From Octopus sinensis (Eukaryota), in assembly GCF_006345805.1 (NCBI RefSeq), contig NC_043001.1, positions 17,236,001 to 17,300,000 of the forward strand: a DNA stretch of 64,000 nt, written 5' to 3'. Both the position numbers and the translations under genes were made by a program. Below are positions 1 through 64,000 of the stretch, piece by piece; position 1 is the first letter of the stretch, and each line of letters begins with the position of its first letter. The notes under the pieces were generated by a model that was not told where the DNA came from, searched no databases, and saw only the letters and a list, made by a program, of their open reading frames with translations.

Positions 1-369
1 TCAGTTCGTCTCACTTTACATACAACTTTTCAAAAATATTTTGCTGCAGTTCTTGCTTCTCTGCTTTCAGAGAAACCTGAGATTTCAACTTCCTTTTTTC
101 TTCTGACTAATCAAAGATTCCAGCACCACAACTTTTTCATCACTGAACAACTTTTCCCTGGTATTCTGCATTCACTATTGCCACAACGTGTAAGCTTCGA
201 TTGCGACAGAAAGCAATTTACACTTACGTAATAAGATTATGGGTTTGATCCTGGCCCATCACCGAACGTTTTATTCATGCACTTGACTCGAGCTAAGAAA
301 CTCTTATCTCTAAACTAAAAGTAGTGAAACACTCATCTCCTAATCCGCTGATGTCTACCTGAGTTATGT

Positions 370-940
370 AAAGGAATGCTCACAGCAGCCATATTCCTAC
401 CACTCTATGTCACGCTGGCGATACCCATATTGGAGTACGGGATTCAAGCCTCTTCTCCTTATCTCCTCAAAGACATACAGCATCTCGAAAGAGTCCAGAA
501 GCTAGCTACCCGCATGGTTCATGGTCTCAAAAATTTGTCTTATGAAGAAAGGCTGAAGACTCTCGACCTTTATTCTCTAGAAAAACGACGACGCCGTGGA
601 GATCTCATTCTCACTCACAACATCATAAGCGGAAAGTGTAACCTCTCGAAAGAGCTGTTCTTCACTCCTGCTCCAGAGCGTCGGCTGCGGGGTCATTCCG
701 AAAAGCTCTACCTGCGACGATTTCATCTCAATCGAAGGAGAGGAGCTTTCTCCGTCCGGGTTGCGGATCCGTGGAACAAGCTACCAGACGAGATGGTGAA
801 GATGCCGACGACCGCTTAGTTCAAAGTCTCCCTTGACCTCAAGTGGCCTGAACTCTTTACATGAACACCGCCCTGTACTTAACTCCATGTCCCCCTACAT
901 GGCCTTGCTATTTGCTTTTGAGCCAAATTAACTAACTAAC
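370..940 (+). mobile_element. CR1/L2-like LINE, 5'-truncated 3' end (RT C-terminus, 3'UTR, short tail)
   Basis: ORF 376-819 has the typical CR1 ORF2 C-terminal motifs LEY..LERVQKLATRMV..LSYEERL..LDLYSLEKRRRRGDL..RGHSEKL..FSVRVADPWNKLP. A near-identical copy lies at 32135-32535. Confidence 0.9.
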
Positions 941-1157
941 ATATGAATGTCTGAAAAGACCCCCATCAAAATGTTGATGGTAAATTCCTCGACATACTTG
1001 TCACAGCTCTTTAGACAATTTTGACTAAAGGGAAAATAAATTATATTGAATAGTTAGAAATTCTACAACCGACAGACATAAATTACAAATAGGAAAACAG
1101 TCCAAAAAGATCTAAGCTATTTTGAATTCATTGTCTTCACAATATTACCGTCTTAGG

Positions 1158-1542
1158 GGTGGAAGCGCAATGGCCCAGTGGTTAGGGCAGCGGACTCGCG
1201 GTCATAGGATCGCGGTTTCGATTCCCAGACCGGGCGTTGTGAGTGTTTATTGAGCGAAAACACCTAAAGCTCCACGAGGCTCCGGCAGGGGATAGTGGTG
1301 ATCCCTGCTGTACTCTTTCACCACAACTTTCTCTCACTCTTACTTCCTGTTTCTGTTGTACCTGTACTTAAAAGGGCCGGCCTTGTCACTCTCTGTGTCA
1401 CGCTGAATATTCCCGAGAACTACGTTAAGGGTACACGTGTCTGTGGAGTGCTCAGCCACTTACACGTTAATTTCACGAGCAGGCTGTTCCGTTGATTCGG
1501 ATCAACCGGAACCCTCGTCGTCGTAACCGACGCAGTGCTTCC
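1158..1542 (+). mobile_element. tRNA-derived SINE family A (head GGAGGCGCAATGGCCCAGTGG), tail type 1
   Basis: A-box TGGCCCAGTGG and B-box GGTTTCGATTCC are present. 11-bp TSD ACCGTCTTAGG at 1147-1157 and 1543-1553. Confidence 0.9.
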
Positions 1543-1814
1543 ACCGTCTTAGGTTCAATAACAATGCCTTTTACTTTATTTTTCTTTTTCGCTAAAATAC
1601 TATACCGAGAAACTAAATAAACATCAACAAAAATCAAATCTAGAAAACTATAAATTAAGTTTATGCATAAGACACATAAACTTTTTTCTGACACGTAAAT
1701 GGGAAATTTTGGCAATAGCTAACTTATATAACCAAAGAATTTAGTTTCTGCTTCACCACCAAACAGAAAATCGCACAAAGTATTTCACAGTTAAGCCAAT
1801 ACTTTAAAGAGAAT

Positions 1815-2064
1815 TACTCTCTTTGCTTTCTCTTTTACTTGTTTCACTCATTTGACTGCGGCCATGCTGGAGCACCGCCTTTAGTCGAGCAAATCGACCC
1901 CAGGACTTATTCTTTGTAAGCCAAGTACTTATTCTATCGGTCTCTTTTGCCGCAGCGCTAAGTGACGGGAACGTAAACACACCAGCAACGGTTGTCAAGC
2001 GATGTTGGGGGACAAACACAAACACACAAACACACACACACACATATATATATTATATATATAT

Positions 2065-2136
<72 letters not shown>

Positions 2137-2156
2137 TATAATATATATATAATATA

Positions 2157-2197
<41 letters not shown>

Positions 2198-2360
2198 TAC
2201 GATGGACTTCTTCAGTTTCCGTCTACCAAATCCATTCACAAGGCTTTGGTAGGCCCGAGGCTATAGTAGAAGACACTTGCTCAAGGTGCCGCGCAGTGGG
2301 ACTGAACCCGGAACCATGTGGTTCGTAAACAAGCTACTTACCTCGGAGCCACTCCTACAC
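1815..2360 (-). mobile_element. tRNA-derived SINE family B (head GGCGCAGGAGTGGCTGTGTGGTAAGTAGCTTGC) with internal (TA)n
   Basis: Reverse-strand head and conserved tail (ACAACCGATGCTGGTGTG...GGCGGTGCTCCAGCATGGCC) match many copies in the window. Confidence 0.85.
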
Positions 2361-2683
2361 CTATTTATATAATCTTTTATTAAATTCCCTCTTAAACTGA
2401 ATTGTCTTAGACTTAATTCTGTGCTATTTCCACTTCCATAGTGGAAAAGTAAAAAGAAAACAAAGGAAATGCACATTAGTTATAAAAAATAAGCCTTTTT
2501 AAAGAAAATCAAAAGTATATACATACAATTAGATGATTTGAGGTGGAATATGAAGTATAGAAATCATTATTATGAATCATTATAGAGATTCAAAGTCACA
2601 TACCGGTATCGTCAGAGCTGATCACTGACTTTGAATGGACACCCATATCTAATGTGCATTTACTATTTTCTTTTAATCTTTCG

Positions 2684-2803
<120 letters not shown>

Positions 2804-3689
2804 GGGTGTGTGTGATTGTGTATAGAAGAATATATTATAAAAAGAATTCCAACCTTGTCTGATTTTCACGTTTTATTTACAATCTTATAATGATTATAAG
2901 ATAATATAATATAATATAATAAAATAAAATAAAATAATAGAATGTTAAATGTTCATTCTGATTGAACTAGTACTTTCATGCATTAAATTCTGCAATCTTC
3001 AGGTTCATGTAGTTGTGGCAGTCATGCTTCACAATTTTTGACTGTAGCGAGATGGTTAAATCTGTGCCTTAAATACACCTGTGTGGGCTCCAGATTGCTA
3101 GGTTTTGCAAATTGTATTCTGACCAATTAGTGTGTAGTATCACTCAATTACTTAAGCTGATTGGTTTAGGCGTCACGCTTTGTTGGACATGTCAAGAGTC
3201 CTGTATCTTAACCCTGGCCAAGGCAGCAATTGTTGGGCTATCTTTAGAAATGTTGTAAATAGCCTTTGTCAGAGATTTTTATATTTTTATATTTCAATTG
3301 TCATCATCATCATTGTCAGCACCTTTGAGAGCGGCGTCATAGCCACTGCCTCATCTCGCAACCTAATCTTAATATAAATAATAATCTTAAAATTACTCAG
3401 AGTTAATAGTGTACCATAGTTTCCGGTTTAACTCAATAAATCAAATAAATTAAGTACGAAAATTAATTTAATTTACTCATCAGCACTATCTCTCCACATT
3501 TTCGAAAAAGTATGAATAATTTTAAAATTATTACCTTATTTGTCTTCAGCCATTCAAACAACAAGGTGTAAAATTATATATCAAAACACGAGGATAAGAA
3601 AGTAGACTTCCTTATAGAATTTCAACACGTTTAAGCCTGGCGGCAAAATACAATTGTGTATGTGTATATATATAAAGAGAAGGGAGTAA

Positions 3690-3850
3690 GATAGAAACTG
3701 TCTGTCTCGTAACGTGTTGAAAAATAGATGTTTTCATAAAGCATCTTATTTCCTTGATTCGAAATTATTATTTATATTTGTCTTTCGAATCAAGGAAATA
3801 TATAGATGTCTTACCGAAACATGTATTTTTAAACACGTTAGGAGACAGTT
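3690..3850. repeat. degenerate inverted repeat / fold-back element
   Basis: GTCTCGTAACGTGTT..ATTTCCTTGATTCGAAA is mirrored by TTTCGAATCAAGGAAATA..AACACGTTAGGAGAC. Confidence 0.6.
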
Positions 3851-3902
3851 CCTATTTTCCTGCCTTCTCTTTATATAATATTATATATATATATATAGAT
3901 AT

Positions 3903-3946
<44 letters not shown>

Positions 3947-3969
3947 GCTTTCTCTCTCTCTCTCTCTCT

Positions 3970-4390
3970 CTTACTATTTTACTTGTTCAGTCATTTGACT
4001 TGACCATGCTGGAGCACCACCTTTAGTCGAGCAAATCGACCCCAGGACTTATTTTTTGTAAGCCTAGTACTTATTCTATCCGTCTCTTTTGCCGAACCGC
4101 CAAGTTACGGGGACGTAAACACACCAGCATCGGTTGTCAAACAATGTTGGGGTGACAAACACAGACACACAAACATATACACACACAAAGATACATATAC
4201 ATATGCATATACATATATAATATATATACGACGGGATTCTTTCAGTTTCCGTCAACTAAATCCACTCACAAAGCTTTGGTCGGCCCAAGGCTATTGTAGA
4301 AGACACTTGCCCAAGTTACCACGCAGTGGGGCTGAACCCGGAACCATGTGGTTGGTAAGCAAGCTACTTACCACACAGCCACTTCTACGC
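3970..4390 (-). mobile_element. SINE family B copy
   Basis: Same head and tail as 1815-2360. Confidence 0.85.
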
Positions 4391-4401
4391 CTGTATATAT
4401 A

Positions 4402-4451
<50 letters not shown>

Positions 4452-4469
4452 GCTGTGGCTATGCGGAGT

Positions 4470-5110
4470 ATTCGGCTGTGTTATCACCTTTTCAATTACC
4501 ACCTTTTGTGAAGGAGGGAGTCCGACACTGCTCCCCTCTTTTGAGTCTCTTGTCGTGATGTAGGTTCATCTGGGACCTTGGACAGCAGGAGGCCAAGTTG
4601 TTTCTTGCAAACATGTACCCTTACTCCGTATAAATCTCTCAGTTATTTTTGCAATATATCAAATAGCTGTGGGCTCTTGACTTCCAAGCTTCACTCTAGA
4701 TAGGATATAATGGGACCTTTGGAACAGTACTGTGACGTCCAGTTCGGGGGCTTGTATTGCTCTCTGTGCTAAAGTTTGGTGCCAATTCCTTTGGGATCTT
4801 CCATACGTATATCACTGCAAACCACTCCCATTTTTGTTGCAGAGATTAGAGTTGAAACTCTTTCAGGTTTTCCCAGTAGCTCAGTTGTTTCACTGATACA
4901 ATCTTCCTGGTGTAGCACCGCTGAACTGCCTCAAAAATCCTCTATTAATTTAACACCGTGGAGTGACCACAGTTGAGAGCAGTAGTCCAGACGACTAAGA
5001 GCAAATTTCCTCCATAGTACCAGCGTAATTTTTTGGTCCCTTATTCTGAAAGTCCTCAAAATCCATCCGGCCTGCCCATTACCACTATCTTGGTGATATG
5101 CACATGAAAC
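4470..5110 (-). mobile_element. degraded CR1-like LINE ORF2 3' fragment
   Basis: Minus-strand translation gives GWILRTFRIRDQKITLVLWRKFALSRLDYCSQLWS with stops and frameshifts. It resembles the 63173-63979 ORF (SWILRTFRSRE..HLDYCCPLWSP). Confidence 0.75.
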
Positions 5111-5225
5111 GAGGCGTAGTTGCTCATCTCAATCGCCAGATCAATAATCTATCTATAATCATGAGTACACATTATGTATACTTACATTCGTATAGTGATA
5201 TACGTATATATTATACGTATATCAC

Positions 5226-5282
<57 letters not shown>

Positions 5283-5385
5283 AATTTAAAATGAGGGTGA
5301 AAATAGGATATTAGTATAATTAACATCAATTTAACACCAATGGTCTAGTATATTAAAATCTGAAGGTTCAGGAAATTGTATTACG

Positions 5386-5590
5386 TACATATGAGAGGGA
5401 TGACCACTATGTGGACAACCCTTACGCTAGAAGTAGATCCGCTATGGTCTTGCCTCCAAGAAATGTTCCCAAGAAAATTTAGTAAACACCAGGACGTAAG
5501 CAAGCAAGACAACTGAAAAGTGGTAAGACCATAGGCGATCTATTTCTAGCATAAGGGTTGTCCACATAGTGGTCATCCCACTCATATGTA
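5386..5590. mobile_element. MITE with ~69-bp terminal inverted repeats
   Basis: TACATATGAGAGGGATGACCACTATGTGGACAACCCTTA.. is mirrored at 5522-5590 with few mismatches. The interior is non-coding. Confidence 0.75.
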
Positions 5591-5599
5591 TCTGTGTTT

Positions 5600-5880
5600 G
5601 TATATATGTTAATAATAAGACTCCGCCGGTTACGACGACGAGGGTCCCAGCTGATACGATCAACGGAACAGCTTGCTCGTGAAATTAACGTGCCAAATGG
5701 CTGACATTCCACAGACACGTGTACCCTTAACGTAGTTCTCGGGGATAATCAGTGTGACACAGAGAGTGACAAGGCTGACCCTTTGAAATACAAGTAAAAC
5801 TCATTTTTGCCAGCTGAGTGGACTGGAGAGCAACGTGAAATAAGTGTGTCTTGCTCGAAGGAACACAACGCGTCGCTGAG
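5600..5880 (-). mobile_element. CORE-type SINE fragment (tail type 1), cut by the gap
   Basis: Carries the same tail as family A type 1 plus a CORE-like block (CCAGTCCACTCAGCTGGCAAAAATGAG). Confidence 0.7.
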
Positions 5881-5882
5881 AA

Positions 5883-5982
5883 NNNNNNNNNNNNNNNNNN
5901 NNNNNNNNNNNNNNNNNNNNNNNNNNNNNNNNNNNNNNNNNNNNNNNNNNNNNNNNNNNNNNNNNNNNNNNNNNNNNNNNNN
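5883..5982. other. assembly gap (100 N)
   Basis: Run of N. Confidence 1.
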
Positions 5983-6284
5983 CTTGAAGCTGGTAGTTAC
6001 CGCAAGACTAAATAATAGATTATGCTTATTTTTTTCTTTTACCCAGGAGAAGACAAATGTAACGAAACACACATATACATACGTCACATTACATACTTAT
6101 CTACATAAAAGCTATAACGTCCATACTCACATATATGTGCGTCAGTATATAGATATATATAATAAGATATATATTATTATATATATATATATATATATAT
6201 ATTGAGTGAGGCGTTGTGGTGTGTTTGTGTATGACTGTATATATATATGTGTATATGAGTGTGTTTGTGTGTCTACATATATAT

Positions 6285-6850
6285 ATTTCTTTACTGCCCA
6301 CAAGGGGCTACACACAGAGAGGACAAACAAGGACAGACAAAGGGATTAAGTCGATTACATCGACCCCAGTGCGTAACTGGTACTTAATTTATCGACCCCG
6401 AAAGGATGAAAGGCAAAGTCGACCTCGGCGGAATTTGAACTCAGAACGTAACGGCAGTCGAAATACGGCTAAGCATTCCGGGTTCAGTCCCACTGTGTGG
6501 CATCTTGGGCAAGTGTCTTCTGCTATAAGCCCCGGGCCGATCAATGCCTTGTGAGTGGATTTGGTAGACGGAAACTGAAAGAAGCCTGTCGTATATATGT
6601 ATATATATATATATATATGTATTTGTGTGTATGTTTGCGTGTCTGGTGTTTGTCCCCCTAGCATTGCCTGACAACCGATGCTGGTGTGTTTACGTCCCCG
6701 TCACTTAGCGGTTCGGCAAAAGAGACCGATAGAATAAGTACTGGTCTTACAAAGAAGAAGTCCCGGGGTCGATTTGCTCGACTGAAGGTGGTGCTCCAGC
6801 ATGGCCGCAGTCAAATGACTGAAACAAGTAAAAGAGTAAAAGAGTAAAAG
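6285..6850. mobile_element. SINE family C (Nin/Deu-like domain, minus) abutting SINE family B (plus)
   Basis: The GCCTTTCATCCTTTCGGGGTCGATAAATTAAGTACCAG block is on the minus strand at 6285-6475. The family B body is on the plus strand at 6475-6850. Confidence 0.8.
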
Positions 6851-7765
6851 AGTATATATATATATATATATGAGTGAGCGTGTGTGTGTTTGTGTATGAG
6901 TGTATATATATGTGTATATGAATGTGTGTGTGTACATATATATGTATGTATGTATCCGTGTGTGTGTGTTTGTGTGTATGTGTGTGTTTGCATGAGTCTA
7001 TATATATGGATGTGCATGTATATATATGTGTGTGTGTGTGTATGAGTGTATAAATGGATGTGTATGTATATACTGGTGTGTGTTTATGTGTGTGTAGGAG
7101 TACGTGTATATATACATATATATATGTATGTGTGTGTGGTTGTGTATGTTTTGTGTATGTGTGTGCGTGAGTCTATATATATGGAGTTTCATGTATATAT
7201 GTGTTTGTATGTGTGTGTGCGTGCATGTACGTATATATATATATATTTCTCTCTTTCTCTCTCTCTCTTTATATATATATATATGTGTGTGCATGTGTGT
7301 GTGTGTGTACGTGTGTGTGTGTATGTGTGTGTTTGTGTGTGTGTGTATGCAGATATATGTATAGATTAATGAATTAGAAAACACGCATAGAGAAATGTAT
7401 ACGAAGAAATTCAACTCATTTTCATTCTCTTAAACGCGCGCACACACACACACACACACATACACACACACGTACACGATTTCAGAGGTGAATGCACCCG
7501 TATCTCTGCGCAGGTATACAAGTTTGTTTAAACATTACAGAAGCCTGATGTACTTTAGTGTTACATTTATATATATATATATATATATATAACAAAGCAG
7601 GCTTTAACGGAAGGAAACGCTGAGCTACAGTATTTACGCGTAGCTTATGAGTGCAAGAGTACACTCACACGCACACACATACACAACCAAACACACGCAC
7701 ATACGCACATACGCACATTTATGTATGTGTGTTTACGTGTACTTTCCCAATCTTTCTCTTTCCCT

Positions 7766-7800
<35 letters not shown>

Positions 7801-8034
7801 TACACATATACACACAGATATATATTTCCCCTCTGTGTTTAGCCCCTGGTGGATAATAAAGAAATGGATATATATTTAGGTGGTGCATTGACACTTTTTT
7901 TGGAACAGCGTATCTCGAAACAGATAAATACTCCAGTATTTGCACGCTATTTATGAAAAGTTATTAGCTTCTTGATACACCCTCCCCAAAACGATTTAGT
8001 TCACGTTTTCGAAGTTTATGAGTTCTTATGATCT

Positions 8035-8085
<51 letters not shown>

Positions 8086-8094
8086 ATAAACTAA

Positions 8095-8340
8095 ATTCGC
8101 TCTTTTAAAACCTAGCCAGGCTAGTAAGTCCGGTTTCCCGGTTTCAATGGCGTATGTGTTCCACAGCTGAACGAGACGCCAGTCCATCGCAGCGTTACTC
8201 ATTTTTGCCAGCTGAGTGGACTGGGGCAACGTGAAGTTAAGTGTTTTGCTCAAGAACACAACGCCTTGCCCGATCCAGGAGTCGAAACCACAATCTTACG
8301 ATCATTATGCTGACACCCTAACCACTAAGCCAAGCGCCTC
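8095..8340 (-). mobile_element. tRNA-derived SINE with CORE-like and Meta-like blocks
   Basis: Minus strand reads head..GTGTTCTTGAGCAAAACACTTAAC..GCGATGGACTGGCGTCTCG..GAAACCGGGAAACCGG. Confidence 0.65.
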
Positions 8341-8740
8341 CACACTCTCACACACACGCACACATATATACACACATACATACATACATACATACTTACA
8401 TACATACATACATACATACATACATGCATACATGCATACATACATACATACATACATACATGCATTACATACATATACATATACATACATACATACATAC
8501 ATACATGCATACATGCATACATGCATGCATACATACATGCATACATACATACATACATGCATACATACATGCATACATACATACATACATATGATACGTT
8601 GAATTGAATCTAGCAGTTTTTTGTACGTTGTTCAATGGCTACGAACATATTCCACGCTGCAATTGTTTCTATTTCGGCACAAGATCTGAAATCAGTCAGT
8701 TGCTATGCAAGTACATCTCTGTAATATATAATATATATAG

Positions 8741-8771
<31 letters not shown>

Positions 8772-9204
8772 TATATATATATATATATATACCAAATTGA
8801 GATAGGGGTTGTAAATGCAACCTCACTGGGGATAACATAATCCAATATACTGCTAGTGAAGTAACCAACAAAGTTAATAATAAATGTTAAGGATTGCGAT
8901 GCATCAATTCATGTACTGTATTATAGGGCAAAGGTAAAATGATTTACCACAAATTACTACCGACAAGATAAGAAAATGGAGAAATACATCTAAATCAAAT
9001 ATCAATTATCAGATAATACTCAATCACATACTTTATTAAAACACCACATAAGAGACTGTAGGTTAAACATAAAAACGCAGAACAAATCAGTGTACATAAA
9101 GGAATGTACATAAAAAAGTGTACATAAAAGAGTAATGTTGTATAATAAGTAGAATATATATAACAGAGAATATAAATATAAGTAATATAAATATAATATA
9201 GATT

Positions 9205-9336
9205 ACATCTTACAGCTGTTTCGCCATGTAGATAATTATGTATCATTTTACAATAATATTAGCCTATTATGGTAGGTCAATATATGGATATAAATGAGAC
9301 ATTTACAAATGTATCATAAGGCCTCTTCGGAGATAT
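9205..9336 (-). ncRNA. degenerate minimal hammerhead ribozyme of Penelope-like type
   Basis: Core is CCGAAGA (U4 mutated) ... GAAAC-AGCT-GUA, with stem I ATATCT/AGATGT. Stem II is damaged. Confidence 0.45.
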
Positions 9337-10427
9337 ACATATACATATGAGTACAAATACTCACACTCCTATACATATAAAAATATACATATACATAATG
9401 ATGCAAATAAATAATATAAATTAGTAAACATATATATGTTCCACACTAAATGTTTCAGTTTTCAACTTAATATTGTGATAATAAACATACACATATTAGT
9501 ACCTGGATGCAAATATACATAGTCAATAGTACATTATATTGCTTCCTACTAATTTCAAGTGTCATTAAAGTTAGCATCATTATCGTTGTCAATACCATTA
9601 ATGCTACCATCATTATCATTCATAATATTATTAATATAGCTTACATTAGGATCCAAAGTGGCACATATGTATGTCCGGGTTCCATTTAGTAATTTTCCTT
9701 ATGACACTATTGGATTTGAATTTAAATTATCATTGTCTACCTTATGGTTGGTCCATTGAGAGCTGCCCCCACACTGCACAGGAAAAACATACACATCCAC
9801 ATTCAACACTAAACCACACACACATGCACACACAGATGAATAAACCCCGGCACCTCGCTACACATTCACTAGATTGCAGAGTGCATGTCTGTCATCGCAT
9901 GGCTTATAGACAAATCAGTACAGGCCGCAGTGTCTATACACTAACACACACACTCACACGCACATCCGCATATACTCATAGATATTAATACAATCCCATA
10001 TACTGTATCAGGGAACATTCGCACACACATATATATACATATTTAAATATATGTCTGCGCACTCATACGTACAAATAAAACCTATACTTATATCCACCCA
10101 TGAATAAATATTTGCATATACATATATACATATCCAAATACGCACCTGCGTACTCATATGTATAACAAAAACATACATCCGTACATCCACCCACGAACAT
10201 ACCTATACGTACAAAAACATACATTCGTACACATACACATTTTCACACACATCGCCACCTCAACCCACATCCACTAAATCATAAATTAAAAATATATGTC
10301 TGCCCATCCAAAAACGTAAACAGAAGTTATTATTAACTTAGATATAAGTTCATTAATTATAAATTAAGCTAAATTAATTATAAGTTAGTAAGTGCCAAAT
10401 AAACAAAAATAAATAAATAAATAAATA

Positions 10428-10481
<54 letters not shown>

Positions 10482-10920
10482 ATGTATAGATAAATAGATA
10501 AATGAAATGGAATACAATTAAGAAGAGCACAAAGATAAACTAATATAGTAAATATATAAGTGGATACGCCGAAATGCACCCACATGCACGTACATGTGCA
10601 TGCACGCCCCCTTACGGACACGCGAATTCATGGCCGGGCCCACACGCGCACGTCCCTCCCGCACGCACGATCACCGAGATGCACACCAGAACACGCGTAC
10701 AAGTACACGCAAATGTCCGCGAGCGCAGCGCGCGAGAGTACACACGTTGATGCACATGTGCGGACGCGCTCGCGCATGCGTGCGCGGGCGCACAAACTCT
10801 GGTGCAGCGCCACCCGAGCCGAGGATTAAATCAAATTTTATAGTATAAGTATATATATATATATTAAATTAGAGATAAAACCACTATTAGGCAAATCAGT
10901 GAAAATCATAAATCAATACA

Positions 10921-11186
10921 TAGAAATAAAATTAATTAATAAAAAATATATAAAATATAAAATTCAAAATTTAAATTATTTCAATTTAAAGTTAAAATTT
11001 AATAAATTATCTAAATTAATAATTTATACTTTTAAATTTATATATGTATAAATTTATATATATATATAAATTTAAAAGTATAAATTATTAATTTAAATAA
11101 TTTTTAAAATTTTAACTTTAAATTGAAATAATTTAAATTTTGAATTTTATATTTTATATATTTTTTATTAATTAATTTTATTTCTA
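10921..11186. repeat. AT-rich near-perfect palindrome (~125-bp arms)
   Basis: TAGAAATAAAATTAATTAATAAAAAATATATAAAATATAAAATTCAAAATTT.. is mirrored and ends ..ATTAATTAATTTTATTTCTA. Confidence 0.85.
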
Positions 11187-11224
11187 TTTTAGTGACTCTA
11201 TTTTAATTTTTTTAATTTTTATCT

Positions 11225-11325
11225 AGTTTCAGCTCACAAGCTATGGCCATGCTGGGGCACCGCCATTTGGTGTTGCTACATGATTTTACTTCACGAATGC
11301 TTTTTAGGCAATTGCCATTTGGTGC

Positions 11326-11330
<5 letters not shown>
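11225..11330 (-). mobile_element. CR1-like LINE 3' terminal fragment
   Basis: Reverse complement of 16285-16340 (TTCGTGAAGTAAAATCATGTAGCAACACCAAATGGCGGTGCCCCAGCATGGCC). Confidence 0.8.
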
Positions 11331-11362
<32 letters not shown>

Positions 11363-11955
11363 ATTATTATTATTATTTTTAAACTTCGAAGTCACTATCA
11401 ACAATCCACAATCAATATTGGACTCTATATAGGTAATGAGTTATTGAGTTCGTTCTTCAGTCAATATTCATTTTTTTTTCTAAATATATATATGTAAAAT
11501 TAAAAGCCATTTATCTGACACTGTGTGTGTGTGAATGCAAAGGTGTGCGTGTAAGTACACGTGACAACGTGTGAGAGTATGTACGTATGTGTATCTTTGT
11601 ATGTGTATGTTTCAGCATTTTTATCAGTGTTATTATAATCAGGATAAATTATTTAGCTGCCGCAATCAGTTTCCCATCGCTAACATCCATTTCACTTAGT
11701 CTACGCAGCTGGAAACAAAATTGTTTCTAATATTTGATACGTACATATATACATACATGCATACATACATACATACATACATACATACATACATACATAC
11801 ATACATACACACACATACATACATGCAAACACACACGCATATACACATACATACATGTGTATATATATATATATGTATAAAAATATAAATATATGTACAT
11901 ACGTATATGCATGTATAAAGATATGTGTGCGTGTATACGTATAAAGATATATATA

Positions 11956-12003
<48 letters not shown>

Positions 12004-12176
12004 TTCGTGCTTATAAATATATATATATATATATGTGTGTGTGTATATATATACATACACACATATATACATATATGTACATATGTGTATTTTTTGTAAA
12101 AAATATATGTATAAATATATATATATATAATGCACACACATTCATACTTATATATATAGTCTATATAGATACATAC

Positions 12177-12243
<67 letters not shown>

Positions 12244-12701
12244 TGTATGTATGTATGTATGTATGTATTCATGTATGTATTTGTAGGCGTATGCCTGTAT
12301 GCGTACAAGTCGCACTTAATCTCACCAGGCGAATCAGATTTTATATGGGAAGTGTCTTTGAATTATAATGTTCTGTTTTGCAAGAAATCAAGTTACACGT
12401 AGCTTGCACGCATGCACTTGTGCCGGGGCGGTGAGGGAGAAGAACAAAACGTGTGCATTATTCTTAGATTTAAATAAGAAATATTCAAAGAACAAGGTGG
12501 ATCAGCTCAATACGTATATGAGGTTAGCAACCTATTTAATATTGAAGTGTTTTCATTTTACCAAAACAATTCAATTGCGTGGCGTTCTTAGTTATAGTGA
12601 AAGCGTAGTGACTCTATAATTTTTTTATCGATTGTTATAAAAAAATATCAACTTCAGAGTGCACGATGTATTCTTCTGTGTTTGATATATATAGTGAGGA
12701 A

Positions 12702-13305
12702 GGCGGTGAGCTGGCAGAAACGGTAGCACGCCGGGCGAAATGCGTAGCGGTATTTCGTCTGTCGTTACGTTGTGAGTTCAAATTCCGCCGAGGTCGACTT
12801 TGCCTTTCATCCTTTCGGTGGTCGATAAATTAAGTACCAGTTACTCACTGGGGTCGATATAATCGACTTAATCCGTTTGTCTGTCCTTGTTTGTCCTCTC
12901 TGTGTTTAGCCCCTTGTGGGTAGTAAAAAAAATTGGTATTTCGTCTGTCTTTAATTTCAGAGTTCAAATTCCGCCGAGGTCGACTTTGCCTTTCATCCTT
13001 TAAGGGTCGATTAAATAAGTACCAGTTACGCACTGGGGTCGATATAATTGACTTAATCCGTTTGTCTGTCCTTGTTTGTCCACTCTGTGTGTAGCCCCTT
13101 GTGGGCAGTAAAGAAATAGGTATTTCGTCTGTTTTTACGTTCTGAGTTCTAATTACGCGGAGGTCGACTTTGCTTTTCATCCTTTTGGGGTCGATAAATT
13201 AAGTACCAGTTACGCACAGGAATCGATGTAATCGACTTAATCCGTGTGTCTGTCCTTGTTTGTCACCTCTATGTTTAGCTCCTGGTGGGCAATAAAGAAA
13301 TAAGA
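12702..13305 (+). mobile_element. SINE family C head-to-tail trimer
   Basis: One full head followed by three bodies joined at ..GAAATA|GGTATTTCGTCTG. Degenerate extra copies continue to ~13620. Confidence 0.85.
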
Positions 13306-13894
13306 AGCGTTAGCACGCCGGGCTAGGCACAGGGGTCGATCTAATTGACTTGCCTCCTTCCTCAAGATTTCGGGTCTTGTGTCTAGAGTAGAAAAGAGTA
13401 TTTATAGTGAGGAAAAGCGGTGAGATGGAAAAGTCGATAGCACGCCGGGCAAAAATACTCAGCGATATTTCGTCCGTCTTTACGTCCTCAGTTCAATTTC
13501 CGAAGAAGTCGCCTTTGTCTTTCACTCTTTCGAGGTCGATTAAATAGGTACCGGCTAAGTACTAGGATCAATTCGCCCAAACTTACTCACTTGACCAAAA
13601 TTGTTGGCTTTGTGCCAAAATATTTATAGTAAGGTCTTGTGTCGTATTCTTCCTGTTAAATGGATAGATATTTTCCAAGTATCTGTAGAAGACCTGCCTA
13701 TTTCACAGGGTCGTATGAGTCACGTGTAATATCCAGTCATCAGTGCAGTTTGACGGGTTCACAGCTGAGCCAGTTATCGATTACGTCACCATGATATAAA
13801 TAATTAAGGATCTGAGGTAACAGCTGACCACCATTATGACGGAGGAGCACCATAAAATCGAGCCTATGTTTCGTTAATTTTCAGTATTATATAT

Positions 13895-14125
13895 TTCTTT
13901 ATTACCCACAAGGGGCTAAACACAGAGAGGACAAATAAGGACGGACAAACGGATTAAGCCGATTACATCGACCCCAGTGCGTAACTGGTACTTATTTAAT
14001 CGATCCCGAAAGGATGAAAGGTAAAGTCGACCTCGGCGAAATTTGAACCCAGAACGTAACGGCATACGAAATACGGCTACGCATTTCGCCCGGCGTGCTA
14101 ATGTTTCTGCCAGCTCACCGCCCTA
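13895..14125 (-). mobile_element. SINE family C monomer
   Basis: Head GGCGGTGAGCTGGCAG and tail GTGGGTAATAAAGAAAT on the minus strand. Confidence 0.85.
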
Positions 14126-14189
14126 TTTTCAGTATTCTATTTAAAACTTCTCATGGACGTAACTTGATGGCGATGGCCTACGTTATAGT

Positions 14190-14494
14190 GATCACCGTGA
14201 CCGACCATGCCATCAGATGTTGTTACACATCGCTGGTCACAATGCGCTTCGCATTGTTTTAGCCTTCAAATGACGCCACCCCGCTGGCTAAGCGAGCAGG
14301 CCAACAGAAGAAAGAGTGAGAGTAAGTTGTGGCGAAAGAGTACAGCAGGGATCGCCACCACCTCCTGCCGGAGCCTCGTGGAGCTTTAGGTGTTTTCGCT
14401 CAATAAACACTCACAACGCCCGGTCTGGGAATCGAAACCGCGATCCTACGACCGCGAGTCCGCTGCCCTAACTACTAGGCCATTGCGCCTCCAC
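14190..14494 (-). mobile_element. SINE family A, tail type 2
   Basis: Family A head. 10-bp TSD ACGTTATAGT at 14180-14189 and 14495-14504. Confidence 0.85.
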
Positions 14495-14736
14495 ACGTTA
14501 TAGTAGATTCCATACGATTTACTCCACGGGATTGAAGGCGTTTTCACGTGGGCCCTTCACGATGACTTAAGGGTCTCCACTCACATATATGAATTACCAA
14601 GATAGTTATATCTTCTGTAGCCTTATTCAATATCACAGAAAATCCTGACGAAATAATGTGGAGTGCTTCTTACAGTGCGGAGAGAGGCTCATATATTCAT
14701 TCCATATACATTTCGGTTGAATTACACAGCAGCAAT

Positions 14737-15130
14737 AGGAGACGCAATGGCCCAGTGGTTAGGGCAGTGGACTCGCAGTCGGAGGATCGCGGTTTCGATT
14801 CCCAAACCGGGCGTTGTGTGTGTTTATTGAGCGAAAACAGCTAAAGCTCCACGAGGCTCCGGCAGGGGGTGGTGGCGACCCCTGTTATACTCTTTCGCTC
14901 CAATTTTCTCTCACTCTTTCTTCCTGTTTCTTGTCCCCGACTTCCTACGCAACCGCTGAGCCTGGATGCACATTCATCCATCCGTCGATGCTCTCTGTGT
15001 CGGGGGGTTGACCTGCTTTCTCTTCTGCGGGTCTTACGAATAGTAAAGGACTTCGTTTCGGACTTCTCCCACTACAGAGCGAAGACCGCTTCGCTCAACA
15101 GCAACAGCAACATCAACAGCAGCAGTAAAA
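14737..15130 (+). mobile_element. SINE family A, tail type 3
   Basis: Family A head with a different tail ending in (CAACAG)n. Confidence 0.8.
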
Positions 15131-15304
15131 AAGCAATAAACAAATTATTACGAATCACAGATCGATTTCTGGTCACTACTGATTTCCTCAATAGATTTCT
15201 GATTCAACCGAAACATATAAAGGATGGCAATGATAAATCTCTGAACGAGATGTAAACAGTAACCGCTCGACAACGTAAAGTATACTAGCCATCTTAATAT
15301 GGAA

Positions 15305-15668
15305 GCACTCCGTCGGTTACGACGTCGAGGGTTCCGGTTGATCCGAATCAACGGAACAGCCTGCTCGTGAAATTAACGTGTAAGTGGCTGAGCACTCCAC
15401 AGACACGTGTACCCTTAACGTAGTTCTCGGGGATATTCAGCGTGACACAGAGAAGTGACAAGGCCGGCCCCTTGAAATACAGATACAACAGAAACAGGAA
15501 GTAAGAGTGAGAGAAAGTTGTGGTGAAAGAGTACAGCAGGGATCACCACCATCCGCTGCCGGAGCCTCGTGGAGCTTTAGGTGTTTTCGCTCAATAAACA
15601 CTCACAACGCCCGGTCTGGGAATCGAAACCGTGATCCTATGACCGCGAGTCCGCTGCCCTAACCACTA
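15305..15668 (-). mobile_element. SINE family A, tail type 1
   Basis: Reverse complement of 1158-1542. Confidence 0.85.
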
Positions 15669-15749
15669 AGAAGTTCTCCGTGTTATATCTTTATTCTTTC
15701 CATTTCAGTTTGCTTAACGAAACTCATTACTCCCGCAGTTATCTTAACT

Positions 15750-15980
15750 CTTTTTTACTCTTTTACTTGTTTCAGTCATTTGACTGTGGCCATGCTGGAG
15801 CACCGCCTTTAGTCGAGCAAATCGATCCCAGGACTTATTCTTTGTAAGCCTAGTTACGTATTCTATCGGTCTCTTATGCCGAACCGCTAAGTTACGGGGA
15901 GGTAAACACACCAGCATCGGTTGTCAAGCGATATTGGGGGTGGAAGACACAGAAATATACACTCATACACACACATACAG

Positions 15981-16024
<44 letters not shown>

Positions 16025-16406
16025 ATGGCAAGGACTCCAAATTTGCCATCAAGATGTAGGACAAGATATTGTGATAGCCTGGGCTTCCGAGGCCCACAGC
16101 TCTTCAATATCCTCCCGAAGAACCTAAGAGACCTGCATGGGGTGGATGCAGATGTCTTTAAAATGAAACTGGATCTCTTCTTGTCAGGTATCCCAGATGA
16201 ACCAACTTCACGGCAGGAGGTGCAGATGAGGGCAGCTGCATCGAACTCTCTCATGCACCAAATGGCAATTGCTAAAAAGCGTTCGTGAAGTAAAATCATG
16301 TAGCAACACCAAATGGCGGTGCCCCAGCATGGCCACAGCTAGATAAATAAATAGATAACTAGATAAATAAATAGATAACTAGATAAATAAATAGATAACT
16401 AGATAA

Positions 16407-16454
<48 letters not shown>

Positions 16455-16628
16455 ATATATATACGACGGACTTTTTTCAGTTTCCGTCTACCAAATCCAC
16501 TCACAAGGCTTTGGTCAGCCCGAGGCTATAGTAGAAGATACTTGCCCAAGGTGCCACTCAGTGGGACTGAACCCGGAACCATGTGATTGGCAAGCAAACT
16601 ACTTACCACACAGCCGCTCCTGCGCCTA
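15750..16628 (-). mobile_element. SINE family B with a CR1 fragment nested in its (TA)n
   Basis: Tail at 15750-15960 and head at 16460-16628. Confidence 0.8.
16025..16340 (+). mobile_element. CR1-like LINE 3' end
   Basis: ORF 16025-16288 reads RGPQLFNILPKNLRDLHGVDADVFKMKLDLFLSGIPDEP, typical of a CR1 ORF2 C-terminus. It is followed by a 20-bp minisatellite (TAGATAAATAAATAGATAAC)n. Confidence 0.85.
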
Positions 16629-16753
16629 TACAGGATTTACTTCATATATGCAAACTATTGGTCGGTTGCTGCTGTCTCTTCTTTCGTTGATGGTCAAAAT
16701 ATAATTGGAATTACTACAACGATTTCCTTATTTTTCCTGTACACATGCGCACG

Positions 16754-16791
<38 letters not shown>

Positions 16792-16939
16792 TACACACAC
16801 ACTCTCTTTCTCACAAACGCGCGCGCACAAACACACACACACACATACATACAGAGGGTGTGATGAGTATTTGAGACGTGTTTGATAATTTAATACAGCA
16901 ACTCAAATCTAACAAAATCCAGATGTATTTTAATTAAAA

Positions 16940-17750
16940 AAAATTATCCATATGTTCTCGATAAGGTTTCTTCTAAAATTATACAAAGAATCCGCCTTCA
17001 GCTTCGACAATTGTCTCAAGCAGGATTGAAATCATTGACTTACCTGCACTAAATGATCCTTTTTCATTTTGGATACCATTTAGACAATGACCGCTTTCAG
17101 TGAAGCTATGGTATTTTGAGGACATCAATTAACCTTCATTTTAACGATGCTTCAAATGTTTTAAATCTGTCACAATTTTGGGGCTACAGAATCGCAAGGA
17201 TTGTTCGACATGTATTTTTAGGTTATGTGGGTTATATGAGAAGGTGTTTAGTCTTTTCGAAAGACGTACTTTATCCATCAAGAACTTACGAACTATTATC
17301 AGCACTTCAACGTGCCCAGCAGGATTAATTCTCAGAATTGTGAAAATATGTGACGTACAATGACATGACCCGCGTTGCTCACCACTCCTTAAAACCATCG
17401 CAACTGCTAGACGTTTAGTGTGAATCTCTCTTGAGACAACGGACGGGTCTGTGCATAATAAGCTGTCATTCATTACCCGTGTTAAACTTTTGGTCTTGCT
17501 CAAAGTTTTACTTATCAGAGAAACCACCAAAGTATGCCATGTTCGAGAGGGTTTTAACCGCTCGACACGAATCATATGGATTTCCTGTGACGCTGCAGGC
17601 ATGAATTGGCCTCTTTTCGCAACATACGACTTGTACCTAATGTTCTGGTGTACCACAGCTCTGACAGTCGAACAGAATGAAGGTTTTTGGCAATGAGATT
17701 CATTGATTTTATGAAATTCTTATTGATGTTTTAAACCTGTTGGATGAAAC
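16940..17750 (+). pseudogene. possible decayed coding sequence of unknown identity
   Basis: Non-repetitive sequence. One + frame has long protein-like runs broken by about ten stops. No family recognised. Confidence 0.2.
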
Positions 17751-17775
17751 GTAGTGCTGTTATAGTGCCCGAACC

Positions 17776-18071
17776 TTCCTTCTTTCTTTCGCCCTTTTCA
17801 AGACTAACCAGGCTCCTGTGGCGTATGTGTTCCCCCAAGCTGGACGGGACGCCAGTCCATAGCAGAGTTACTCAAGAAACAGGAAGAGAGAGTGAGAGAA
17901 AGTTGTGGCGAAAGAGTACAACAGGGGTCGCCACCACCCACTGCCGGAGCCTCGTGGAGCTTTTAGGCGTTTTCGCTCAATAAACACACACAACGCCCGG
18001 TCTGGGAATCGAAACCGCGATCCCCCGATCGCGAGTCCGTTGCCCTAACCACTGAGCCATTGCGCCTCCAC
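17776..18071 (-). mobile_element. SINE family A, tail type 4 (Meta-like ATGGACTGGCGTCCCGTCCAG)
   Basis: 12-bp TSD TAGTGCCCGAAC on both sides. Confidence 0.85.
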
Positions 18072-18083
18072 TAGTGCCCGAAC

Positions 18084-19831
18084 GTTGAGATTTTTTTTTA
18101 ACTCTTTGACACAGTGAAGATATTTCCGCTAAAGGTTTCTAATTCCATCCGAACTCTGTGTACACAGGTTTTGTGACTTTCTTCGGATTTCCTTTTCTTC
18201 TCATTTTTTAGTTTTATTCTGAATACATTTAAAAAAAAAAAAAACCATGGCAACAAAAGAAACCACTGCTTTGGAATGGGAGGTTGTCCCACCCAAGCAG
18301 TGGATTGAAAGTCTTGAGAAGAGGACGGTGGTCCTACGAACCTATTCTAGGTCGCGTGGAGCTATCGCCCTCTTCGACAGGAGCACCATTGAGATGGAGT
18401 TGGGGGACCACCTACCAACGATAAAATTTATTTCTCGGGGGAATAAATTTGCAACGGTGTGGTTGCTATTTGATACCCCCGAGGAAGCTAGCAGATTTGC
18501 TAGCGAGCCACTGGAGGGAGAGGAAATTTTGTTCCTCCTCTCGTATTGTGGCAGAAAAGTAAAAAGAGCCTGGGTGTGTGGGCTGCCCCCGGTTACGGAG
18601 GCGGAATGGATCGAGAAGACCATCCGGCGAGGCCTGGGGGATAGCGGACCCAGACTACTGAGTGTGAAAATGGCTCCCGCGGTCGCCTGGGAGGGGTCAA
18701 AGGCAACTTTGACCCTGTGGACACCGGTGGCCGTGGGAGAAATGAAATTCCAGGATTTCCTGAGAATGGCTGGGCACAGGTACCCGGTGATACTCGAGGG
18801 TCGCCCCCCCAAGTGTCACCTGTGCCTGAAGCCCGGACATATCAGGAAGAATTGTCCCGGGGGGCGTGGTTGTGCCCCGGAGCAGAAAGGGGAAAAGGCG
18901 TCCGCCGCCCCCTCATTGGAGGGGGAGACGGTGGAAGTCGTGGAGGAGGTTGCCTCCACGAAAAGAAAGAGACAGGCGAGCAACAATGGTTGCCCGCCAA
19001 AGAACGCTCAGGTGGCGGAGGGGGATAGCAATCCCCCGTGTCTGGTGACGGAGTCCCCTGGGTCAGCAGTCTCCCCCAAAAGAAGGAGGAGAAAAAGGAG
19101 AGGTCGGACGACTGACGTTTCTGTGTCGCCGACGGAGCCGCGGGTGGGATGTGTGCCACCCGCGGACAAGGCTCCGCCAGTAGGAAGTGTGCCACTGACG
19201 GAGCAGTGTGAGGTCCCTTCCTGTGAAGAGGAGATGCTTTTCCTCCTTTACCACAAGGGAGAGGAGGTGGAAAGATTTTTGAATGGCTTGGGTGACCGAG
19301 AACGCAAGGGCACGGTCGGCTCAAGGAGTCCGTTATGGCCTCCGCGGGTAGCTGCGGAAAAAGTAACGGAAGATATTTTGTCAAGGGTCGCAGAGACCTT
19401 TGAGAGGAAAGATTTTACTTTTCTCTTTGCAGGCCCCGACTTGTCGTCGCAGAGTTGTCTGCAGGCGGCAAGACAATTTGCTTCGGGGACCTGACGAGGA
19501 GAATTGTTGAACATTTTTTAAACATGTTGAAGAGGAGGGTTATTGCCTCCTCTAAAATATGTAATTTGAATCATTATGAACATTTTGAACATTTTTTAAA
19601 CATGTTGAAGAGGAGGTTTATTGCCTCCTCTAAAATATGTAATTTGAATCATTGTGAACATTTTATTAAATGTATTTATTGAAACATTGTTTTAGAGAAG
19701 CGACAGTCGGCGGGCGCTTTTGACTTCTCCCATCACCATCTTCATCCACCACCACCATTATCCATTAATGTCCTTGTCCAGCCCGTAGCTACTACTCTGT
19801 GTGCTGCCCTAGTGGCAAATTATATAAAATA
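18084..19831 (+). mobile_element. ORF1-only Tx1/L1-derived element, copy 1 (5' boundary uncertain)
   Basis: ORF1, then a ~340-bp structured 3'UTR, then AATAAA and the target sequence. No ORF2. Confidence 0.75.
18247..19494 (+). CDS. Gag-like ORF1 protein (415 aa): RRM-like domains, CX2CX4HX4C zinc knuckle, basic low-complexity linker, C-terminal domain
   Basis: Uninterrupted GC-rich ORF with a good ATG context (ACCATGG). Motifs AWVCGLPP..YPVILEGRPPKCHLCLKPGHIRKNCP are typical of Tx1/L1 ORF1 (ZCCHC3-like). Confidence 0.85.
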   Translation: MATKETTALEWEVVPPKQWIESLEKRTVVLRTYSRSRGAIALFDRSTIEMELGDHLPTIKFISRGNKFATVWLLFDTPEEASRFASEPLEGEEILFLLSYCGRKVKRAWVCGLPPVTEAEWIEKTIRRGLGDSGPRLLSVKMAPAVAWEGSKATLTLWTPVAVGEMKFQDFLRMAGHRYPVILEGRPPKCHLCLKPGHIRKNCPGGRGCAPEQKGEKASAAPSLEGETVEVVEEVASTKRKRQASNNGCPPKNAQVAEGDSNPPCLVTESPGSAVSPKRRRRKRRGRTTDVSVSPTEPRVGCVPPADKAPPVGSVPLTEQCEVPSCEEEMLFLLYHKGEEVERFLNGLGDRERKGTVGSRSPLWPPRVAAEKVTEDILSRVAETFERKDFTFLFAGPDLSSQSCLQAARQFASGT

Positions 19832-19846
19832 AAGTAGCTTGCTAAC

Positions 19847-22099
19847 GCACATGCGCAGTTAGTCAGTTGCTTCCTGTTCAGCCAGAGTGGACGAGAGTCA
19901 ACCAGCTCCGTCCAATTAAAGAAAAAAGACCAAAAACGGAAAGTTGTCGAGGTAAGTGATTTTGTTTATTGTGAGTTGGGCATAATTTATTGCGTACCAA
20001 TTATTATTTCAGTAAGTTGTGTCCAACTCTGAGACAATTTCGCCTGCTCTCGGCGGCTGCCGTTTTTGTGTTCATTGAAAAAAAAAAAAAGGAAAAACAG
20101 TGGAGGGGCGTATCCTCAGAATTCAATACAGTTACTGTTAAAATTACCGTTGGCGGTAGCCAGTGCTGTGTTTGGGTTTGTTGAATTTATTCCCTTGTCA
20201 GAGTACTTCGCAAGAAAATTATAAAAATAAGCCACTATTGGATTACCTTTCGGACCCATTTTTGTGGAGGTTGTGTTGCAGTTGCGGCGTTCCAGGTTCA
20301 ACCCAGGCCGGGAGTACCGCAAGGCCAGAATATTTTTGCTGTGTTTTTTCTGTTATTAACTTTCTTTTGAACTTCATTTAACCCCACCTTTTGTTTTTTT
20401 TCTTTATTGCGACTTTCTGTTAATTTCTTCCTTTCTGTTGTGCTTTCTCCTTTTTGTTTTTTCAAAAATCTATCAAATTTTATTTGGACTTTTGAACTTT
20501 TTTCTTCCTGCTTTTTGAGTTTAAATTGAATATATTTAAAAAAAAACATGGCAATGAAAAATAACAAAATTTTGGAGTGGGAAATCATACCACCTAAAAA
20601 GTGGTTAAAAGACCGTGAAGATAGGACGGTGGTGTTGAGAACCTACTCCAAGGCACTAGACACCATCGCCCTATTCGAAAAGACGGCAATTGAAAAGGAG
20701 TTGGAAGAGTATTTGCCAACAATTAAATTCATTTCCAGGGGTGTCAAATATGCAACGGTGTGGTTGCTGTTTGACACCCCTGAAGAGGCTTGCAAATTTG
20801 CTAGCAAACCCCTGGAGGGTAAGGAAATCTTATTCCTGCCCACGTAGAAAAAAAAGAAATTGATGAAAGCTTGGATCTGCGGACTGCCACCCGACATAGA
20901 ACCCGAGTGGATAGAGGAGACTATCCGCCGGGGTCTGGGTGACAGCGAAACTAAGCTCCTCAATGTAAAAGTTCTTCCTGCGGCTGCTTGGGTTGGGTCA
21001 AAAGCAATTTTGACCCTGTGGACCCAATCAGCCAATCTGGTTCTTCCAGATTTTTTGAAAATGGCCGGGTGCAGGTACCCGGTGATGCTTGAGGGTCGCC
21101 CCCCTAAGTGTCATCGGTGCTTGGAGTCCGGCCACATAAAGAACTGTCCTCGGGAACAAAATAGGATCCCGGAACAGTTAAGTAAAACCCCTCTAGAAGA
21201 GGGAACGATAACGGCCGAGAAAGCAGAGGACTCCTCAAACAGAGGCCGAAAGAGGAAGGTGAGCAACAATGGGTGCTCACCAAAGGATAATAGGGATGAG
21301 GAGAGGAAGGCGAAACTTCCAACCACGGAGGAGACGCACCCTCCCTCAGTTGAAAAGGGAAAAAAAAGAAAAAGAGGAAGAAAAACGGGACATTACCGGC
21401 TGTCAGTGTAGCACCGGAATGTCCCGGAACTACGTCGGTTGGGGTTGTGCCACCGACAAGAGAAGAAATACCGTTGGCGGGAACTGTGCCACCAACGAAA
21501 GAACTGAACGTATTGGTCCTCTTCTATAGAGGAGGAGAAATTGAAAAAGTGATGGAAGAGCACTACAAGGGAGCACCTTTAGCCTTCACACAGGACCCCG
21601 AATGGCCTCCGCAGGTAGCTGTGGAGGCCGTGGCGTTCGACGTGACGCTTGGGCTAAAGGAGCTCAATGAAGATTATAACTTGGTCCCGGGCGACGCGAA
21701 CTCGGAACTTGATTACGTTCTGAGGGAAGCGTGGTTGATGGTGGAGGGCGCGGGCACAAGCTATTTCGAGGACGATATGTAATTATTGAACTGTTATTAT
21801 TAGTAATGGACTTAAGTCCAAAAATTGAAAAATTGTAAGAGGATTAATACCTCGTTTTGTATTAATAATGGACTGCTAAGTCCAAAAACTGGAAAAATTG
21901 TAAGAGGTTTAATACCTCGTTTTGTGTTTATCTTTTAAAAAGAACAATGTTTTAGAGAAGCGAAAGTCGGCGGGCGCTTTTTGTCTTCTCCCATCCTTAT
22001 CATCTTTCTTTCATTATCATTCACCTCATTAATGTCCTCGTCCAGCCCGCAAAGCTAACATAATCTGTGTACTGCCTTTATGGCAAATGTTTTGAAATA
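19847..22099 (+). mobile_element. ORF1-only Tx1/L1-derived element, copy 2 (full length, ORF disrupted)
   Basis: Flanked by 15-bp direct repeat AAGTAGCTTGCTAAC (19832-19846 and 22100-22114). It has a 700-bp 5' region, ORF 20548-21782 and the same 3' module as copy 1. Confidence 0.85.
20548..21782 (+). pseudogene. ORF1 of copy 2 (one in-frame TAG at 20845-20847, frameshift near 21.4 kb)
   Basis: Colinear with copy 1: RTVVLRTYS, LPTIKFISRG, ATVWLLFDTPEEA, LEGRPPKCHRCLESGH, WPPQVA. Confidence 0.85.
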
Positions 22100-22470
22100 A
22101 AGTAGCTTGCTAACCAACCACATGGTTCCGGGTTCAGTCCCACTGCGTGGCACCTTGGGCAAGTGTCTTCTGCTATAGCCTCGGGCGGACCAATGCCTTG
22201 TGAGTGGATTTGGTAGACAGAAACTGAAAGAAGCCTGTCGTATATGTGTATATATATATGCATGTGTGTATGTGTTTGTGTGTCTGTATTTGTCCCCCTA
22301 GCATTGCTTGACAACCGATGCTGGTGTGTTTACGTCCCCGTCACTTAGCGGTTCGGCAAAAGAGACCGATGGAATAAGTACTGGGCTTACAAAGAATAAG
22401 TCCCGGGGTCGATTTGCTCGACTAAAGGCGGTGCTCCAGCATGGCCGCAGTCAAGTGACTGAAACTAGTG
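22100..22470 (+). mobile_element. SINE family B remainder (insertion target of copies 1 and 2)
   Basis: Begins exactly at AAGTAGCTTGCTAACCAACCACATGG, inside the tRNA-like head. Confidence 0.9.
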
Positions 22471-22494
22471 AAAAAAAAATATATATATATAAAT

Positions 22495-22900
22495 TATATA
22501 AGATAACAGAAGGGAGGCGTCCAAGTCATGGAACAGCAAAGAAAGGTGAGACAGTTCAGAGCGCAAGCAACTACATTACTGGAAAAGATAAAACTTTACA
22601 ATAAAGGATTAAGAATAAAGAATAAATTGCCGTTATTAGAGGAAGTCTATTCCACAGCCGTTTCTGGAATACATTTTCGGTAAGGTAAAACGCTCAAAAG
22701 TTAACTCATGCATGTAATTCGTTGAATGGACTTCCTCTAATGACAGGACTTTATCCTGAATTCTTAATCCCTTAATCCTTAATTATAAATTTTTGATCTG
22801 TTCTAGTAATGTAGCTATTTGCTCTCTGAACTGTCTTTTCTTTTCGTTTTTTTTACTTTTTTTCGCTGTTCCATGACTTAGAAGCCTTCCTACTGTTATC

Positions 22901-22910
<10 letters not shown>
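22495..22910. repeat. diverged inverted repeat (~200-bp arms), MITE/fold-back-like
   Basis: GATAACAG..AAGTCATGGAACAGC..AGACAGTTCAGAG..CTACATTACT..TTAGAGGAAGTC is mirrored on the opposite strand. Confidence 0.75.
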
Positions 22911-22961
<51 letters not shown>

Positions 22962-23539
22962 CATATTCGCGTTCCACGTCATAAAAATTTGTTACGGTTA
23001 TTTTTATTATTAGACTAATATAGGTCTATATTCAAGAACATATATTACTATATTGCCTATCTATAAAAATAGAAAATTAGAATTGTATAAGAAAACCTTT
23101 TATAAATTCTTTAAAAACATAGGATTATCCATAACTATCGCAAACGTGCATAATTCTGTCAACTTCTTAGATGATAACCAGTGATGAGGTTATGGTTAAG
23201 TACAGTGATAAGGTTATGGTTAAGTACAGAAAGAAAACTGAAGTAATAGGAAAAATTTAGATAAAACAGAATACAGCTGAATGTTTAAATGCTCTTTGAA
23301 GAATGGACATTATGATAATAGTAAATATACACTAAATAATATCTACAACAGTAAAACTGAAATAGAAATAAATAAACATAGAAATAAAAGAATTGAAATT
23401 AAAACTCAGCAGGTTATTAATATAACAACGGAATTTTACATGCTAAAATTAGTGAACAAAACTTATGCAGCAAAAACGGTAGTAATAAGGAATAAATAAA
23501 TCTTAAGAATAAGAATCATAAAATCAAAAGATCTAAAAC

Positions 23540-23761
23540 TAGAGCACCGCCTTTTAGTCGAGCAAATCGACCCCAAGACTTATTCTTTGTAAGCCTAGTA
23601 CTTATTCTATCGGTCTCTTTTGCTGAACCGCTAAGTTACGGGGACATAAACGCAACAGCATCGGTTGTCAAGCGATGTTGGGAGGACAAACACAGACACA
23701 CACGCCCACACACACACACACCACACACACACACACACACACACCACACACACACACACAC

Positions 23762-23832
<71 letters not shown>

Positions 23833-23985
23833 GACGGGTTTCTTCCAATTTCCGTCTACCAAATCCACTCACAAGGCTTTGGTCGACCCGAAGTCATATT
23901 AGAAATCACTTGCCCAAGGTGCCACGCAGTAGGACTGAACCCGGTACCATGTGGTTGGTAAGCAAGCTACTTACCACGCCTGCGC
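23540..23985 (-). mobile_element. SINE family B
   Basis: Head and tail match the family. Confidence 0.8.
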
Positions 23986-24454
23986 CATATGCCTTACACC
24001 GAGAAATTATCTTCATGACAAAACACGGTGAATAGCTTGTTTACAGGTTCTAACGTGCTTTGAGCATATTCGAACTGGTATTAACGTTACAATGAAATTA
24101 CTGTGAAAAGTTCTGCGAGATTTTGAATTACATGAGTTTTAAACATGGTAACTCATTCTTTTTATTGCCGAGAAATATGGCAGACGGTAATTGGTCTTGT
24201 CAACAATCTTGTAAAGTTAAGATTTTTTTCATTGTATTTTCGATTTTTCTATTTTCTTAATAAATAAAAAATATTTAAAAGTCATTTAATGTCTTCTTAA
24301 ATTGCTTATAACAACATTTATGGCAAAAGTAAGTCTCTGCTTGCAGAAAAGGAATAGAAAATTCGTTCATTAAAGAGTTAATTGCTTTTGTCCTTCCATT
24401 CATTTCTTCATATGTTTTTATCTATCGTTTACTGTGCAAGAGCAAGAGCAGGAG

Positions 24455-25155
24455 CAGCCTTGTGAGTGGATTTGGTAAACGGAAACTGAAAGAAGCCCGT
24501 CGTATATATGTATATGTATGTATGTGTGTATGTGTTTGTCTGTCTTTGTTTGTCCCCCCAACATCGCTTGACAACCGATGCATGTGTGTCTACGTCCCCG
24601 TAACTTAGCGGTTCGGCAAAGAGACCGATAGAATAAGTACTAGGCTTACAAAGAATAAGTCCTGGGGTCGATTTGCTAGATTAAAGGCGGTGCTCCAGCA
24701 TGGCCACAGTCAAATATATGAAACAAGTAAAAGAGTAAAAAGAGAGAGTATAAGAGTGTAGACGTAGCAGTGGCTATGTGGCAAGTAGTTTGCTTACCAA
24801 TCACATCGTTCTAGGTTCAGTTCCAATGCGTGACACCTTGGGCAAGAGTCTTCTACTATAGCCTCGGGCCGACCAAAGCCTTGTGAGTGGATTTGGTAGA
24901 CGGAAACTGAAAGAAGCCCGTCGTATATATGTATATATATGTATGTGTGTGTATGTGTTTGTCCCCCCAACATCGCTTGACAACCGATGCTGGCGTGTTT
25001 ACGTCCCCGTAACTTTGCGTTTCGGCAAAAGCGACCGATAGAATAAGTACTAAGCTTACAACGAATAAGTCCTGGGGGTCGATGTGCTCGACTAAAGGCG
25101 GTGCTCCAGCATGGCCACAGTCAAATGACTGAAACAAGTAAAAGAGTAAAAGAGT
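24455..25155 (+). mobile_element. two SINE family B copies in tandem
   Basis: Bodies at 24455-24745 and 24770-25155. Confidence 0.8.
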
Positions 25156-25167
25156 ATGTTGGGAAGG

Positions 25168-25550
25168 AAGCACTCCGTCGGTTACGACGATGAGGGTTCC
25201 GGTTGATCCGAATCAACGGAACAGCCTGCTTGTGAAATTAACGTGTAAGTGGCTGAGCACTCCACTGACACGTGTACCCTTAACGTAGTTCTCGGAGATA
25301 TTCAGCGTAACACAGAGAGTGACAAGGCCGGACCTTGAAATACAGGTACAACAGAAACAGGAAGTAAGAGTGAGAGAAAGTTGTGGCGAAAGAGTACAGC
25401 AGGGATCACCACCATCCCCTGCCGGAGACTCATGGAGCTTTTATGTGTTTTCGCTCAATAAACACTCACAACGCCCGGTCTGGGAATCGAAACCGCGATC
25501 CTATGACCGCGAGTCCGCTGCCCTAACCACTGGGCCATTGCGTCTCCACA
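25168..25550 (-). mobile_element. SINE family A, tail type 1
   Basis: Reverse complement of 1158-1542. Confidence 0.85.
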
Positions 25551-26370
25551 AAAGAATATATTAATGCCTCGTTGGAAGGCCATAGTTGATATTATTCATT
25601 AGGACAGATATTCGGTTTACATCTTCAGGCTGAATTATTTGTAACTGCTGGGCTAATTCATTTCTCGCAGATAAGCTTCAAGCACGTCTGTGTAGGTTTG
25701 GTGGGGTTTATTACTCGTGGTATTTGGGGTTTCATATTACGAAACTCGTGTCAGTCTTGTGTATTAAATACTTAATCACTTAATGGTTTCAAAAAATGAA
25801 GAAGCAATTATTCCGGTAATTTTTAATGAAGATATAATATATCTGTGTGATTATTTGTGGCATAGAAAGGTCCTGGGTGGTTGTAATTAAGACCAAACTA
25901 TCCGTCTTGTTTCGAAATGACCATCTGTGTTTAATATACGCTGAAAACTATTCTATTCCTGGAAAAATAAGTTTTCTCAGAAATAACATGTTAGTTTGCC
26001 TAGAAATAACATGCCAGTTTATAACAGGTATTCCGTCGGTTACGACGAGTGTTCCAGTTATTCTGATTAACAGAACAGCCAGCTCGTAAAATTAACGTGC
26101 AAGGGGTTGAGCATTTCACAGACACACGTACCCTTAAAGTAGATTAAGGACACAAGATGTGTCAATCTTGGCCCTTTGAAATACAGCTATTACTCATTTT
26201 TGCCAGGTGGATGGACTGGAACAACATGAAATAAAGGACACAACATGCCATCGGGAATCGAACTCACAACCTTACGATCTTGAGCCGAATGCCCTAACCA
26301 CTATTCCACATTGTCAAGCGATGTTGGGGCGACAAACACAGACACACAAACATATACACACACGCACACA

Positions 26371-26476
<106 letters not shown>

Positions 26477-27983
26477 TACATATATACGACGGACTTCTTT
26501 CAGTTTCCGTCTACCAAATTAGTAGTTTGGCAAAAGAGACTGATAGAATAAAGTACCAGGCTTTAAAAGAAGTACTGGCACCGAAAGTACTGGGGTTTGA
26601 TTCATTCAACTAAGAACTCTTCAAGTTACTGCCCCAGTATGGCCGCAGACTAATGACTAAAACAAATCAAATATATTAAGTATAGGATACAAGTTAATGC
26701 AATTTGAAATCCTGTCTTTCTACAAGTGAGGCATAACACCTAAAATCTTTGGGAAAGAGGGCTAGTCGATTAAATTGACTTCAGTGCTAAACTGATCCTT
26801 GTCTTATCGAACCCCCGAGAGGAATTAAAGGCAAAGTTGTCTACAGCACAGTTTGAACTCTTGTCCGGCGTGCTAACCAGTCTGCAAGTTCGTTACCTTA
26901 ATATCCTTTAAAATTATTAAAATACTTTAAAACGAAAAGTTATTTCAATTCGGTAGTATAAAATAGTAGTTCTCATATCTGACTTTGAGGGCGTTGTGGA
27001 GCACCACACGTGAAAAAATTACTGGTACATAAAAATAAAAGAATTGTCAGCGCAATTCGTGTGAAAGCTTAAAAAATATTTTGAAGTTAAACAGTTAGAA
27101 AAAATAGAAAAGTACAGATTAACTCGTTTTATGCATCATACTTGTGTTTTAAGAAAATTGTAAATAACATGTTTTTTAAAACGCTTAGGGATTATCATAA
27201 TTTCTAAATCCTTAAATTATAGTTTTAAACTTCCCAGTGCATCTAGATAGCCCCACAGCGCACTTTTTGAAGACTACTAGTGCAGAGAGATGTCAATGGC
27301 GGTCTCAAGGAAATACGGAAGCCCAAATGGTTACTAACGAAACTGATGGACCCATTGGAAGTGATAGAAAAGAGGCTGAGGGTGTCTGGGACTTATACTG
27401 GTGATGAAAGATGTGTGGAAGACTATAAAAAGATAGATTAGCGATAAAACATTAATAAAGCTGGCGACAGTATTGTAAAAAAGCAAAATTAATAATTAAG
27501 TAAATAATAAAACAGGTAATACGAAAATACAAAATTATCAAGTATTTCACAGCTTTGTGGTTATTTTTGCATTTATAAATATCAAATCTATCGCCATCAA
27601 TGTTTTATTTCCTATTCTTTTTATGGTCTTCCATACTTCAACACTTCTACGAGCTATAGGCATCTCTATGTTATCTCTGTCAGTTTAAATGTATACTTCG
27701 TGAATAACCTTAATCATTTCATTAAGGGTTTCCATATCTTCCCGACACGGCTAAAATCTTATCTCTAACACAGCGATACTTAATAATTTTTCAACCTTAA
27801 TCATTTTAAAAAGCATTAACTTGTTTTATATTTTAATATGCATCTCATACTTTGCATTTAAACATTGTAAATTTAATCCCTGTAATTATATGTGTATTAA
27901 AATTCAATCGTTTTAATCCTTTTAAAACACTCTAAGTTATCTTTTAAACTTTAAATTGTATTAACTAATTTTGGGTTTTAATA

Positions 27984-28320
27984 TACGAGGAAGTACCCGA
28001 AAGAAACCGGAATTTTGCAATATTTTTTCATTCACTTGGTTTCACATGTTTACACTTTTATCACCTTCGAAGTATTCTCCATTTGAAACAATGCATCGGT
28101 GCAGGCGCGATTCCACTGTTCGAAGCAGTCCTGGAACTCTTGCGAAGCGATGCCTTTTAACGCCACCTTCATATTTTTCTTCACCTCTTCGACATCAGAA
28201 AAAACGTTTTCCTTTCAGGACTTTTTTCCTTCGAGGGAACAAAAAAAGTCCCAGGGAGCAAGATCACTAGGATAAGGAGGGTTGGTAAGAGGGGTCATGC
28301 CATTTTTGGTTAAAAGTCTC
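27984..28320 (-). mobile_element. mariner transposase 3' remnant with terminal inverted repeat
   Basis: Minus-strand translation gives NPPYPSDLAPWDFF (YSPDLAP motif)..FSDVEEVK. TIR begins TACGAGG at 27984. Confidence 0.8.
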
Positions 28321-28371
28321 ATTCCTAAGATATTTTTCGATGTTGTTGTTATTATTATTATTATTATTATT

Positions 28372-28500
28372 CTATGTTTGACTTTTGCTTTACATTTGTA
28401 CAAGTTGGCTCCAAGTCTCACCCAGAGACCTCAAGAGACACCAGGTTGGAAGTTCATGTTGGTGTTATGCCTAGTGTGCCATATATTTGGTTTTATATTT
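28372..28500 (-). mobile_element. Dong/R4-like LINE 3'UTR fragment in (TAA)n
   Basis: Reverse complement of 54590-54714, flanked by TAA repeats. Confidence 0.85.
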
Positions 28501-29084
28501 AGTGTTGTAGTTAGTGTTGTACTAGTGAATTATTATTATTATTATTATTAGGTCAATGCTTGGAATCGAACTTGAAATCTTGGGATTAGTAGCTTACGCT
28601 CTTAACCACTACGTAGTGGTAATGTAAATAATGTACATAATTCCTCATCTCTTAAATATAGAACTGTATTATCAGTATATATTGTTAATCATTATTAGTG
28701 GCTTAGTGGTTAGGACATTCGGCTCACGATTGTAAGGTCGTGGGTTCAATTCCCGGTGACGCGCTGTGCCCTTGAGCAAGACTCTTTATTTCGCGTTGCT
28801 CCAGTCCACTCAGCTGGCAAAAATGAGTAGTACCTATATTTCAAAAGACCAGTCTTGTTACACTGAGTCTCCTGAGAACTACGTTAAGGGTACACGTGTC
28901 TGTGGAGTGCTCAGCCACTTGCACGTTAATTTCACGAGCAAGCTTTGTTGATCGCATCAGCTGGAATTCTCGTTGTCGTAACCGACGGAGTGCTCTTGTT
29001 ATAGTATATATAACTGTTAATTATTATACTATTATTATTATTATTATTATAGTATTTTCAAATGTCGACTGACACTAATTTCTG

Positions 29085-30110
29085 AGTACAAATTCCGCCG
29101 AGGTCCGACATTGCATTTCAGCCTTTCGGGGTCGATAAATTAAGTACCAGTTGGCTCCCTCTCACCAAATTTCAGGCCTTGTGTCTATAGTAGAAAGGAT
29201 TATTGTAGTATTATTAAAGGCGGCGAGCTGGCAAAAACGTTAGCACGCCGGGCGAAATGCTAAGCGTTATATTAGTTCAAATCCCGCCGAGGTCGTCTTT
29301 GCCTTTCATCCTTTTGGGGTCGATTATGCACTGGAGTCGATATAATCGGCATAATCTGTTTGTCTGTCCTTTTTTGTTCTCTCTGTGTTTAGCCCCTTGT
29401 GGGTAGTAAAGAAATAGGTATTTCGTCTGCCGCTACATTCTGAGTTCAACTTCTGTCGAGGTGCGACTTTGCCTTTCATACATTCAGGGTCGATAAATTA
29501 CGTACCAGTTGCGTACAGGGGTCGATCTAATCGACTGGCCCCTCTCCCAATTTTCCTGGCCTTATGCCTAGTGTAGAAAGGATTATTATAGTATATATTG
29601 TTTGTTCCTTCTCGAGCCACGCCTGGCTCATAAGGGTCGGTTTCCCAGTTTCCTTTGCGTATAGGTTCCTCACCTGGACGGGACACCGGTCCGTCGCAGG
29701 TGAGCTGCAAGATTCAGGAGGAAAGAGTGAGAGAAAGTTGTGGCGAAAGAGTCAGCAGAAGTTCGCCATTACCTTCTGCCGGAGCCGCGTGGAGCTCAGA
29801 TGTTTCGCTAATAAACACTCACATCGCCCGGTCTGAGATTCGAACCCGCGATGCCGAGATTCGAACCACTAAGCCATGTGCTTCCACTATAATAATTGTT
29901 AATTATTATTAATATTAATATATTATCAGAGTGAAAGTTGGGATGAAAGAGTTCAACAGGGGTCGCCACTACCCCCTACCGAAGCCTTGTGGAGCTTTAG
30001 GTGTTTTCGCTCAATAAACACACACAACTCCCGGTCCGGGAATCGAACCCGCGATCCCTTGACCGCGAGTCCGCTGCTCTAACCACTAGGCCATGTGCTT
30101 CCACTATAAT
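29085..30110. mobile_element. SINE cluster (family C plus-strand multimer, family A-like minus-strand copies)
   Basis: Repeated Nin/Deu-like blocks at 29085-29570. Meta-like tail and family A heads at 29600-30100. Confidence 0.75.
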
Positions 30111-30744
30111 AATTGTTAATTATTATTATTATTATTATTATTATATTATCATTGTAGGAGGTGAGCTGATAGAATTGTTAGTGCATCGGACAGCAATGCT
30201 TAATGACATTTTTTTTCTGACTCTTTACATTTTGAGCTCAAATCCTGTTGAGATTAAGTTTTCCTTTCATTCTTTGGTGGTCGATAAAATAAAGTATCAG
30301 TCAAGTCCTGGGGTAGATGTAATCGAACTTACCTCCTCCCTTCAAAATTGCTGGCTTTGCGTCAAGGTTAGAAATAATTGCGAGGGGGAATGAGTAAGTC
30401 GATTACATCGATCCCAGTGCTTAACTGGTAATTATTTTATCGGCCCCGAAAAAAAAAAATGATAGGCAATGTCAACCGCAGCGGAATTCGAACTCAGAGC
30501 ATTAAGACAGACGAGACGCCGCTAAGACTTTCGCTCGGTTTGCTAACGCGTCTGCCAGCTTGTCGATTTACGTACTTCACAGTATAACTAGACATCTTTA
30601 CTTCTCAGCATACTCACCCACTCTTCTAAAGGCAGTTGTTCCACCTACGAACGAGGGCATGTGTCCCAGTTTGGTAGAAATCTGCTGGCTGCTGACTATG
30701 AGTAGATTTACTACTATAACTATTATAATTTATACTAAATACAC

Positions 30745-30935
30745 CGAAACTGTTGTAAAGAATTGGCTACGTCGGCAACCAGCTGAGTTTTGCGAAGCTG
30801 AGTTATATGCCCTTATTTGTAGGTGAAACTCTGTCATTGAAAGAGTTGGTGACTGTTGAGAAATAGGGGTGAGAACCTTGGATGTGTAGTTGTATTTTGA
30901 TGTACATTATGTTTGATTGTCTTCCTTACTTTTCA
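30745..30935 (+). mobile_element. mariner transposase C-terminal remnant
   Basis: ETVVKNWLRRQPAEFCEAELYALICR*NSVIERVGD resembles a mariner C-terminus (W...Q..EFY..GI..L..RW..CI...GDY). Confidence 0.6.
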
Positions 30936-30939
30936 TATT

Positions 30940-31351
30940 GGACCTTTTCGGTTTGAACGGCAGTTTTTTCTAGCGATGCCATATGAAATTTTCACCCATA
31001 ATTATGACCCTAGTATCGATCTATTGCATTTCAATCTGTTTTAGGGTTAGGGGTGGGGGGAAGGGTATTTTTTTTTCTTCACAAATGTAAATAAACCCAA
31101 TCTGTTTCTTAAACGAGGGACATATTCATACGGCACAGAATGTTTTTACCTCAATAGACGTTATTGATTAGTTGAAATTGCAGAAATTGAAGAAAAAAAA
31201 CAACAAATTATCTTACAAACTATAGAATTTTCTCAATAAATCCAAGAGAAAAAGATGTTTTATAAACACATTCTACCAGTATACGAAGTTTAAAAGTGTT
31301 TAGTTACGTGGAAATTATTTTAAAAAACTGTCGTTCAAACCGAAAAGATCC
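30940..31351. mobile_element. MITE with 30-bp TIRs
   Basis: GGACCTTTTCGGTTTGAACGGCAGTTTTTT versus its reverse complement at the right end (2 mismatches). Internal TTAGGGTTAGGG. Confidence 0.8.
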
Positions 31352-32134
31352 TTCGTATTAAACAAACTGTATTACTTTTGACTCACTATCGTACATTAGT
31401 ATTATATAAGTTAATATTACATTGGAGTTGTTTTAAAATTGCTCCTCCGTATAATACCAGAATAAATATCTTACAGTGTTTAGTTACATATTTTTCTCCC
31501 CTAAGTTCTAATCTTCCTGTGGTTGATTTTCTCATTCATCTTTTCGTGCTCAATAAAATAAACACCATTTGGATACCCTGGAGAGTTGAAATAATGGACT
31601 AAACCCTCCCTTAAGACAATAAGTGTTTGTATTTTGTTTCTTTGATACTAAACATGAAAACTGTGTTGTCACAATGGGGCATATGCTTTAAATCTAAGAC
31701 GATATGAAAGCTGTTTCATTTGATCGGGAGGAAGCCACTTGATTATGGCTACAAAGTTACACCTCGGTCTTTTGACGAAATGGTTGTGCGGTGTTCAATT
31801 CCATCCAAATGTCTGCTGTTTTTAAACTGTGCCTTACCCAACTGTTTTTGTGTTTCTAGCGCGAATACATTGGAAATGGCGAACTTTAAAATCTAAATCA
31901 AAATTTTTTATGAAGTTTTGGCAGAGAATGAGCAATGACAATAAAGGCCTATAACAGTATCAGATACACGAAAGGGTTTCTGCAATACGTGAAGTTCGAA
32001 ACGTAACTTGATTTTAGATAAATTGAAAGCATTTCACCGAGCTGACCCCCTCTAACAAGTGGCTGTACTAACTTCTCGAGTCAAGATAGCTTCATCACAT
32101 ACTGATATCTGATCATTGTCAGTGAGCATTTGTC

Positions 32135-32535
32135 TTATATGAAGAAAGGTTGAAGATGCTCGACCTTTATTCTCTCGAGAAACGACGGCGCCGTGGTGAT
32201 CTCATTCTCGCTCACATCATAAGCGGAAAGTGTAACCTCTCGAAAGAGCTGTTCTTCACTCCTGCTCCAGAGCGTCGGCTGCGGGGTCACTCCGAAAAGC
32301 TCTATCCACGACGATTTCATCTCAATCGAAGGAGAGGGGCTTTCTCCGTCCGGGTTGCGGATCCGTGGAATAAGCTGCCGGACGAAATAGTGAAGATGCC
32401 GACGACCGCTAAGTTCAAAGTCTCTCTTGACCACAAGTGGCCTGAACTCTTTACATGAACACCACCCTGTACATAACTCCATGTCCCCCTACATGGCCTT
32501 GCTTTTGCTTTTTGAGCCAAAAAATTGAATTAAAT
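32135..32535 (+). mobile_element. CR1/L2-like LINE 3' end, second copy
   Basis: Near-identical to 540-940. Confidence 0.9.
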
Positions 32536-32679
32536 TAAATAGTAAATGGCTACGTTTCGGAAGCGTTGTTCTGCAGAACAGCGCCTAAACTAAGATAATC
32601 TTCGCTAAACTAGAGAAGCTACAGTAATCGATGCTGGAGTTGAACAGGACAATCCGGATGTAACTTCATACCTATTTCT

Positions 32680-32905
32680 TTTCTACCCACAAGGAGCTAA
32701 ACACAGAGAGGACAAACAAGGACAGATAGAAGGATTAAGTCGATTACATCGACCACTGTACGTAACAGGTACTTAATTTATCGACCCCGAATGGATGAAA
32801 GGCAAAGTTGACTTCGGCGGAATTTGAACTCAGAACGTAACTGCAGACGAAATACAGCTACGCATTTCACCCGGCGTGCTAACGTTTCTGCCAGCTCGCC
32901 GCCTT
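32680..32905 (-). mobile_element. SINE family C
   Basis: Head and Nin/Deu-like block on the minus strand. Confidence 0.8.
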
Positions 32906-33422
32906 CCACAGAAGTAACTTTATACCACTTAGGTTTTCAGTCAGTTTATATGTATTGTTATCCTTATTCAAAAGAAAGCCATTCGACTGATTTTAAACTA
33001 TACTCAGCAATACATTACAGCTTATATCTTACATATTTACACTTTATTTTCTCTGTTTCTTGCGCTGCTGCTTTAACAACCCTTGCTCCTTTAAATTAGC
33101 AAAACTGCTTACCTTTTCACCCATGAACATCGAACCCACCAATCTAATCTGCTCCCATCAACTCTTTCTACAATGCACTTTCCAGGCGTGGCACGAAACG
33201 ATTCGCTTAATCTCGCCATTATTTAGAATTATCTCTTTATTTCCTCTCATGCCAATTTCTTTTCCCCTGCAGACATAAAAATCTACAGATGAGCAGAATA
33301 AACATCTCTGCACCAATCACACCAGCTTGAGTGGGTTGCAGACTAATGGACATTGACCCCCTCTCTTTTGGACAATCGCACATTAAAATACATACATGTC
33401 TGTGTATGTGTGCATGTATATA

Positions 33423-33574
<152 letters not shown>

Positions 33575-33626
33575 TATATATATATACATATATATATACA
33601 TATATATATATACTATATATATATAC

Positions 33627-33664
<38 letters not shown>

Positions 33665-33761
33665 GCATGTATGTATGTGTGTATGTATTTATCGGGAAAG
33701 CGACAGAGACATACACACAAACAGACAGACTGATAGATAGATAGATAGGTAGGTAGGTAGG

Positions 33762-33800
<39 letters not shown>

Positions 33801-33809
33801 GTAGATATG

Positions 33810-33880
<71 letters not shown>

Positions 33881-34258
33881 GTAGATAGACAGGCAGATAG
33901 ATAGATAGGTAGGTAGGTAGGTAGGTAGGTAGATACAGAAAACATAGAAAAATACAAAGAGCGCGGGTGGGGAGGAATATATAATTAAAACTGACTTCCT
34001 GTGCAATCATTCTATTTCTTTCATTTCCTTGTCGCCATTAAAAATGGAGTCGTTTGCTGTTGTTGATTTTGAACGACTTTTATCATTTTCTTTCTTCTTT
34101 CTTCCATTTCCTTTTATATTTCTTTCGGAATTTTTTTTTCTTCTTTACCACGTCCCAGTTTCCCGAGGAAACTAAAACGTTGGCCCTTTTGATTCGCGTT
34201 AATCCTGTTATTCCCACCCATCTTCCATAACATTTATACCACGATAAAAAAAATCCTC

Positions 34259-34292
<34 letters not shown>

Positions 34293-34389
34293 TTCTCTAT
34301 CCCTCTTCTTCCTCACCTTTCACATCCAGTGAAACTTGAAGACGATGGCAAACATAATTGGAAAGGAAAAAAAATATCTGACCTTAGCT

Positions 34390-34540
34390 TTTTTGGTATC
34401 ATGCTCTTTAATAGCATTTTTGCCATATCCACAAGACATACAAAAACTTCCTCACCATTCTTGTCAAAAAGAATGAGCCGATAGAATTTGTTGGCTGCTG
34501 GATCAGACAGTTCTAAACAAGGTGCCAAACATTCAACAAA
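34390..34540 (-). mobile_element. possible diverged Tx1 ORF2 C-terminal fragment
   Basis: FDKNGEEVFVCLVDMAK aligns without gaps to [17 protein letters not shown] of the Tx1 remnant at 61.0 kb. Confidence 0.35.
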
Positions 34541-34564
34541 AGAGATCTACACATGCTCAACTAT

Positions 34565-34870
34565 TTGTGTTTGTTCCTTCTCGAGCCATGCCTGGCTCAT
34601 AAGGGCCGGTTTCCCGGTTTCCTTGGCGTATAGGTTCCCCACCTGGACGGGATACCGGTCCTTTGCGGGTGAGCTGCTAGATGCAGGAGGAAAGAGTGAG
34701 AGAAAGTTGTGGCGAAAGAGTCAAGCAGAATTTCGCCAGTACCTTCTGCCGGATCTGCCTGGAGCTTAGGTGTTACGCTCATAAACACACACATCGCCCC
34801 TTCTGAGATTCGAACCCGTGATCCCTTGACCGTGAAACCGCTGCTCAAACCACTAGGCCATGTGCCTCCA
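34565..34870 (-). mobile_element. family A-related SINE with Meta-like tail
   Basis: Matches the plus-strand copy at 36055-36350. Confidence 0.8.
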
Positions 34871-35084
34871 CATCGATGAGAATATACACCATGGACGCCA
34901 GTGTCATGTTTTTACATGAGTCAACAAATATCTTGGCCAAGTTAGATCCACTATATCTCCATCTTATACTTTTCTTGAACTGGTCACGTCTCTCTCCTAG
35001 GTGGCCGTTGTCCAGGACGGGCACTTTTGAAGTGCTCGTACTCTTGTCAGCTCTATCAGACCGGGAGGTTAGCTTTAACTGAGA

Positions 35085-35851
35085 CTAGCACTATGACCCG
35101 ACAAGTGGAGGTGCAATGGCCCAGTGGTTAGGGCAGCGGACTCGTGGTCATAGGATCGCGGTTTCGATTCCCAGACCGGGCGTTGTGAGTGTTTATTGAG
35201 CGAAAACACCTAAAAAGCTCCACGAGGCTCTGGCAGGGATGGTGGTGATCCCTGCTGTACTCTTTCACCACAACTTTCTCTCATTCTTACTTCCTGTTTC
35301 TGTTGTACCTGTATTTCAAGGGGCCGGCCTTGTCACTCTCTGTGTCACGCTGAATATCCCCGAGAACTACGTTAAGGGTACACGTGTCTGTGGACTGCTC
35401 AGCCACTTACACGTTAATTTCACGAGCAGGCTGTTCCGTTGATTCGGATCAACCGGAACCCTCATCGTCGTAACCGACGGAGTGCTTCCACTATGACCCG
35501 GCAACGCGGGGTCATAGTGCTAGTGCATGCATATACAGCTGCGTGCGTGCGCACATACACGCGAGTACTGTCCAAATCTCCAACCAATCACATACAGCTA
35601 GCTGGCATTCAATTAGCGTATCAAGTTTCGTGCTTTTTGATTGGGTCTTGGATAGAACATTCACAAAAATGTCACTTCTATTTATTTTTTAATGGCTTTG
35701 TGGGGTGACTAGGGAAATGTAAAGATGTGCACGACCACCCGTGGACGGTTTTGAATGACCATAGAAAGTGCGAGCATTCTAACTGAAAAATTGTGGATTT
35801 GTATAAAGGACACACATACAGACATTTTGCCGTTTATATATATAAAGAGAT
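35085..35851 (-). mobile_element. Helentron/DINE-1-like non-autonomous element interrupted by a SINE
   Basis: Terminal hairpin CTAGCACTATGACCC-GGCAACG-(C)GGGTCATAGTGCTAG at one end and ATCTCTTTATATATATAAA at the other. A second copy lies at 62128-62462. Confidence 0.6.
35101..35488 (+). mobile_element. SINE family A, tail type 1
   Basis: 12-bp TSD CACTATGACCCG at 35089-35100 and 35489-35500. Confidence 0.9.
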
Positions 35852-36054
35852 ATACAACGTGGTCGAAACACTGCGGTTGTCTCAAAGTTCCGTTGCATCG
35901 GTATACCGAAGAATCATGTGAAAAAATATAAACTAAAAGGAGATGATTTATAATGAAAAATGACTGCAAACAGATATTCACTTTCGAATCTTCAAAAGTG
36001 TATTAAAACTGAATAGATTGCCGGAAAAAAAAATTGTAAGGTATATTCTCATCG

Positions 36055-36350
36055 ATGTGGCGGCACATGGCCTAGTGGTTAGAGCAGCGGTTTCACGGTC
36101 AAGGGATCACGGGTTCGAATCTCAGAACGGACGATGTGTGTGTTTATGAACGAACAACATCTAAGCTCCACGCTGCTCCGGCAGAAGGTAATGGCGAACT
36201 TTTACAGACTCTTTCATCACAACTCTTTCCTCCTGCATCTAGCGTCTCACCTGCGAAGGATCGGTGTCCCGTCCAGGTGGGGAACCTATACGCCAATGAA
36301 ACTAGGAAACCGGCCATTATGAGCCAGGCATAACTCGAGAAGGAACAAAC
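36055..36350 (+). mobile_element. family A-related SINE with Meta-like tail
   Basis: A- and B-box head, tail CCCGTCCAGGTGGGGAACC..GAAACCGGCC. Confidence 0.8.
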
Positions 36351-36861
36351 ACGAACAACATTCTCATCGATACAAAAGTTTCCTTTAAGTCATATGCAAA
36401 TAACAAGTATGGAGACATCTCTGTCACGAAAGAAATAACGATCTTTTATTAAAAAGATATCATATTAATGCAACAGTATACGATTTATATCAATTTACTG
36501 TTTTGCTCTTGAAACTAAAACTTGTTTACATATCATTCAGCGACATATTTCGGATTTGAATGACGGTGAAAAGTCAACTAGCCATGCGTTTATACTATCA
36601 GAGAAAGAAAGAAAGAGGGAGAGAGAGAGAGGGAGAGAAAGAAAGAAGGATAGAGAAAGAGAGAGGAATATATATATATATTACAAATAAGAAATGGAGA
36701 AGCACATTAGTTGGTTCATCAGCTTTAGGATATTAAAATGTTGACTTAAATTTATCAAAACGAGAACCATAATAACATACATACATATAGTATATTATTC
36801 AATGCATATAAGATGAGAATGCAAGTGGTTATTAAAAAACATGAATATGAATTATTAAAAT

Positions 36862-36986
36862 CACTTACAGCTGTTTCAGCCTATAAATAATAGTAACTCA
36901 TTGTGCCTATATAAGTCAAGTGTATTGAGGTGGTAGGCAGTTGAAAATGAGGTACTTATATATATCCCTAGGCCTCGTCAGATATT
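36862..36986 (-). ncRNA. minimal hammerhead ribozyme-like motif (Penelope type)
   Basis: Intact core CUGACGA, stem II GGCCUA/UAGGCU and GAAAC-AGCU-GUA. Stem I is poor. Confidence 0.5.
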
Positions 36987-37123
36987 ATAAAGTACAATCA
37001 AAAAGATAAATATATGACACAAGATGCACGCACAATTTAATATATACATATATACATACATACATACATACATACATAAGCACATATATACACATATACC
37101 TGTACATACACACACACACACAC

Positions 37124-37201
<78 letters not shown>

Positions 37202-37773
37202 ACGTACGCACGCACATTGAATCCTGATTTACTTAGATTATCTTTGCCTATTAGACGGAGAAAATTAGCAAAAGGCAAATGAGGAAATAGTCCAAAGAAT
37301 CAAGAATTCTTCAATGATGAACTACCAATAAAGAAACGGATATGATTATTGTTTTGAGATAGGAGGACAGTCTTGGACACGTCTTGCGGAGTTATCAGCA
37401 TGACAATTTTCTTAACTTGTCTCCAGCAGCTAAGGATCTTAGACATGCACAAAATGAGTAGAACGCATCTATGGCTTAAGTAATTTGCATGATTTAAACA
37501 AACAATGGTGTAAAAGAAATAACTGAGAATGGCCAGTGGCATGTATATGAACTACATAGAATAATACAGGTGTATCAGATACCATAGAATATAAATTATT
37601 GGATTATCAGCTCCGTCTCCAGGGGATGTCTCACAATTACCACATGGCAAATTGAAACAGTTCCATGCGAGAGGGGGAGATGTTCTCAAGGATCAAGAAT
37701 TCTCCGAAGTTGACATATCATTAAAAAAAGAACAGACAGACAGACAGGCAGACAGACAGGCAGACAGACAGAC

Positions 37774-37811
<38 letters not shown>

Positions 37812-38512
37812 GTTTCTTTATTGGCCACACAGGGCTGCACACAGATGGGACAAGTTACAAGGTAGAGCTTTTCTTTTGGGGGATGAAGAGAACAAAAAAC
37901 AAAAGAAAAAAAGGGGGTGGCGTAGGTTTTCGATCAAGAGGGATCGTAAAAGGGAGGAAAAGAACAAAAACAAAAAAAAATTGAATAAAATAAAAAGAAT
38001 AAAAAGAAAAAAAATGAAAAGGAAAAGGAACAAAAGGAAAGAGAAATGAAAAAAGAAGAAAAAGGGGAAAAAAGGGGAAGAGGAAAAAAAAGAACGATCA
38101 ATAGGGATCGTGTATCACAGTGTTATGATATATGGTGTAAAGGGGAAAGCAAGTAAGGTTTATCCGTGGGAAGAAAAGCCTACGAAAAAGACCACGGTAA
38201 CCTTGGTCAATATTGTTATATGTTACCACATTTGTTTGCAAGTGGGTAACCCTCTGTTTTCAATTTCTGGGTTCATAGGATTATGCTCAAGGTGGCTTCG
38301 TCATTCATACGTGCCATCCTTGCTACATTCACCCATCTTTTTTTAAAACATTCGCTAGACAAAACTTGCCTCTCTACTCTCACTTTCCTTTTCAAGTGGT
38401 ACTTGAAGAAGTTGATGAGAGATTGACCAGAGAGGAAAGTGTTTGTCTCCAATCCTTTCAGACGCGTCCACCAGATACATTCTTTCGCCATAGCCACAAG
38501 GATGATGAAAAT

Positions 38513-38513
<1 letters not shown>
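37812..38513 (-). mobile_element. Tx1/L1-clade LINE 3' end (ORF2 C-terminus and 3'UTR) in (GATA)n
   Basis: [35 protein letters not shown] resembles a Tx1 ORF2 C-terminus. Ends TGTGTGGCCAATAAAGAAAC. Confidence 0.75.
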
Positions 38514-38595
<82 letters not shown>

Positions 38596-38596
38596 T

Positions 38597-38890
38597 GTTT
38601 CTTTTTTAGACACACGGGGCTGCACACAGACGGGACAGATTACAAAGTAGAGCTTTTCCTTTGGGGGAAGAGAAGAAAAAAAAGTGGGGTAGGTTTTCGA
38701 TCAAAAGAGATCATAAAAGGGAAAGAAAAAAACGATCAATAGGGATCGTTTATCACAGTGTCATGGTGTAAAGGGGGAAGCAGATAAGGTTTATCCATGG
38801 AAACAAAAGCCTACGGAAAAGACCACGGTAACCTCGGTCAATAATGTTACATGTTACCACATTTGTTTGCAATTAGGTAACCCTCTGTTT
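38597..38890 (-). mobile_element. Tx1-like LINE 3'UTR fragment in (GATA)n
   Basis: Homologous to 37812-38260 and flanked by GATA repeats on both sides. Confidence 0.8.
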
Positions 38891-38977
<87 letters not shown>

Positions 38978-39299
38978 CGAATTTTGTTCGTCTCTTGTTT
39001 TGGAAGACGACCAAGAAAGCTCTTAGACAACTGACTGCACATCTTAAAGACCATCAGCAATCTGTAAGGCAATTCCCAGTGGATGAGATTGGATCGCGGT
39101 TGCTTACTACCTACATTACACAGTCTGCATGCTCTTACGAATGTGGAAACTAAATAAGTAGCTGTATTTCTGGGCTGCTAACGTGCACGTTACTCCAAAT
39201 CCCTGAACGAAAATACAGTCTACTCGTGACCCTGAGAAATCCAAGTTTTGTACTAGAATAAAATTATAGTGTTGAAGGGCTGAGGTGGACGATCAGCCT

Positions 39300-39910
39300 A
39301 ACTCTCTCGTTCCTGAGATCTAGGACCCATGGCAAGGATGCAGCGAGATATCTAGAGCGATCTACGTATCTTACCGTTACCTGAGGTGTGCGTCACACAG
39401 TGACGTTGTTGGATATTGTCTTTGTATTCGTTGCAATTGGACCATTAACGATGGAATTTTTTTTCAGTACAGAATACCGGAAATATCCAGTCTTTGCATA
39501 GATAAGGTGGCAAATTTTAATAGTTTTCACCGTGAGTTTCAGACTATACAGCTACGCTGAACCTAGTTTTGTTAGTCATCCGATACTGTTTGCCAGGGGT
39601 AGGTACACTACTTCACGTAGGCAGTTTGTGAAGTCGAAGGAGAGTGTTGAGTGCCAGATGAGATCCAACAGCAGAAAAACTGTCCTCAAAAGTTATTCTC
39701 TTACTCCCTCCCTTACGCAACATCCAAATAATCGAAGAAAACGGACTTCAGAACCGCGTTTAAAACAAGATATTATATTTCCGACAAATATGACTCCACT
39801 GTGTAAAGCACTCCAGTATAAACATACATTATACTTAGTTACACGAGCGCGCAAATAAATTAACAGATATGGCAAGGAACAGGTGCGTGCACCTGCGAGA
39901 GATATGGCGT
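39300..39910 (-). promoter_or_regulatory. unique, CpG-containing region; possible promoter / 5'UTR exon
   Basis: Non-repetitive. Minus-strand CAG|GTAACG donor at ~39380, candidate CCTTACAG acceptor near 39060 and ETS-like TTCCGG. No protein identified. Confidence 0.25.
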
Positions 39911-40136
39911 CAGTTAGTAATAGTTACGTACATATATTTATTAATGCATATGTATGTGTGTGTGTATGCAAGACTATATATATGTGTGTGAAAGGATGCA
40001 TAGATAGCAAGATGTATAATTAGATTGATGAATAGGCAGGTATATATATGTTTATATATGTATGTACGTATGCATGTATATCTATCTATCTATTATCTAT
40101 ACCTATATATATATATATGTATATATGTATGTATAC

Positions 40137-40167
<31 letters not shown>

Positions 40168-40259
40168 CATTCATACACATGTATGTATATATATATATAT
40201 AATATATATATATATATATGTACACACATTCATACACATGTATGTATATATATATATAT

Positions 40260-40291
<32 letters not shown>

Positions 40292-41379
40292 CATATATAT
40301 ACATATATTTTTGTGCGTAAATACAACTCCACCTCCACACGTACACAGACACATATACACATTTATATACATATATACACGCGCATACATACACACATGC
40401 ATACATACATACTTACATACATACATACATACATACACACATACATAGAGATATACATACGATGCATATGTGTCTGTGCGTCTTCATCCTTGAGTATATG
40501 TGAGCGTGAGTATATGTTCGCATGCATGTGTGTTTTAGCAGCACATGCATGCTCGGATGTGTATGTTTGCATGTCTGTACTTTTTACTTACGTGTCATTG
40601 ACCTTTTATTTGAATTAACATATATATAATTGAATACAGAATTGAGAAAAAAAAATCTGATCTTGTTACACCATAATAATTGCTTTTAACCCATTTAACG
40701 TCGCTGTGAAGTGGTTGTATGTAAAGCAATGTTTTAACCCAGACTACAACTCACCGCTTATTTTTCTTCCTCTCACAGTAAAACGCTATCAGCTAACAAC
40801 ATACCAAGTCTGCGATTATATACAGCTGGGTATTTAGTTAGATTTAGCTTCAGCGGTATTCTTTCCCTGAGTAGACATGTACTCTCAAGGTCACTTGCCG
40901 ATTTCTTTTTTTTATATTTTACTTTATCTTTTAATGTTTTATTTTTTATCTATTTATTTGGTTGTATTACGTACATACATACATACATACATACACACGC
41001 ATGTAAGTATGTATGTATGAATGTATGTATGTTGTATGTTTTCTGCTTTCGGTCTTCATAGAGTTAACACTATGACAGCTCATAACTATTATCAATGTCT
41101 GAAAGATTCATGTTACCAAGAACAGAAAGACGATTTTTGTGTAAATTTCTGTTGAGGCAAGTAATTTAAATGTGACCTTGTGTGTGTGTGTGTGTGTGTG
41201 ATTTTGTTTTAGTGCTACAAGAGAGCATCGAGAATATATGCACAGATGTACCAGCAGACAACAAGATAAACGGTTCGTATCCAGCCAACGGCATTGAGTT
41301 ATTTGTATTACTATTCTTTCAAGGCAGCTAGCGGGCAAAATCGTTAGTACGTCGGACGAAATGCTTGGCGACATTTTGT

Positions 41380-42030
41380 AAGTGGATTTTGTAGGCGGAA
41401 ACTGAAAGGAGCCCGTCGTGTATATGTATATATATGTATATGTATGTGTGTGTGTATATGTTTGTTATTTCTTTATTGCCCACAAGGGGTTAAACATAGA
41501 GGGGACAAACAAGGACAGACAAAGGGATTAAGTCGATTACATCGACCCCAGTGCGTAACTGGTACTAAATTTATCGACCCCGAAAGGATGAAAGGCAAAG
41601 TCGACCTCGGCGGAATTTGAACTCAGAACGTAACGGCAGACGAAATACCTATTTCTTTACTACCCACAAGGGGCTAAACACAGAGGAGACAAACAAGGAC
41701 AGACAGACGGATTAAGTCGATTATATCGGCCACAGTGCGTAACTGGTAATTAATTTATCGACCCCGAAAGGATGAAAGGCAAAGTCGACCTCGGCGGAAT
41801 TTGAACTCAGAACGTAACGGCAGACGAAATACGGCTACACATTTTGCCCGACGTGCTAACGTTTCTGCCAGCTCGTATGTGTATATGTTTGTGTGCCTGT
41901 GTTTGCCCACCCCCACAACATTGCTTGACAACCGATGCTGGTGCGTTTACGTCCCCGTAACTTAGCGGTTCGGCAAAAGAGACCGATAGAATAAGTACTA
42001 GGCTTACAAAGAATAAGTCCTGTGGTCGTG
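41380..42030. mobile_element. SINE family B (plus) with a family C dimer (minus) nested at 41465-41875
   Basis: The family B body is split around two family C units. Confidence 0.8.
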
Positions 42031-42125
42031 AATAGCCACTTTGTAGATTTATTCCTCACCGTTGTTTGATAGTTTCACAATATTCTATCGACATCTTGAC
42101 ATTCCTTTATGATTAATCTCACAAG

Positions 42126-42184
<59 letters not shown>

Positions 42185-42190
<6 letters not shown>

Positions 42191-42505
42191 TGTAGTCTGC
42201 TTATATTCAAAGCTTGACCACTTCTTGTTATATGTGTTTCACCGTGCATGAGCACATAAGTGGCTTTTGAATCCCTAAAGATTTTTGAAATTTGCGTTAC
42301 AAACAGTGCAAATATATCTCACCTCATGTGGCACAGTGTTGCCTGTGTTACCTGATTTATGGATGTTTAAATGCTATTTTAGACTAGCAGGGGATTTGCA
42401 TGTCTTATTGCAAATAACGCATATGAGCGTGTCTGCTGCAATGATCTTTATGTTATTTGGGCCATCTACATGAAGATGAATTCTGAGATGTGAAGTTGAG
42501 CTAGC
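42185..42505 (-). mobile_element. degraded RTE-like LINE 3' end with two C2H2 zinc fingers
   Basis: Minus frame reads CVICNKTCKSPASLK*HLNIH and CTVCNANFKNL*GFKSHLCAH, then a short 3'UTR and (TA)n. Confidence 0.6.
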
Positions 42506-43384
42506 ATTAGAAAGGGGAGTATTACCACATGTTGAGCAAGTGGTGGATGACACTAACTCTGAGTGTTATATTTCTGTTGTTCCCTTTTCATTTTTGCACA
42601 CTTTTGTTTCTCTTTTTCATAATCCTTTACCCTAGACCAAATCATTTTCCCCATTTATTTCTGTCAAGAGTAATAGATTCAACATCTTTGTTTAGTATAT
42701 TCAACTCTCTAAGACTGATGTTTAGCAAGTCTTTAAACCTTTTTTCTTTCTTTCTGGTCTTCGTTGTTTTCGCTTACCAGCACACAGTTTGCCATAAAAA
42801 ACTGCTTGGAGATGCGCTCATCCCCTATCCGTATCACATGACCAGTTCACCTGTTTATTTGGCAGAAACATGGACTGGATTAAGGAAACATTTGTCTTAC
42901 AATTATATATGTGTGCGTCTGTGTGAAATTGTGTGTGTACGTGTGTATTTGTATTTTCCATTTCCTCCTATCTTCATCTCGTAGTTTACATACACATTCT
43001 CTACTTTTCATTCTTTCTAGACAGGCACTCATGTTTCTGGTTAATCTGTGTTAAATTTGTTACCTTGTCTCTTACAATAATTTTTATGCACAGAGTACAG
43101 TAGTAATTCACTCTTAGACTATTCTTGCTGAATAATTTCCAGCAATGATGGTTATGCGGGAAATGCCTGTATATGAATATAAAAAGAATTAGCGATGTTT
43201 GATTAAACGTTTAGCATAAAAAGAGTTATACAGGAGATGATGTCGCGAGGTGGATTCTCATCATTGAAAGACAGGGTGTTAGAAATGCAAGCAATCTTAT
43301 CTTTGAATAATTTTTCTTCTATGATTCTGTCACCAGAGACAAATCATCGACCACTAAGGCAAATAGATAAATAATTAAATAAAC

Positions 43385-43870
43385 AAACACAAGAAATTAT
43401 TCAGTCTGACCTTTTGGATATGACAGCCAATACACACTTCCGTTGATACACTAATATCTTTCAAAATAACCTTATATCTGACATTAACAGCATTAAGAAT
43501 GACAAAAACGAGAACTTTATATTCTTTGATAAAAACAAATAACCTTTATGAAGCAGAAAACAACACCTATAAACAATTACTTAGTAAGAATATTACCCCA
43601 AATTACAAAAGAATAATGTAAATACTTAGAATTATATAAACAATAAGGCAAAAGAAAAAAGCTCATAAAATGAAATTAAATAATAGGTAGGAATGTCTAT
43701 CTAAGCATAATGCTTAATGGTGAAAAAGAAATCTTGCTTCGAATTTCTGATGTTAACTAATTAATACCGCGAAAGCTTAATTAGCAAGAATACTTTCAGA
43801 AAAATGAACAAGACTATTTAGAAAGACGATAAGATACCAGGAAGAGATAAACTGCAATGCAGTAATTAGC
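43385..43870 (+). mobile_element. Penelope-like element RT N-terminal remnant
   Basis: Decayed translation SDLLDMTANTHFR..FQNNLISDINSIK..FFDK..NLYE..YKQLLSKNIT..NNKAK..LIN matches the Penelope-like RT leader pattern as I recall it. Confidence 0.6.
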
Positions 43871-43997
43871 TGAAAAATACTGACTAATTAACAGTACTCG
43901 TTTTTTATGTTAAGAAATATTGGAATAAGCCTACAATTTCAGTTACTACTTCCAGCATAAATTCGTTGAAATTCATTAAATATTCTGTGGTAAAAGA

Positions 43998-44228
43998 AGG
44001 CGCCGAGCTGGCAGAATCGTTAGCACGCCGGACGAAACGCGTAGTCGTATTTCGTCTGCCGTTTCGTTCTGAGTTCAAATCCCGCCGAGGACGACTTTGC
44101 CTTTCATCCTCTCGGGGCCGATAAATTAAGTACCAGTTACGCACTGGGGTCGATGTAATCGACTTAATCCGTTTGTCTGGCCTAGTTTGTCCCCTCTGTG
44201 TTTGGCCCCTTGTGGGTAATAAAGAAAC
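43998..44228 (+). mobile_element. SINE family C monomer
   Basis: 18-bp TSD ATATWCTGTGGTAAAAGA at 43980-43997 and 44229-44246. Confidence 0.9.
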
Positions 44229-44994
44229 ATATACTGTGGTAAAAGACTTTATTTATTTTTTTAAGGTTTCACTGTGGTCAGAAAAAAGGGGAGTGAGCAG
44301 TTTAATTCTCTATTGAGATTTCACCAATAGCTGACTATAATTTTCTGGTAGTCCACAATGTATTTGGTCATAGAATTTTTAAATTAAACTCACTGAGTCA
44401 CATAAATGATGCATTCTTGGAGGATAGTTCAATCAATAAATTAGCAACGCTTCAGCAGTGTTCGTTTCATAAGGCTACGATGTACTACGGAATAAATCTA
44501 TAGATTTCGGTCAATACTGCAAGTATAAATTTATCAATACTGCAAGTTTAATTTAATTATATTTAATTAATCAGATACTCAGGACAGTTGTAAACTATTT
44601 CGCTCCGCCATGCAAACTCGTCGTAGACAGAAAATTTATTAATCAGCTTAATTAAATTCAATACATACGATGATATTTTATCAGTAACTGACTACTCCTC
44701 TTTAACAATGCACGATGTCATTGTTTTTATTACTTTAAGATTAAGGGATTCCTTTGCTAATACACCTATTTGTGTACAGGACCCATTCTTAGCAATTAAT
44801 ATTTAGGTACTATTATAAGAGCTTCAAAAAAAATGCGAAGCAAAATTCTTAAACACACATGCAAATTCCTAAACGCATACCGAACAATTTTTAAGCACAC
44901 ACCTGGACAAATATAGGTATATGAACCTTGATAAAAAAGAAATTTATACCTGTCCATTCAGAGTATTGAGTTCCATGCCAAATAATGTTAGTAC

Positions 44995-45270
44995 TATTCT
45001 TTTTATTCTTTTATTTGTTTCAGTCGTTTAACTGCGACCATGCTGGAGCACCGCCTTTAGTTGAGCAAATCAACCCCAGGACTTATTGTTTGTAAGCCTA
45101 GTACTTATTCTATCCGGCTCTTTTGCTGAACCGCTAAGTTACCTGAGCGTAAACACATCAGCATCGGTTGTGAGCCGATGGTGGGGGAACACACACACAC
45201 ACACATAAATACATACATACATACTACATACATACATACATACATACATACAACATACATACATACATAC

Positions 45271-45302
<32 letters not shown>

Positions 45303-45390
45303 CATACATACATACATACATACATACATACATACAACATACATACATACATACATACATACATCATACATACATACATACATACATACA

Positions 45391-45426
<36 letters not shown>

Positions 45427-47080
45427 TATATATTCGACGGGCAAGCTACTTTATTTCAAAAATTTTGCCATAAATTGTATGTTGGATATTGTCTTTACAT
45501 TCGTTGCAATTGGACCATTAACGATGGAATTTTTTTCAGTACAGAATACCGGAAATATCCAGTCTTTGCATAGATAAGGTGGTAAAGAGTAGCTTGCGGG
45601 CTGGACAAAGACATTGATGAGGTGAATGATGATAAGGATGATATTAATGGGAGAAGACAAAAAACGCCCGCCGATTTTTTGCTTCTCTAAAACATTATTC
45701 TCTTCTTTTTTTTCACAGAAAAAAAACAAAACAAGGTATTGAACCTCTTACTTCAGTATTACAATTTTTGGACTAATGGTCCGTTTAAGAATTGGGGCGT
45801 TAAGCCTCTTAAACACAATAACATGCAATAAACATTATAACACTGAGGCTTTTCAACCTCTTGTCATTATTTTTCCCTAACATCGCTTGTGCCCGTACAC
45901 TCCACCCTCGCCCACGCCTCATTCACGACCAAGGCAGGATCCGAGCCGGCGTCGCTCGGCCACAAGTGATATTCCTCATTGAGTCCCTGCAGCCTATACC
46001 CCACAGACACCGTTATGACCGCCATATTCCTCATTGAGTCCCTGCAGCCTATACCCCACAGACACCGTTATGACCGCCAGAGCTATCTGCAGAGGCCATT
46101 CAGGATCCTGTGTGAAGGTTAAAGGTACTCCCTTATGGTGCTTTTCCGTCACCTCTTCTACCTCTCCGCCTCTATAGAAGTTCCTCTTCCTCCGGGTTCG
46201 AGGTAGCCAATTGATTTGGCTTTGTCCCTAAGGACAGTTTTTTCTTTATATGGCCAGGCTCCAGACACCGATGACACCTGGGTAGGTGGGGGCGACCCTC
46301 AAGAATCACCGGGTACCTGCACCCAATTATTTTCAAAAAATCTGACGTAACCAGATCCATGGCTGATTTGGTCCACGGGGTCAAAACAGCAAAAAAGTAT
46401 TTTTGGCATTCAGGTACTCCAAGCCCTAAGGTACTCCAATTACAACCTGGACTGTTCCACTTGAAATACAGGTTTCCAACGTAGTTGTAAAAATACACAC
46501 TATTTACAAACAGGTACTCCAAGCCCTAAGGTACTCCAATTAGAACCTGGTCTGTTCCACTTGAAATACAGGTTCCCAACGTAGTTGTAAAAATACACAG
46601 TATTTACAAACAGCGAACGACTTTTTGGTGGCAGAATACGTCACCAAACTATACTTCCCACAATGAGAAAAAAAATGTCACTTCATGTGAACACTTGAAA
46701 TACAGCTTTCCAATAAAGTTAAATGTTGTTGTAAAAGCATACACTGTTAAAATGTGAACAACCTTTGGTTGAAGGATACGCCCACAAAACTGTACTTCCC
46801 ACAATGAGAAAAAAAATTTCATTTAATATGAACCATATTGCTGAACTGCAAGCAGGCCAACATCCTGAATCCACTGAGGACCCCTTGTTTGTAAAACAAT
46901 ATAAGCACAGACAACGACCCCCACTGGGCCCAAGGGACAAAGTCTTGCTGCAGCTTCTTTTGGCAGGCTAAACACTGCCGGCTATCTTCCTCGGTGCACA
47001 ACACAATGACACATGCGCACACTGACAACAGAGACTCATGGATAAGCAAGCTATTTACCACACAGCCACTCCTGCGCCTA
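44995..47080 (-). mobile_element. SINE family B split by ORF1-only element copy 3
   Basis: Head GGCGCAGGAGTGGCTGTGTGGTAAATAGCTTGC at 47043-47080, tail at 44995-45440. Confidence 0.85.
45451..47042 (-). mobile_element. ORF1-only Tx1/L1-derived element, copy 3 (rearranged)
   Basis: Contains LTPWT..DFLKIIGCRYPVILEGRP..CHRCLEPGHIK and FYRGGEVEEV..TQDPEWPLQIA, the same 3' module as the other copies, and is flanked by A(A/G)TAGCTTGC. Confidence 0.85.
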
Positions 47081-47125
47081 TGTAAAGTGTTGCATTTTAC
47101 ACTCATACATACATACATACATACA

Positions 47126-47159
<34 letters not shown>

Positions 47160-47260
47160 AATACATACACACATACATACATGTATACATACATGCACGC
47201 ATACATACATACATACATACATACATACATACACACGTACATACCTACATACATACATAC

Positions 47261-47299
<39 letters not shown>

Positions 47300-47437
47300 A
47301 CAACTATGGAAGAGGTTGCAAGAAGCAACGAAAATTTCAGAAAAAAATCGTGAATGAGCGGAATTCAAACAGGTGAGTGTGTTAATTAATAATGCATTAA
47401 AACAGAATAACTCTCCCCAGATACGACAAGATGTGTG

Positions 47438-47483
<46 letters not shown>

Positions 47484-47599
47484 GTGTGTGTGCGTGTTTA
47501 TAATAATGCAACACTTGTAGAATATATCATTTTGTCCGCACTTTTGCTAAAAGTTGGCCACACTGTCTTTTCAGTACTCGTATGGTGCTAAAAAGTGGT

Positions 47600-49062
47600 A
47601 CTTTTGTGGTTATGTACTCTTACCTTCATTGCTGCAGTTTTCTTTTTCTTTTTTCTTTTCTTTTTTCTTTGTTACAGAGTTAGCATGGCCACCCCACTGG
47701 CAGTATGCCCCAAAGAAAAACAGTGATTAGTGATCAGATTTCTCTGGTCTGAAGATGTATCAGGGGCTGTAATTGATCGCAGGCTCTCAGTAGAATACGG
47801 GGACAGCACTCTACCGCGTAGAAGTGTGTATGGGTGATCCAGAAGTTTAAAAATGGCCGAACAAGCACAAAAAGGGAGAAGTACGCCTATTAACTTTAAC
47901 CACTGACATGAAAATACAACAAGTTTAAGAGATGAAGGCGGCGAGCTGGCAGATTTGTTAGGACGCCGGGCGAAATGCTTCGCGGTATTTCCTCTACCTG
48001 AGTTCAAATTCCGCCGAGGTCCTGAGTTCAAATTCCGCCGAGGTCGACTTTGCCTTTCATCTTTTCGGGGTCGATTAAATAAGTACCAGTTACGCACTGG
48101 GGTCGATATAATCGACTTAATATCTTTGTCTGTCCTTGTTTGTCCCCTCTATGTTTAGCCCCTTGTGGGTAATAAAGAAATAAGTTTAACAGATGGTTCT
48201 GGCGAATCGACGTGTGGCTATCACTAAGGTGGCATGTTCTCTGCAAAATCGTCACGGTTCTGCATTCCAAAATATCCACGACAAGCTTCGCTTCCGCAAA
48301 GTCTGTGCGAGATTGGTGCCAAGAGAGCTTACCAAAGCGCATAATCACAAGCGTGTAGGAGATCTAACAATGCTTGGTCAACCGCTACAATGATGAAGGC
48401 AAAGCTCTTTTGAAGAGAATAGTCACATGAGATGAGACGTGGGCCATCGTTTTGAGACAGAATCTAAAAGCTAGAGTATAGACTGGAAACACCCCGAATC
48501 GCCACCGAAAAAGAAATTCAAGGTTCAAACTTTTGCAGAAAGTAACGCTAACTGTTTTTGGGGACGCAAATGGGCCTATGCTGGAGCATTACCTTGAAAA
48601 GGGTTTCACAGTCACCAGCATAGGCTACAGTGAAATATTGGCCAACCAACTGAAACTAGCAATTCCCACAGGACACCGAGGCCTGCTATCAAAGCATATT
48701 GAATGACAATGCACGCCAATATAAGCTGCTCATACCGTCGAAATTGGGGTTCGGGTTGCTGGGACAACCTGCATACAGACCAGATCTCGCCCCTTCTGAC
48801 TATCATGTCTTTCGATGGGATAGTCAAACATCCTTTACGAAGCCGTCGATTTGCTACGGACGAAGAACCACAGGTAGGTGTGCGTAAATGGCTGCTCCAC
48901 AGCCGAAAGCCTTTTCTGGAGGAATAAACAAGCTTGTGGCTCGCTAGATGAAGTGCATCGAAAAGCAAAGAGACTACGTTGCAAAAGGATGCAAGTTCAA
49001 TCTACTTTTGTTTTAATAAATTTCAAAACTAAGAATGCGTCTAATTTTGATTTAACCTCGTA
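47600..49062 (+). mobile_element. decayed mariner (D,D34D) transposon interrupted by a SINE at 47935-48185
   Basis: MATPLAVCPKE..VIRFLWSE, RKVCARLVPRELT, RIVT*DETW, DNAR and PAYRPDLAPSDYHVF motifs. Right TIR ends CCTCGTA. Confidence 0.85.
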
Positions 49063-49069
49063 CACACAT

Positions 49070-49482
49070 ATCTATTTCTTTATTGCCCACAAGGGGCTAA
49101 ACATAGAGGGGACAAACAAGGACAGACAAACGGATTAAGTCGATTATATCGACCCCGGTGCGAAACTGGTACTTTATTTATCGACCCCGAAAGGATGAAA
49201 GGCAAAGTCGACCTCGGTGGAATTTGAACTCAGAACGTAACAACAGACGAAATACCTATTCCTTTACAACCCACAAGGGGCTAAACACAGAGAGAACAAA
49301 CAGGGACAGACAAACGGATTAAGTCGGTTATATCGACAACAATGTGTAACTGGTACTTAATTTATCGACCCCGAAATGATGAAAAGCAAAGTCGACCTCG
49401 GCGGAATTTGAACTCAGAACGTAGCAGCAGACGAAATACCGCGAAGCATTTCACCCGGTGTGCTAACGATTCTGCCAGCTCG
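49070..49482 (-). mobile_element. SINE family C dimer
   Basis: Two bodies with the invariant junction. Confidence 0.85.
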
Positions 49483-49540
49483 CAGCCTCGTACATACATA
49501 TGTAAGTACACACATATATATATGTGTGTGTACGTTTGTT

Positions 49541-49608
<68 letters not shown>

Positions 49609-50234
49609 TGTGTGTGTATGAATATGTATAACCATAGTTATTGGTCATATATTAAAAGTCCATTGAGATTTTCTGTAGGTATTGTATGAAAATACATCCC
49701 CGATGAGTTTTACAAATATTAACAGTTTACTGTACCAGCTGCACTCATTTCGTTATTCAAAATTTTTAGCGGTGTTTTGTTTGAAATTCATGGCATTCAG
49801 GTTTTATTTACACAGAGTTGTTTCTTTTATGTAAATAAATGTATCTATAGCAAACAAATATCTCTTTGGCCTCCTGCTGATAAAATATATGTCTATGTTT
49901 TTTTATATGCGTCCATGTCACTGAAAATAGTTATACACGGAATAAAAACAAGTTTGATTTATGTTCACTTCATATACATATGTACATAGCGTAGCCTACT
50001 GTTTAGGATGGTGCACTCACCATTACACGGACCAGGTGGGCGCCGTATTTTTAAAGTAAATCAGTTCATCTCACGCAACTCTGCAATCATTTCAACATCT
50101 GACGTATTGTACAGCGTGCGCCTGTACTGGCAATGTCAGTTCGTTGAAGAGAATGATGTAATGTTTAGTACAAGCATTTAATCATTATAAAAGAAAATCC
50201 CTGTGCAGGCTGATCAGCAAGAAATTGTAGATCC

Positions 50235-50785
50235 ATCGGGCAAGAAGATTGTATTTTTGATTCCTAAAAGGACTTCTGTAAGAGGTTTATTGCCTCAAAA
50301 TGGCTTTGCATGTCATTAATGTAAGAGGACTATTGCCCTCTTAATGTGTTACTGTGTAAGAGGTTTGTTGCCTTAAAATGTTTTATAAAAAAACAATGTG
50401 CTCGGATATACAGCAATCGGCAGGCGTTGCTGTTGCCCTCATTATTATCATACCTATTTCTTTACTACCCACAAGGAGCTAAACACAGAGAGGACAAACA
50501 AGGACAGACAAACGGATTAAGTCGATTATATCGACTCCAGTGCGTAACTGGTACTTATTTAATCGACCCCGAAAGGATGAAAAGCAAAGTCGACCTCGGC
50601 GGAATTTGAACTCAAAAATTAGCGGCAGACAAAATACCGCTAAGCATTTTGCCCGTCGTCCTAACGCTTCTGCCAACTCGCCGCCTCATTATTTTCATAT
50701 CCTTAATCATTCCATCTCATTATGTCCGTGTCCAGCCCGCAGCTTCTTTTCTTTGTAAGGCCCTTGTGGTCAATTAGATGAATAA
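50235..50785 (+). mobile_element. ORF1-only family copy 4 (3'UTR only, 5'-truncated) with a nested SINE C at 50453-50684
   Basis: 16-bp TSD AAGAAATTGTAGATCC (50219-50234 and 50786-50801). It has GAGG..CCTC hairpins, the TCGGCAGGCG loop and GTCCAGCCCGC. The nested SINE has TSD CTCATTATTWTCATA. Confidence 0.75.
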
Positions 50786-50939
50786 AAGAAATTGTAGATC
50801 CCTCATCACTTGCCTACGACAGATGAAGGTTTTAAGCACAAACACATATACAGTGCAATTTGAATTTAAAAGGCAATGGAATTTTGAAATTCATGAGTAT
50901 TCCCCTACAGTTGAAAGGAAACCACATAGTGGAACCCTA

Positions 50940-51660
50940 TTCTCTTTACTCTTTTACTTGCTTCAGTCATTTGACTGCGGCCATGGTGGAGCACCACCTT
51001 TAGTCGAGCAGCTTGACCCCAAGACTTATTCTTTGTTAGCCAAGTACTTATTCTATCGATCTCTTTTGCTGAACCGCTAAGTTACAGTGACGTAAACACA
51101 CCAGCATCGATTGTCAAGCGATGTTGGGGGGGGGGGACAAACACAGACACACAAACATATACACACACATACATATATATGCATATATACGACGGGCTTC
51201 TTTCAGTTTCCGTCTACCAAATCCACTCACAAGGCTTTGGTTGGCCCGAGGCTATAGTAGAAGACACTTGTCCAAGGTGTCTCACAGTGGGACTGAACCC
51301 ACAACCAATGTGGTTGATAAGCAACTGGTTCTTAATTTATCTTAATTTATCGACTCCGAAAGGATGAAAGGATGAAAGGCAAAGTCGACCTCGGTGGAAT
51401 TTGAACTCAGAACGTAGCGGCAGACGAAATACCTATTTCTTTACTACCCACAAGGGGCTAAACACAGAGAGGACTAACAAGGACAGACATACGGATTAAA
51501 TCGATTACATCGACCCCAGTGCGTAACTGGTACTTAATTTATCGACCCCGAAAGGATGAAAGGCAAAGTCGACCTCGGCGGAATTTGAACTCAGAACGTA
51601 GAGGCAGACGAAATACCGCAAAGCATTTCGTCCGGCGTGCTAACGTTTCTGCCAGTATAT
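50940..51660 (-). mobile_element. SINE family B followed by a family C dimer
   Basis: Family blocks as above. Confidence 0.8.
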
Positions 51661-52045
51661 CGCTCGACTAGCTCGCTGCTTTACAAATATTAGTATTAAA
51701 AATAATGTAAATATAATAAATTCATTATAAACATATACTTTCCTATGCATGTTTATTAAAATTAACTCATAGGCACAGGTGTAGTTGTGTTGGTAAGAAG
51801 CTTACTTCTTTACCACGTGGTCTTGATTTCAGTCCCAATTTGCTGCTCCTTGAGGAAAAGTCTTCTTCTATAGGCCTGGTCCAACTAAAGCCTTCTGGGT
51901 GGATTTAAGAGATGGAAACGGGAAGGAGTTCATCATGTATATAAACATATATATATATATATATATTGGTAAAAACGGTAAGATAACAAAAGAAAGAAAG
52001 AGACCTCAATATGATGTAAATAGAGGAAATTTATCTGTAAAATAA

Positions 52046-52228
52046 TGTTATAATTACTCAATAGTCAAGATAAAACTCTGAGTTTCAGATGCCGAAGTGG
52101 AAATCCACAACACCATCTCTTCGGTTATCTGGCCAGATAACCCAAATAACCGAAGAGATGGTGTTGTGGATTTCCACTTCGGCATCTGAAACTCAGAGTT
52201 TTATCTTGACTATTGAGTAATTATAACA
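52046..52228. repeat. perfect 83-bp inverted repeat with 17-nt spacer
   Basis: Arms are 52046-52128 and 52146-52228. A nested 20-bp palindrome GGTTATCTGGCCAGATAACC sits at the centre. Confidence 0.9.
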
Positions 52229-52260
52229 TATTATTTTAGATATATATATATATATATATA

Positions 52261-52640
52261 CACTACCGTCAGAAATTAATTAGCACCCTTGATTTGCTCT
52301 TCACTCAAGGTATGTGCTGTCACCTAGTGGCCATATCTCGAACTATTGCTTTGTTGCGGGTTCACTGTTGCGCAGAACGATGACGTAACTTTGTTTGCAG
52401 AGCAGTTTGAGAGTCTACAGCCTTATGATGTTGACATAGCAGTGCAACAACAACTTGGAGTGCGGATGCAGACAAATCTTCCTTTGTTTAATAGATATAG
52501 GTAGCGCCTCGCAAGGACCGAAATCACACCATACTAAGTTTTCTCATCGCGTAAGACGTTTTGAACAGCTCATAGGTTAATTGATTTAACCTATTTAATG
52601 TAGAAATTTGAGAAGTGCTAATTAATTTCTGACGCGAGTG
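52261..52640. mobile_element. Tc1/mariner-like MITE
   Basis: TIRs CACTACCGTCAGAAATTAATTAGCAC / CACTCGCGTCAGAAATTAATTAGCAC, flanked by TA. Confidence 0.8.
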
Positions 52641-52702
52641 TATATATATATATAATGTATATTATTAATAATAATGTATATGTACACAACTACATTCACA
52701 TG

Positions 52703-52779
<77 letters not shown>

Positions 52780-52788
52780 AATAATAGA

Positions 52789-54824
<2,036 letters not shown>

Positions 54825-55244
54825 TAATAATAATAGGGAATATGATTCCAAACTTACAGGGAAAAATTCAATTTAGTAATACTAAATCAAATTTCCCAAT
54901 ATATAATATATATATATAAATTAGAGAATAACCAACATGTAGCAATTCAACAATGATATAACTATAGAAAAAATATATACGATAATATACGATAAAATAT
55001 ACGATAAAACATATACCTATAATTAAGTTAAGTACAAAATAATATAATACAAAATATATTATATATATTGTGAAATTTGATTTACTATTACTAAATTGAA
55101 TTTTTCCCCGTAAGTTTGATTATTTTGTACTTTATTTAATTATAGGTATATGTTTTATCGTATATTTAATTTTTTCTGTATGTTGTGATTTAATTATATC
55201 ATTGTTGAATTGCTACATGGTAGTTCTTCTCTAATTTATATATG

Positions 55245-55295
<51 letters not shown>

Positions 55296-55848
55296 TTGTG
55301 TCTCTGTGATTGTACCCCCACCTTCATTTGACAACCGATGTCGGTGTGTTTACGTCTCCGTAACTTAGCGGTTCGGCAAATTAGACCAATAGAGTAAAAC
55401 CTGGGGTCGATTTGTTCAACTAAAGGCGGTGCTCCAGCATGGCCGCAGTCAGATGGCTGAAACAAATAAAACAATAAAACAAAAAAGAAAAGGCTAAATT
55501 GGGTAACAACACTGAACCGGATACAGCATACTTTAAAAAAAATATGACGTTATTCATCTCAAAATTTTAGACCAAGGGAACAACAAAACTATGTAATAGT
55601 GACTTAGAACATTTTACATTTCTAACTATCTAAAATCTCAAAATGTGAGACCGGATTTGCCGCTGTATAACATGCACAAATCAAGTCCTTGAAATTTTGT
55701 GGAAAAGAAAAGGTAATATTTTTATGGTTTATCATGCACTCATACATTCGTTTTTCCATCCGTAATATCGTCGCATAACACAGTAACTTTTGTTATACTC
55801 TTTTACTCTTCTACTTGTTTCAGTCATTTGACTGCGGCCATGCTGTAG

Positions 55849-55956
55849 CAGAAGGAGATATATTTCAAAATTTACAAAAAAATTGGAGAGAATCGCCAAA
55901 AAGACAAGTTGGTTTCTCTCCAATATTTTGTAAATTCTTAAATATAGCTCCTTCTG
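55849..55956. repeat. short inverted-repeat element (~42-bp arms)
   Basis: CAGAAGGAGATATATTTCAAAATTTACAAAA.. mirrored by ..TTTTGTAAATTCTTAAATATAGCTCCTTCTG. Confidence 0.75.
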
Positions 55957-56040
55957 TGTATATATATATACTAGCAAACAAACATGATATTTTTTGAACT
56001 CCTAATACTTTTTCTGTGTACACACACCACACACACACAC

Positions 56041-56101
<61 letters not shown>

Positions 56102-56102
56102 T

Positions 56103-56142
<40 letters not shown>

Positions 56143-56389
56143 CTACCAAACAAACATGATTTTTATTGAACTTTTTGTTGAATATTTTCTAAAATACTTT
56201 CTTGTAAATTGTGTTTAACATTTTCTTATTATTATGAAAGAATGTATATATGTATTTTAATTCTTTTGTGACAAACAGTACTTAACACAAGAAGGCTTTA
56301 CGCTTTATTTTTGACAATCTTTTTCTAAAAAGAGTGAAGCCGGTCAAGTGACTAAACATCTTTAAAATTGCATTTTCAAACCTTCCTTC

Positions 56390-56456
<67 letters not shown>

Positions 56457-56466
56457 TGTGTGTGTG

Positions 56467-56511
<45 letters not shown>

Positions 56512-56779
56512 CGATAATAATAAAGGGTAAAATTGTAAAAAGAGTAGAATTCGGCATGAAAACGGACCATTTTTCGGTAAACTTAAACAATATTTTATAA
56601 TTACGAGTATAATTATAATTAGTATTTTGTTTTGTGCGGGAGTCTCTTCTTATAGTAGAAGAAATAGCTAAGGTTCTTTGGCTGCTATTTCTAAACTTCG
56701 GTATGTGCTAAAGCAAATCTTTGCTGAACCCTAATTATAATTATACTCGTGGTTATAAAATATATATATATGTATATAT

Positions 56780-56975
56780 ATATATATCTTCTTTTATTTG
56801 CTTCAGTCATTTGACTGCGGCCATGCTGGAGCACTTTCTTTAGTCGAGCAAATCGACCCCAGAGCTTATTCTTTGTAAGCCTAGTACTTATTCTATCGGT
56901 CTCTCTTGCCGAACCGCTAAGTGAGAGGGACCTAAACACAGCAGCATCAGTTGTCAACCGATGTTGGCGGGGACA
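56780..56975 (-). mobile_element. SINE family B tail
   Basis: Conserved tail block. Confidence 0.75.
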
Positions 56976-56994
56976 ATATATATATACATATATG

Positions 56995-57052
<58 letters not shown>

Positions 57053-57087
57053 ATATATGGATATGTATATATAAATACATACATATG

Positions 57088-57117
<30 letters not shown>

Positions 57118-57119
<2 letters not shown>

Positions 57120-57451
57120 ACGGGAAAGTTTACGAAAATAAACAAATGACGAAGGCAGGTGGAGTGCAAACATGTACAAACATGTATGCATATATATATA
57201 CATACATGCATATATATATATATCCATATGCATATATACATATACATACATTAATACGTACATACACACACTCACACACACACATATATATATATATGTG
57301 TGTGAGTGTGTGTATGTACGTATTAATGTATGTATATGTATATATGCATATGGATAAATATATGTATGTATATATATATATACATATATGTTTGTACATG
57401 TTTGCACTCCACCTGCCTTCGTCTTTTGTTTATTTTCGTAAACTTTCCTGT

Positions 57452-57453
<2 letters not shown>
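57118..57453. repeat. fold-back palindrome (~165-bp arms) that includes microsatellite sequence
   Basis: TAACGGGAAAGTTTACGAAAATAAAC..CATTAATACGTACATACACACACTCAC is mirrored with the same irregularities. Confidence 0.85.
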
Positions 57454-57482
<29 letters not shown>

Positions 57483-57887
57483 GTGTGTGTGTGTTTGCGT
57501 TTGTGTAGTATCACCATACGTGTATATATGTGTGCGTATGCATGTGAATTATGTAAGTATATGAATGGCGTATATAGATTTCTTACATAAACAAAAATAC
57601 TTCCTAGCTCTCATCGTAGCAAGACATCGTCCCTTCAAGCGATGCAAAAGATAACGCTGAAAACTAATTTATTAATTATTTTCATTGGTTTTGTTTAGTT
57701 TTGTGATATTTATATGTGCAATATGCACATGCATTGTGCAGTGCATTCTTAATACTAATAAACTAAGATTGACATCTGATGCTTTTTTTTATTCCTTGGT
57801 TTTATTGTATTTTTTTTTTATTTTAATTCCGCATATTACGACATGCTAAATGGAAAAAACGACGAGTAAGTAAATAAGGCGAATATG

Positions 57888-57889
<2 letters not shown>

Positions 57890-57949
<60 letters not shown>

Positions 57950-58123
57950 GTAATAATAATATTAATAATGATAATAATGATAATAATGATAATAATAGTA
58001 GTAATAATAATAATATAATAATAATAATAATATAATAATAATAATAATAATAATATAATAATAATAATGATAATAATGATAATAATAATAATATTAATAA
58101 TAATAATAATAATAATAATAATG

Positions 58124-58181
<58 letters not shown>

Positions 58182-58238
58182 TGATGATGATGATGATGAT
58201 AATAATAATATAATAATAATGATAATGATAATAATAAT

Positions 58239-58270
<32 letters not shown>

Positions 58271-58486
58271 ATGATGATGATGATAACAATAATAATAATA
58301 ACAACAATAATAATAATAATGATAAGACATTGTCCCTTCGAGAACTTCCAACTTGTCCCTTGAGGTGTCTGGGTGAGACTAGGGGCCAACTTGTACAAAT
58401 GTGATGCAAAAGTCAAACATAAAATAATAATAATAATAATATAATAATATATAATAATAATAATAATAATAATGATGATGATGATG

Positions 58487-58536
<50 letters not shown>

Positions 58537-58570
58537 TGATAATAATAATAATAACGACGATGATGATGAT
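57890..58570. repeat. long (AAT)n/(GAT)n microsatellite containing a Dong 3'UTR fragment (58343-58421, +)
   Basis: Direct reading. The insert matches 54630-54714. Confidence 0.9.
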
Positions 58571-59689
58571 CTACAGAAAGATAATTGTAAAAGACGGCGT
58601 AACTGCATATGAAGAATAACAAAACAAGATGAATAAATTTTTTTTCTGTTTTAAATGCATGGTGAACGAAAATATCAAATAACATTTATAAAAATGGCTA
58701 AAAGACATAATAATAAGTAATTTGAAGAAAGAAAAATAGTCAAGCGTATTGGCATCTCTGCACAATAATGCATAGATAAAGATAAAATTTTATGTATTAC
58801 GTAGTACGCTATTTATTAGTAATGCGTATAATAAAATATCCCCCAGAAAAAGGTCAAATACTCGTAGTTAGGTCCATATCTGTTTACGATATAAGTAAGG
58901 CCATATCCGGTAGTTCGGAACGGAAGAATCTGTGGGGGAAAGAAAAGGGAGTATGGGTGTATATGCATGCGTGTGAGCCTGTAGGTGTAGGTGTGTATAT
59001 ATCCATGTGCGTACGTCTATATTTCTATACAAGTACATTTATATGTACGTGTGTATATTTATGTTTACATATATGTGTATATGTGTGTGTGTCTGTGTGT
59101 GTGTTTCGAGAGAGAGACAGACAGATGATGCTAGTGTATATCTGTATATATAGGTATATATATGTGTGTGTGTATGTGTGTGTAGGTGGTTCTATAATTC
59201 ATACAATTACAGATATATACGCACATATATATGTGTATATATGTACATATAAATATATATACATACACACACATATATATGTGTGTGTATATGCATAAAT
59301 ATATATATATATATAGGTGAGAAAGTTGGTGTGTATATATATATACACATGTACATATATATGTACATATATATGTGCTTATATATATATGCATATATAT
59401 ACACACACACGCACGCACATATATATATATATTTATGTACATATATATACATATATATATACACATATATACATATATATGCACGTATACATGCGTGTGT
59501 ATTTGTATGTTCCTGATGTAGTCGCACATTTAAGATTGTACGAATGTCTCTGTATATATATATATACATACGCATACATACACGTATGCATGCACGCATA
59601 TTACACACACACATACATACATTTGATGTGTATCATGCGCGTATGCTGAAGTTTTCCCCTAATTCATATAGGAGATATCGACTCTTTAC

Positions 59690-60245
59690 AAGCATCGTGA
59701 TCATGTAAGGGTCCGTGAACGCTTCCATCATCTGAAACGATCCGAGACACATTCTGAATGCTGGTTGATCATTAGGAACTCCAGACAGAGAGATCTTGGG
59801 GGAAAACGATGTTCCGAGCATTGCGGTGATGTTACAGAAGCTCTGTCTATGTTGGACTGGACACCATCTCTGGATGAATGATGAGAAGATCTGTAGGCAG
59901 ACGGTGTATGGTGAACTTGTTTGTAGAGAGCACCTCCAACAGAAACCAAGTGTGCGATTTAAGAATTGCCTTATATCCTCGGTAAATGCACAGATTATGG
60001 AATGAATATTGTGAAAATAATACTTGTAATCGTGACCATAGAGGAAACAACTAAACGTAAGAGTGGTGGGGTAGGGTTTCGGAAAAACACGGATTTCTCA
60101 TGCAGTATTTAAGCAAGTTGCTCTGAATCGCACCTCCATCGTCATGAATGGAGGAAGCTTGGTCTGCAATATCTTCAAACGTGTATGTTTATCAAGGTCT
60201 GTGCTGGTTAGTACAAACTGGAGTGGGAAAAAAGCACTCAATACT
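59690..60245 (+). mobile_element. degraded RTE (BovB-like) LINE RT C-terminus
   Basis: LYKHRDHVRVRERFH..VPSIAVMLQKLCLCWTGH..MNDEKICRQTVYGEL..KPSVRFKNCL. Confidence 0.75.
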
Positions 60246-60485
60246 ATGTTTGAGATTAATATTTTATTTGAACATCTATGTTTAGATATATACGGGGAGA
60301 TTTTACGAAAAAAACAAAAGACGAAGACAGGTGCTGTACAAAACAAACAGATGTATTAGCATAACGCTCAGAAATAGAAAAAGTCTTTTATGTTTCGAGT
60401 CTACGCTCTTCTACAGAAAGGGACACAGAAAATATATACGTTTGGATATACACATACACATACACACACACACACAATTATATAT

Positions 60486-61127
60486 GTTTCTTTATTAGCC
60501 ACACAGGGCTGAACACAGGCGGGACAAATTACAAAGTAGAGCTTTTCTTTTCGGGGAAGAAAAAAAAATGGGGTAGGTTTTCGATCAAAAGGGATCGTAA
60601 AAAGGAAAAAAAAAGAAAAAATCGATTAATAGGGATCGTGTATCACAGAAATGTCATGATGTAAAGTATAAAGGGGGAAGCAGATAAGGTTTATCTGTGG
60701 AAAGAAAAGACTACGGCAAAGAACCACGGCAACCTCGGTTAATAATGTCACATGTTAACACATTTATTTGCCAGAAAGTAAATCTCTGTTTTAAATTTTT
60801 CCGGGTTCATAGGATTATGCTCAAGGTTGCTTCGTCATTCATACGTGCCATCCTTGCTACAGTCACCCATCTTTTTTCGAAACATTCGCTAGACAAAACT
60901 TGCCTCTCTACTCTCACTTTCCTTTTCAAGTGATACTTGAAGAAGTTGATGAGAGATTGACCAGAGAGGAGAGTGTTTGTCTCTAATCCTTTCAGACGCG
61001 TCCACCAGATACATTCTTTCGCCATAGCCACAAGTATGATGAAAATAGCTCTTCCTTCCCGTTTGAAGGAAGGATACGTGACGATATTGACGATAGACTC
61101 GGCTGATAAACCGACTCGTCCCCTCCC
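60486..61127 (-). mobile_element. Tx1/L1-clade LINE 3' end
   Basis: Same family as 37812-38513. 13-bp TSD CACAATTATATAT at 60473-60485 and 61128-61140. Confidence 0.85.
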
Positions 61128-61156
61128 CACAATTATATATATATACACACACACAC

Positions 61157-61208
<52 letters not shown>

Positions 61209-61271
61209 TAAGAGAGGGGGGAAAGAGAAATCTTTATATATATAAATATATGTGTGTATATATAATATATA

Positions 61272-61339
<68 letters not shown>

Positions 61340-61439
61340 CACTTGTTAGGATATTATATATAATATATATAATATATACATGCACATATATGTACTAGAT
61401 TTAAACGAAGGATCGCAAACTATGAGAGTTGTTTTAGAA

Positions 61440-61690
61440 ATAGACATAAAATTAATAATACTAGTCTCAGCAACTTTATTTAGATGTTAAAGGATAATGG
61501 TAAAGATTATGATTAAATTGCAGGTTATAAGCCATTCCATAGCTTATCATATTTCAAATAGGAAATGCCACTTGTGCACCGAAGAGATTTTTCAAATAAT
61601 AGAATCTAAACGCATATTGAATTCTCGGAAACAAAATATTTTATCTTGTTGCCACAACTCAAAATATGCCTTTAGAAAATTTAATTAATT
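61440..61690 (+). mobile_element. Penelope-like GIY-YIG endonuclease C-terminal remnant
   Basis: KDNGKDY..RKCHLCTEEIFQII..LNSRKQNILSCCH resembles the CxLC..EK..I..LN.R.E..S.CRH end of Penelope-like ORFs. Confidence 0.6.
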
Positions 61691-62127
61691 AGGAGATTAA
61701 TATTAAACTGAAAATTGTTACTATAGACATGTTACTAGTACTCGGAATATGTCTTTAGAATGAAAATTATGAGTATAAACAGGATATAAAATAAGAAGTA
61801 ATAATTTAAGCATATAACAGCTAAATTGATTGGCTTGGAGAAGATGCATACTTTATTTGTAATGATTTAGCCTTAATATGATTTTAGAAAATCAAATAAA
61901 GTTACTAAATAGACTATAAATGTAACCAAACATTAAACTATTCTAATTTTTTTGTTATTAACCTAGATATAATCTAGAATGTTAAATAAATTTATTAAAC
62001 AGTTAATGAATTAAACCTAACATTAAAAGCAGAAATAGTATAATAACTAAGGCTTAATTTAAAAATCAAACATAAATTAAAATAGTTGGAAATAACAAAT
62101 ATAAATAACATATTATATTATATTATA

Positions 62128-62462
62128 CTAGCACTATGACCCGGCAACGCCGGGTTATAGTGCTAGTGCATGCATATACAGCTGCGTGCGTGCGCACATA
62201 CACGCGAGTACTGTCCAAATCTGCGACCAATCACATACAGCTAGCTGGCATTCAATTGACGTATCAAGTTTCAGGCATTTTGATTGGGTTTTGGATAGAA
62301 CATTCACAAAAAGGTCACTTCTATTGATTTTTTAATGGCTTTGCGGGGTGACTGGGGAAATGTAAAGATGTGCACGACCACCCTTGGACGGTTTTGAATG
62401 ACCATAGAAAGTGCGAGCCGTCTAACTGAAAGATTGTGGATTTGTATAAAGGACATTCAAAC
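62128..62462 (-). mobile_element. Helentron/DINE-1-like element, second copy
   Basis: About 90% similar by eye to 35490-35815, with an intact terminal hairpin. Confidence 0.6.
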
Positions 62463-62838
62463 ACATGTACACGTATACACACATGTACATGAATTTATTT
62501 CATTTTATTTCTACTTTATTTACTATATATTTATTCTAACTTTACTTTTTATTTTTATTTTTATTATATTTTTATCTTTATTGTTATTTTATACTTTATT
62601 CCATTTTAATTTTATTTTTACTTTATTTCTGCTCGTATATAAATCATCTATATACCTAATCTATATATCAGTACACATAAATATTGATGCACATGTTGAC
62701 ATACACACTTGTTGCGTATACGTGTGTATGTGTATATTGATATATGTGTCTATGTGTGTGTGAATGTGTGTGTATAAACTTGTGTAAATGTGTATAAATA
62801 TATATATATATAATATATATATACATACACACACACAC

Positions 62839-62889
<51 letters not shown>

Positions 62890-62998
62890 TGTAACAATTA
62901 TTCGGTTGCCGTTATAAAACTTCGAGCTTCGGATATCGCGGCTGAAATCTGCTCCGGCATCTCGTCAGTTATTAAGACACACAAAAATGCTATGAACA

Positions 62999-63074
<76 letters not shown>

Positions 63075-63076
<2 letters not shown>

Positions 63077-64000
63077 CTTAGATAAACTTAGATGTGTTTC
63101 GACCAAAGATTGGTCCAGGCCATGTCTAACTTAATAGCACCACCTGATAGGATTATTCGAATCCTGTTTAAGTCAAGTTTTGTTTATGGTCCATACAAGT
63201 AGTGAGTTCTTGTTGGGTGAGTTGTATCCAATTATGGGTGGCTTATCTGGTATTCTTTGAAGGAATCTATCCAGACTCCGTTCAAAGTTGATGGGATCCT
63301 TTTCCTCTTTGATCTCTTTCAGGACAATGTTAAATAGGGCAGGGCCTGTTGAGGAAAAGAAATTATGTTGCAGTGTACATGTATGCTGTGATCTTGAATT
63401 GGGCAGGGGACGTATGGCTCGTTGTCCCAGTCTTGGATGAACCTTGAAGCTAATGTTCAGGTCGTTTGGGCAAAGTTGGCGGTATATTTTCCACATCGTA
63501 CAAATGATGTACCGCTCACGGCGACGCTGGAGGGAGTAAAGTTTCAAGGCTTTAAGGCGATCCCAATAATCGAGAGCAGCCATGCCTTCAATTCGTTTAG
63601 TGAGTGCCCTCTTGGGTGACTCAATCCTCGAGATGTTTTGTCTTGTATGGGGAGACCACAGTGGGCAGCAGTAGTCGAGGTGTGGCCGTACAAAGGAGGA
63701 GAAAAGTGGTATGATGACACCTTGTTCTCTGGACCGGAAAGTTCTTAAGATCCAGGAACTCATCCTACGAGCTATATCGACCTTCTTGTTGATGTGTGCA
63801 CTCCAACTGAGATCGTCATCAACAATTACACCCAGGTCTCTGATATTGTTAGAGGCTGTGAGCGGTTCCCCTAAAGGAAGAGTGTATGGCTGTTTTAGTG
63901 AGGAATTTCTTCCAAAATGCATCAGTTCGAATTTTCCCTCGTTCAGATGCATTTTGTTTCTTTCTGCCCATTGACTCACAGCATATAGATCAGACTGGAG
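63075..64000 (-). mobile_element. CR1-like LINE ORF2 3' part (open over 268 aa, runs off the window end)
   Basis: WAERNKMHLNEGKFELM, RDLGVIVDDDLSW, VRPHLDYCCPLWSP and YSLQRRRERY motifs. Confidence 0.9.

What the first reader, a model, noticed from the sequence alone, without database searches (positions are those of the whole stretch)
19695..19793. Conserved 3'UTR hairpin with covariation and a predicted loop-to-downstream pseudoknot
Seen in four copies: a stem around a conserved loop TCGGCGGGCG. Inner stems are CGACAG/CTTTTG (copy 1), CGAAAG/CTTTTTG (copy 2, 21955-21990), CAAAAAA/TTTTTTG (copy 3) and ACAGCAA/TTGCTGT (copy 4, 50410-50433), so the sequence changes while pairing is kept. Copies 1-3 add an outer GAGAAG/CTTCTC stem. 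The loop hexamer GCGGGC is complementary to the conserved GCCCG(C/T) about 60 nt downstream (GTCCAGCCCG), across a variable CAT-rich linker. Copy 4 has one loop mismatch. Inference: a selected RNA tertiary structure, possibly an RT-recognition element, nuclease block or ribozyme. It matches no hammerhead, HDV or twister consensus that I can confirm.
Basis: partly seen in the sequence, partly recalled or inferred. Interest (0 to 1): 0.78.

Follow-up and report, generated by a model that had tools for sequence, protein, structure and literature searches.

The report
Conserved 3'UTR hairpin, octopus ORF1-like repeat
A small RNA hairpin with a fixed G-rich tip and a changeable but always-paired stem really is conserved in the tail of four copies of an octopus gene family derived from a jumping-gene (LINE) RNA-binding protein; it is most likely a protein docking site, and the proposed extra fold (pseudoknot) and ribozyme ideas have no support.

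Summary
Four copies in the window carry TCGGCGGGCG (one mismatch in copy 4) between complementary arms. Five of nine pairs change on both sides while staying paired, so this is a selected RNA hairpin on the sense strand.

It lies in a roughly 160-nt conserved 3'-terminal UTR module of an octopod-restricted family. The ORF encodes two RRM folds plus a CCHC knuckle, and distant homologues are LINE ORF1 genes placed directly upstream of endonuclease/RT ORFs. The window copies have no ORF2. Copies 1 and 2 are old tandem duplicates: dN/dS is 0.1-0.3 and silent sites are near saturation, yet the 3' module is 76% identical. Copy 4 is a 5'-truncated retrocopy with a 15-16-nt target-site duplication.

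Best reading: a protein-recognition stem-loop, with the loop read by sequence and the stem by shape, for the family's own ORF1p-like protein and/or a LINE reverse transcriptase.

The loop-to-GCCCG pseudoknot is possible but unsupported. It shows no covariation, its one variant breaks a pair, and its complementarity is weak against shuffles. No ribozyme or other Rfam family matches. The evidence rests on four copies from about two lineages; no further copies could be retrieved.

The parts
18247..19494 (+). Copy 1 ORF, intact, 415 aa: two RRM-like domains, a CCHC knuckle (CHLCLKPGHIRKNC), a basic linker and a C-terminal helical region.
   Evidence: ORF list. AlphaFold2 pLDDT is about 90 for residues 10-205. 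Foldseek matches tandem-RRM proteins such as UP1/hnRNP A1, U2AF65 and IMP3. Pfam zf-CCHC is weak, E = 0.034. hhalign to P0067, a LINE ORF1, gives 96.9% probability and E = 1.9e-10.
19495..19833 (+). Copy 1 3'UTR, ending at AATAAA (19828-19833). The conserved 3'-terminal module runs from about 19683 to 19846.
   Evidence: The module is 76-79% identical to copy 2, while silent-site differences in the ORF are 63-70%.
19695..19729 (+). Copy 1 hairpin: outer stem 19695-19700 / 19724-19729, inner stem 19701-19706 / 19717-19722, loop 19707-19716.
19776..19786 (+). Copy 1 conserved box GTCCAGCCCGT. GCCCGT (19781-19786) is complementary to loop GCGGGC (19710-19715).
20548..21782 (+). Copy 2 ORF, with two frame disruptions (pseudogene or sequencing error). 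It lies in tandem with copy 1.
21955..21990 (+). Copy 2 hairpin, loop 21967-21976.
22040..22050 (+). Copy 2 GTCCAGCCCGC box.
45651..45687 (-). Copy 3 hairpin, loop 45665-45674. The copy 3 ORF is fragmentary (about 45885-46390) and starts at residue ~148.
45597..45606 (-). Copy 3 GTCCAGCCCG box.
50235..50786 (+). Copy 4: a 5'-truncated retrocopy containing UTR only and ending at AATAAA. It is interrupted by another repeat at 50453-50684.
   Evidence: It is flanked by the exact duplication AGAAATTGTAGATCC at 50220-50234 and 50787-50801.
50410..50433 (+). Copy 4 hairpin ACAGCAA-TCGGCAGGCG-TTGCTGT: a perfect 7-bp stem of different sequence, with no outer stem.
50730..50739 (+). Copy 4 GTCCAGCCCG box.

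Best explanation
The feature is a genuine, selected RNA stem-loop on the sense strand. It has a G-rich apical loop: U, then C-G and G-C closing pairs, then a GCGGG pentaloop. The stem is A/U-rich, and its sequence drifts while pairing is kept.

The hairpin is one of several conserved elements in a roughly 160-nt 3'-terminal UTR module. The module belongs to an octopod-restricted family whose ORF is a LINE ORF1p homologue (two RRMs plus one CCHC knuckle) with no ORF2.

Inferred mechanism: the hairpin is a protein-recognition site that marks the transcript for assembly into a retroelement-type RNP. The loop is read by sequence and the stem by shape.

Shown: the hairpin, its covariation, conservation of the module above the silent-site level, the ORF1p homology and fold, and one retroposed copy.
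Inferred: which protein binds, and that binding serves RNP formation or retroposition.

The loop-to-GCCCG pairing is optional in this model and unproven. The element is not a known ribozyme.
For: Hairpin:
- All four copies give the same fold.
- Five of 9 pairs change on both sides. These include G-C (copies 1, 2) against A-U (copies 3, 4) at the loop-proximal pair, and four double changes in copy 4 relative to copy 3.
- Slide and shuffle controls score far lower, and the neutral simulation gives p of about 1e-5 to 1e-4.
- The G.U pairs in copies 1 and 2 would be C.A mismatches on the other strand, and the antisense folds of those copies are weaker.

Module under constraint:
- Copies 1 and 2 differ at 63-70% of silent sites (dS 1.4-2.1), with dN/dS 0.09-0.27.
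- Even so, the 3' module is 76% identical outside the hairpin.
- Between copies 2 and 3 the module is the best-conserved part of the unit, 88% against 66-80% elsewhere.

Carrier is ORF1p-like:
- The predicted structure has a tandem-RRM fold, and a CCHC motif is present.
- The profile search finds 72 relatives. All of the named ones looked up are from octopods (Octopus bimaculoides, O. vulgaris, O. sinensis, Argonauta hians).
- P0067 aligns over both RRMs and the knuckle (hhalign 96.9%, E = 1.9e-10). Its gene is followed at once by an Exo_endo_phos ORF.
- P0079 shares the strand-plus-knuckle motif and precedes an APE+RT ORF2 in a 5.2-kb contig.

Retroposition: copy 4 is UTR-only, ends at AATAAA and has a 15-16-nt target-site duplication.

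Literature: stringent LINE ORF2 proteins bind the 3'-tail stem-loop in two parts, the stem generally and the loop specifically (PMC4176376). A conserved 3' hairpin is required for UnaL2 mobilisation (PMC1636434).
Against: - There are only four copies. Copies 1-3 share a junction to the same truncated SINE-like repeat, so they descend from one genomic ancestor. The covariation therefore rests on about two or three lineages.
- No LINE or SINE carrying the same tail was found. The model hits nothing else in the window, in 20 kb of O. sinensis, or in the two LINE contigs.
- The hairpin lies about 100-125 nt from the 3' end, further in than the UnaL2/ZfL2 stem-loops. A smaller hairpin (TGCC/GGCA) lies closer to the end.
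- Copies 1 and 2 evolved under purifying selection in place as tandem duplicates. That fits a host gene family with an ordinary regulatory UTR as well as it fits a mobile element.
- Gene conversion between tandem copies could inflate UTR identity.
- No expression or binding data exist.
Confidence: 0.5

Rival explanations
1. It is an ordinary post-transcriptional control element (stability, localisation or translation) of a domesticated ORF1p-derived host gene family. Host RNA-binding proteins bind it, and it has no role in retroposition. Copy 4 is then just an occasional processed retrocopy.
For: - Copies 1 and 2 are tandem duplicates that share a flank junction.
- They diverged under purifying selection (dN/dS 0.09-0.27) with silent sites near saturation, as retained host paralogues do.
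- No ORF2 is present anywhere in the units.
- The family is small in the protein databases.
- The UTR holds several different conserved hairpins, as regulated mRNAs do.
- A precedent for ORF1 domestication exists: L1TD1 (PMC4161310).
Against: - Three of the four copies are broken or truncated.
- Copy 4 ends exactly at AATAAA, with no room for a cleavage site and no A-tail, yet has a clean target-site duplication. This looks more like priming at a defined element end than like a typical polyadenylated retrocopy.
- Nothing identifies a host factor.
Confidence: 0.25
2. The hairpin loop GCGGGC pairs with the downstream GCCCG(C/T) across the CAT-rich linker. The result is a pseudoknotted tertiary domain, which is the functional unit.
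For: - The six-nucleotide complementarity is present in copies 1-3, with G.U in copy 1.
- Both boxes are invariant islands of G+C in an A/U/C-rich, G-poor stretch.
- RNAalifold picks this helix on the MAFFT alignment.
- Duplex energy is -12.8 to -14.5 kcal/mol.
- Both boxes are conserved well above the silent-site level.
Against: - There is no compensatory change. Four of six pairs never vary, and the one loop substitution (copy 4, G to A) gives an uncompensated A.C.
- Shuffled C-rich tails match the observed energy in 2-11% of trials, and in 70% for copy 4.
- The conserved box is longer than the paired part (at least 10 nt, GTCCAGCCCG), so its conservation needs another explanation anyway.
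- Forming the helix means opening the two C-G/G-C pairs that close the pentaloop.
Confidence: 0.12
3. It has no RNA function. It is a relic palindrome, for example from templated quasi-palindrome correction, and its similarity among copies is kept up by gene conversion or recent duplication.
For: - Copies 1-3 descend from one ancestor, and tandem copies can exchange sequence.
- Single-copy folding energies are unremarkable.
- The sample is only four copies.
Against: - Silent sites between copies 1 and 2 are near saturation, so the duplication is old.
- Copy 4 comes from a separate source. It lacks the SINE junction and is about 65% identical outside the hairpin, yet it keeps the loop at 9 of 10 positions and has a perfect stem of different sequence.
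- G.U pairs point to RNA, not DNA.
Confidence: 0.08
4. It is a self-cleaving ribozyme or an exonuclease-resistant block.
For: Only that some retroelements carry ribozymes (my own background knowledge) and that the region is structured.
Against: - No Rfam family reaches its gathering score in the 64-kb window.
- With permissive settings on 19450-19900, no ribozyme or xrRNA family appears. The hits are chance miRNA and sRNA models with E of at least 0.05, and they lie outside the hairpin.
- The conserved core is a simple hairpin plus linear boxes, with no multi-helix junction.
Confidence: 0.03

Closest known systems
3'-tail stem-loops of stringent-type LINEs and their SINE partners (eel UnaL2, zebrafish ZfL2-1/-2; PMC1636434, PMC4176376)
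   Same: - Both are hairpins in the 3' untranslated tail of a non-LTR retroelement-type transcript.
- Both have a conserved loop sequence and a stem kept by pairing, which fits the two-part recognition of stem and loop described for ZfL2 ORF2p.
- Bulges and mismatches occur in the stem.
- The RNA is retroposed from its 3' end (copy 4).
   Different: - There is no sequence similarity.
- The carrier has no ORF2/RT of its own.
- The hairpin lies about 100-125 nt from the end rather than in the terminal ~60 nt.
- The unit ends in AATAAA, not in short tandem repeats.
- No partner LINE or SINE with the same tail was found here.
ORF1-only LINE derivatives: HAL1 (half-L1) elements and the domesticated L1TD1 gene (PMC4161310)
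   Same: A LINE ORF1p-homologous ORF stands alone without ORF2. It persists under purifying selection, and at least one copy was retroposed in trans.
   Different: - The protein is of the RRM + CCHC type, not the L1 coiled-coil/RRM/CTD type.
- The family is restricted to octopods.
- A conserved structured 3'UTR module is its prominent feature, which is not a described hallmark of HAL1 or L1TD1.
Retroviral packaging-signal stem-loops with exposed G-rich loops, bound by CCHC nucleocapsid knuckles (HIV-1 psi SL2/SL3; my own background knowledge, not tested here)
   Same: A G-rich apical loop is displayed on a stem, and the same transcript encodes a CCHC zinc-knuckle RNA-binding protein.
   Different: - It lies in the 3'UTR rather than the 5' leader.
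- The protein has a single knuckle plus two RRMs.
- No binding data exist and no homology is implied.
Hairpin-loop-to-single-strand (H-type) pseudoknots
   Same: Six loop nucleotides are complementary to a conserved downstream box.
   Different: The linker is 60-70 nt and variable. The second helix has no covariation, and the one variant disrupts it.

Membership tests
LINE ORF1p (RRM + CCHC type) | RNA-recognition-motif fold(s) | tested here: met
   AlphaFold2 gives pLDDT of about 90 for residues 10-205. Foldseek gives E = 3e-5 to 1e-3 against tandem-RRM structures.
LINE ORF1p (RRM + CCHC type) | CCHC zinc knuckle C-terminal to the RRMs | tested here: met
   A C-x2-C-x4-H-x4-C motif is present at residues 191-204. 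The Pfam zf-CCHC match is below the curated cut-off (14.7 bits against 20.8). The motif is invariant in the family alignment.
LINE ORF1p (RRM + CCHC type) | Homology to ORF1 proteins located upstream of an APE/RT ORF2 | tested here: met
   P0067 gives hhalign 96.9%, E = 1.9e-10 over 182 columns, and its gene is followed by an Exo_endo_phos ORF. P0079 precedes an Exo_endo_phos + RVT_1 ORF, but its similarity is limited to 34 residues.
Autonomous LINE | ORF2 with endonuclease and reverse transcriptase in the same unit | tested here: not met
   In copies 1-3 the ORF is followed by a ~340-nt UTR and AATAAA. The only RT fragment in the window (52655-54513) is unrelated and has a different tail.
Non-LTR retroposed element | 5' truncation and target-site duplication | tested here: met
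   This holds for copy 4 only: an exact 15-16-nt duplication flanks a UTR-only copy. Copies 1-3 look like DNA-level duplicates.
Stringent-type LINE 3'-tail recognition stem-loop | Stem-loop with conserved loop and covarying stem in the 3' tail | tested here: met
Stringent-type LINE 3'-tail recognition stem-loop | Same tail shared by an autonomous LINE and/or a SINE partner | tested here: not met
   The covariance model finds only the four family copies in the window. It finds none in L001, L122, L123 or L124. Octopod repeat libraries could not be searched.
Stringent-type LINE 3'-tail recognition stem-loop | Required for retrotransposition or bound by ORF2p | not testable with these tools
   This needs a retrotransposition assay or a binding assay.
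RNA pseudoknot (loop to downstream box) | Second helix supported by covariation or probing | tested here: inconclusive
   No pair changes on both sides, one pair is G.U and one is broken. Energy against shuffles gives p = 0.02-0.70.
Self-cleaving ribozymes (hammerhead, HDV-like, twister and others) or any Rfam family | Match to the family covariance model | tested here: not met
   There are no hits at gathering thresholds in the window, and no ribozyme model at E <= 10 on 19450-19900.

The most novel reading that the evidence does not exclude
The hairpin loop and the GTCCAGCCCG box form a real long-range pseudoknotted 3' domain. This domain acts as a self-recognition (packaging) signal for a domesticated, ORF1p-derived RRM-CCHC protein family specific to octopods. 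That would make it a LINE-derived counterpart of the Arc/PEG10-type proteins that bind their own mRNAs, maintained by selection in tandem host genes.
Probability: 0.08. Interest if true: 0.65.

Novelty: new member of a known kind. Interest (0 to 1): 0.36.

Why it matters
If the reading holds, this is an undescribed cis-acting RNA element that is absent from Rfam. It marks a cephalopod-specific family of LINE ORF1p-derived RNA-binding proteins.

It would provide a concrete handle, a 35-nt hairpin with a defined loop, for two questions. The first is how ORF1-only units are recognised and mobilised, or alternatively regulated as host genes. The second is how retroelement RNPs choose their RNA in octopods, animals whose retrotransposon activity in the brain is under active study (PMC9115989).

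It is not a new kind of RNA machine. The tertiary-fold and ribozyme ideas that earned the finding a high first-stage score are not supported.

Tried and rejected
1. More copies through proteins. Three word-indexed protein searches, using the single ORF and then alignments of 4 and of 30 sequences, returned only a 3'-truncated O. sinensis copy (P0001) and two distant LINE ORF1s. The DNA of the O. sinensis copy (L001) lacks the UTR module. The 72 relatives from the exhaustive profile search could not be traced to DNA, because the contig look-up accepts only proteins returned by the other search. I did not try to get round that rule.

2. Pattern scans.
- The metagenome scan with GAGAAGC-N5-8-TCGGCGGGCG gave at least 120 hits. 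None carries the 3' arm, so they are chance matches in G+C-rich DNA.
- The full hairpin pattern gave one chance hit in a Burkholderiales MAG among prokaryotic genomes, and none in viral contigs.

3. Rfam at gathering and at permissive thresholds found nothing relevant.

4. The LINE RT fragment in the window (52655-54513) was considered as a possible partner. Its 3'UTR is unrelated and ends in (AAT)n.

5. RNAalifold on a MAFFT alignment missed the hairpin, because the arms were misaligned, and chose the long-range helix instead. I therefore counted pairs on an alignment of the inner hairpin alone.

6. A target-site duplication for copy 3 was not found, because microsatellites obscure the flank.

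7. ARAGORN does not call the flanking SINE-like repeat a tRNA, so I make no claim of tRNA origin.
Full report
**What is in the sequence**

The window is repeat-rich animal DNA. The only close protein match of the local ORF is an Octopus sinensis protein at 60% identity. More distant relatives are all from octopods: O. bimaculoides, O. vulgaris, O. sinensis and Argonauta hians.

The decamer TCGGCGGGCG occurs at 19707, 21967 and 45674 (minus strand). It occurs with one mismatch (TCGGCAGGCG) at 50417. That is four matches against 0.43 expected.

| Copy | 5' side | 3' side |
|---|---|---|
| 1 | GAGAAG-CGACAG | CTTTTG-A-CTTCTC |
| 2 | GAGAAG-CGAAAG | CTTTTTG-T-CTTCTC |
| 3 | GAGAAG-CAAAAAA | TTTTTTG-T-CTTCTC |
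| 4 | ACAGCAA | TTGCTGT |

The box GTCCAGCCCG follows about 60 nt later in copies 1-3. In copy 4 it follows about 300 nt later, because another repeat with its own ~15-nt duplication sits at 50453-50684.

**Is the hairpin real?**

All four copies fold into the same hairpin. The fold also closes the nominal 10-nt loop with C-G and G-C pairs, leaving a bulged U and a GCGGG pentaloop. Single-copy energies are not remarkable against shuffles (z -0.1 to -2.8), so the argument has to be comparative.

I counted pairs on an alignment of the inner hairpin:
- 93.9% of cells are paired.
- Five of nine pairs change on both sides.
- The covariation score is 0.481, against 0.289 for shuffles (7 of 500 reach it).
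- Sliding the partners by 1-3 columns gives at most 0.167 and 0-1 such pairs.
- The loop-proximal pair is G-C in copies 1 and 2 and A-U in copies 3 and 4.
- Copy 4 differs from copy 3 by four double substitutions and is still a perfect 7-bp helix.

Outside the hairpin, copy 4 is only about 65% identical to the others. A neutral simulation at that divergence keeps all seven pairs in 1-3% of runs. It does so with at least four double changes in 1e-5 to 1e-4 of runs.

Copies 1 and 2 contain G.U pairs, which would be C.A on the other strand, and their antisense folds are weaker. The structure is therefore an RNA hairpin on the sense strand.

The outer GAGAAG/CTTCTC stem is invariant in copies 1-3 and lost in copy 4, so it carries no comparative information. 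A covariance model of the four copies finds no fifth copy in the window.

**What carries it**

The hairpin lies about 200 nt after the stop of a 415-aa ORF (18247-19494) and about 100 nt before AATAAA (19828-19833).

The copies compare as follows:
- Copy 2 (ORF 20548-21782, two frame breaks) follows head-to-tail.
- Copy 3 is inverted and starts at residue ~148.
- Copy 4 has no ORF.

The predicted protein structure has two confident RRM-like domains. Foldseek matches UP1/hnRNP A1, U2AF65 and IMP3 RRM1-2. A CCHC knuckle follows the RRMs.

An exhaustive profile search finds 72 relatives. Two that could be traced to DNA are LINE ORF1 genes:
- P0067 aligns over both RRMs and the knuckle (hhalign 96.9%, E = 1.9e-10). 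An Exo_endo_phos ORF follows it immediately.
- P0079 shares the strand-plus-knuckle motif. It precedes an endonuclease + RT ORF2 in a 5.2-kb contig.

The family is therefore LINE ORF1p-derived, but its units have no ORF2.

**Mobile element or host gene?**

Both signals are present.

Copy 4 is a textbook target-primed retrocopy. It is UTR-only, ends at AATAAA, and is flanked by the exact duplication AGAAATTGTAGATCC at 50220-50234 and 50787-50801.

Copies 1-3 instead share the junction AATAAA|GTAGCTTGC with a 5'-truncated SINE-like repeat, whose full copy is at 4393-4215. They therefore descend from one genomic ancestor.

Copies 1 and 2 and the O. sinensis paralogue differ at 48-71% of silent sites, with dN/dS 0.09-0.31. 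This points to long-term purifying selection on the protein.

Against that near-saturated background, the last ~160 nt of the UTR are well conserved:
- 76% identical between copies 1 and 2.
- 88% identical between copies 2 and 3.
- They are the best-conserved part of the unit between copies 2 and 3.

The whole 3' module is therefore constrained, not only the hairpin. Gene conversion between the tandem copies could contribute to this identity. It cannot explain the compensatory changes or copy 4.

**The pseudoknot**

Loop GCGGGC is complementary to GCCCG(C/T) in copies 1-3, and RNAalifold will draw that helix. The evidence for it is weak:
- Four of six pairs never vary. One is G-C to G.U. The only loop substitution (copy 4) makes an uncompensated A.C.
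- Shuffled tails, which are C-rich, reach the observed duplex energy in 11%, 4%, 2% and 70% of trials.
- The conserved box is longer than the paired part.
- Forming the helix requires opening the pairs that close the pentaloop.

The pairing is sterically possible and is not refuted. Nothing here favours it over two separately conserved protein-binding boxes.

**Ribozyme or known RNA family**

No Rfam family reaches its gathering score anywhere in the window. A permissive scan of 19450-19900 gives only chance miRNA and sRNA hits outside the hairpin.

**Mechanism I commit to**

The hairpin is a protein-recognition stem-loop that helps load this transcript into a retroelement-type RNP. The conserved G-rich loop is read by sequence and the stem by shape.

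This is the pattern shown experimentally for stringent LINE tails: ZfL2 ORF2p recognises the stem generally and the loop specifically (PMC4176376), and the UnaL2 hairpin is required for mobilisation (PMC1636434). From general knowledge, CCHC knuckles favour exposed guanines in loops.

Confidence that the hairpin is a selected RNA structure is about 0.85. Confidence that it serves RNP or retroposition recognition rather than ordinary mRNA regulation is about 0.5 to 0.6 of that.

The main rival is a regulatory UTR element of a domesticated ORF1-derived gene family, by analogy with L1TD1 (PMC4161310). The tandem, selected copies favour that rival.

**Limits**

- There are only four copies, from about two or three independent lineages.
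- No further octopod DNA could be retrieved with the tools.
- No partner LINE or SINE with the same tail was identified.
- There are no expression or probing data.

**Verdict**

The pseudoknot and ribozyme ideas are not supported. The feature is a new instance of a known kind of element, a retroelement 3'-tail stem-loop, on an unusual ORF1-only carrier. It is of moderate interest.

Noticed in passing
window 19507-19664; also 21833-21858, 21898-21923, 45740-45870 (-), 50276-50390: The upstream half of each UTR carries 2-3 copies of a second small hairpin motif, (T/G)AAGAGG-N7-CCTC. There are 10 instances in the 4 UTRs, some with extended stems. In copy 1 it sits in a 78-nt tandem duplication that is 97.5% identical (19507-19586 / 19585-19664).
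   Followed up: partly
window 21808-21819, 21870-21883; copy 3 around 45775-45790 (-): GGAC-loop-GTCC hairpins (GGACTTAAGTCC, GGACTGCTAAGTCC, GGACCATTAGTCC) alternate with the TAAGAGG hairpins. The UTR therefore looks like an array of two-hairpin units.
   Followed up: no
window 19805-19817, 22073-22085, 50759-50771: A 4-bp hairpin TGCC-N5-GGCA lies about 10 nt before AATAAA. Copy 4 has GGCC/GGTC, which is a U-A to G-C compensatory change plus a G.U pair. It lies closer to the 3' end than the main hairpin and could be the priming-proximal element.
   Followed up: partly
window 19787-19793 with 19833-19839 (and equivalents in copies 2, 3): AGCTAC(T), just after the GCCCG box, is complementary to (A)GTAGCT, just after AATAAA. 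RNAalifold draws a helix that brackets the poly(A) signal. The 3' partner is part of the SINE-like flank.
   Followed up: no
window 19834-19846, 22102-22260, 45440-45425 (-); full repeat 4215-4393 (-): Copies 1-3 all continue after AATAAA into the same SINE-like repeat. The repeat lacks its first ~22 nt and starts at GTAGCTTGC. Copy 2 keeps most of it, copy 3 keeps its two ends, and copy 1 keeps 13 nt. This shows that copies 1-3 are DNA-level duplicates of one ancestral locus. ARAGORN finds no tRNA in it.
   Followed up: partly
window 50220-50234 and 50787-50801; 50437-50452 and 50684-50699: There are two nested target-site duplications. One, AGAAATTGTAGATCC, flanks the copy 4 retrocopy. The other, C(C)TCATTATT(A/T)TCATA, flanks a later ~235-nt repeat inserted into its CAT-rich linker.
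   Followed up: yes
window 52655-54513 (+), tail to about 54836: This is an unrelated LINE fragment with RVT_1 and zf-RVT matches in two adjacent ORFs. Its 3'UTR ends in a long (AAT)n run. It has no similarity to the hairpin module.
   Followed up: partly
window 19847-20547: Between copies 1 and 2 there is a possible 5' exon of copy 2 with a GTAAGT donor at 19954. A pyrimidine tract plus AG acceptor lies near 20518, and copy 1 has a similar tract before 18212. If real, the units are intron-containing genes rather than retrocopies.
   Followed up: no
window 18247-19494 vs 20548-21408 and L001 10001-10843: The ORF is under purifying selection (dN/dS 0.09-0.31) with silent sites near saturation (pS 0.48-0.71). 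The O. sinensis relative is 3'-truncated at a microsatellite and lacks the UTR module.
   Followed up: yes
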